DNA of 64,000 nt. It comes from Mytilus edulis. Its lineage: Eukaryota. The position numbers and the translations under genes are program-made. Location of the stretch: positions 59,892,001 to 59,956,000 of the forward strand of contig NC_092350.1 of assembly GCF_963676685.1 (NCBI RefSeq), given 5' to 3'. Of the stretch, positions 1-64,000 are shown one piece after another (positions within the stretch are counted from its first letter, which is position 1; each line of letters starts with the position of its first letter). A model generated the notes under the pieces. The model did no database searches and was not told the DNA's origin. It was given only the letters and a program-made list of their open reading frames with translations.

Positions 1-197
1 CCCCATTACTCAAAAATGTAAAATCTGAATTTTTTAGAATTCTAAAAGGAGCTTACTTCATAAGATATAAGCAATTAACCAAAGTTTTATGCAAATTGGT
101 GCAAGCCCTTTTTAGTTCATGTCCAACATGTTGATTACAGACAGACTGGACAGATGGACAATGGTATACCACAATACGTCCTGTAAACAGACGTAAA
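1..197 (+). repeat. 3' end of a Helentron-associated (HINE/pearl-like) non-autonomous repeat
   Basis: ACAG/GGAC microsatellite (acagacagactggacagatggaca) followed by a short terminal hairpin (tacgtcctgtaaacagacgta); lies in a transposase intron. Confidence 0.45.
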
Positions 198-2554
198 CAA
201 TGAAAGTTAAAACTTACTAAGGCCTGTGGTTTCTAAGTCAAACACCAACAAAGGTGCAACTGTAATTGCTTCTTTGTCAAATTTGTCTATTTCCATAACT
301 TCAGGAATTTCTTCTTGATCTGGATGTTCCAGTCCTAGAACAAAAATTGTATGCATGAAGTATAAAATTGATCACATGATAAGATGACATTGACATTGAA
401 TCAGTTGTTAGAATGATGACATCAGAGACACTTAAAAGTGTATATTACCAGCAGTTTCCTAACTTTTTTTTTCTGCTGTTTCTGAAATCTAAACATTTTA
501 TCCAATACAGTCAAAAGACAGTTGTATTATAAAATTACACAATATTGTAATGTGATTTTTTTTTAACCATTTGATGGTGGATACATGTATTTGCAACAGG
601 CAGGTTTTACTGAATTTTGACCACAAAAAAAGCTAGATATTTTTTTTTTAATTTCAAATAAATGTATCTAGGTTATGTACTTATCAGTTATCAGATCATC
701 TTAATATAATAATTTAAGTGAAAAAACTCAAAACACATATTAAACTATCTATTAGTAAAAGCAAGTCCAATTAAGCAAATTAACATCCAAACAATGATAT
801 GTCATGAGATGATGACAATGTCAATGTAAGTGTAAAATTACATGTACTTGTTCATGGTAGATGATACCAAAAATAACTCAGTATGTAAAATAATCACCTA
901 TTTCACTTCCGTAAGTTTTTCCTTCTCTGACTTCCATTCCAGAATTCTTGGAACTTCTTTTCTTCTTCAGAAGCAGACGTTGTTTTTTTCCCTCTCTTGT
1001 CTTCGAAACAGTTGACTTTCTGTCTCTCTTTCTGTTTTATTTCAATGATCTCTTCAATGTTTCAGTACCAGGTGATAATCCAGATGAGTCATGTACCTGT
1101 AATAAGTTTAACATTTAACATTTGATGGAAAGGGGAAACATTTAGTGGCTAAGCCAGTCTGATATGATACAACATGTACAACAGAATATTGGCAAATATA
1201 AGATAGATAGAGGAGTAAACGTTTGTAGCTTATACAATCAATGCTTTACTTGAAAGCAGGGAGGTAAATTTGAATTATGAATTTGCACTTATTCATGAAC
1301 CTTGCCCAGTTGTTGTGTTTTCAAGTCTAATTTTATTTTTGTAATTTAATTGTTATTGAAGATCTTTGGTTCACAGTTTTTTTAGAATCTTAGTGATCAA
1401 CATCTTGTTATTCCAAAATTGTAGACACTTTTCATTGTTGAAGGTCTTATAGTTAGGTGTAAATGTATATTTGTAATTTTCTATATTGCTATTTTACATT
1501 TACACTAAATTTGCTTATGCACATAATATTAACCATATTTTACACTAACCTCAGACACATAGCTATAGCCTTCATTTTTCTGTAGAACTGCTGAACTAAC
1601 TCTGTAGCTTAAGCTGGATGAGGCAGAGTAATGTTTGTATTTTGGTGCTTTAGTAGCTATGGTCATATTCAAACTCTCATTAGCTTGAGAACTTGCTAGA
1701 TTTGCCAGTTTCTTTGAGTTTGGCACCAATTTATCCAAGAACAGTTTTTCAAGATCAGACTTCAAGTCCAAAGATTTTAAATCTTTGCCATGTGGAAGGC
1801 TTGAATGTTTGTAGGTGGTTTTGTCTTTTAAGTAGCCACACCAACTTTGCACACAGTGTGCATGTTCACCAAAAATGTGATCAATCGACGCCCTTAACCC
1901 ATTTTCTATTCCAGTTTGGTTTCCCTTATTTTGGTCAACCATGTAGGCAAAGTTTCTGGTAATAGCATTTATCACCATTACAGATAATTCCTTATGCTTT
2001 GGCTTCATGCTGTATAATTTGTTGACGATATTTTTGGTTACATGATTGCGATCACTAGTTTTCTCCATATGAAGATCCGGCATTTCCTTAATGGCTCTGT
2101 TGTATCCAGTTGAATCATCATCCCCAGCAAGTTCTGATATTGGGACATTTTGTTCCTTCAAATCACGGATCATCTGGACAACCATGTCAGGCTCCATTGC
2201 TTTTGCTGATCCAGTCCAGTTTTTAGAGCACTTATGTTTTCTGGGTACTTCTCCTTTTCTGTTTGCTATGCTGCATACTCTGCAATCCCCAGATCTCATG
2301 GTATGATGCAGAACTTTCCCAGTCTTCTGTCCAATAAGTGATGCTACTCCTGAAATCAAAATAAATACATATATGTAAATAGTCATATAAGTCACTAAGC
2401 TGTAACAAAGAAGTGGGAACATATCAAATTGTTAAAATCAGTAAAGAGAAACTCAAACTTCTTTGAACAACCACACAGACATCATCATAACATTATTTGA
2501 ACATAAAAAAATATCTGTCTTATTTAAAATCTGTATAGTAAGAGCCAGATTTTA

Positions 2555-3488
2555 TCAAAAAAGGATCCATGTTTAGATTCAGCATATCAAAGAAGCCCAA
2601 GAATTTAATTTTTGTAAAAATCAAACTTAGTTTAATTTTGGACCCTTTGGACCTTAATGTAGACCAATTTGAAAACAGGACCAAAAATTAAAAATCTACA
2701 TACACAGTTAGATTTGGCATATCAAAGAACCGCAATTATTCAATATTTGATGAAATCAAACAAAGTTTAATTTTGGACCCTGATTTGGACCCCGACTTGA
2801 AAACTTGGTCAATAATCAAAAATCTATGTACATTTTTAGATTCAGCATATCAAAGAACCCAAAGGATTCAATTTTTGTCGAAATCAAACTAAGTTTAATT
2901 TTGGACCCTTTGGACCTTAATGTAGATTAATTTGAAAACAGGACCAAAAATTAAGAATCTACATACACAGTTACATTCGGCATATCAAAGAACCCCATTT
3001 ATTCAATTTTTGATGTAATTAAACAAAGATTGATTTTGGACCCGGATTTGGACCAACTTGAAAACTGGGTCAATAATCAAAAATCTAAGTACATTTTTAG
3101 ATTCAGCATATCAAAGAACCCAAAGGATTCAATTTTTTGTGAAAATCAAAAATATAAAATTGAGAATGGAAATGGGGAATGTGTCAAAGAGACAACAGCC
3201 CAAATTTCATAGATTTCTATTTACTTATACTAAAGTTATGGTGCGAAAACCAAGAAAAATGCTTATTTGGGCCCCTTTTTGGCCCCCAATTCCTCAACTG
3301 TTGGGATACCAACTCCTAAAATCAATGCCAACCTTCCTTTTGTGTTCATAAACCTTGTGTCAAAATTTCATAGGTTTCTATTTTCTTATATTAAACTAAA
3401 GTTATAGTGCGAAAACCAAAAGTATTTGGACGACAACATGATACCAATATACGACCACAAAATAAAAAAAATTGCTGTCGTATAAAAA
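2555..3488 (+). repeat. Composite non-autonomous repeat with internal tandem subunits (Helentron/HINE-like)
   Basis: Reiterated tagattc/tggcatatcaaagaac...tttaattttggaccc units; the same subunit occurs inverted at 45195-45380. The 3' part ends gacgacaac...atatacgacc...gtcgtataaaaa. Confidence 0.6.
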
Positions 3489-4016
3489 ATGACTGAACTT
3501 GATCTTTGTTTCATGGTAATAAGCATCATGTATCAGTTTTATAAAATAAAGTTAATGCAAACTTGAGGACTTACAGAACAGACAACGGAAACATTTGATA
3601 ACCCCCCTCCCCTTATTCCATACCCTTTTGTACTTGTTGTGAGTGGCCAAGACAAGGGAATCTTGCCAAAAAGAGAATTAGCTTTATGTAGTAGGGCAGG
3701 TATAATATTTATTTAATGGAAAGCGGATTATGCAAAATGTGAAGAGTCAAAAATTTATTTTATGCGTCAATAAATGCAAAATAAATTATTGCCATTCATT
3801 ATAAATAAATTTCTATCAAAAATATGGCTCAAAGCACTTTTTATATTATTTATATTAACAATAACAACGTACACACATGGTTGCATATGAATACACAACG
3901 TCAGAGTGGGCGGGTCGCCATTAAGATTGACAACATTGAAAATAAAACTCAACATTTTAACCAATCAGAAGACAGTAAAAACACCAAATTTATTTATTTT
4001 CATGTGCATCTAGGCA

Positions 4017-4592
4017 AAAGGAGTAGGTCCGGTAAGAGCCCTTTTTGGCCCCAAAATATAGCAGTTTTACAAAATTCTGAAAATGTAAACTTTTAGTTAT
4101 TTATTGGATAGTAGAATGGTTCTGCTACATAAATATTGGCTGTTTTTGGCAATGCAATGCACATATATTGAGAACTAGCACCATTAAGTCATGCTAAATT
4201 ACTGAAATCATCAAAATTCAAGCATTTTAGTTAAATTTTAGACGGTTTCCGTGTAAAACAAAAGTGGCCGCATTCGTGTTCATCCAAAATATTTAAATGG
4301 AAGTTGTATTTGATGATAATACATAACATATATAAAGATTGAGGATGAACACGGATGCGGCCACTTTCATTTTTGACAAAAACTATCTGAAAAGTGACAT
4401 TTTTTCGCATATTTGGTAGGTTTTTCATATTTAAGCTTGAATCGGATCATTTTTTATGAGTTAAAATCTTTCACAAAAAATAATTGAATCAAATGAAATA
4501 GACACTTAAGTGTTTAAAAAGTGGTCAAAATCTTTCGTCAGATGAAACTGAAATTTGAGGCCAAAATCGGTCCTTACCGGACCTACTCCTTT
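4017..4592. mobile_element. MITE with terminal inverted repeats (Kolobok-like AGG...CCT ends)
   Basis: AAAGGAGTAGGTCCGGTAAG at 4017-4036 and CTTACCGGACCTACTCCTTT ending at 4592. Central inverted pair AAAGTGGCCGCATTCGTGTTCATCC (4261) / GGATGAACACGGATGCGGCCACTTT (4343). No clean TSD. Confidence 0.8.
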
Positions 4593-6364
4593 GTTTAGTC
4601 AACATTAAACAGACAAGGAAATTCCATACCCTGTTAAAAACATATCTTTCGTATTTCATAGAATCAAACCTTTATATTTACAGGCATAATGATACTTTAG
4701 TAATTTTTTTGATCAAAACAAACCTGATAAACTATTATATGCTCTTCCAGAACCCTTTTTTTGCCAGCATGTGTCTGTTGATGCATGTATACCCTCTTGT
4801 TGTTGACTATCTGAAAGAAAATGAACCAGTTTAATATTGATAAATTTGAAATTTGAAAATGCACTTTTTAGAAATAATGTCCAGTTTAAATGTAGCAACA
4901 TTAATTAACATTTTCACATGTATGGCTGATAATTAGTATTGCATTTGAAGAGTTGATTTGATAGTTTTCTATCAAGATAACTAGTGATACATACTTGTAA
5001 CTTCAGCACAACATGTTCTGAGACAGATACAGTCTGCACCGAATATCTTTTCTAACTTCCAGTCAGATGTCCAATTTTGAACATCCTTTATACATGTATA
5101 TGTGGCAAAACAAAGAATTTTTTAAGACTTTCAAGTCCAACTTGAATTTTGTCATTGATAATGCCGGTGCAACAGATAGGGAGCTAAGGTTTCAGACGAG
5201 ATTTACATATTAAATGTGATATTTATTGAATAAAAGTTGCTTTGTTTGAGAAAAAAAAGTTTGAGGTTTTATGAAGTGTACAAGCTGACACATGTATGTT
5301 ATTTCATATACTGTAACCAGCTGTTTATAAGTTGAAACAATCCTAAAATACTCATGTACAATATAACAAACTCAAAGTTACTCATAACATTTCTTTTTAA
5401 ATGTTTTTCCTCCATTCAGTTGAATAAATAATATATGTTAAAGAAATGGCTTCAACAGCTTCCTCTAACAAAAACTTCCTTTCTGAGGCCTCTGCACTAC
5501 ATTCCATCACCTCACCAATCTCAATTTCTCTGTCCTTCAGGGTCTTGGAGTTTATACAATGTAAATTCATTGCTGCTAGCAGATTGTTTAATTGGGTCTC
5601 CCCAATTCCAGCATGAATCATCCCTGAAAATTTTATGTTAAAATAAGCATCTAAATTTAATAAAATGGATTTGACTTCAAATACTTATTTGTTCAATATG
5701 GTATTTATTAATACATATACTGAAATACATTTTAGTAATACATGTAGTAATCATACTAAAAGCAACATTTTCAGAAATAATTACCTTCTTCTTCATCCAT
5801 TCTCATGAAAAAATAGATGGTTTTTATTTACATGCCGGAAATGCAATTTTGTTTGATACTACACATTAATGACTAATTTTGGTGAAACTATTACATGTAT
5901 TAGCAGAATCTGTCAATTTCTGCTAGTTCAATCTGGCATTCTTGCATGTTTAAACGCACATGCGTGATTTAATTCCTTGGAAAATTTATAAGGTAAACAG
6001 TCATTGTGAAAAAATAGTTTAGAATATGGAAAAAAACTTTCTTACCCTGACCATGGCCAGTACAAAAGAACTTTCCATATTTTATACCTTTAATCTTAAA
6101 GTGGAGAATGAAAACCATTTACCAAATTTCTATTAGCCCTGATTCTATTAATTTTCGCATTGGTGTCAAGTGCATACTGTTTATTATCTGAACAGATTAG
6201 GTTAAAGAGTGTTGAAAATTTTACTGAATCTCAACTAGTTTATTACTTTCTTTTTGAGGTGCATAGTAGAATATGTATTTATTGATACATGTATTTGCTA
6301 ACCGAAAAAAAAAATAGTCAGTCAATTTGTGAGTACTGTATAGATAATAAATAAAAATGTTTCT

Positions 6365-6656
6365 GTTTGTATATGCCTGTCCCAAGTCAGGAGCCTGTAA
6401 TTCAGTAATTGTTGTTTGTTTATGGGTTACATATTTGTTTTTCTTTAATTTTTCGCACAGAAATTAGGCTGTTAGTTTTCTTGTTGACATTTTCATTTCA
6501 AGGGCTTTTATATATCTGACTATGAGGTATTGGCTTAATTTATTGTTGAAGGCCATACCGTGACCTATAGTTGTTAATTTCTGTGTCATTTGGTCTCTAA
6601 CGGTCTTTTGTGCAGAGTTGTCCTATTGGCAATCATACCACGTCCTCTTTTTTATA
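6365..6656 (+). repeat. Dispersed repeat family R1 (non-autonomous, class uncertain)
   Basis: cctgtcccaagtcaggagcctgtaattcagt...ttgttgaaggcc.tac.gtgacctatagttgttaatttctgtgtcatttggtctc...ataccac; other copies at ~6975, 16270, 17705, 32245. Confidence 0.75.
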
Positions 6657-6974
6657 TTGTAAATTCTTTTCATGATCTAAAATTTGTACATCATTGTTAG
6701 TATTACCAGGCTACTTTTTCAAAAAAATTATTAATCCATCAAGGACAAGAATTAAATCAGTCAGTAAGAATCATTATCTCATTGAACCATGCATGCTTCA
6801 AAACAAGCTATCAACTTTTAAACATTCTCATGTGTTTCCATACATATCTAGAATATATATGATAATATCATATATAAATATCTGATTAAATTTATTAAAC
6901 TTTAATACATGTACATGTATTCTTGATATATATTATTTTATAGTAAAGAGAACAAAACAAGGGCCAGTGGACTC

Positions 6975-7106
6975 TGCTGACTATGAGATATGGGCTTTGC
7001 TTATTGTTGAAGGCTGTATATGGTGACCTATAGTTGTTAATTTTAGAGTAATTTTGGTCTATTGTGGAGATTTGGCAATCATATATTCCACATCATCTAC
7101 TTTTAT
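6975..7106 (+). repeat. R1 repeat 3' fragment
   Basis: gctgactatgagatatgggctttgcttattgttgaaggc...gtgacctatagttgttaattt matches 6515-6650. Confidence 0.65.
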
Positions 7107-8442
7107 ATGTATGGGCGAACAAACTCACTGCAGACGAACATGTTATCAGGACAAACGGACCTTATAAGTTATACCGCCCATAGTGGACAAAAAGTTTTTG
7201 TAAGAAATGACTACATGTAGCTACAACATACCTATACCAAAAGTACAATCTCTAATTATAATACATACATGTACACATGATTATTTCAGGGAAAGTCTCC
7301 ATATGACTGGCTCAATGCAATAATTGGTAGTCATTTATAATTGGAAAAGATAATAAAAGAGTAACATATTGAAGTACCTGTAGCCACTTTAGTATTTATA
7401 TCAAAAATACCATTTCCTCTTTTCACTTCAGTGCGATAGTGAGTTTTGCCCAATTTGATTCTGTCAACATTTCCACATTCAGTACACTGAACAAACAATA
7501 TTCCTGACAAGCCAAGGGGTCTGACTCCAAGTGAGTTGTGCAGGTGCAAAGGAGTACAACACTTAGTGCATTGTTGTAATTGTTTGGCAAGGACATCAAG
7601 TTCTACCACAAAACGGCAATAACTTAAATCAACAAGATCTGATGGAATGTATGTGAAGTCTAAGTCAAAATCTACATTGTAATCATTTTCTGCCGAATCT
7701 ATAACGATTTCATTTTGGAAAAAAGGATCAGAACAGTTAGTGGTTGTGGTTTCTTTGACGTAAGGATGGTCGATAGAAATATCAGGGACAACATGTATAT
7801 CAACTTCATCTTCAACAGTTTGTGTTACACAATTTGGTCGGTTGTAAACCAAGTTTTCTACCCTTTTAGTTTTCTGTATTTGTTTATTCTTTGAAAACTT
7901 CCCTCGCTCATTTCTTATTACAGACATACTCCTACAGCAGACGATATTCTGGTTATAATATAGTTTACGGTTGTTCCGATTTATTTTACTTACCATTTGT
8001 CTCGAGTTCTTTCAGGTGCACAGGACTTTGGCTGGTTCATTTCGTAGGTGAAACAGCATATACAAGACATATAAAAACACCGAAATATTCACCAGATTCC
8101 GTCGTTTCCGTTTATTATTTCTTAGTCTACAATAACCGCCTGAATAGTACAAACTACATTAATAACTTTCGTTTTTGACTTCCTTGTTTACATATTTATA
8201 AAACCGGAAGTGCAAAATTTAATAACAAAATAACTCATGAGATAAAAATAAATATAAATAAACGTAAGGTAAGATATTGTATAAATAAACAAATGTTTTA
8301 TTGGTTCAAAACTATTTTTAATACGCTAAATAATAATGTATGAATTGTTGTGACAACTGGCCGGTTTCCGTCATGGATACCGTAACTATGCGCAACTTGT
8401 TGCGCAGTGGGCGCGAAAATTTAAACCCGTGAGCCCCCTTAA

Positions 8443-9415
8443 ACAAATAGACTAGAAAGAATTTCGAAACGCTAAGAGAGGACACTTGAGGATTTACAAT
8501 GCCAAGCAAATACAAAAAGAGCAGACATTTGAGCTGGTAATTAGTCATTGTTTGTAAGCATACAAGTGTTCTAAGTTGATGAAGGCCATGTAATGGGAAA
8601 AAACACTCCAGAATCACAGGGCAAAAGGTACTAATCCTGTTCCTAATCTTCAGATCAAATTATATTTTGTCAGGAAAAACGAAAAAAATCTTAGATGAGT
8701 CACTGATTGAAAATACCAGTAACATTATAAACAGACACAGTTGTGATGAACCAACAAAAACAATGATTGCAGGGATTTTTTTTTCTTTTTCTTGTGATGA
8801 GGTATCTGACTATCATCATGAAGCATCGACAATTATGATCGACAATAGGGTACGTGACTGTCACTTGAACTGCTAACCATTGTTCTTTTAGTCAGACCCA
8901 GTACAGGAGATTAATATTTCAGGAGTAGATATCATGCTAAATGTTTGTAAAAACTGAACGAAAAGGCAATAAGACAGAATTCAAAGACACAGAAGGAAAG
9001 TTGGGTCTGTTATCCATGAAATGGGGCTTGCCAAAATGATAGAAAACAGTGACGGCTCACAGTCTGGAACATATATTGTTTTAGTATTTGAAATTGCTGA
9101 TATCAGTATATTGTACAGTAAACTTTCCTAGTAAGAATGAGTTGTCACGGAAGGAATGATTAATACAACACTTCTGAAAAAGTGAATACTAGCTGCCATA
9201 GATGATATGCAAGCACACATGGAAGGTTGCGTCTTTCTCCTGATTTTTTTAAAGAAAATGTTTGGGGAAGTTCTGAAACAGGCCATGTCTTATAGTCTTG
9301 ATGGTGAAGGCCCCATCATTATAGTCAAAGTAGCTGGAATAGTTAGGAGAGTTAGACTTGCTACTATAAAAAGGAAATTCAATGTAGGCTTTTAAAATGA
9401 ATCGGTTCAACAAAC
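8443..9415 (+). pseudogene. Decayed N-terminal part of an Academ-type transposase (copy 1)
   Basis: Interrupted frames read FSCDEVSDYHHEASTIMIDNRVRDC ... VFEIADISILYSKL ... EGMINTTLLKK*ILAAIDDMQAHMEG ... FGEVLKQAM ... VAGIVRR. Homologous to the inverted copy at 9420-10600 at both DNA and peptide level. Family assignment is from motif recall. Confidence 0.55.
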
Positions 9416-9419
9416 ATTG

Positions 9420-11620
9420 AGACATGTTACTCTCTATCTGAGAACTCATCAGTTGCAGTTGTATCATTTCGACGACGAGTTGCACAATTGAACTATTATA
9501 GCTGAGAAATGATAAGTGTTGTCTGCCAATGAACGATAATACTGGACTGTCTCGATGTTTGGCCATTCTGTAGCATTCTTACTAAGGAAACGTATGTCCA
9601 ATGATGTCTGTTGAAATGATCTATGTTAACAGGTGTTATTGAGTGTCCCTGTTAAGCTATTCTTAGTATCAAGCATATATATTACGCCTGCTATGGCTAT
9701 GCTGATGCCTTCATTTTCACCTATTTTATTTTGAGGTCTGTTTCAGAGCTTCACAAATACCTTCATTGACAATCAAGAGAACTTATTTACCTTGCTTGTA
9801 TGCTTGCAGATAATATGGCAGCTACATTCCAATTTTGTTAGATTTTGTTGTATCATTTCTTCCTTCCATGATAGCTCCAAGTTGTCCAAGGCTTTTACTG
9901 TACAATTTTGCGTGACCTGCAAGCTTGGAGATCGGTACAATATAACAGACCGTGTATTATATTGGAAAGCACAACTCCAAGGATAAAATATTCCTTGCTT
10001 TCTTTCTGTATCTTTTATCCTGCCTATTTGCTGTGTTGTCAAGCTTTATCAATCATTAAGCAGGATACTAGTGTTTTGACTTCTGCAGCACTTACTTTGG
10101 CTAAGCGAATATTGTTTTGTAGTACAGGTGCACAGTCATGTCCTATATAAAAATGTTGATGCTACATGGAGATCTTCAGATACATTATCATAGAAAAAAT
10201 ACACTGCAGTCTATGTTTTTGTTGATCTGGTTGTTTTTCTTTCAATTGGCAACTTGTCTTCAACATCTGAAGTATGTTTTCACTTTAACTGATGAAATAT
10301 TTTGAGATCTGAATTTTTTTTGACAGGATTTGTGCCATTTTGCCTTGTGATTCTGGAGTGCTTCAGTCTGCAGTTCCATAACCTTTATTCGACTGGTTCA
10401 AATTGAGCCATAGGAAAACCAATGCAAGTCCCAACATCTTCGTATACTTGCATCAAAGGAGTGATTGCCAGCTCAAATGTATATGTTTGTTCTATTTGTA
10501 TCTGCTTGGCCTTCCAAACCCTCACATGTCCTCTCTTGTCGTTTCACACATTACTTTCAGTTTATTCGTCCATTATGTTGTTCTGATATTTGGCTCCAGT
10601 GTTTTTGAAATCTACAATTTTGATCCTTTCCAACAACAACTTTCGGTCATAAATTATATCATTTATACGTAATTTCTGTTTTTAAAAGTTACTTAGGCAA
10701 ACGAGTAAGTAAAAGAAATTTTGATACTGATATCTTTATTTCGTAAACATGCATGCCTTATCTGACCATTTTGTGAATATCCAATATAAATTAGCAAAAC
10801 AAGTATAGATGCAAACAGTGAATTAATAAAAATAGCGAATAATGATATATTGGAATTCATATTTTCAAAATGGTCATCATTCAAGATGGCTACCAAAAAA
10901 AATCAATATCTGAAGTCCTCAGATGACAGTCCTTGTCATCTTTGATGAATATACCATATGACTATATAGAAACTTTCCTGCAGCAAACGCTTAACTAACT
11001 TAGTCAAAGTAAACACGGTTATCAGGGAAATCTAAATATGTAAAGTCAGTATTAAGTTGTACTTCTCTGTGTAATTGTGGAGGACAATGTGCTAGAATAT
11101 GATAGACAGATACAGCTGCTGTGTGGTTTGACAAAGCATGTACATTTTATGAGGGGTCGGACAGGGGGTACCTTTCTCCTTTCTCCCACCCCTTCTCTCC
11201 TTTCTCCCCTCTCTCTCTGTCTCCGTTTACCCTGTCCGCCCCCTCATTTCATTCATTGTGAGATATTTTTAACGTCAATTGATCTTCTTATAACATTACT
11301 TGTATGATATGAAACTCATTATGTATGCAATCAAGGTTTTTGAAAGTTGTTTCATATTAGCAATATCAACAAAACGAATTATCATGTAATCAGCCAATTA
11401 TTATAAATGACAGGTATACAAATATATTTGTATATTTTGAACAATGTACATATAATGTCTATTTTCCTTCTACCTATTTTGGCTTGAAAATTTCAAGATT
11501 TTTCAAGATGGCCGCCATTCAACATGGGTAACATTTTCAAAAAAAAAAAAATCAACAAGGCAATTGGAATCCGCACTGTTATTCTATTGACCACGTTTCG
11601 TGTCAATATCACGCTCAATG
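9420..11620 (-). mobile_element. Decayed 5' half of an Academ-type element (copy 2; coding remnant ~10600-9420, probable TIR remnant ~10700-11620)
   Basis: - strand fragments FFYDNVSEDLHVASTF, LAKVSA, PISKLAGHAKLYSKSLGQLGAIMEGRNDTTK, LQAYKQGK, EGICEALKQ, SLVRMLQNG, FNCATRRRNDT. AAGATGGC(T/C)-type motifs at ~10884 and ~11506 resemble Academ TIR subrepeats. Outer boundary uncertain. Confidence 0.5.
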
Positions 11621-12139
11621 TCTTAGTACATTATAATGTTATTTGCTACCAAACGAAGAAAATAATATGCCTTACTGTTATGTATCACAGAAATATATTA
11701 TTTGTAGAGATACAAAAACAAATTGTTGTGCTGATTTAGGGTTATTCTCGCAATTTGATTGGCTGATATTGTTCTAAGAAATTTTAGCATATTTTTTTTT
11801 AATACGTCAACTGGAAATATACTGAACTTATAAAACATGAGTCGCTTTATAGTCCTCATATTTTTCATTCATCACAGCTTTAGATTAAATATTTATATGT
11901 ATTTGCTTGGAATTGTCCTAAAACTTTAATTGTAATATGATAATATGTAATATAACAAAATCAGAATAAATTTGATACATAGTGTGCAAAAGTCGTAATA
12001 TGAGAATGTATAGGGTCAATTAAATTGATATCGGGGTTTCGCCCTATTCTCATATTAAAAAATGTGCACACTGTGTTACTAACAGTGGCAAATCCTTTAA
12101 GATGTGAACATGTGATGTAATCTTTTATTATATAATCAG

Positions 12140-13927
12140 GATAATTGCTACAACATAGGAGGGAAATTAGCTGAACTAGAAACGAAAGAAGAGAACGATT
12201 TCATCAAGAATACATTAACTGTCAGGAACTCTGGCGCTGGTAGGTATAATATTTGTAGATATTAAAGAGATTTCTAGAAGTTTAACTAGAACGGAGATAT
12301 AATGTTCTTCGCAACAACAAAGAAGTCAGACAATATTAGAGAATTAACATGTCTGACATTACAATTCGAATTTACAGATCCTTATTCCATCTTTAGAGCA
12401 AAGCAAAGCTTATATCGTATTGTAAACTTGTATAAACGACACATGAGAACTTTTTGACATTACAATTCGAATTTACAGATCCTTATTCCATCTTTAGAGC
12501 AAAGCAAAGCTTATATCGTATTGTAAACTTGTATAGACGACACATGAGAACCTTTATAGACATAATGCAGCTCATGAAACAATTTGTTTGACAACGTCAA
12601 CAGGCTCCTGAATTGATTTGACACAAAACATGTAATGCATTAAGTTTTTCCTTTTATCATGTTCATAAAGTGTTCCCTTCAAATCAAAGCTTACCATATT
12701 GTCGATTCAAAACGAATAAACAGATCTTCTGAGTAGCATATGTGCATACACAAATTACATTTAAACACCTCGCCAACGCTGGCATAATATCAATCATGTC
12801 AATATACCCGATTTCAAAATATTTCATCTTATAGTAGCAAGGTTGTATAACGAGATCATAGGTTAAAACAATAGACAGAAATACGAATTACTCCTTAAAG
12901 TAAATGTTCGTCATGTATTTTGATAAATATGCAGTCATTCTTTTTTTTACATTTTTTCAAAAATGTTTGGTAAAAACATTGATTATGGTTTGCATTCGAT
13001 AATACCAGAGTGTGAAACATCCTTGCTACTATTTGGTTTTCATAAGAATTATATTTCAATAGGACGACCTGCAAATACAATCTTCGAAATCATGCTGAAA
13101 TTGCTTGTAACGTTTATTGAGAACATTGTGAAAGAAGCAAATTCAACTAACTCTAAAACAGTCGCATATCTGCTACTGGTATTTAGCTCTCATTAAACTG
13201 AAAGTTTACAAAGGAAAATACAAAAGTCGTTGATTTGGGTTATTCAACGACGTTAATTTGTAATGAGAACATTGTGAAAGAAGCAAATTCAACTAATTCT
13301 AAAACACTCACATATCTGCTACTGGTATTTAGCACCCATTAAACTGAAAGTTTACAAAGGAAAATACAAAAGTCGTTGATTTGAGTTATTCAACGACGAT
13401 AATTTGTAATGTATACATGTAGTTGCAAGTCAATATCTCAATCAGTCATGATTGTATTTTGAGAGTCCTTGAGTTAAAATACACTGTTATTCGGCGAAGT
13501 CTACGTGTTTGGCTTAACCGTTTATACATAAGTCAGTGAAAAGGAATAATATATAGAGCAAAACAAAATAGTAAAGAATCGACAGTGTAATTTGTCGATA
13601 ACATGAATAAGATAGTTCTCTTTTATTTCTAACCTGAAATGGAAATGTACAATTCGTAGTCTCTTGAGTATGCTACCTTTTACATATAATTATATTTTAT
13701 ATTTTTCAGCTGATGCATATTTTCTTGGAGGCTACAAGTTCAATCCAAGCGACGGTTTCAGATGGATAAGTACTCCAAGTCAATCATGGACATTTAAGGA
13801 TTTTGGGCCCGGTGAAGCAAGCAATCCTACTGAGATGTGTCTTGCATCCTTTGAGTCGATTGGTTTTCAATGGGCCGATGTGCCATGTGACTGGCTGAGG
13901 TCTTATATTTGCGAGTTTTCAGATTAA
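12140..13927 (+). CDS. C-type lectin paralog A (last two exons only; 5' exons not found in window)
   Basis: Exons 12140-12239 (DNCYNIGGKLAELETKEENDFIKNTLTVRNSGA) and 13710-13927 (ADAYFLGGYKFNPSDGFRWISTPSQSWTFKDFGPGEASNPTEMCLASFESIGFQWADVPCDWLRSYICEFSD*). Canonical AG/GT, phase-1 junction, four CTLD cysteines; closely similar to exons 3-4 of paralog B. Confidence 0.85.
12354..12551. repeat. Near-perfect tandem duplication, 101-bp period, 2 copies
   Basis: tgacattacaattcgaatttacagatcc...cacatgagaac at 12354 and 12455. Confidence 0.95.
13118..13411. repeat. Tandem duplication, 146-bp period, 2 copies
   Basis: tgagaacattgtgaaagaagcaaattcaac...ttattcaacgacg.taatttgtaatg at 13118 and 13264. Confidence 0.95.
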
Positions 13928-15439
13928 GATACACTGCATTCTTTTTGTCCAAAATGTTTTTATTCTTCCGATCAGGATGAGTTAAGGAAATTATTTTGTG
14001 ATTTCATTTCATATTTATTTTTTCACTGTAGGATTTGCATATCAAAAGTGTTGATTGTTTTGAAATATCTTGTTTTGATTTAAAAACAATTAGTAGAGTC
14101 ATCTGCTATCTGACTCATCTTTGATTTCCAACTATTCAGAAAACCTAAATACAAATTGAACATTCATGTTTAGTGACTGTATGCTCCTGCAGTGGTTTTC
14201 AATTTTAAATATTGACATGACACGGACAAGTCCTCGAGAACTGAATATATCCACCATCACATCGATGAATTGTAACACAATACAAGTTTGTTCTTCAATT
14301 TTGAAATGTTACTGTCTGTTCATTCTGTCACACAAATATAAAATACAATAAAAAAAATATGTGTTTGTATTTGTATTCATCTTTATGTCATTCATTATCA
14401 TATTCTTTCTATCAAAAGATAGTAACAAGCGCATTATAATTTCCAACGATGAAGATTTCATGCATATTTTTTTATCACACACATAACCCTCTTTATCTTT
14501 ATCTTCTTTTATAATTTTATTAAATTGATTGCTGCATGTGCAATTTCTCGACTTCAAGGCTACAAGTAAAACAATTAACACAGAAATGTATCAGATAAGG
14601 TCAGAGTTATGTCTCGTTGTATGATGAACAAGACAATGATTTAAAACTAAAATGAAGACATAATTTTCCAATTTCCATCGTAACGCCAAAGACTGACCTC
14701 AATAAACGGTGTTTTTGTCACATTTTGATATGGGTTCTTCTTTTGACACAATTACAGCGATACTAATTCTCGGGAGATAATGTTGTTTCCGTATTACTTT
14801 CGAGCCAAATATTTCGGAACTGAAAGTATTGACTTATTACTATTCGTATTTGCTCTCGACATAATCGAAAATATTTAAAACATCAAACAATTTATACAGA
14901 CATGATGTTTAATGGATATAACAATAGGAGCATGAGATCGCGACAAAAATAATCGACGACATAAAACTGGGGGGAAAAAACTAGTGTATTTAGGACAGCA
15001 ATATTCTCAACGGCATTAGTATTAAATGCCTTCAATTGCAAATCATGTGTACCAATGTGAGCATAGTACAATATCCAGCTATCATTATAATTTAAGTGTA
15101 ACAAGAAAATTTTCCACTGTGCAATATGTTGCGACGGTACTTATTTTCCGGTAAATAGGTTGGAGTGGAACTTTTTCATTGATTTCTCTGAACAGTGTTT
15201 GTTCAAAACTAATAAAAATTATATCACAGGAACGAATATTTCATTTTTTTATATCTTTTTAAATATTTAAACGAAATTCATGGAGCTGTGAATTTTGTTC
15301 CGGAACTTATTTCACATATGGTAAAAAAAGTAGTTACGGAACAAATTGTACAGTGCTGGACCATATTTTCTGTGAAAAATGTTTCCTATGACATTTGTTC
15401 CGGCGGAACAAATGTCAAGCTGGAACAATTTTTGTGTTT

Positions 15440-15860
15440 CATTTACATGTAGAAAATTATGTCATTACATGTTAGGATAACGTTGCAGTTTTCTCTATTA
15501 GAACATATCCATTATAATTGTTGACATAAATGTCCCGTTCTTGCCACTAAACTCATGATGGCCAGCACAAAACTTTCGACAAAAGAATTTAGCATCACCA
15601 TTAATGCTTCTTGGCTCATATCTTATGAAAATAGAAAAACTTACATTTTTCACATATCAATGATAGTAAAACAAACATACATGAAAAATAAATTCAATAA
15701 CATATACAGATAAACATGCATGTATACTAGACTAGTGACTAGAGAGACATTCGCTTAACATGTTTAAGTAAACTTACCATGTATATAAGATTTGAAATAT
15801 GTCTACGCTAGACGCGCTTTTCATTTTTTCATGTTTACATTTTTGGGTATATTATTTACA
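15440..15860 (+). repeat. Duplicated lectin 3'-flank block Y (paralogous to ~35148-35560)
   Basis: cattacatgttagga...ccattataattgttgacataaatgtcccgttcttgccactaaa...atgtctacgctagac...tttacatttttgggtatattat is shared with the flank of paralog B. Confidence 0.9.
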
Positions 15861-16269
15861 CATTTTATTTGTGTTGTGTCTAGGAACAAAAAATACACGT
15901 TTTAAAGTGTCTTTATTTTCATGTTGTGTACGCTTCGTTGTCATTACACCTTTTTATACTGTAAGCTTCGTTGACACATTATTGCGTGTATGAAATAATG
16001 CTTTGATATGATTATAACCAATATGCATTTTTAAAAAATAAATAATTTACCACCATAACATGCAGACAGCAACCCATAACATCCGTTGTATTGTCGAAAC
16101 ACTCTTGGAGGTATTTTGTACATGTAAAAAAAATCCTTATGTATACGAAAGTTGAATTGGTAGAAATACATTATCTCGACAGATGCAAATCTGACTAAGC
16201 ATACAGATACGCACGTCCGAATATCTAATTTGATAGCATTTTAGAAAATGTTTACCATACGACAGTCAA

Positions 16270-16582
16270 TGTACGGTTAGGGATGGGTTAGGTGCCCGCT
16301 AACATGTTTAATCCCGCCATATTCTGTATGTGCCTGTCTAAAGCCAGGAGCTTGTAATCAGTGGTTATATATATTTTTGTGTTCACTATTTTGTGCAAAA
16401 ATTAGGCTATTAGTTTTCTCTTATGAATTGTTTTACATTTGTCATTTCTGTATGATTTGTTAGCTGACTATGCCGTATGGGCTTTGTTCATTGTTGAAGG
16501 CCGTACGGGGACCTATAGTTGTTCATTTTTGTGTCGTTTGGTCTCTTACGAAGATTTGTTTCAATACCACATCTTCTTTTTG
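16270..16582 (+). repeat. R1 repeat copy
   Basis: aacatgtttaatcccgcc...ttgttgaaggccgtacggggacctatagttgtt...taccacatcttctttt. Confidence 0.7.
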
Positions 16583-17704
16583 ATGTAGACGGCAATCAAA
16601 AACAATTGATGGATTATAGGCTGTTTGCCTGAATCTCAGAGGCGGGTCCAAAGGGGTAATATATTACAATAGAGTTACATTAAGGCTAGAGAATTTGTGT
16701 ATACAATATTCATGAACATGTAACTTATAGCCGTCAATAGTAATACAGTTTCTTTAAGATGTTTAATGTAAAGATATAAAGATGAAGAGATACTTCTTAA
16801 TATTAACTGAATTGCTTTCTTCGATTATGTTTTTTCTTTGTTTGTTTAATTTTTAAGGTATACAGATTATGCTTAGTTTCCTCGAACATTACAGTCTTTC
16901 TACTGTGATGCCAAAATTTACATGATTAGTTATTCTGGTACTTTAAGCACCTTAAAGTCTATACCCACCCATATGCATTTCATTTAAATTTTGACTTATT
17001 TCGGAGAAGACCAAATGGACCATATTTTTATTCCCCAGTTACCTTTGGCGTCATCGGTAAATTATGCAATTGAGTAAAGCATCAATCATCAACCATCAAC
17101 CTAACCTTAGACATTTGCTTTGTTTCTTCTATCGTGTCTTAAAAGTTATCAATAAAAAATTGAAACGTTTCACAGTTGATACTTAACAATTTCTGGACCC
17201 CTTTATTTGTTAATGACATGCGTACGTAATAGCTGATTGTTGGCTGCTTAACGTTCAAGATAAGCACAAAGTAGCAACACATACTACATGTAGGGCCTGG
17301 AAGGAGGCCCTCCGAAATTACGTCAGGGAAGTTTGGACTGCCACTGGATAAAATGAGGTATATTGAATAAGGACACAAATGTTGCCTTTCAACCTTTTTG
17401 GACCTCTCAAAAAGTTTTTCAAGGCTTGGTAAAGTACACGAGACATTGGATCGTATATTCCCATTCGTCCTTTGTCGATATTTTATGTATACTTTTTAAT
17501 ATTAGTCAGACCGTACGCGTACGGTCCAGATACTCATACGGTCTGGAACATATTCACTGACTAATACTTTAGATACACGATTTACCTCTTAGTTTTTATT
17601 CGCTTTGAAATATCTATCAGTTACTACAATTACTCCTTTTTCGATATTTTATTTATATGGTTTTTGTGCCTTGTACCGACATTTTGAGTTGAGCCAATTG
17701 CAAC

Positions 17705-18098
17705 TGTACAGGTTTTTTTACGGTATTTTTATAAGTTGTGCTGTTACACCAGTGTCCCAGGTTAAAGAGAGGGTTGGGGGCTCACATGTTTAATCCCGCC
17801 GCATTTTTTTCGTGTCGTTCCTACGTCATGGGCCTGTATAACATAGGTTATATAGATCTGTCATATCTTTTTTTTTCTTTGATAAATAATTCATAGGTTA
17901 TAAATAAATAACCGTTAGTTTTCTCGTTTTTTTTTCACATTTTTTTTATATTGGTGTCTTATATAGCCGACTATACATTTATGGTATAGGTTTTCCTCAC
18001 TGTTAAATGTTGTACATTGGACTATAATAATTGCTTTATTCACCCACTTCATTTAAACTTTGGTGGAAAGTTGTATCACTGGCCATCACGCCACATCA
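17705..18098 (+). repeat. R1 repeat copy (diverged)
   Basis: acatgtttaatcccgccgcattt...ccgttagttttctcgttt...gccgactata...gtggaaagttgtatcactggccatcacgccacatc. Confidence 0.55.
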
Positions 18099-19649
18099 AC
18101 GAGCTCCTATGTCTGCTTTCGTCTATGCGAATTTGGACCAACATCAGCATTTGGAAGAGCCTCAAATTGTGAAAAGGAAGTCATTAATGTTTTAATGACT
18201 ATTCTATACTTTTTGAAACTTTATTTCCTCTGGAATATATTTATTAACTGTTCATTTCATCTGGAATAACGTTGAAAGTCCCAATTTTCAACAGAAACAT
18301 TCCTATCAGATGTACGCTGGTTAAACACTGCTTTTTTGGCTGTGGGTGACTGGTGATTTAAGTTCAACTATTTTGAATAATTTAACGGATAAACATTTAC
18401 AATAAAATACAGAAAAAAGGGTCGCCGACATCATCTCGAATACCTTGACATATAGAAAGTGATTTGTGACGGTTTTTGTCAACGAACTGTACAGTGATTT
18501 TTTTAAAACGCACAACGAACGCGACACATTTAGTGGAACAAACAATACAGTAAGAGAAAACTTAATTACTATGATATTGCGTTTATTCTTAGTTCTAGGG
18601 AACATTTGAAGGCACGTAGTAATTCAAAGTATAGTTATTTGTTATTGCTTAAGGTATTAATACGCAAAGGTGTATGCACGAAAAGAGATTCAGCATTGTT
18701 TATGTCATAAAACGTATGAAATTGCACAATGTCTGTGCGTTTTGCATCTAGCAGTTTTATCAAACGTTCTATACAATATCTAAAACTAACAACAATTGTA
18801 TAATTGAATAAATAAACTAGCATGCACATTGACATATTAATATATACTCAAATAAGTTCTAGAGAGGCATTCGAAATTGTTGTCATCCTTAATATTGTCC
18901 TGATGATCGCTTCGAACGCGTCAACGTCCGGTTTCATTTGTATTGGGGTTATACGGGGTGTTGTGAAAGTAATTTTAGTTGAAAGAATGGCCATTGGACC
19001 TCATGCTTTTTATTTCATTAATTTTTAATTTGATGCTAAAAATTGGTTTTATTAGTTTATCATTTGTTAATTATAAACTAGAAAATAACCGTGTAATGAT
19101 ATCAAATTTCATCTTAAAAAGAATAATTTTAATTGTACAACAATCACAAACATATATATTTATGAAGTGAACACATTTTCTCAAAGTAAAACAGATCTGC
19201 CAAATACATTTCAAGCTTGTGACTGTATTTTTTTTTCAATTTGACAATTGGTATAATAACATTTTGAAAAGGATCAGCATTTTTGAGAACAATTATAAAG
19301 TGGATTTGAGTGTATTGACGTATTGACATCAGTTTTGACACTAATTGGGTTAAAATAGTTAGCCACATTGGTAACTTACCGCTAATATTCCAGTAAAATA
19401 AGTGAATGACAATCATGAAATATTTTCAATCGTTTACATTCTTTTACATTTTTTAAAACGCAAATAAGACCAAGATTTAATGGACAATTCACCACTTTTA
19501 CCTTTCGTTCCCTAATAGTCTATTGGGGTTTATATGAATGCCTTACTGTGACATCATATGTGTAAAATATGTATTCAACAGTATTGTGTCCTGTTAATCA
19601 GTTTAAACCCTTGTCAGTTTTGTTTTAACTGCTTTATTGTTAAGATTAA

Positions 19650-20905
19650 GCAAAAAAAAAATGTATTTCACCCTATGATCTACTTTTTTCATCCGAGATG
19701 AATCAAATCACTAGATATAATTATCTATATTATTTTGATCATGCTGACTTATTTGTAGATCTTATTTAGCTGAAAATTTTTCTCATTTAAACTTTCTTTC
19801 TATCTACTATAATTTTAAGGATAATAACTCAAAACCTGTAAAATTTCCTAAAAAGATAACTATATCTGACATTTACCCCACACTAGGTTGTTCAATTAGC
19901 CTTAAAATTACATAGCAGATAGATCTTGACCTTTTCATCACTTTGACTCCCTGACACTTTTGCTCTTACTGATTTAATTTTTGAGAAAAAGGCCAAAAAC
20001 TGCATTTGACCCCTATGTTCTAATTTTAGCAATGGCGACCATGTTTGTTGATAGATCAAAACTTCGGATACAATTTATAAACTAAATACCCTAAGGAACA
20101 TTCAGTTAAAGTTTGGAAGTATTTGGCCTAGTAGTTTCAGAGGAGAAGATTCTTGAAAAACTGCATTTTACCCTGTATTCTATTTTTAGCCATGATGGCC
20201 ATGTTTTTTGACGAAATAGAGAATAAAACACAAACTTTATTGAGTAAACCCTACTGATCATTCAGTTGAAGTTTGTTTGAATTTGGTTGAGTAGTTTTAG
20301 AGGAGAAGATTTTTTAAAGTTAGCAAATATGATGAACAAATTGTGAAAAATTGTCATTAAAGGACAATAACCCCTTAAGGGGTCAATTGACAATTTTGGT
20401 CATGTTAACTTATTTGTAGATCTTACTTTGCTGATCATTTTTGCTGTTTACAGTTTATCTTTATCTATAATAATATTCAAGATAATGACCAAAAACTGCA
20501 AAATTTCCTTAAAATTACCAATTAAGTGGCAGCAACCCAACAATGGGTTGTTTGATTCATCTCAAAATTTCAGGGCTGATAGATCTTGACCTAATGAACA
20601 TTTTTACTACATGTCAGATTTGCTCTAAATGCTTTCGTGTTTGAGATATAAGCCAAACACTGCATTTGACCCCTATGTTCTATTTTTAGCAATGGCGACC
20701 ATGTTTGTTGATAGATCAAAACTTCGGATACAATTTATAAACTAAATACCCTAAGGAACATTCAGTTAAAGTTTGGAAGTATTTAGCCTAGTAGTTTCAG
20801 AGGAGAAGATTCTTGAAATAGTTTAAGACGACAGACGACGGACGACGACGGACGCCAAGTGATGGCATAAGCTCACTTGGCCCTTCGGGCCAGGTGAGCT
20901 AAAAA
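19650..20905 (+). mobile_element. Helentron-associated (HINE/pearl-like) non-autonomous element with internal tandem subunits
   Basis: Internal duplication (~19995-20158 matches ~20655-20818), GACG microsatellite (gacgacagacgacggacgacgacggacg), terminal hairpin AGCTCACTTGGCCC-TTC-GGGCCAGGTGAGCT followed by an A-run. Confidence 0.8.
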
Positions 20906-21236
20906 GGTTAATTAAACTCATAATTCAGCCTGCAACTGTTTTAATCTGTTTAATGTAGACGAAACTCGCAAAATTAAAGGCCTGATGTTTGAAAGATGTT
21001 TTTACATGCCAGTTCTAACGCACTTCAGTAGTAACGGTTTTGGGAGATACACTATATACGTCATCTGTTACTTTGATTTAGCAAAGCATTGAATTAATAT
21101 AAACATGATAAACTCATAGGAACTATAAAGTATGCATGCACTGTTGTAAAATTGATGCCGTTTCCTCTATCTTTGAACAATTGGCTGCAAAAAAATATCG
21201 AGTTTGTTTTGTTTGTAAAATACGTTTTATAATCAT
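20906..21236 (+). repeat. Duplicated lectin flank blocks Z (matches ~35680-35850) and X (matches ~34990-35140, the 3' UTR of paralog B)
   Basis: taattaaactcataattcagcct.caactgttt.aatctgtttaatgtagacgaaactcgca and aaacatgataaactcataggaac...gttttataatc are both shared with the downstream flank of paralog B. Confidence 0.9.
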
Positions 21237-21238
21237 AG

Positions 21239-24041
21239 ACAACGACATTCTATACCAGCATTTCAATCAGCCCGATCATTCCATCGTTTCTATGACAGTT
21301 CGCATTATCGAAAAGATATACCATAGCTCTAACAATCCTAATCTTTCAACGACTCTCCGTAGACAAAAAGAAGACTACTGGATTAGACAATTGGGAACTG
21401 CAACACCTTATGGCTGCAATGACAAAATTGATGGTATAGGTATTCTATCTAGTCCTTCGTGTAACTCGGTGAATGTGATGAATATTTTCAACTCGACTCC
21501 TCGACGTAGACGCAGTCATGGTCATCGTCATTATACATCACCTTCTCTGCATGATGTCTCTATTAATGACTTGCTGCCATTCATACAAAAGCCGTTAGGT
21601 ATTCATCACATTCGCACGAAACTTTATTCATTACCCCTTTCGACAATGTTCGAAACTTCATTCTCTGTTCAATTTATGTTTGGAATCCACTGTTACAAAC
21701 CCTCATTCAAACCAATACAAACTTGAAGCTATAATTTCGGATATTGCAAGTCACAGACTTTTCAAGCCAGTTCGCATTGGAAAAGATGAAAAAGAGAAAA
21801 GATCTTTTCTTAATCTTTCCTTTGCCAACAAAGGTCTCGATGGCGTCAACCTAGGCAATATCCTTCATCATAAATTAGTGCAATCGAAAATACCTCCTTA
21901 TTTCAAAGACCAGTCTGTACCAATAATTTCTTATACCTATACCAAACCTATTGCAACTAAAATTTTCAATTACAAACGCGTTTTGCAGGATCTCGATATT
22001 GACGACTTCAAGTCTAAACCTCCTGATTGCACTTGTGCTAGTTCCAAATTCACATATAATCCTGCTGGCCACGTTATTACCGGTGACCTTAACATTGTTA
22101 ATAACACTTCTCTACGAAATGTGTTATCGAGAGGTCCCAAATATCGTGAGCCTAAATCCATCAATTGGAAATACAACTTTAAAATTTTGATGGATTCAGT
22201 CGAGGATTATGCCAGGCAATGGGCTAAGCGCGAGAAGGAAGACGTAGACACTCTTTCCGAATGGATTAAGGCAGTGAGGTCGTTGATACAAATCAGAATT
22301 AAGAAACTGAATGGGTCCATCAATAACCATGCTACGTCAATCTTTAAAGACCCAAATGTTGTAAAACACCTATCCGACCTCCATGACAAATATGTTGTTG
22401 TCCCTGCAGATAAAGCCCCAAATAACATCGTGTTTGTGTGTAAAAGTCACTACATCAACTGCTTGATAAACGAATTAGGTATTGACAATTCACTTGGTAA
22501 CTCAACATATACCCTCACGACACTTACCAAAGAGGAAATACTGGATAATCATAGGTCTGTTCTATGTTCCTTTGGAATTTCAACCAAAGATGAAGAACTG
22601 GATCTTCCATCACTGTATTTGATACCTAAACTACATAAGTGTCCTTACAAACAACGGTATATTGCTGGGTCTTCCAAGTGCTCCACGAAACCTCTTTCTA
22701 AATTATTAACATCTATTTTATCAGCAATTAAAGACGGGCTTCAAAGTTATTGTGAAACTGCCTATTCTAGAGGTGGCGTGAATCAGATGTGGATACTTAA
22801 AAATTCAAAAGATCTTTTAGAGTACATACAATCTAATTCTCTTTCATCTTGTAACAGTATTAAAACATTTGACTTTTCTACCCTGTACACAAGTATTCCA
22901 CATTCCAAACTAAAAGACAAATTGAAAGAGTTGATATTACTTTGCTTCATAAAAAAGAATGGTCAACGTAGATACAAGTATCTTGTCTTAGGGAGGGATA
23001 AATCCTACTTTGTAAAGAATCACTCTGATTCAAACAAAAAATTCTCTGAAACTGATATTATCAAGATGCTTGATTTCTTGATTGACAACATATTTGTTAC
23101 GTTCGAAGGACGTGTTTTTCAACAGACTGTCGGCATTCCAATGGGAACAAACTGTGCCCCTCTACTCGCCGACTTGTTTCTTTATTATTATGAGGCTGAC
23201 TTCATGCAGGAACTTCTTAGGAAGAAAGATAAGAAGTTAGCAATATCCTTTAACTCTACTTTCCGCTATATAGATGATGTTCTTTCACTAAACAATTCAA
23301 AATTTGGTGACTATGTGGAACGCATCTATCCAATCGAACTAGAGATAAAGGATACTACAGATACAGTTAAGTCGGCTTCATATCTTGACTTACATCTAGA
23401 AATTGACAATGAGGGTCGGTTGAAAACAAAACTTTACGACAAAAGAGATGATTTCAGCTTTCCAATTGTGAACTTTCCATTTCTAAGTAGCAACATTCCA
23501 GCAGCCCCTGCATACGGGGTATATATCTCCCAATTGATACGATATTCCCGTGCTTGTATTTCCTATCATGATTTTCTTGATAGAGGTTTGCTGCTCACAA
23601 GGAAGCTATTAAACCAAGAGTTCCAAATGGTGAAGTTGAAATCATCCCTTCGTAAATTTTACGGACGCCATCACGAGTTGGTTGACCGTTATGGAATAAC
23701 CGTTTCACAAATGATATCGGATATGTTCCTTACGTCGTAACTACAATCCCCTTCCCTTTCATGAATATGACCTACCGAATTAGACTATTTACCGGATTTT
23801 TAATCACTTAAGCAACACGACGGGTGCCACATGTGGAGCAGGATCTGCTTACCCTTCCGGAGCACCTGAGATCACCCCTAGTTTTTGGTGGGGTTCGTGT
23901 TGTTTATTCTTTAGTTTTCTATGTTGTGTCGTGTGTACTATTGTTTTTCTGTTTGTCTTTTTTATTTTTAGCCATGGCGTTGTCAGTTTGTTTTAGATTT
24001 ATGAGTTTGACTGTCCCTTTGGTATCTTTCGTCCCTCTTTT
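21239..24041 (+). mobile_element. Penelope-like retroelement with N-terminal GIY-YIG endonuclease (Naiad-type), 5'-truncated
   Basis: The C-terminal half of a GIY-YIG domain (LYQHFNQPDHS...IIEKIY...RRQKEDYWIRQLGTATPYGCN) precedes a PLE-type RT, and no endonuclease follows the RT. A ~300-bp 3' UTR ends ggtatctttcgtccctctttt. Confidence 0.9.
21680..23740 (+). CDS. Penelope-like reverse transcriptase (open 686-aa part of an EN-RT ORF, frameshifted from the upstream GIY-YIG part)
   Basis: PADKAPNN, LYLIPKLHK, KTFDFSTLYT, QQTVGIPMGTNCAPLLADLFL, FRYIDD, YLDL, LYDKRDDF, GVYISQLIRYSRAC; CxC...H motif PDCTC..GHVITG. Joined to the upstream frame (21239-21643) if a 10-bp insertion at ~21644-21653 is removed. 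Confidence 0.92.
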   Translation: MESTVTNPHSNQYKLEAIISDIASHRLFKPVRIGKDEKEKRSFLNLSFANKGLDGVNLGNILHHKLVQSKIPPYFKDQSVPIISYTYTKPIATKIFNYKRVLQDLDIDDFKSKPPDCTCASSKFTYNPAGHVITGDLNIVNNTSLRNVLSRGPKYREPKSINWKYNFKILMDSVEDYARQWAKREKEDVDTLSEWIKAVRSLIQIRIKKLNGSINNHATSIFKDPNVVKHLSDLHDKYVVVPADKAPNNIVFVCKSHYINCLINELGIDNSLGNSTYTLTTLTKEEILDNHRSVLCSFGISTKDEELDLPSLYLIPKLHKCPYKQRYIAGSSKCSTKPLSKLLTSILSAIKDGLQSYCETAYSRGGVNQMWILKNSKDLLEYIQSNSLSSCNSIKTFDFSTLYTSIPHSKLKDKLKELILLCFIKKNGQRRYKYLVLGRDKSYFVKNHSDSNKKFSETDIIKMLDFLIDNIFVTFEGRVFQQTVGIPMGTNCAPLLADLFLYYYEADFMQELLRKKDKKLAISFNSTFRYIDDVLSLNNSKFGDYVERIYPIELEIKDTTDTVKSASYLDLHLEIDNEGRLKTKLYDKRDDFSFPIVNFPFLSSNIPAAPAYGVYISQLIRYSRACISYHDFLDRGLLLTRKLLNQEFQMVKLKSSLRKFYGRHHELVDRYGITVSQMISDMFLTS

Positions 24042-25175
24042 ACATATATGCATAATACAACTCACAACTTTAAAATATTTTTTTTTGAGTTTGATAAAGA
24101 GAACCATTAAGTGTCAACGTAACGTTATAAAACTAACTTTGGATAATTCATAAACTATCTAAAAGATCATTATATTATTAACACAATTGAAGTACATTCT
24201 GATTCTAAAAGTGTTAAAAATAATCTAAAATATATATATACACTCAGATGCTTTCTATTCGGTCATTGATACAACGCCAGATACACATACAATACTTATG
24301 CAGGGTATTAAAGTTGCCCACAAAGTTGGTCCTTGTAGGTCATATAAAAACTTCACTATTATAATACTAAACTTGAAACTTGACAATCGGCTTTATATAT
24401 TGATTTTTGCTTAACATTAAACCAGTTGGACGAATACGGAGTGTATATGAAATGTAACAATGAGAAAACGAACCAATAGATCTGATGTTTTATGCTGATA
24501 GATATGAGATATAGAAAATGTAAATTACTGCACAATTATCATATGTATCTGGCCAGTGGAATATCTTATGGTATGCAACATGTGTACAAGTGGTAGTTAG
24601 CCAGAAAACCAGGTTCAAATTACCGATTTCTTCGAACAATGCACGTTTCAACTCAGAAATCAGACAGTTGCTTTCGTTAATAAAGCTTTATGTTATCTCC
24701 TTTTTTAATTTACCTTAGAGTGTTACTGATTATATGCATTAGAGTGGTGATCTACAAATAACATGATTAGTCATATTATAAATGCATATTGTATATCATT
24801 TGTATTACAAGATTGAGGACATATGATAATCATGGCAACACTCACATTAATAGGAAATTGCATGGCCGTTGTTAATAGTAGGTACTTATTATATTGACAT
24901 GTTTTGATCTGCTGTGCTTAAAGTATAAGTTTTCACAATTACATAAAGAGGCAGTGTAAAATAAGTAGAATTCATAAACAATACTATTTCTTATTAATGA
25001 TACATTCTATTCGAACGATACGGAATTAACAAAAATGAAATGTGTTCACTTTGTAAACAAGATGTGTGCAACTTGTCAGACGAACATTACATAGCACAAA
25101 TAAATCAACAATGAGAAAAATCATATTTTTTTCTTCAATTTTGACGGACCTCAATGTTTGTTAATAATTAATTAC

Positions 25176-25672
25176 AAAGCTTATAATTTAATACGCCAGA
25201 CGCGAGTTTCGTCTACATAAAACTTATTAGTGATGCTCAAATTAAAATAGTTGGAAAGCCAAACAAGTAATAAGTTGAAGAACATTGATGATCCAAAATT
25301 AAAAAAAACAATGTGCCAAATACGACTAAGGTTGTCCATGCCTTGGACATGTTGGACAAAAACAAACACCTTTTTTAGTATTTCGAATAATTGTTACTTT
25401 TGAAAACAGTCAATATATAAAAATGGTCATACAATTGATTTTCATGTCAACATCAAAGTGCTGACTACTTGGATGGTGATACCCCTGGTGACGAAACGTC
25501 TGCTAGGAGTGGTATCGAACTAGTGGTCTAAATAGTTATCAAAGGTACTAAGCTTATAATTTAATACGCCAGATGCGCGTTTCGTCTACATGTGACTCAT
25601 AAGTGACGCTCAAATCAAAATAGTCAGAAAACCAAACAGGTAAAGTATCGAAGAGCATTGAAAACCCAAATG
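25176..25672 (-). mobile_element. Non-LTR retrozyme (tandem repeat, 373-bp period, two type I hammerhead motifs, degenerate)
   Basis: ttataatttaatacgccaga recurs at 25181 and 25554. The - strand reads GCGTCA-CTTATGA-GTC acatgta GAC-GAAA-CGCGC-ATC-TGGCGT (~25609-25566) and GCATCA-CTAATAA-GTT ttatgta GAC-GAAA-CTCGC-GTC-TGGCGT (~25236-25193). Confidence 0.8.
25563..25612 (-). ncRNA. Minimal type I hammerhead ribozyme motif (core mutated CUGAUGA to CUUAUGA)
   Basis: Stem I GCGUCA/UGGCGU, stem II GUC/GAC, GAAA, short palindromic stem III, AUC at the cleavage triplet. Confidence 0.7.
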
Positions 25673-27335
25673 TCACATATGATATTAACAACACACACAT
25701 ACAACAATACCATACATATCAACCTAGCGGCTGAGTAATTCTTTACAACAACGCGTGTACACGGAGACATTACGTACAGACGATTTTACCTGTTTTGGGC
25801 TCCGCCATGTTTGGTTCACTGTAACTGAAATTACGGTGATCAGTTTAACACCAGTGATTTATACGGAATTGATTAATTTGTTTACTCAGCTGTTAACTTA
25901 GAATTCAACAATATGTGGGGTAGCTTTTGAACCATTAATTTACAGGTAAGAAGCCCAGATATCAATCCGTGACTCAATCGACGGAATAATCTACACTTAC
26001 ATATCTGTATGTATATCCTGTATTGATTATCGTGGGATTTGAACCCCATTTGAAATTACACATCCTGTATTGTAACAGACCTTCTAAAATTCAACATGAC
26101 CATTACTTTATTTGTTTAATCGGTTGTATTTGATAACCTACAATGCACAACGTTTAACATTTAAATCGCTTGAAATATATGTTGATGATATTCGCTGAAA
26201 AAGTGTTTATTTTATAACATCATTTTTCTCCTACGAACATTTTCTTTATAATGTCATATTTGGCATGTTTTTTTTTTTGTTTTTTTTTTTCATAAACATT
26301 TTCTATTTGACTTTCTTTTAAGTGACATGCTTGTTTTCGAATTTACACCTTTGATAATCGGTAACCTGTTGATCATTCGATCTCTAATCAGTCAGTATCA
26401 TCACATATGAGTACAGTGAGCAACAATTTAGATACTTACTTCGGAATTACCTTCAACCGACACACGAGCTATAAAATGCAAACTAGAGAGTAAAAACAAA
26501 CATCATTGTTTGCCAATGTTCCACAACTCATAATTAAACAATATATAATTTTTATTCAAGCATGTTAGTTTCTGATGTTTTCAATGTTTCAGAAAACAAA
26601 TAATCTAAAAATTAAAGAACCCATGAACATGTAATGTTACTGTTCTTCAATCCTCTCAAATTAGATATCAACGAGTTAAGTTCACAGAAGTATTTGCAAT
26701 ACAACGACTTTCCACCACAATTAAAAGTACATATATCTAACATGGCTATGCATCTGGTAAGTATAACGTTCTGATTTAATTTAGTGTCTGTAAAATTAAG
26801 TGTTGATAAGGAAATTAACATGTTCTTTAAAACGACACGCAGATATACTGTCACTGTTATCATCAAGCAAATCAACACCCTTAAGATAATTTGTTTTTTT
26901 AAAACCAATAGTTGTTTGCAAGCTTTTGATAAACACATATCTATACCAATGTTAGTATTGTCAATGTATAATCACTTCAAAAACTAATATTCAATTAGGA
27001 GTTTTGTAAATAAATAATTGATTTACAATTGTTTAACATTATTTGATATATTTGTCAGTAAGTGCTGCGGCTTTCAATTAAAGCCTAAGTATTGTTAACA
27101 ATTGTTAACGTCAACATAACTATAACAGGACAAATAGTTAACGAGGCAATCGGGTTACAATTAAAGTAAAAAAATACATTAAAATAATATTAGTTCAAAC
27201 ACAAATTATCATGAGTTTAAACGTAGACAATATATTGGACGTTGCATTTAGACATTCTACTTTGATTTCTATAGCGGATAATCAATTAGACTGTTTATAT
27301 GGTTTTTTTAAGGAATAAGTTTAGAAAATAACATT

Positions 27336-30300
27336 ATGGTTTTTATGGATGCACCGGTAAACGGTATTGTTTTCTTAATACCATTTCTAGTGAGTATAAA
27401 GGCAGTGACATTTTCCATAACGTACAATACACAAATATTTCAAAGCACGAATACGATCGACGTTCACTCAGAAAGTATAGTGTCTTGTGCTAAGTTATGC
27501 TCTTATCAAGACAAATGTTGTGTAGCGGGTTTTGAAAAACTTACATCAAGTTGTCGGATGGATACCTCTGAAAATTGTTCTATTTCGACTCATACAGATA
27601 GTGATTCGGATGTCATGCACAGACAACTTTATGGTAAGTTTATTATAAAACAAAATGTATTTCTTTATAATTTACTATCTTAAAAAGCGTAATTCTGTGT
27701 TTTGTTTAAGTGTGCATCCAGTCCAAATATATATCTATATACTAATAGATATGTTGTTTATTATTCACTGAGACTCTCCACATATAACAGTTGCAGAATT
27801 CTGCATTTAAAACTGACTATAAATATTCAATTTTTTCAAGTAATACCAGGGAATGTTTACCACTCGAATGGTAAGCTCAACGTTAGTTGGCAAAACCTTC
27901 TGAATTATGGGTCCTCTATGCTTGTTCAATTTCGGACTTTTTGGGCCTTTTATATTGATTTATTCGGCTTTCTTTGCTTATAGTGTTATAGACGATCCGT
28001 GTTTTAAGCGTACACATGTGTAAGTCTTGTATAAATGGTAAGTATTTCAACCATCTGAATACCTTACTATATTTGCATACAGAACTAGTGATTTTTTGCA
28101 GTTTACAATTTACAGGTTTTGAATTAGGTATAAGTAGGGGATTTGGTTTACTGCAAATCGTTATTGAGTTTCCAGATATCAACTGTACACAATTTTAAGA
28201 GCTTTCATTTCACTAACACCTTGTTTGATTTCTATGAGACTTTCAGCTACTTGTAAAGATTTTTTTTTTTCTCTTTTTAAGAGTGTATAAGCTTAAAGAC
28301 GTGAATTTTTAAATGAAAGATGTATGTTGCCAATTCAAGAAATCTTTGCCTTGTTTTTAAATCAAATGCTCACAAAAATAATGAGTCATATGTTTAACTA
28401 TTAGTACGGCGGCTTTGTGAAAAATTGTGCACATCCTGCTACAAGCATGAAATTTGGCATAGACCTTCCTCAACTATTTCTCTTTCATTTCAGATAGGGA
28501 GGCATTTGAAAAAAATGCCTCACTTCCGGTAAAATCAAAAATGGTGGACATCATACTTAAATTAGCCCAAAATCGAAGGCTAGTATGTGAAAAGGTGTTA
28601 TTAACATGCTACTATCATAATATTTGGTACAAACCTTTGTTTTGTACTACTTTTGGATATATGATATAGATAAGATGTCTTCAAAAACCCTACTTCCGGT
28701 ACAATCCAACATGGCAGATATAGTACTACAATAAGGTTATTTTTAGGGAGGATAATTGAAATGTGTTTTAAAGTATTGCTACTATCATTATATTGTGCAG
28801 GAACCTTTCTTTGCTGCTTCTCATGGATACAATGTATAAGACATACTTCTTTAAAATCCTTACTTCTGGAAATATCCAATAGGGCGGACGTAGAAATATT
28901 GATAATTGTTCATTTTTTATATTCAACTTTTTTCAAACTGTAAATAAAATGAATTTTTTGGGGTTGTCATTAAACTTTTGGATTTAAGTCATCCTCAAAA
29001 CCACTTCTGGTAAAAAAATCAGTATGGCGAAAATTACAAAAATGAGTCCTCAATCCATATATTCGATGTAGAGTTTTGGATAGATTGATTAAAACAAAAT
29101 AAAATCACTAAAGTTGTTAAACATCTTTAGAATGACTTATTTATGGCCGCATATACATGTTTACTCACAATCGGAGAGCTTATTTTCCAAATTTACAAAG
29201 ATCGTGGTATTGTTTCCTACATCTATAATGTACACGCTCCTGATAAGATGAAGAGGCCTCACAAAAGAGTTGTTGAAAAGGATGCCATGGGTAATATTTT
29301 CCCCTTCGCCATTCATAAGGGATGGACTAGTTAGAAAAGGAACCAATACCAAGCTTGTTACTTATTCACATCCGCCATGGTATATTGCACGATGTACTTG
29401 CTGAAAAAGACTAGACCGAGTCGTGGGAATAGCCTCAATAAGTATTTCCTCTTCCAAAAACACATTTTTTCTTGCTTCATTAACCCCATCTGATAAGTTT
29501 GTTTGTTCGTACAACAAAACCACGTATCGTTCTATCAATGATATTGTCAAATCCATATCTGGTGATGTTGGCTGATCAATCATCATTCTAAATGATAGAG
29601 TTACATCTTTTAACACCATCTTTTAACACCAACGCAGTTCCTTTTCCAGCAAACGTGTAATATCTCAATGCCTAGTGTATTTGAAAGGTCATGGATAGAT
29701 ATATATCTGAAGCTTTCCTACTTCCAAATGCAAGCCAAAGTTTGTCTGTCCTTAGGTCACTGCAAAGCGAAACCGCAATGACAGCAACATCAGTATCGAA
29801 TGTTCGAGTCCTGACTCAGTTAAGTCTGTGTTTCACTGCATCAGACACATGCATCTTGATTCGAGTGTCAGCCTCTTTACGTGAACATGATGCTAAGCTT
29901 GAAACATCACCATGTGATGGATAGCACAGAACATCCTGAGTAATTGTTGCTACAACTACCTTTCCCTCAAAATCTATTGAGCAAGCTGTTGCGAATTAAA
30001 ACTTAAAAGTTCTTTCTTATTGTCGTAATCTTGTTTTGACTCTTGATTCGTCAGTGTATTCCCTTTCCCCTAAATGTAGCTCTTGCTTCTTATAACAAAT
30101 GCTCAGAATATTCTATCTTATCTACCTCGAAATGTTTGAAAGCTTTGGATAAATATATTTACAAATGCACCTGGCAATGAGTGATTACACACACTTATTG
30201 TGCTCCATGTCTTTACCAGTTGTGATATGGTTCTCTGATTGCTTGAAAAGGACAATAAGACTGCGTGAGAGACATTGATGGCATTTGAAGATGTCATTTG

Positions 30301-33300
30301 AAGATGTGACTTTGACATAAAGAATGATGATTGATCAGCCTAAATCAGATTGGGTTAACATGGTTAACGAATCAGGAAAATAACTATTTGCGCAAAAGGG
30401 ATGACTAATTGAGGATAAAACGTGCAATATACTAAGGCAGGTGTTTAGGGGAACGAGCTTGGAATTGACTCTTATGAAATCCAGTTCAAGCGCTTATGAA
30501 TGGCGAAGGGACAGAGAGGATAACTTTTAAATAACTCTTTCTAAGGCTCCTCATTTTGTCAGAAGCTTGTACATTGTGGATGTACTTGGGAATGCGGTTC
30601 AATGCCACATCCTAAGCATCAGAAACAAAAGCTATAAAATCTACAGTTTAAATGGACACATACTACAACAATTCAAGCATAACCCGTACCTATGCCTACA
30701 AATTTCGGATTACCTCAAATGGACCACCCACATATTAAACGTGACAAAGAAAGTAAATTCAACACTAGACTTTCAAACATAAATAAGCTAGAAAGGATAC
30801 AACGTCAAGCGGCAAGATTTATCACCATAGGTTACAAGTCCAGAGAGGACGGTGTGTCTCCAATATGCTTGCCAAACTGGAACTACAAGACCTCCAGACA
30901 ATTGCAAGACGAACAAGCTAGAAGTTGATATTTATGTATAAAGTAGTTTAGGGGCTGATTCCCGCTATTGAACCGACGAATTTCTCCAAAAAGCACGTCC
31001 TAAGAGAAACATAACTGCAAAGAAGTTCGAAGAATACCACGCAACAAATATTATGGAAAAGCAAGTAAAGAATCACTCTAAGTGTTTTGACATTCCACTA
31101 AGCAAAACACCACAATACTCAAACTCATTCTTTGTAAAGACAGTGATCGCGTCGAATCAGAAAAACGACACTGTAGTGCGCACATCAAGCGTATAGAGCG
31201 TCAAATCTGCTCTTACTCCTCGTCAATAAATCGGCGGCGCTCTCTCAAACCGTTAAATTAAAGCCAGAATTGGTATTGACAACGCATTCATACAGATGCA
31301 GATACAGAGGATGTCGCGGTCGTTGTTAATGTTGAAAATCGGGTCTCCCGTGCACCGTTTTGTTTACATGTGGTGGTGACTGTAAATAAACATGTATTTT
31401 CAGCCAAATAGTAATAATTTGAAAAAATGTTTTAGTACTTTAGTAATTTTATTTTGTTTTAACCAATCTATCTAAAACTCTAAATTAAAGATATGTATTG
31501 AGGACTCATTTTTGAAATTTCCACCATATTGGTTTTTTTTTTAATACCGGAAGTGTGATTTCAAAATTTACATTAGAAAAAATTTAGTGGTTTTGAGGAT
31601 AAATAGAAGCCAATAGTTTAATGACAAGCAAAAAAACCCAACAAAAAACATTTTCTTTACATTTTGAAAAAAAAGTTGAATATTAAAATTGAAAATTGAT
31701 ATTTCTATGTCCGCCATTCTAAATTTTACCGGAAGTAAGGTTTTTAAAGAGATATGTCTTATACATTGTATCCATGAGAGGCACAAAAGAAAGGTTCCTG
31801 CCTAGTGCAATGATAGTAGCAATACATTAAAACACATTTCAATTACCTTCCCAAAAAAAAGCTTATTCTAGTACTATATCCGCAATGTTGGATTTTACCG
31901 GAAGTAGGGTTTTTGAAGACATCTTATCTATATCATATATCCAAAGTAGTACAAAACAAAGGTTGATAATGACACCTTTTCACTTAATAGCCTTCAATAT
32001 AGGACTGATTTAAGTATGATGTCCGCCATTTTAAATTTTACCGAAAGTGAGACATTTTTTTCAAATGCCTCCCTATCTGAAATGAAAGAGTAATAGTTGA
32101 GGAAGATCTATGCCAAATTTCATGCTTGTAGCAGGATGTGCACAATTCCTCTGAAATATTCTTGTAGCCGCCAGACTATATATCAACACAACGTGTCCTA
32201 TTTTTATCTTTCAAAACCGTCAACTAAAAATGTCTACTCGGAGTGTGAGTTAACAAATTTAACCCCGCTACATTTTGTATGCATGTACCTGTCCCAAGCC
32301 GGGAGACTGTAATGCAGTGGTTGACGTTTGTTTATGTGTTACATATTTGTTTTTCGTTTATCGTCTGTACTTACATAAGGCCGTTAGTTTTCTCATATTA
32401 ATTGTTTTACATTGTCATTTTGGGACTTTTTAATAACCGACTATGCGGTATGAGCTTTACTTATTGTTGAAGGCCGTACGATGATCTATAGTTAATAATT
32501 TCTGTCATTTGGTTTCTTGTGGAGGGTGGTCGCATCGATAATCATACTACATCTACTTTGTATAATTACATATACATTTCATCAGTTTTTCTGTCAAAAA
32601 AAGGTGTAAAACAACAATGCAAATCTATCAGTCACAAAACATAAAAAAAAAAGAAATAGAAATTAATGACTACCTATGATACCATTGACCATCACGTTAT
32701 TGTTGAATATTCCTTTGGTATTACCGGAAATGATTTATGTTGTTTGTGGGCCAATCGGCTTTGCATATCATAGTAATTTCAATATTTTCAAATCACTGAA
32801 CCATAACAAATACATTAATAATACAATATAAAAGCTACCTTAATTTGTTCGTACAGCATTTAAACTTTGAAATTCTCGTTTTGTGAAGCTTTAAAAAAAA
32901 ACAAAAAAACACAGTACCAACCATTTGGCATTTGTTAACAACATTTTTCATGTTTTAACAAGATTTGTCATGTTTAAACAACATTTGTCATGTTTTAACA
33001 ACATTTGTTATGTTTAAACAACATTTGTCATGTTTTAACAACATTTGTCACGATTATTGCAGTTCCTCCGTCATGTACTGACTGTTATAGTTATGCAACG
33101 TCATTGTATAGAATTATTGAAGACACTGTTGATTGGCAAACGGCTCGGGTAAGATATTATACGCAGTTGTTTGGTTTCATTTAAATAGTCTATATGATGA
33201 ATTTTATTGAAAATAACTCGGTTACGAAAGAAATAAACACAAATCAAACGACATATAAAGGAAAACATAGAGTCATGTACTTAAGACATTTGGCTTAACT

Positions 33301-34987
33301 GTTAATGAACATTTGCACCCTCATGAGTCGCTATGGTTTTTGTTTAATTGCTACCTTTAACGTCTAATTAGAATACACTTTTAGTATCACAGGTGTGAAA
33401 AAAATACAAATCAAATAGTTACATGAAGAGATTTCAAACCAAAACCAGCAAAGGTACATTGCACTTGGATTCGTTTGCTTCATTAGCTAAACACAAAACA
33501 ATATAACATGCCAGACTGAAAATGCTCAGAGTAATATGTACTGAAATAAGCTCAATTGTTTTAACCCGCTTTTAAAAAAATATGTCATATGTACTATTCT
33601 TTACTGAAATTGTCATCAGATTTGTTTAAAATTTCGAATACAAGTGTAAATTGGTTGATAGAATGGTGTGTTTACAGTAAAGGTGATTCCCCTTTAAAAA
33701 CATAACGATCAACACGATTATGTTGTGGTGGTGTGATTCACTTTAATACAAAATACAATGTTTTTTTATTATCTGACTGAGAAGAGCATTGTAATTAAAT
33801 AAGTGCATTAAATATTTCTTATCCAAATTTACAAACTGTTCGCCTTAATCAACATTTTCTATCATATCTGTATATCTACATATGCATGTTCGTTTAAAGC
33901 CTTGTAGTTTACCTTTCAAAACGAAAATAATAAATCATCAGAGAGATACATGAATTATCTAAATTTAAATACAGTAAGAAAAAGATCAATTATATAATAT
34001 GAATAATTGTAGAACCTAATTGTATTCACAGAATAATTGCTACAATTTTGGAGGGAAATTGGTTGAACTAGAAACAAAAGAAGAGAATGATTTCATCAAG
34101 GATACATTAACTAACAGAAATGCTGGTAGGTGTAAGGTGTACCTTTTGTCTTTCGACATTATTAAAATATGACTAATACCGTTAGGTAAACTGACCCTAT
34201 GGTCACAAAATGTGTAGTAATTATACAATGTTATCCATGTAGAAAGACAACTACAAGTAAAAGCCTGATATGGACCTTTTGTCGTATGACATTAGAAAAA
34301 TATCACTCTTACCGTAAAATAAACTGCTATAAAGACCCTATGGTCACAAAATGGGATTCAATTATAGAAAGACAACTACAACATGTAACAGCCTGCTATG
34401 GACTGATAATACCCTTTGTATGACATACGTCAAAATACAGTCCTACAAGATGAAAGTCTTCTGATTGTATTTACCTTTATTAAAAGATACAATGAGGACA
34501 AATATACATAATGATACAAGTCCTCAAGAATTAATACATATACTAGCAAAGTAGAAATATCTGTCCCTAGTTAGATGGTTAAATTTTTGTTTTTCAATCG
34601 GTACATCATGCAGATGATAATATATCAGTTATATGTAATGCTAACATACTGCCTAACTGGAAATATAATCTAGAAACAATTTGTGCAATTACGGAACCTT
34701 TCCAGATGACAATACGTTATTTTAAAATGTCCGCATTATACTGAACCACATACTTATACTTTTCAGACGCCCTATATTTTCTTGGAGGATATAAGTTCAA
34801 TGCTAACGACGGTATCAGATGGATAAATACTCCAGGTCAAGCAATGACATTCACAGATTATGCAGCAAATGAACCAAATAGTCCTACTACAGAACTGTGT
34901 CTTGGATCCTACAGGCACATGAAATTCCAATGGGTTGATATACCATGTAACTGGCTGAAGTCTTATATTTGCGAGTTCCAAGAATAG
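27336..34987 (+). CDS. Secreted PAN/apple-domain + C-type lectin, paralog B (232 aa, 4 exons)
   Basis: Exons 27336-27633, 33063-33148, 34032-34125, 34767-34987 (699 nt, all GT-AG, phases 1/0/1). Hydrophobic signal-like N-terminus; apple-like SIVSCAKLCSYQDKCCVAGFEKLTSSCRM; CTLD WQTAR-NNCYNFGGKLVELETKEENDFI, YFLGG, EPN, ELC, WVDIPC, YICE; AATAAA at 35001. Confidence 0.92.
29175..30400 (-). pseudogene. Decayed C-terminal XPG/PIN-like nuclease region of Academ protein
   Basis: SCSRKEADTRIKMHVSDAVKHRLN*VRTRTFDTDVAVIAV...LWLAFGSRK; IERYVVLLY...VNEARKNVF...EAIPTTRSSLFQQVHRAIYHGG; stops and frameshifts present. Confidence 0.8.
30560..31308 (+). mobile_element. CR1/L2-clade LINE 3' fragment nested in the Academ element
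   Basis: CHILSIRNKSYKIYSLNGHILQQFKHNPYLCLQISDYLKWTTHILNVTKKVNSTLDF and KLERIQRQAARFIT are typical of the post-RT region; ends in a short (TACAGA)n-like tail at 31291-31308. Confidence 0.8.
32245..32562 (+). repeat. R1 repeat copy
   Basis: tttaaccccgc...cctgtcccaagcc...ggccgttagttttctc...ttgttgaaggccgtacgatgatctatagtt. Confidence 0.75.
32930..33051. repeat. 20-bp minisatellite, ~6 copies (TTAACAACATTTGTCATGTT)
   Basis: Directly visible; ends ~11 bp before the acceptor of lectin B exon 2. Confidence 0.9.
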
Positions 34988-37900
34988 AATGCATTGCATC
35001 AATAAAACATGATAAACTCATAGGAACAATAAAGTACGCAATCAATGTTGTAAGATTGATACCTTTGTCATATTTCTTTGAGCATTTGGCTGAACAAAAA
35101 TGTACTAGTTTGTTTTGTTTGTTAAATATGTTTTATAATCTCCGAAAGTTTACATGTGTTTTTCATTACATGTTAGGAGAGCGTTGCAGTTTTCTCTAAC
35201 ATCCATTATAATTGTTGACATAAATGTCCCGTTCTTGCCACTAAAATCATGATGGCCAGCACAACACTTTCGTTAAAAGAATGTTAGCATTACCATTAAT
35301 GCTTCTTGGTTCATATCTTATGATCATGAAGACACTTACCTTTTTCACATAGCAATGATAATAACACATACATACATGTACAATAGATTCAATAAAATAT
35401 ACAGACAAACATGCATGTACAGAAAGTGAGCAAAAAAATCGTGACTAAAAAGACATTCGTTGAACATGTTTAAGTAAACTCATCATATATATAAGAATTG
35501 AAATATGTCTACGCTAGACACGCTTTTTATTATTTATCTTTACATTTTTGGGTATATTATGTAAGGTTTAAGTCAATACACCATTTTCCGTATCTGTTAG
35601 TCAACTGATTATTGCCCGTCACGTCAAAAATTATTAATAACAAAATAAATTTGTTCAGTTTTAGAATAGTGAAAAAAGATAATTAAACTCATAATTCAGC
35701 CTACAACTGTTTCAATCTGTTTAATGTAGACGAAACTCGCATCTGCTGTACAGTAATAGATGATAGATGTTTTTCCATGCCAGTTCTAACATATTTTATT
35801 AGTAACGGTTTTGTGAGTAACACTATATACGTTATCTATTACTTTAATCAAATAGATTTGATTCTAGAATAAAAACATATCGATGTTTCGTTGTTTCATT
35901 GTGTCTGAACTCAAATATGGGCTAGCGCAAACAGAACATAGCTCTTACACTTTTATTAAAATTTGCTTTTCAGACTTCACTTAACTACGAGATTCATTTT
36001 AGTAGTATCATAAAACACTCCTTTAAATTGAAAAAAAACATATCGAACAAATACTTTAAACTTCTGTTATTGCAACTTATTGTCTGTTATCAAAAAAAGA
36101 CAATAGTAAGTAACTCTAATATTTGTTTACCTCAAATGTCATCAAGTTTTCTTGTACTGCACGGATTTTAAGTATTTACTGTACATATGTATGTGTCAGT
36201 AATGTATCGACACATGTCATAATCCAGTCTGTATGAAAAATAGTATATTTCAAATACACATCGTTTGGATATATCACGTATGTATTTAAAAGATAAGTGA
36301 ACCGAATGACGCAAATAGATTGATTATATTAAAAAATAATGATATATGTTTTACGTTTTATTTTTTTTTATTTTTTCACTATTCCCGTTGTTAAAACCTA
36401 TAATTATAAAAAATATCTATAAAATATTACGAAAAAAACAAAAGAACAGGCCTCACTTCAATTGCAATACGACTCAAACCGCTTTGTTTCTACAATAAAG
36501 TGTAAATAAATAATGTGGTAGTCGATATTGAATGAAAAGTCTTGAAATTTCAGTCAGTACTTTAGTTAATGCATTAACACTATGATATTGCACTATTGAA
36601 ATATTTTGTCATAAAACGAGAAATTATCAGTTGCAAATAATATACTTTTTTTATAATCTCGTTTTACTACATAAAGGCAACAGTATTTACCGCTGTTTGA
36701 AATTCATAAATCGACAGAGAAAAAACAAATCCGGGTTACAAACTAAAACTGAGGGAAACGTATCAAATATGAGAGAACTTCGACACAACCGAAACACCAC
36801 ATTACAATTAAACACACACAGAAACGAACTATAATATGACAATGGCTAACATTGACTTTATGATACTAAATGACTACAGTAATACACAAAAGACTTATAC
36901 AACGTGTAGTGTTACTTATTTACCCTTTTCCTGGTTTATCTACTAGCTTGTAAAATTTTGACACTATAACAATCATAAAAATTTACCTCATCTGAGTAGA
37001 CCTATAAAATATTCTTCAATAATACATGTGCTACAGTTCTTACAAAACAAAAAATTAAAAGTACGCGAAGAAAAGTAATTGAAAGGAAATTAAAAACTGT
37101 CAATCTATTAACCTGATAACTATACACATTTTGTTTTAAATAAAAGCAAACCTCACTAGAATTTTGTTTATTCATTACTTCATCAAGTTTTTTTTATATG
37201 TGTAGTTTGATTGTGATAATCTTCTGTTTACTTTCTTTGTACATTGTTTTCATATCATCATGTACATTTTCAGCAATGTTTACTTGTTCAAGTAAATGGC
37301 AATGGATATACGTCTTTTTATTTTGATTTCTATATTATCTTATATACTGTTATTTCTTTTCACCTCTCACAAGAGAAATAAACTATGTCAAAACATTGAC
37401 ACAAAATCTACCATATGCACGATATTATGGTTAATCTTAAATATGTTTTTAAAAATGCAATCAGTTATTTTCTTGATTTGGGGTTTTTATTATATTTTAT
37501 ACCTTTCGTATTAATCACATCATTGGTGACCATTCTTTTAAAGAGGTAGAGCTATAGTTTTGATTAATATGAATACAAATATGTATCAATTATAGTGCAG
37601 CACAAATTATACACTTTTGAATAGAAAACTGGACTCAGAATGTGGTATTTAAATTGTTTTATAAAAAAAGTAGATTTAACTGCCGTGAAAAAAAGCTACA
37701 AATCTCGCATATAGAGGGAACAATTTACTAATGACGTTAATTCTTGAGTAAAATGCACCTTTTTATATCGATTTTGGGAATGGAGAGAATATTTCTTCTT
37801 TTACTCTTCAATCATCCAGGCGTTTTGCCCTGATGATATTTCTCAGGGATTATTACTGAGCAGATCTTTATCAACGAACATATATTTAAAGGACGGAAAT

Positions 37901-38410
37901 CGATAACGTATGTGGTCATAAACTTGCTAAAAAGGTTATGTGTTTGATGGTTATGAGTGATGATCCGGATTTATCCGGACTGAGCGTAGTCTCATTGACG
38001 CTCCTATCACATCTTATTATATATAATCATTCATGTCAAGTACCACAGCAGGGTGTAATAAGGTAAACAAAATAATTGCAGTTGCATGACCTCTTTGTAT
38101 CAAGTATTTGTTTCATATTTTATCAAAGATTGATTACGGTATTTTAGGACAATTCAAAACATCAAAGATGATTCGATAGTGCATTATATTTATACTAATT
38201 ACCAAGGCACAGACGACATATAAAAGCATTTTTGCTTGATATTGTTTATATAAGTGGAAAGCAATTAAAACTTCAATATCGCTATCTTGACGGTCACAAA
38301 CATTATAAATTTTCTTTTAATAAGATGAATGAATTTGGATTTAAATATTGAATAGTAAAATGGCTATTAGTGATTTATGTTCATATAAGAATCAAAGCTA
38401 CTCTTAATAC

Positions 38411-38593
38411 ATAATATCGAACCCCAAAAAAAAACCATTTTTTTCTAAATATGGACCGAACTATTAAATATATTAACTGACAATGAGTTAAATGAATCGG
38501 TATTTGTATAATATCGAACCCGAAAAAGCCATTGTTTTCTAAATATGGACCGAATTATTAAACTGACAATGAGTTAATTCAATCGGTATTTGT
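38411..38593. repeat. Tandem duplication, ~97-bp period, upstream of lectin C
   Basis: ataatatcgaaccc...ttttctaaatatggaccgaa.tattaaa...ctgacaatgagttaa...aatcggtatttgt at 38411 and 38508. Confidence 0.9.
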
Positions 38594-38832
38594 TATCATT
38601 TATTTCAAATTGTTATGATTAAAAGATGAGTTTTATTTTACCGTTAACAAACAGTAAGGTATTGTATCCGGTGTTAAGTGAATTGTTTTATCCGGATTTT
38701 AATGTATTAACGTCATTATGGCGAAACTCGTACGGTGGTAAAAATAGTCCAATCATGCATGTAGAGCATACTCTAGTTAATGTTGTTAAATTTCACTGCC
38801 TGAAAGGTTGAGTTAATCTGTCTGTGATTGAA

Positions 38833-41800
38833 ATGAACCAAAAAGTTATAAATTTGATAATAACATTAGTTTACTTTGCAAAAGTCAGAAATGCTAAAAA
38901 AGAATCAGTATATTTTAGATTGACAGAATCACATAGGATTATTGTAAGTCAGAATACAGTCGATCTTTATTCTAAAACACTGACAACATGTTCTGTAATG
39001 TGTGCAAATAATCACCAATGTTGTATGGCCAGTTTTGATGAAGTGAATTCGAAATGCCGATTGGACTATTCTGGAAATTGTTGTATTCAAATGGTACCTG
39101 GTGACGGATGGACGGTTATTAAAAGAAAAACGGATGTTTGTAAGTATATCAAGACACAAGTTCTTTCACTGTGCAATATTATATTACCATTTTATATTTA
39201 GGTGGGAAGAACTATTATGCGAATTGACTACTAGTATCACATTTAAAATGTTGCTTATCGTGCATTTTGTCTCTTTATTTTCATATTTAAAAAATAAAAT
39301 ATTTTCACTTTTGTAGACAATAAATATAGCATTCTCTTATACACAATATTTTGTTTTAGTCTGTCTTTGGCAAAGCTATATTCAGCTTTTACCAGCCCAA
39401 GATATTCATTCATACCACCATGTATAATGTATACGTTCTTCAAACTTCACTCTTGTAAATTAAATGGTAAATCCCGATTCGGATCTTGATTTGTTCCTGT
39501 GGAATTACTTTGAAGTTTTTTTCGACTAGCTTCTTTACCTTTTTTTTATTTATTTTTTTAGATAATGCAGAAAGTTACGCTTTTACTTACAATGCAAACA
39601 CATATTCATATAAAAATTACCTGCAAACTATAACTAACAGTGACGCCTCCGGGTGCGGGAGTTTCTCGCTACATTGAAGACTCATTGGTGGCCTTCAGCA
39701 GTTGTCTATTCAATGGTCGGGTTGTTGTCGCTTTGACACATTCCCCACTTCCTTTCTCAATTTTATGCTTTCCATTTGTAAGTTGGCTTCCTTTAATAAT
39801 TAAAAGACAATCAAAGTCAGCCATTTTAAACAGTGTTGCACACAATCCTGAAGCTCTTGAACATTCCAATGGTAGTGCAACAAATCTTATTATGTTTTCG
39901 ATGGTCGTTGTGATACGACGAATGTTGTATTACAATACACAGAACACATTTAATTGCTAATAGTTCAGTTATATAACAGGGTCAGTTTTAGCTGATATTC
40001 CTCTTATTCTTCTATTGATACTCAAGATATAGCTCCAGAACTTATAGTCTCCTGGTGAAACAAAATCAAGTGTTGTCAATAAATTATCAGTATTTATTGA
40101 GAGTAATAGGTCCATTACTAACAACAGTGTATATATAAAGCAGAGATGTGTGAAAACACATTTTTACAATCGTCACTCTCTTGCATAAATATAGTATCTC
40201 GCGATTGAGCCCGAATAAAAATGTTATGGCACTAAACAATATAAAAGCTAAAAGAACAAAAATACTGAACTCCTAGGAACATTCTAGATGGAAAGTCCAT
40301 AAGCAATGGCAAAATCAGAAGCTCAAACACATTACCCAAATGGTTAATAACTGACATATTCCCGACTTGGTGCTGGCATTATATAATGAAAAAATGGTGG
40401 ATTAAAGTGGTTTGATGATTTTATAGTTATGACAATTACATACAATTCCGTTATATTGGCAACGATGTGTGATGAAAATAACATCATAATAGGTAAAAAT
40501 ATACACAATTTGATAGCCAGCTGTAAAAATATTACAATTAACATTTTGCACAATTTAGATCACCACATGTGAATCTCGATTAAACACTTCTGGTATGAAA
40601 CTATGCCACATATATCTTAAACCGGACGTAAATCACTGATTATAAGCTTTCGTACTGTAAAAAGTACAATCTTAAAAATACTGAACTCCGAGGGAAATTC
40701 ATAAAACCCATGACGCAAAAAGCAATAAGGTTTAGTGTATGCTCCTTCATAAAGCAAATAGAAAGATAGAGTTGAAGTTTACAAAACTGTGCAGTAATGA
40801 TATTTTGTGTATGCATGTACCAATATATTTGTAGTTCGACTTCAGTCCATTCTTTTTAACTTTTCGGCAATTTGCTTTTACAACTGCCATTATATATTTA
40901 AACATTGGAAGGGCGAATTTGTATCCGTTCGTTACGATATATATTCGTTTTATTGTTTTATTCCACAAAGTCTTAAAAAACATCGGGGACAAAAGTTAAT
41001 TACAGTACCGTATTTAGGAACATGCAAACATAAGATGTAAATGTACTAAAACACTGAACTCTAAGTGATATGCAAACCCATTGAACTCGTAAAACTTACA
41101 TGTATTTATTTATCCTGATGTAATCTACTTTGTGACGAAAAATATACAAAAATGTTGTCAGTTCGGGATATTACGAACTGTAGATATATATAGATAGTAT
41201 CAATATTGTATCATGTATATACGCAATTACTAATTAATGAATCTTCTTTATTAAGATAAGAATATCCAAGTTATGTATTCATTTACATCTATATCATACT
41301 TTTCAGTTGATACGTCATCTAGTGTCGGGGACCTAAGCTTTGGAACATCATTCTATAAAGTTGTAGACGAACAGGTTAATTGGACCACTGCAAAGGTACA
41401 TACTAGCATAAACAATATCAGGGATTCACATGATCTTCTCCATGGTGCATAGCTTGTGAATGGCTGTATATAATATTATAACACAATAATAAATATACAT
41501 GACATAAATAACCACATTAACCATCCAGATTTCTTCGTCGAGGAGACAATCTCGAGTATGATACGGTGAAAAATATCAAATGAGTCTTTGTATAATGCTA
41601 TTCAAAAAGTCTTTGTATATATAATGCTATTCAAAAATAGAAACTAAAACTAATTTGTTTGTAGTTGTGAAAGAAGATTAATTTAAAAAGACACAATAGA
41701 CACACTGATCCGGATAAATAATACGTTGACAAAGTAAAAACAATGATACAAATAGAATAACAAGTTATGTTGTTCATTTTTAAAAATATGTTTAGTGTTG

Positions 41801-43379
41801 GCTGAAAGAACTGTCACGTCAACTCATGTATTGCCATGTTCATATACACTTTGAAATATGTCTATTTAAAAGGTACAGTTGTGTAAAATATAAAAAAAGT
41901 ATTCCTTACATTTTTGAGAGTTTGTTCAGAAGTTCGATTTATAATCTTTGAAAATGCAGAGATAATTGTACACAGAACTGTCGACGGAGGAGCTCATATG
42001 GTATACAAATTGCGTTCAATGAAACAGCAAGCATATGTATCCTCTGGTTAAAGTTTTAAAAATCCTTATCCTATTATTTTTAAGATGTTGAAAATACGTT
42101 CGAAACGGTCGCAAGCAAGGTTGTCCCTACGTGTTTTCCTGATATGTCCTGTTGTGTCATGAAGCTTATGACGTATTGTGTATATTTTTATTCATGACTT
42201 CAACCTTTTCAAAATGTTAACATACGGAGGTTTGCATTCAATCAAGGTTAATCAAGAATGCACTTAAGACGCAATTAATAAATATATATACGTTATTCAT
42301 GTTTCCAACAATTTGAATACAAGGCAGTTCGAGTTGCCCCTAAAAGAGAACGTTTCAAAAGGAAAAGAGAAGATAATGCATGTTATGTTAAAATAAGTAA
42401 TGCAGTTCTTTAGCACACCGTTCTTATCCATTATATTCGTGACATTATCTTATCTGCAAACTGTTTGACAAAGTTTCAAAAAATGTTTTATTGATTGTAA
42501 ATTTATTTTTAGGAAAACTGTATATGCCTTGGTGGAAAACTTGCCGAATTTGAAACGACTGAAGAAAATGAATATATCAAGAATGAACTAAGGACATTAG
42601 ATGCAACAGGTACGATTTGATAATAATACAGAATTGAATTAATACGTTGTCGGTAAATTCTTATGTTGACTAATATTCTGCGTCTTACTTCATTCTAAAT
42701 AATTTCAATGTACAGTAACAATGCTTGGGTTAAACCTAGTTATAAAGCTAGGAAAACCTACAATACTTGCAATTCCGCCCTACATGTGAATAAATCATTT
42801 GGGGGTTGTTGATTTAGCTTTTGAATTACCCAACATGTGTTATACATCAATTTTGTAAACTGTTTGTATCTTAAGTATTGCTATTTGGATTTATATGACA
42901 GAACAAAACATCGGAATGAAAAAACATGTGGGATGTTACTTAATACAATTGCGTAGGTTGAAACACAAAAGCTTTTGTTCTAATTGTATGAATTAAAACA
43001 CAACTCAAAAGCTATTGCAGATTATAACAAAGTATTGTAGGACTTTCACATTAACATCTTAAGATTGCTATTAGTTTTTGTTTCAAGTCAGTGAAAAATG
43101 AACATAGAGTTGTCTTAAACTTGAAAGTGTTAAATATGTTACACACCATTTGTTTTTTCAGTTGATGGACACTGGCTCGGTGGCTATAATTTCAACAATG
43201 ATAATGATATGGAATGGATAAGTCATCCTGATCAAGTTATGTCATTTCATGACATGTATCCGGGTCAGCCAAACGGACCATTTACTCAGCTGTGCATGGT
43301 ATATTGGAATTCTTGGGATTATAAATGGGGAGATTATTTCTGTGACCAATTATTATCGTACATTTGTGAATTTGAATAA
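38833..43379 (+). CDS. Secreted PAN/apple-domain + C-type lectin, paralog C (236 aa, 4 exons)
   Basis: Exons 38833-39139, 41307-41395, 42513-42609, 43162-43379 (711 nt, GT-AG, phases 1/0/1 as in paralog B). TLTTCSVMCANNHQCCMASFDEVNSKCRL; WTTAK-ENCICLGGKLAEFETTEENEYI; HWLGG; QPN; QLC; WGDYFC; YICEFE*. Confidence 0.92.
39640..39765 (-). repeat. Dispersed repeat family R2 fragment
   Basis: Reverse complement of 58590-58720 (ataaaattgagaa.ggaa.tggggaatgtgtcaaag.gacaacaacccgacc). Confidence 0.8.
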
Positions 43380-45194
43380 GATAAAACTAGCTTATACTAT
43401 ACTACTGAATGATATTGCTAATCTGGTTCCGTATCAACTTAACAAACCTTACAAGATGGACTTGAAGGATAGGTTCTGGGTTCTGATGTGTGTTATCATC
43501 TGAATATCGTGTTATGGTCTTCTTTTATTTGTCTTTATGACTATTACTTTTACTGTTTAGTTTGTTTTTGATGGAATTTATTTGACGTTGCTCTGTTCTT
43601 ACAAATTCCGCCATTATATAATTATGTTATGGATAAACAATGTATTCTTGTCTCTCATTTTTGCAAATGAGTTTTTTCTATATGCCTTTATCATTGTTTA
43701 TATTTCTTTGTTACATATGACGTGACTATGTGCATAAACATCGCGTTATTATGTAATTGTAAAAATTTTTGCATTCTTGTTTTGGTTGTTTTTGCTAATG
43801 TGATGTGTCTATCTGACTTGTTGTGGTTTTATTTTTACATATTTTTTTTGTTTTATAGAGTTATGATTACATGACCCAATCTTGGCTGCTGTATCTATTT
43901 TTTTGACATTTGTATCTATTTTGTCTCTTTGTTTTGTTCACACATCGTTGTTGATATAATTGAATGGAATGCAACTGGCATACACAGCTGCCATACAAGT
44001 GAGAGGTTCAGCTAGCTATACAACCAGGTTTAATCCTTATTGTCGACACAAAAATGTTTCAGCTTTCGATTGTGCCATCAGATTATTGATTTTCCATTTT
44101 GAATTTTCGGAATATTTCCTATTTTACTTGATTGTACTTCCCAGGGGAACTAAACCAGTGCAACATTTAAAAAATAAATAATTTTGTAAATGTATCTGTT
44201 AAAAGTTCTCTATACTTCTGTCGTTAACATTTTGATCTTATTTTTTGTCTTCTGAAAAAAAGACATTTATCTTTCATAAGGACGAGTTTTTAACGTAAAA
44301 AGTGTTCAGTCATTGGCAAATCTTCTAACATTTCTTGAGGGCTATAGTGTTGGGGAACAACCTGTAACCTATAATTGAGACAACACAACCTCAAAGTTGT
44401 AAACATACAGGAATTCAACGGATGCCACATACTTTCGAACAATTATTGATATAACAGATTAAAACTCTTTTACTTTGCAAGGAATATTAATATTTCGTGT
44501 TCCAAATATTAAATACATGTAGTTATAAAAGGAAGGATATGTGTTGGTTACATAAGAAACTAATTCATTAATACTTTTCAGATATTTTTTAAGTAGAGTG
44601 TTTCTTATTGACTGGTACATACAGTTGTACACGTCAGAATGGATATTTTAATATATCATTTGCATATTCAGACTGTAAATTTGTTCCGTTGGTTTTTTTT
44701 TCTCATGTTGATGTGTTTCCAATGGTTTTAATTAGGTCTTTCCACTTTTCTGTGGAAAGACCTATTGTTTTTCTTCTGATTATTTTTTTTTCTTCTTTCG
44801 CCAAATTTTGTTCTTGCGATAAACATTTGTTTCGCAATATGTCGCTTAGATATTTGGTATATGATATCGAACAGTTTATGGGCTTTTGAAATTTACCCTG
44901 CGTAACCGAATACTTTTCTTTGTAGGAGTTATCTCCCCAAACACTGTTTTCCTTGTGTCCACATCTCCTTCGCAACCGTAAATACAATAGATAGATCGCG
45001 ACGTCGTAACTAAAGTGGTATTTCAAAAATCATCCAATCCCGACGCTGCATTGGTAATTCCGCAAAAAAAATTAATGACACTTGCGATCAAATAATTGGA
45101 AACTATTGACCAGCCCAATAGTTCAACGCTTGTCATTTGAAAACAAATAGTCAAAATAGAGTGTACTTATTTTATATAGTAAATAACTGTGTAT

Positions 45195-46408
45195 GTAGAT
45201 TCTTAATTTTTGGTCCAGTTTTCAAATTGGTCTACATTAAGGTCCAAAGGGTCCAAAATTAAACTAAGTTTGATTTTAACAAAAATTAAATTCTTGGGCT
45301 TATTTGATATGCTTTATCTAAATATGTACTTTGATTTTTGATTATGGGCCCAGTTTTCAAGTTGGTCCAAATCAGGATTCCATATTAAGTATTGTGCAAT
45401 AGCAAGAAATTTTCAATTGCACAGTATTGCACAATAGCAAGAAATATCTAATTGCACAATATTGTGCAATAGCAATTAATTTTCAATTGGAGTTATCTTT
45501 CTTTGTATAGAATAGTAGTTGATAATATATGTTGGAAATTTGCCAGACATGACTATGATGTCATTTTCTATTTGTATTTGCCAATAACTTTATGTAAATA
45601 ACTTCATTGGAAATTTGCCAATATAAAATGTTGCTGATGAAGCTTTTTTTCCTTATCTTATCTAAAATGTTTTTAGATAATGTATGTTGGACATTTGCCA
45701 GACATGACTATGATGTCATTTTCTATTTTTATTTGCCAATAACTTTATGTAAATAACTTCATTGGAAATTTGCCAATATAAAATGTTGCTGATGAAGTTT
45801 TTTTTATTGTTTTATACAATAAACAATGTATATTCACTTTTACTACCAACCAATCTGTACCATTCAGTGATAACAAGCACTTTATTTTACATTTTAATAT
45901 TTTATGATGTATTTAAAAGAGTAGTTATTGTTGCAAACTCCATTAGAAATTTGAATTGATATCAGTTTTGGAAAAAGGGAAACGGGGATGTGAAAAAGGG
46001 GGGGGGTTAAATTTTTCTCATTTCAGATTTCATAATTTGACATAAATAAAAAGAAAATTTCTTCAAACATTTTTTTGAGAGGATTAATATTCAACAGCAA
46101 AGTAAATTGCTCAAAGGCAAAAAAAAACTTTTAAGTTCATTAGACCACATTCATTCTGTGTCAGAAACCTATGCTGTGTCAACTATTTAATTTTAGATTT
46201 AAAAAGTTTGAAGAAGAAATCTTTAATTGATTTGTAAAATCTTGACATTTGTTTTGTGTAAAAAAAAACACCATGTAATGTCAAAAATTTGATCACAATC
46301 CAAATTCAGAGCTGTATCACGCTTGAATGTATTGTCCATACTTGCCCCAACTGTTCAGGGTTCGACCTCTGCGGTCGTATAAAGCTGCGCCCTGCGGAGC
46401 ACCTGGTT
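45195..46408. mobile_element. Non-autonomous Helentron/HINE-like element with internal duplications
   Basis: Starts with the inverted subunit of the 2555-3150 repeat; attgtgcaatagcaa reiterations; ~157-bp duplication (45530/45687); ends gttcgacctctgcggtcgtataaagctgcgccctgcggagcacctggtt. Confidence 0.6.
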
Positions 46409-46619
46409 AACCATTTGCACTATCTACTGAAGAGTCCCGAGTGCAACTGGTTATTCATTCATACATATGGACGAAACGCATAAGGCTTACTAGACCATAC
46501 CCGCGACATCCCAGGTCCTTGACTGAATTAAATAACCTACCCCTTAGTTTTAGCCTGAATTTTTAGAATTCATATTGTCATTTGGTAAAGTCAAGCTGAT
46601 TATAAAGTGCACAGTTATT

Positions 46620-46920
46620 CCCTGTATAATTACTATGTAGATGTGCATATCGACAGGAAATTATGATTCAAATTTTTTTCTAGGAGTTACGCCCCTTTGA
46701 ACTTATTTGCACCAATATACTACTGCAACAGTTTTTCATCTCAACTCCTCTGAATTCACACAACAGAATTTCATGAAACTTTGTAGATAATAAGGACATA
46801 CTATGTTGATGTGCTTATCGCCAGGAAATTATGATTCAATTTTTTGCTTAGAGTTATTTTATTTATCCAGTGACAATGTGGGGGCGTGGGGTATGTGAAC
46901 GCGCTCACTAAGGTTCCTTA
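46620..46920. repeat. HINE-like repeat fragment with ~170-bp internal duplication
   Basis: tactatgt.gatgtgc.tatcg.caggaaattatgattcaa at ~46632 and ~46799. Confidence 0.5.
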
Positions 46921-49039
46921 ATTTGTGTTGATGTTAATTGACGGATTACAGCACCGTTTATTTGTATACTATGGCCACAACAAAACTGCATCCTATAAGT
47001 TTCCTTTATATTTCTATCCATATAGCAAAAACCTTGAAACAAGAATAATTCTGCAAAACCTTATTCATATTTTTTATACATTTTAGTCTACACTATTTGT
47101 AATAATCTATTTAGAGAAATTAAGAATCATAAACAAATAAATTGGATATACCATGTTATTAAAATTATTTCATTCAGGTAAATTTGTCTTTTATCATGTT
47201 TATATAACTTCAATCAGGCCATGGAGAATCTAAGATAAAGACAATTTCAAAGAAAGAATTAAAATATATGTGTGATACAACAGAAGTGTACTGTCTTGCT
47301 CATCTAGCCCCATGTGCATGCCAGGTATTATCATCACTTTGAACTATTAGACATCTAAGAAACAATGTCGAACATGTAAAGGGAATCTTTCACTAATGAT
47401 ACTGGTATGATCCTAGACTACAGTGTTCCAAGTAAGAAATGCCCACCACAATGGACATAATTAGAACCATCCGAGAAGAACATACATACAGGTTCTTATA
47501 AACCATCTTGCATATCAAAATTACATATAATGTAGAAATGCAGCTTCTCTGTTTCTCTACTAATTTTTAGTATTTTTTTTTTATCCAAAAGCAAAGTAGT
47601 AGATCTCATTTTAACAGAATCATTTGGTAATCCATACATTGTGTACAAAAAGTGTCTCCTCCAAGATAATCTTGTCAGTTGAACATAAAACCAAGATATT
47701 GAAAAAAAAACCAACACTACACATTTTTAGTGTTTGGTACTGGTCTGATATTGAAGATGGCTGTCACTGTGACACACTATGGGGAAAAACATTCAAACAT
47801 ATTATCCACATTGATCTGTGTCCACACTTGTTTTATATAGTAAATAATAACTGAGGTATAATACGATTTTTTCTCTCAGTTATTTCCTGCCTCAACTTAA
47901 TTCACATGTTTATCACTCAGGACAGGCAGATATGTTTATTTAAAAAAAAATAAAGAACTGTAAGAATGTTTGATTTTGTATACCTATTGACTGGGTGTGA
48001 GTAGAATGGTAAGTTTATTGTCCCCCGAGATGCAACTAATGTCCGAAGGCGTCGCCGAGAGCAATAGTTGTATCCGAGGTGACAAATTAACTTACTATTC
48101 GATGAATATCAAGTCAGTTAGTGTTTTATTATATCAATAAAGACACCAGACAGTAAATGGCGGTGATAAATCAACTATCGTAATATAAAAAGCAGAAACC
48201 CAACCATAACGTTCACTTCATAAATATTCTAAAATGCTGCCACTGCGCCTTGCAATGACGTCAACCCTAGATACAATCCGTAAAAATCAACGTTGTTACT
48301 CCCGGGTATTTTCAAAATCCTCAAATCGCGTAGCTGCATCGAAAATTCCTCGAAATATTATGACGCTTGCGGTCAGATAGTTTTATCGAGGTCCAATAGT
48401 TTGAAACTATTGACCGGTCCAATAGTAAAACGATTGCAATTTTGAAATAAAGTTTAAATATTGAGTTCTTATTCTATATAGAAAATGTTAACTCAGGTAT
48501 AATAAAAAAAAAAACGTTTTCACCTTTGAGATAGACAATCTATGATCATCTATGACATCTTAAAGTATGTAGATATGTTTTATGTTTGATGTTAATCAAA
48601 CATGGGATTATGCAGTTTTTATGGCATATCATAATTATAAAGTGTGTATAGGTTTGGCATTATGAGTGTTTTCCCTGTCAACTCCCATAATAGGTGGTAA
48701 CTGTTACTACCAGGAGTTTATATGACACTGTGGCCACATAGGTCTGCAAACAATACTGATTTTTTAGAAATGTTGTTATAATTATATAACATTCAATGTT
48801 AACGTCCATATATAGGTTTGTTGTAAATTAAAATATTCTCTGTAAAAAAACAGAGGACGAAAAACGTAAATCCAGTAATAGATAAAAACTTTTAATTGGA
48901 AATGGGACAAAGTTGTTTTTTCATCACTATAACTATTGGGAAGTCTGTGTATGTATAACAGATGGACAAACTTTTACACAAGCTAGCAATCAATATAAAG
49001 AAGAAGATTTGATATGATTGTCAATGAATCAAATGAACT

Positions 49040-49790
49040 CCATGGCTAAAAAAACACACAAATAATAGTACACAAGACACAAAATTGCAAAACTACATAC
49101 TAACCAACACGAACCCCACCAAACTCTTGGGGTGAAAACATGTGCTGCGGAAAGGTGAACAGATCCTGCTCCCTTTGTGGTACCCGTCGTGTTAATCATT
49201 TTATTACAAACCAGGTAAATAGTATAATGTGGTAGGTCACATTCGTGGTGAAAAGGAAAGTGTAACACATCCGATATCATCTATGAAACGGTTATTCCAT
49301 AACGGTAAACCAACTCGTGATGGTGTCTGTAACATTTTCGAAGAAATGATTTCAACTTCAGCATTTGGAACTATTGGTTTTATAGCTTCCTTGTAAGCAG
49401 CAACCCACTATCCAGGACATCATGTTAGGAAATACAAGTCCGGAAATATCGTATCAATTGGGAGATATATACTGTAAATGTAGCCTCTGCTGAAATGTTG
49501 GGCACAATTGGTTCCAATTGGAATGCCGACAGTCTGATGAAAAAAAGACTTCCTCCAAACGTACCAAATTAAGCATCTTGATAGTGTCAGTTTTAGATAA
49601 TTTTGTGTTTGAGTCAGAGTTTTACTTTACAAAAAAAGATTTATCCCTCCCAAAGACAAGATACTTTTATCTTCGTTCGCCATTCTTTTTTTTTTATGAA
49701 ACAAAGCAATGCCAAAGACTATAAGACATCAATGTTTACCTTCATCTTATCTTATTCTTTGACGCCGTCTTCCTAATGGGTTAACTAGGC
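49040..49790 (-). mobile_element. Decayed, internally deleted copy of the same Penelope-like family
   Basis: Reverse complement matches the 3' UTR (cacgaaccccaccaaa, gatcctgctcc, cccgtcgtgtt) and RT segments (tttatccctcccaagacaagatac = YLVLGRDK; gtatcaattgggagatata = YISQLIR) of 21239-24041. Confidence 0.85.
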
Positions 49791-51737
49791 TAGACCAGAA
49801 GAGGTAGGTTTGAATTTAAAACATTCCGTGTTAAGTGATTTACAAAGGGATAGGCATCTTTTATTAGAACAACAAAAGAAATATTAAATAAAGCTTCAAT
49901 TAGTTTGGTGGAGTTTTGTTCTAAAATCAGACAACATAACAGTTGATTTGGTTTCTCATACGGCGGTCCAGGGAGTATAGTAGTGATTGTGTTGTTATGT
50001 AATCGTAAGAATACATGGTACCTACTAAATATGATAAGGAACCATGTAGCCAAATGTATGTAAACAATATGTATGTAAATTTACAATAACAACAAGCAAA
50101 GAATGACAACTCTTGTGTGTATATCGTTGTAAATATGTGTTTGTAAACAATTTACAAATCATACATTCTTAATGTGTTTTTATTTTAAATATAGTATAAG
50201 AATCGGTGTGCACTTTACGAATACTATTGATCGTGCATTTTTGACGCAGACATATTTAATTTTAGTTTGAAAACTGTAACACAAAAACATACATTCTATG
50301 ATTGTAAATGAGGCAACTCTCCTCCACAAACCAAATGCCGTAGAATTAACCAACTATAGGCCATCATACGCAACGAAATGATATTTTATAAATTGTTTGT
50401 TAACTGTAATCAATACGTTGTTTTGACCTTCACATATTTAGTAGAGGCCTTAAGTTTAGATATGCTTAGTATATGATACAAACGGTTATAGTTTTTTTTT
50501 CATGATAGATGTCTTCATGAAAAATCAATTCAAGCGCTCCTGACAATCGAAGTAAATGAATCAGATTATATACAAAAAATATCTAAAAACAAATCTCTAC
50601 CCAACTTGTCCCTTTTCAAGACGAAATAAGAATTCAGTTTTACAGTTGTCAGCTGAATTCTGTATTTTGTTTGCACCGTTGGATTACTCGTCATTGACGT
50701 ACATCCATAATAGGAAGCTATTAATATGTAATAAACATCTTAAAGAACAAAAGTCATAACATTAGGCTTTATGTATACATACTAATCAGCGGAAAACAAA
50801 GAATTTTTCATTACAAAAAGCGACCAATGACAACCACAGATTAACACATTCCATTTGTTAGAAAGAAGCATAACCATCGATACTGCGTATAAGGAATTGT
50901 GTAACAGAATAATAACACAGCATAAAAACATACTGAAAATATTTGTTGTTGGAGGATTGCATTATTGGTTTGGTTTGGTTTCACAAAAAAAACGACAACA
51001 TACACAAAGAGCTGATGTTGACTTTATCGAACGATAGTTTAAATCATAATGCCAACTAAAAAAACGATAGAATTAAATGGATAATCAATACAAAACAGAG
51101 TATTTAATGTAAAGATGGCAAAATCAATCGGATAAAATCATGCTTAAAGTCTGATTTTACATTAAAAAATATTGGGATTTTTTTAAATTTGTACATGTTA
51201 AGGCATGATACTTTGGTAGGGAGGTACCAGTTCTTACACTCTTGGTCAGTGTCATACGAAGAAAATTAGTATGAAAAACTATGACTATTCTTTGTCGTTT
51301 CATTTTGCAGTTATATATGAAAGTATTTAAAATTCACTGTGCTACCTTCCCTGCGTTCCATACACATACTGTACGATGGCTAGCTTTACATTCTTTTTTA
51401 TAATGATGCCCATTGTTCAAAACAGATGATTTTTTAAGGACACTATGAAGTGTTCAATGTTGATGTCAAGGATAAATTCAACTTGTCTTTACTCGAGGTG
51501 CAGGAGAAAATAACAAAAAGGTTAAGTAATTAGCAGGTTGGCAGCAATGAGGTCTTGAAAAGGGTGAATTTTTTTATGATTTTGTCCGTTATAAGGAAAA
51601 ATAGAAAAGGGGGAAATATACCAGAAGCAAGCGGTTGAATTGAAAACAGAAAGATTTTTAAACTTTGTGTTTATCATATAAAGTGATCACTATTATTAAT
51701 TGTAATTGATGAAATAAAAGTGTGTATGTATATATGT

Positions 51738-64000: not shown

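What the first reader, a model, noticed from the sequence alone, without database searches (positions are those of the whole stretch)
218..8442. Intron-rich Kolobok-type transposase spliced to a DEDD exonuclease domain
Seen: a TTAA|GGGGG terminus, a complete D-D-E transposase core spread over several exons, then two more phase-compatible exons (a basic linker KRDRKSTVSKTREGKKQRLLLKKKR, then ...APLLVFDLETTGL). Established: VFDLETTG is the ExoI motif of DEDD 3'-5' exonucleases (DnaQ/TREX/PML C-terminal type); from memory, described Kolobok subgroups carry other accessory nucleases (His-Me finger, lambda-type). Inference: this lineage encodes a single transposase-DEDD exonuclease protein, which could trim or process transposition intermediates and may be related to PML-like exonucleases. 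Only the first exonuclease motif is inside the window, and I cannot tell whether the fusion is already catalogued.
Basis: partly seen in the sequence, partly recalled or inferred. Interest (0 to 1): 0.8.

Follow-up and report, generated by a model that had tools for sequence, protein, structure and literature searches.

The report
Damaged KolobokD transposon with Plex9-like exonuclease
This is a slightly damaged copy of a mussel cut-and-paste DNA transposon from the KolobokD lineage (described in 2022), whose transposase is spliced onto a 3'-5' exonuclease that closely resembles the fish Plex9 / PML exon-9 exonuclease.

Summary
The element lies on the minus strand and is 13,426 bp long, from G000:C7:59887013 to window 8438. 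It has TTAA duplications on both sides and imperfect GG..CC inverted ends. A 99.4% identical sister copy lies on C12. The genome is Mytilus edulis.

Seven coding exons encode a Kolobok DDE transposase, a basic linker and a DEDDh exonuclease with a SAM-like PML_C tail. ExoII and ExoIII lie about 1 kb left of the window, inside the element.

The window copy is broken in two places. An in-frame TAA sits in the linker exon, where the sister copy and the contigs read TTA. A 247-bp deletion removes the donor of exon 2.

The fusion is already catalogued as KolobokD (Kojima and Bao 2022) and is annotated in RefSeq (XP_071142257.1, 913 aa).

The newer point is the kinship of the exonuclease. Its closest solved relatives are fish Plex9 proteins (E 5e-37; rmsd 1.4 Å), not TREX or ERI1. 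Whether the vertebrate module came from such transposons is unresolved (AU p = 0.195).

This scan reached the same conclusion on three other pieces of this genome.

The parts
8439..8442 (.). Right TTAA target-site duplication. The left one is at G000:C7:59887009-59887012, window -4991..-4988.
   Evidence: Both copies (C7 and C12) carry TTAA on both sides, with unrelated flanks.
8420..8438 (-). 5' terminal inverted repeat. On the minus strand it reads GGGGGCTCACGGGTTTAAA. Its partner, GGTGGCTGGGGGGTATAAA, is at window -4987..-4969.
   Evidence: 14 of 19 positions match between the two ends. The termini are 5'-GG..CC-3'.
7378..7927 (-). Coding exon 1: ATG at 7927, an N-terminal region, and the start of the Kolobok transposase domain.
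   Evidence: Pfam PF20700 positions 3-80, E 1.5e-8. It matches P0171 residues 1-184 with one difference, F135V.
5449..5623 (-). Coding exon 2, truncated. Its last 17 nt and the GT donor are missing because of a 247-bp deletion relative to the C12 copy.
   Evidence: PF20700 positions 78-133. The deletion is seen. P0171 and P0014 read ...ISLNE|D... here.
4724..4810 (-). Coding exon 3, with the first catalytic Asp (ASTDTCW).
   Evidence: PF20700 positions 148-174. D260 is conserved in at least 90% of 16 fusion proteins. A contig joins 4724 to 2349 (loose end at L001 3853).
1550..2349 (-). Coding exon 4. It carries the CCHC zinc finger, the second catalytic Asp (GDDDS), the DxxH motif (SDRNH), the H-H-C-C zinc finger and the catalytic Glu (ANESLN).
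   Evidence: PF20700 positions 172-357, E 9.6e-45. Invariant residues are C299, C302, C317, D353, D355, D376, H379, H434, H439, C442, C447 and E501.
898..1096 (-). Coding exon 5, the basic linker (KRDRKSTVSKTREGKKQRLLLKKKR, which looks like a nuclear localisation signal). In this copy it contains an in-frame TAA at 1039-1037.
   Evidence: Spliced joints 1550|1096 and 898|334. The contigs of runs X1, X2 and X5 and the C12 copy read A, not T, at 1038, giving TTA (Leu563 of P0171).
218..334 (-). Coding exon 6, with the ExoI motif (VFDLETTGL) of the DEDDh exonuclease.
   Evidence: Spliced joints 898|334 and 218|-856. D642 and E644 are conserved in at least 90% of the fusion proteins.
1..217 (-). 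The part of intron 6 that lies in the window. Exon 7 lies left of the window at G000:C7:59890348-59891144 (window -1652..-856). It holds ExoII, ExoIII, the PML_C tail and the stop codon. About 3.3 kb of 3' sequence then runs to the left terminus at C7:59887013.
   Evidence: Open frame, Pfam RNase_T (7.9e-11) and PML_C (2.8e-16). The element boundary comes from the two-copy comparison.

Best explanation
The finding is the 5' two-thirds of a 13.4-kb KolobokD DNA transposon of the blue mussel Mytilus edulis, lying on the minus strand.

Shown here:
- The element inserted at a TTAA site and has short imperfect inverted ends (GG..CC).
- It carries one gene of seven coding exons.
- In intact copies the mRNA encodes a single protein of about 913 aa. 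Its parts are a Kolobok DDE transposase (with a CCHC finger, a DxxH motif and a second zinc finger), a basic linker that looks like a nuclear localisation signal, a DEDDh 3'-5' exonuclease, and a SAM-like PML_C tail.
- The window copy is a recent copy (0.6% from its sister) that can no longer make this protein. It has a stop codon in the linker exon, has lost the donor site of exon 2, and has a Thr in place of the invariant Asn of ExoII.

Inferred, not tested:
- The transposase cuts the element out and pastes it into TTAA.
- The tethered exonuclease trims 3' ends of the excised element or of the broken donor site, or degrades stray DNA intermediates as Plex9 and TREX1 do.
For: Boundaries and mobility:
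- Two copies at different loci are alignable exactly from TTAA to TTAA at 99.4% identity.
- The left terminus is also conserved in diverged relatives.

Domains:
- PF20700 on exons 1-4; RNase_T and PML_C on exon 7.
- The invariant DDE, DxxH, zinc-finger and DEDDh residues are listed.

One transcript:
- GT..AG joints at 1550|1096, 898|334 and 218|-856, and one 593-nt contig across three exons.
- The RefSeq product XP_071142257.1 (P0171) is identical, exon by exon, to the C12 copy.

Family context:
- 52 of 95 near-full exonuclease hits in the genome have a Kolobok transposase hit upstream on the same strand. Several sit in one open frame with it.
- Fusion proteins occur in Mytilus, Saccostrea and Magallana.
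- The KolobokD lineage is described in PMC9587614.

Defects of the window copy.
Against: - No transposition or nuclease activity was tested.
- Runs X1 and X2, which gave the spliced contigs, are only guessed to be RNA. The certified RNA run X24 gave just 1-2 junction reads per joint.
- The 5' UTR and promoter were not mapped.
- Pfam names the transposase family 'Mutator-like', and no Repbase Kolobok sequence could be compared directly.
Confidence: 0.9

Rival explanations
1. In this window copy the two domains behave as separate products. Translation stops at the TAA in the linker exon, and the exonuclease, if made at all, starts from an internal Met (MEVREGK...). On this view the 'fusion' is not real for this locus.
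For: The in-frame TAA at 1039-1037 and an ATG 27 codons downstream in the same frame.
Against: The sister copy, the contigs of runs X1, X2 and X5 and all related proteins read Leu at this codon. The stop is therefore a private mutation of a decaying copy. The copy also lacks the exon 2 donor.
Confidence: 0.05
2. The locus is a domesticated host gene (a transposase-derived exonuclease gene), not a mobile element.
For: Low copy number: two full copies and one fragment. It is expressed and conserved at 91-99% across Mytilus species.
Against: There are precise TTAA-flanked inverted ends at two unrelated loci. Several loci exist in M. galloprovincialis. One copy is decaying without constraint. All catalytic residues of the transposase are retained.
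Confidence: 0.04
3. The element is a piggyBac (because of TTAA) or a Mutator-like element (because of the Pfam name), not a Kolobok.
For: The TTAA target is shared with piggyBac. The Pfam PF20700 label is 'Mutator-like transposase'.
Against: There is no piggyBac transposase domain. The termini are GG..CC, not CCC..GGG. Mutator elements make 8-10 bp duplications (established knowledge), not TTAA. The DxxH motif, the two zinc fingers and the DEDDh accessory domain fit the KolobokD signature in PMC9587614.
Confidence: 0.01

Closest known systems
KolobokD lineage of Kolobok DNA transposons (Kojima and Bao 2022, Mob DNA 13:24; PMC9587614)
   Same: TTAA duplication; RR..YY termini; DDE transposase with a C/DxxH motif, a zinc finger before the catalytic Glu and a CCHC finger after the first Asp; a DEDDh (DnaQ) exonuclease downstream of the transposase; found in molluscs.
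   Different: The paper gives KolobokD only a short paragraph. It likens the exonuclease to Exuperantia, TREX and ERI1, and mentions neither PML/Plex9 nor the SAM-like tail. The family seen here is intron-rich, 13.4 kb long and low in copy number, and the window copy is broken.
Teleost Plex9 exonucleases and the C-terminal DEDDh domain of PML (Mathavarajah et al. 2023, NAR; PMC10123124; PDB 9MRC/9MRD, 9L8B, 9L85)
   Same: The same DEDDh fold and motifs, with 35-42% identity. The mussel protein scores 131 bits against 9L8B, while fish Plex9 subgroups score 165-176 bits against each other and fish Plex9 scores only 23-25 bits against TREX1/2. Rmsd to Plex9.1 is 1.4 Å. The tail hits Pfam PML_C.
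   Different: Plex9 and PML are host genes syntenic with the PML locus. They have no transposase, and Plex9 lacks the PML_C tail. PML joins the module to a RING/B-box/coiled-coil region.
Drosophila Exuperantia (PDB 5L80)
   Same: A two-domain EXO-like plus SAM-like arrangement. It is the second-best structural match.
   Different: Exuperantia is a pseudo-nuclease without the DEDD residues. Sequence similarity is weak (E 1e-6).
KolobokE, KolobokP and KolobokH
   Same: These are also Kolobok lineages that carry an accessory DNA-processing domain downstream of the transposase.
   Different: Their accessories are a lambda-type PD-(D/E)xK nuclease, a His-Me finger nuclease and a RecQ helicase, not a DEDDh exonuclease.

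Membership tests
Kolobok superfamily | [quoted passage not shown] | tested here: met
   TTAA on both sides of both copies, with unrelated flanks.
Kolobok superfamily | Termini 5'-RR ... YY-3' | tested here: met
   5'-GG...CC-3'. The inverted ends match at 14 of 19 positions.
Kolobok superfamily | DDD/E transposase with a C/DxxH motif between the second Asp and the Glu | tested here: met
   D260, D353/D355, D376-x-x-H379 and E501 are conserved in 16 fusion proteins. All are present in window exons 3 and 4.
Kolobok superfamily | Sequence kinship to Repbase Kolobok transposases | not testable with these tools
   Repbase and Dfam are not available. The only hit is Pfam PF20700, labelled 'Mutator-like'.
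KolobokD lineage | CCHC zinc finger after the first catalytic Asp, and a zinc finger between DxxH and the Glu | tested here: met
   C299, C302, H315 and C317; and H434, H439, C442 and C447. The signature is described in PMC9587614.
KolobokD lineage | DEDDh exonuclease encoded downstream of the transposase within the element | tested here: met
   Exons 6 and 7 lie inside the termini and are spliced to the transposase exons.
DEDDh (DnaQ-like) 3'-5' exonuclease | ExoI D-x-E, ExoII D, ExoIII H-x4-D | tested here: met
   FDLETTG (exon 6), GH[N>T]IKRFD and AHNALED (exon 7). The window copy has Thr at the invariant Asn729. Catalysis was not assayed.
PML / Plex9 exonuclease family | Specific similarity to Plex9 structures and the PML_C (SAM-like) tail | tested here: met
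   PF25244, E 2.8e-16. PDB 9L8B, E 4.9e-37, and 9MRC, E 2.5e-28. Foldseek top hit is Plex9.1, with Exuperantia EXO+SAM next.
PML / Plex9 exonuclease family | Fish Plex9 branch inside the transposon exonucleases (direction of descent) | tested here: inconclusive
   The fish clade is nested when the tree is rooted on one distant outgroup (a 97/85 group of 27 rows). The AU test does not reject a sister position (p = 0.195).

The most novel reading that the evidence does not exclude
The DEDDh exonuclease plus SAM-like module of jawed-vertebrate PML (exon 9) and of teleost Plex9 was captured from a KolobokD-type transposon. This would parallel the link already drawn between the Kolobok KolX protein and the P2X7 ballast domain. 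On this reading, the mussel elements preserve the mobile ancestor of an anti-retroelement host nuclease.
Probability: 0.4. Interest if true: 0.7.

Novelty: new member of a known kind. Interest (0 to 1): 0.4.

Why it matters
The element itself is an ordinary, slightly decayed member of a described transposon lineage.

Its value lies in the exonuclease. PML is reported to appear suddenly in jawed vertebrates with an active C-terminal exonuclease of unknown origin (PMC10123124). The papers found here do not connect it with transposons.

Invertebrate KolobokD elements carry the same two-domain module at 35-42% identity. That gives a concrete, testable candidate for its source. It also offers a natural system for asking what a 3'-5' exonuclease does for a cut-and-paste transposase.

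Tried and rejected
- A candidate exon at window 5095-4990 (DVQNWTSDWKLEK...) was rejected. It is out of phase with exon 2 and absent from the main RefSeq and M. galloprovincialis products. It appears only in one older M. edulis model, P0162.
- The supplements of PMC9587614 that are held hold no KolobokD names or sequences, so no named family could be assigned.
- A search for papers citing PDB 9L8B/9L85 found nothing relevant. These entries were placed in the teleost Plex9 family by sequence instead.
- The word-index protein search with the single exon found only Mytilus proteins. The profile search was needed to reach fish.
- The 3.3 kb between the stop codon and the left end holds no ORF above 99 aa. 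It contains a nested high-copy repeat.
- The sturgeon protein P0232 (exonuclease plus PML_C) was left out of the argument because NCBI flags it as possible contamination.
Each exon was searched on its own. Where a full-length sequence was needed, I used the public RefSeq protein of the sister copy (P0171), as returned by a tool.
Full report
**What is there**

The window is G000:C7:59892001-59956000 of a 1.37-Gb genome. The genome is Mytilus edulis. The RefSeq protein XP_071142257.1 (P0171, 913 aa, 'uncharacterized protein [Mytilus edulis]') sits on a contig of 82,303,794 bp, the length of C12. It is identical, exon by exon, to a sister copy of the element on C12.

The feature lies on the minus strand. 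Comparing C7 with C12:18727887-18741584 gives one collinear match at 99.4% identity. It runs from window -4993 to 8442 and stops abruptly at both ends. Both copies are flanked by TTAA on both sides, with unrelated sequence beyond.

The ends read TTAA|GGTGGCTGGGGGGTATAAA on the left. On the right, in reverse complement, they read TTAA|GGGGGCTCACGGGTTTAAA. The two match at 14 of 19 positions. The element is therefore 13,426 bp long, from C7:59887013 to 59900438. Only these two full copies and one 292-bp fragment of this family are in the assembly.

**The gene**

I searched the window's exons one by one and did not join them.

- Exons 1 to 4 hit Pfam PF20700 in order. They cover profile positions 3-80, 78-133, 148-174 and 172-357, with the last at E 9.6e-45.
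- Left of the window, an 825-nt open stretch (window -825..-1649) carries ExoII (GHTIKRFD) and ExoIII (AHNALED). It hits RNase_T at 7.9e-11 and PML_C (PF25244) at 2.8e-16.
ExoII and ExoIII exist, and they lie inside the second terminus.

The exon borders in the window come from the splice letters and the RefSeq model:

| Exon | Window coordinates (minus strand) | Note |
|---|---|---|
| E1 | 7927-7378 | starts at the ATG |
| E2 | 5623-5449 | truncated |
| E3 | 4810-4724 | first catalytic Asp |
| E4 | 2349-1550 | rest of the catalytic core |
| E5 | 1096-898 | basic linker |
| E6 | 334-218 | ExoI |
| E7 | -856..-1652 | ExoII, ExoIII, PML_C tail, stop |

**Transcript evidence**

I laid four public runs on L001, where window coordinate = L001 position - 1500.

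- Three joints with CT..AC ends (GT..AG on the minus strand) were found: 1550|1096, 898|334 and 218|-856.
- They occur in contigs of two runs from two species labels. The certified RNA run has 1-2 raw junction reads per joint.
- One 593-nt contig spans E4, E5 and E6.
- A loose end at 2353 continues with the sequence at about 4728, which gives the E3|E4 junction.
The linker exon, however, begins at 1096, not at about 1035.
- Caveat: the two contig runs are only guessed to be RNA, although intron-skipping joints are hard to explain otherwise.

**This copy is broken**

- In the true linker exon the window has an in-frame TAA (minus strand, 1039-1037). The contigs of runs X1, X2 and X5 and the C12 copy have A instead of T at 1038, giving TTA, which is Leu563 of P0171.
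- A 247-bp deletion at about 5448 removes the last 17 nt of E2 and its donor, which are intact on C12 (...AATGAAG|GTTAGA).
- The window copy also differs from P0171 by F135V, A339D, E546D, E606G, S620P, N729T and T756I. Asn729 is the invariant Asn of the ExoII 'GHN' motif.

**Family features**

An alignment of 16 fusion proteins was made. The following are invariant or nearly invariant:

- the DDE triad (D260, D353/D355, E501);
- the DxxH motif (D376..H379);
- a CCHC finger after the first Asp (C299, C302, H315, C317);
- an H-H-C-C finger before the Glu (H434, H439, C442, C447);
- the DEDDh residues (D642, E644, D734, H792, D797).

These are the signatures that Kojima and Bao give for Kolobok and for the KolobokD lineage. 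[quoted passage not shown] The fusion is therefore already catalogued.

It is also common in this genome and in its relatives:

- At least 145 exonuclease and 146 transposase matches were found in the genome.
- 52 of 95 near-full exonuclease matches have a transposase match upstream on the same strand, at a median distance of 2.6 kb.
- Several pairs lie in one open frame, for example C13:38279518-38281422, with an open frame of 693 aa.
- The exhaustive protein search found 1,696 relatives. About a quarter of the best 150 carry both domains.
- Named examples come from Mytilus species, Saccostrea, Magallana, Pecten, a shrimp and krill.

**The exonuclease and PML**

- By sequence, the closest solved structures are 9L8B (E 4.9e-37, 131 bits), 9L85 and zebrafish Plex9.1 (9MRC/9MRD, about 1e-28). 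Exuperantia scores 1e-6, PolC 2.5e-5, and TREX and ERI1 are not found at all.
- 9MRC is Plex9.1. 9L8B belongs to the same teleost family.
- Fish Plex9 subgroups score 165-176 bits against each other, and only 23-25 bits against TREX1/2. The mussel transposon domain is therefore nearly as close to Plex9 as the Plex9 subgroups are to one another.
- A profile of invertebrate modules finds teleost proteins named 'PML-like', 'PolC-type-like' or 'TREX1' at E 1e-45 to 1e-51. The next unrelated hit scores 55 bits.
- An AlphaFold model of exon 7 (pLDDT 95.5) matches Plex9.1 best (rmsd 1.4 Å, 35% identity). The EXO+SAM structure of Exuperantia comes next. This is the same two-domain arrangement reported for the PML-1 PXL domain (PMC13659232).
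- The 2023 PML/Plex9 paper says PML emerged in jawed vertebrates. It does not mention transposases or invertebrates. No paper in the library links Kolobok to PML in substance.
- In a maximum-likelihood tree the fish clade (100/98) sits inside the invertebrate and KolobokD diversity when rooted on one distant outgroup. The AU test does not reject a sister position (p = 0.195). The direction of descent is therefore open.

**Mechanism**

Shown here are the anatomy, the splicing and the conserved catalytic residues.

Inferred are cut-and-paste transposition into TTAA by the DDE domain, and a nuclear localisation signal in the basic linker. The role of the exonuclease is also inferred. It may trim 3' ends of the excised element or of the donor break, or remove stray DNA. 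This follows Kojima and Bao's suggestion and the known activity of Plex9 and TREX1.

**Verdict**

This is a real, well-bounded and recently copied but defective member of the known KolobokD lineage.

This scan has already reached the same conclusion on three other pieces of this genome. I saw those notes only after my own analysis. They agree with it but are not independent evidence.

Noticed in passing
window 1-205: A separate high-copy repeat of about 190 bp, with 40 or more copies at 73-82% identity. Elsewhere it occurs in tandem, for example at C13:38856133-38856791. Here it sits inside intron 6 of the transposon gene.
   Followed up: partly
window 4017-4592: A MITE-like insert of about 576 bp with 39-nt inverted ends (87% complementary), nested in intron 4. 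An inner hairpin lies at 4236-4392.
   Followed up: partly
window 2568-3161: A tandem array of units of about 130 bp (four copies, 72-91% identical) inside intron 4.
   Followed up: no
L010 6115-6588 (window -3885..-3412): A repeat of about 480 bp, present in many copies across the genome at about 75% identity. It is nested in the 3' non-coding part of the element.
   Followed up: no
G000:C12:622794-625292 and C12:846406-848896: Two diverged relatives (81-93% identical) of the exonuclease half and 3' end of this family, including the left terminus. They look like partial older copies.
   Followed up: no
G000:C14:23105613-23105904: An isolated 292-bp fragment that matches part of exon 4 at about 100%.
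   Followed up: no
G000:C13:38279518-38281422; C5:9987350-9989230; C7:13903426-13905315: Other KolobokD families in the same genome, in which the C-terminal half of the transposase and the exonuclease lie in one uninterrupted open frame of 667-693 aa (no intron).
   Followed up: partly
protein P0226: An M. edulis gene model named AOF1/KDM1B combines an amine-oxidase domain with a PML_C tail that is 90% identical to this element. It is probably a chimeric annotation caused by a nearby transposon copy.
   Followed up: no
protein P0232: A 546-aa protein labelled Acipenser sinensis carries the exonuclease and PML_C but no transposase. NCBI flags it UNVERIFIED_CONTAM, so its origin is uncertain.
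   Followed up: no
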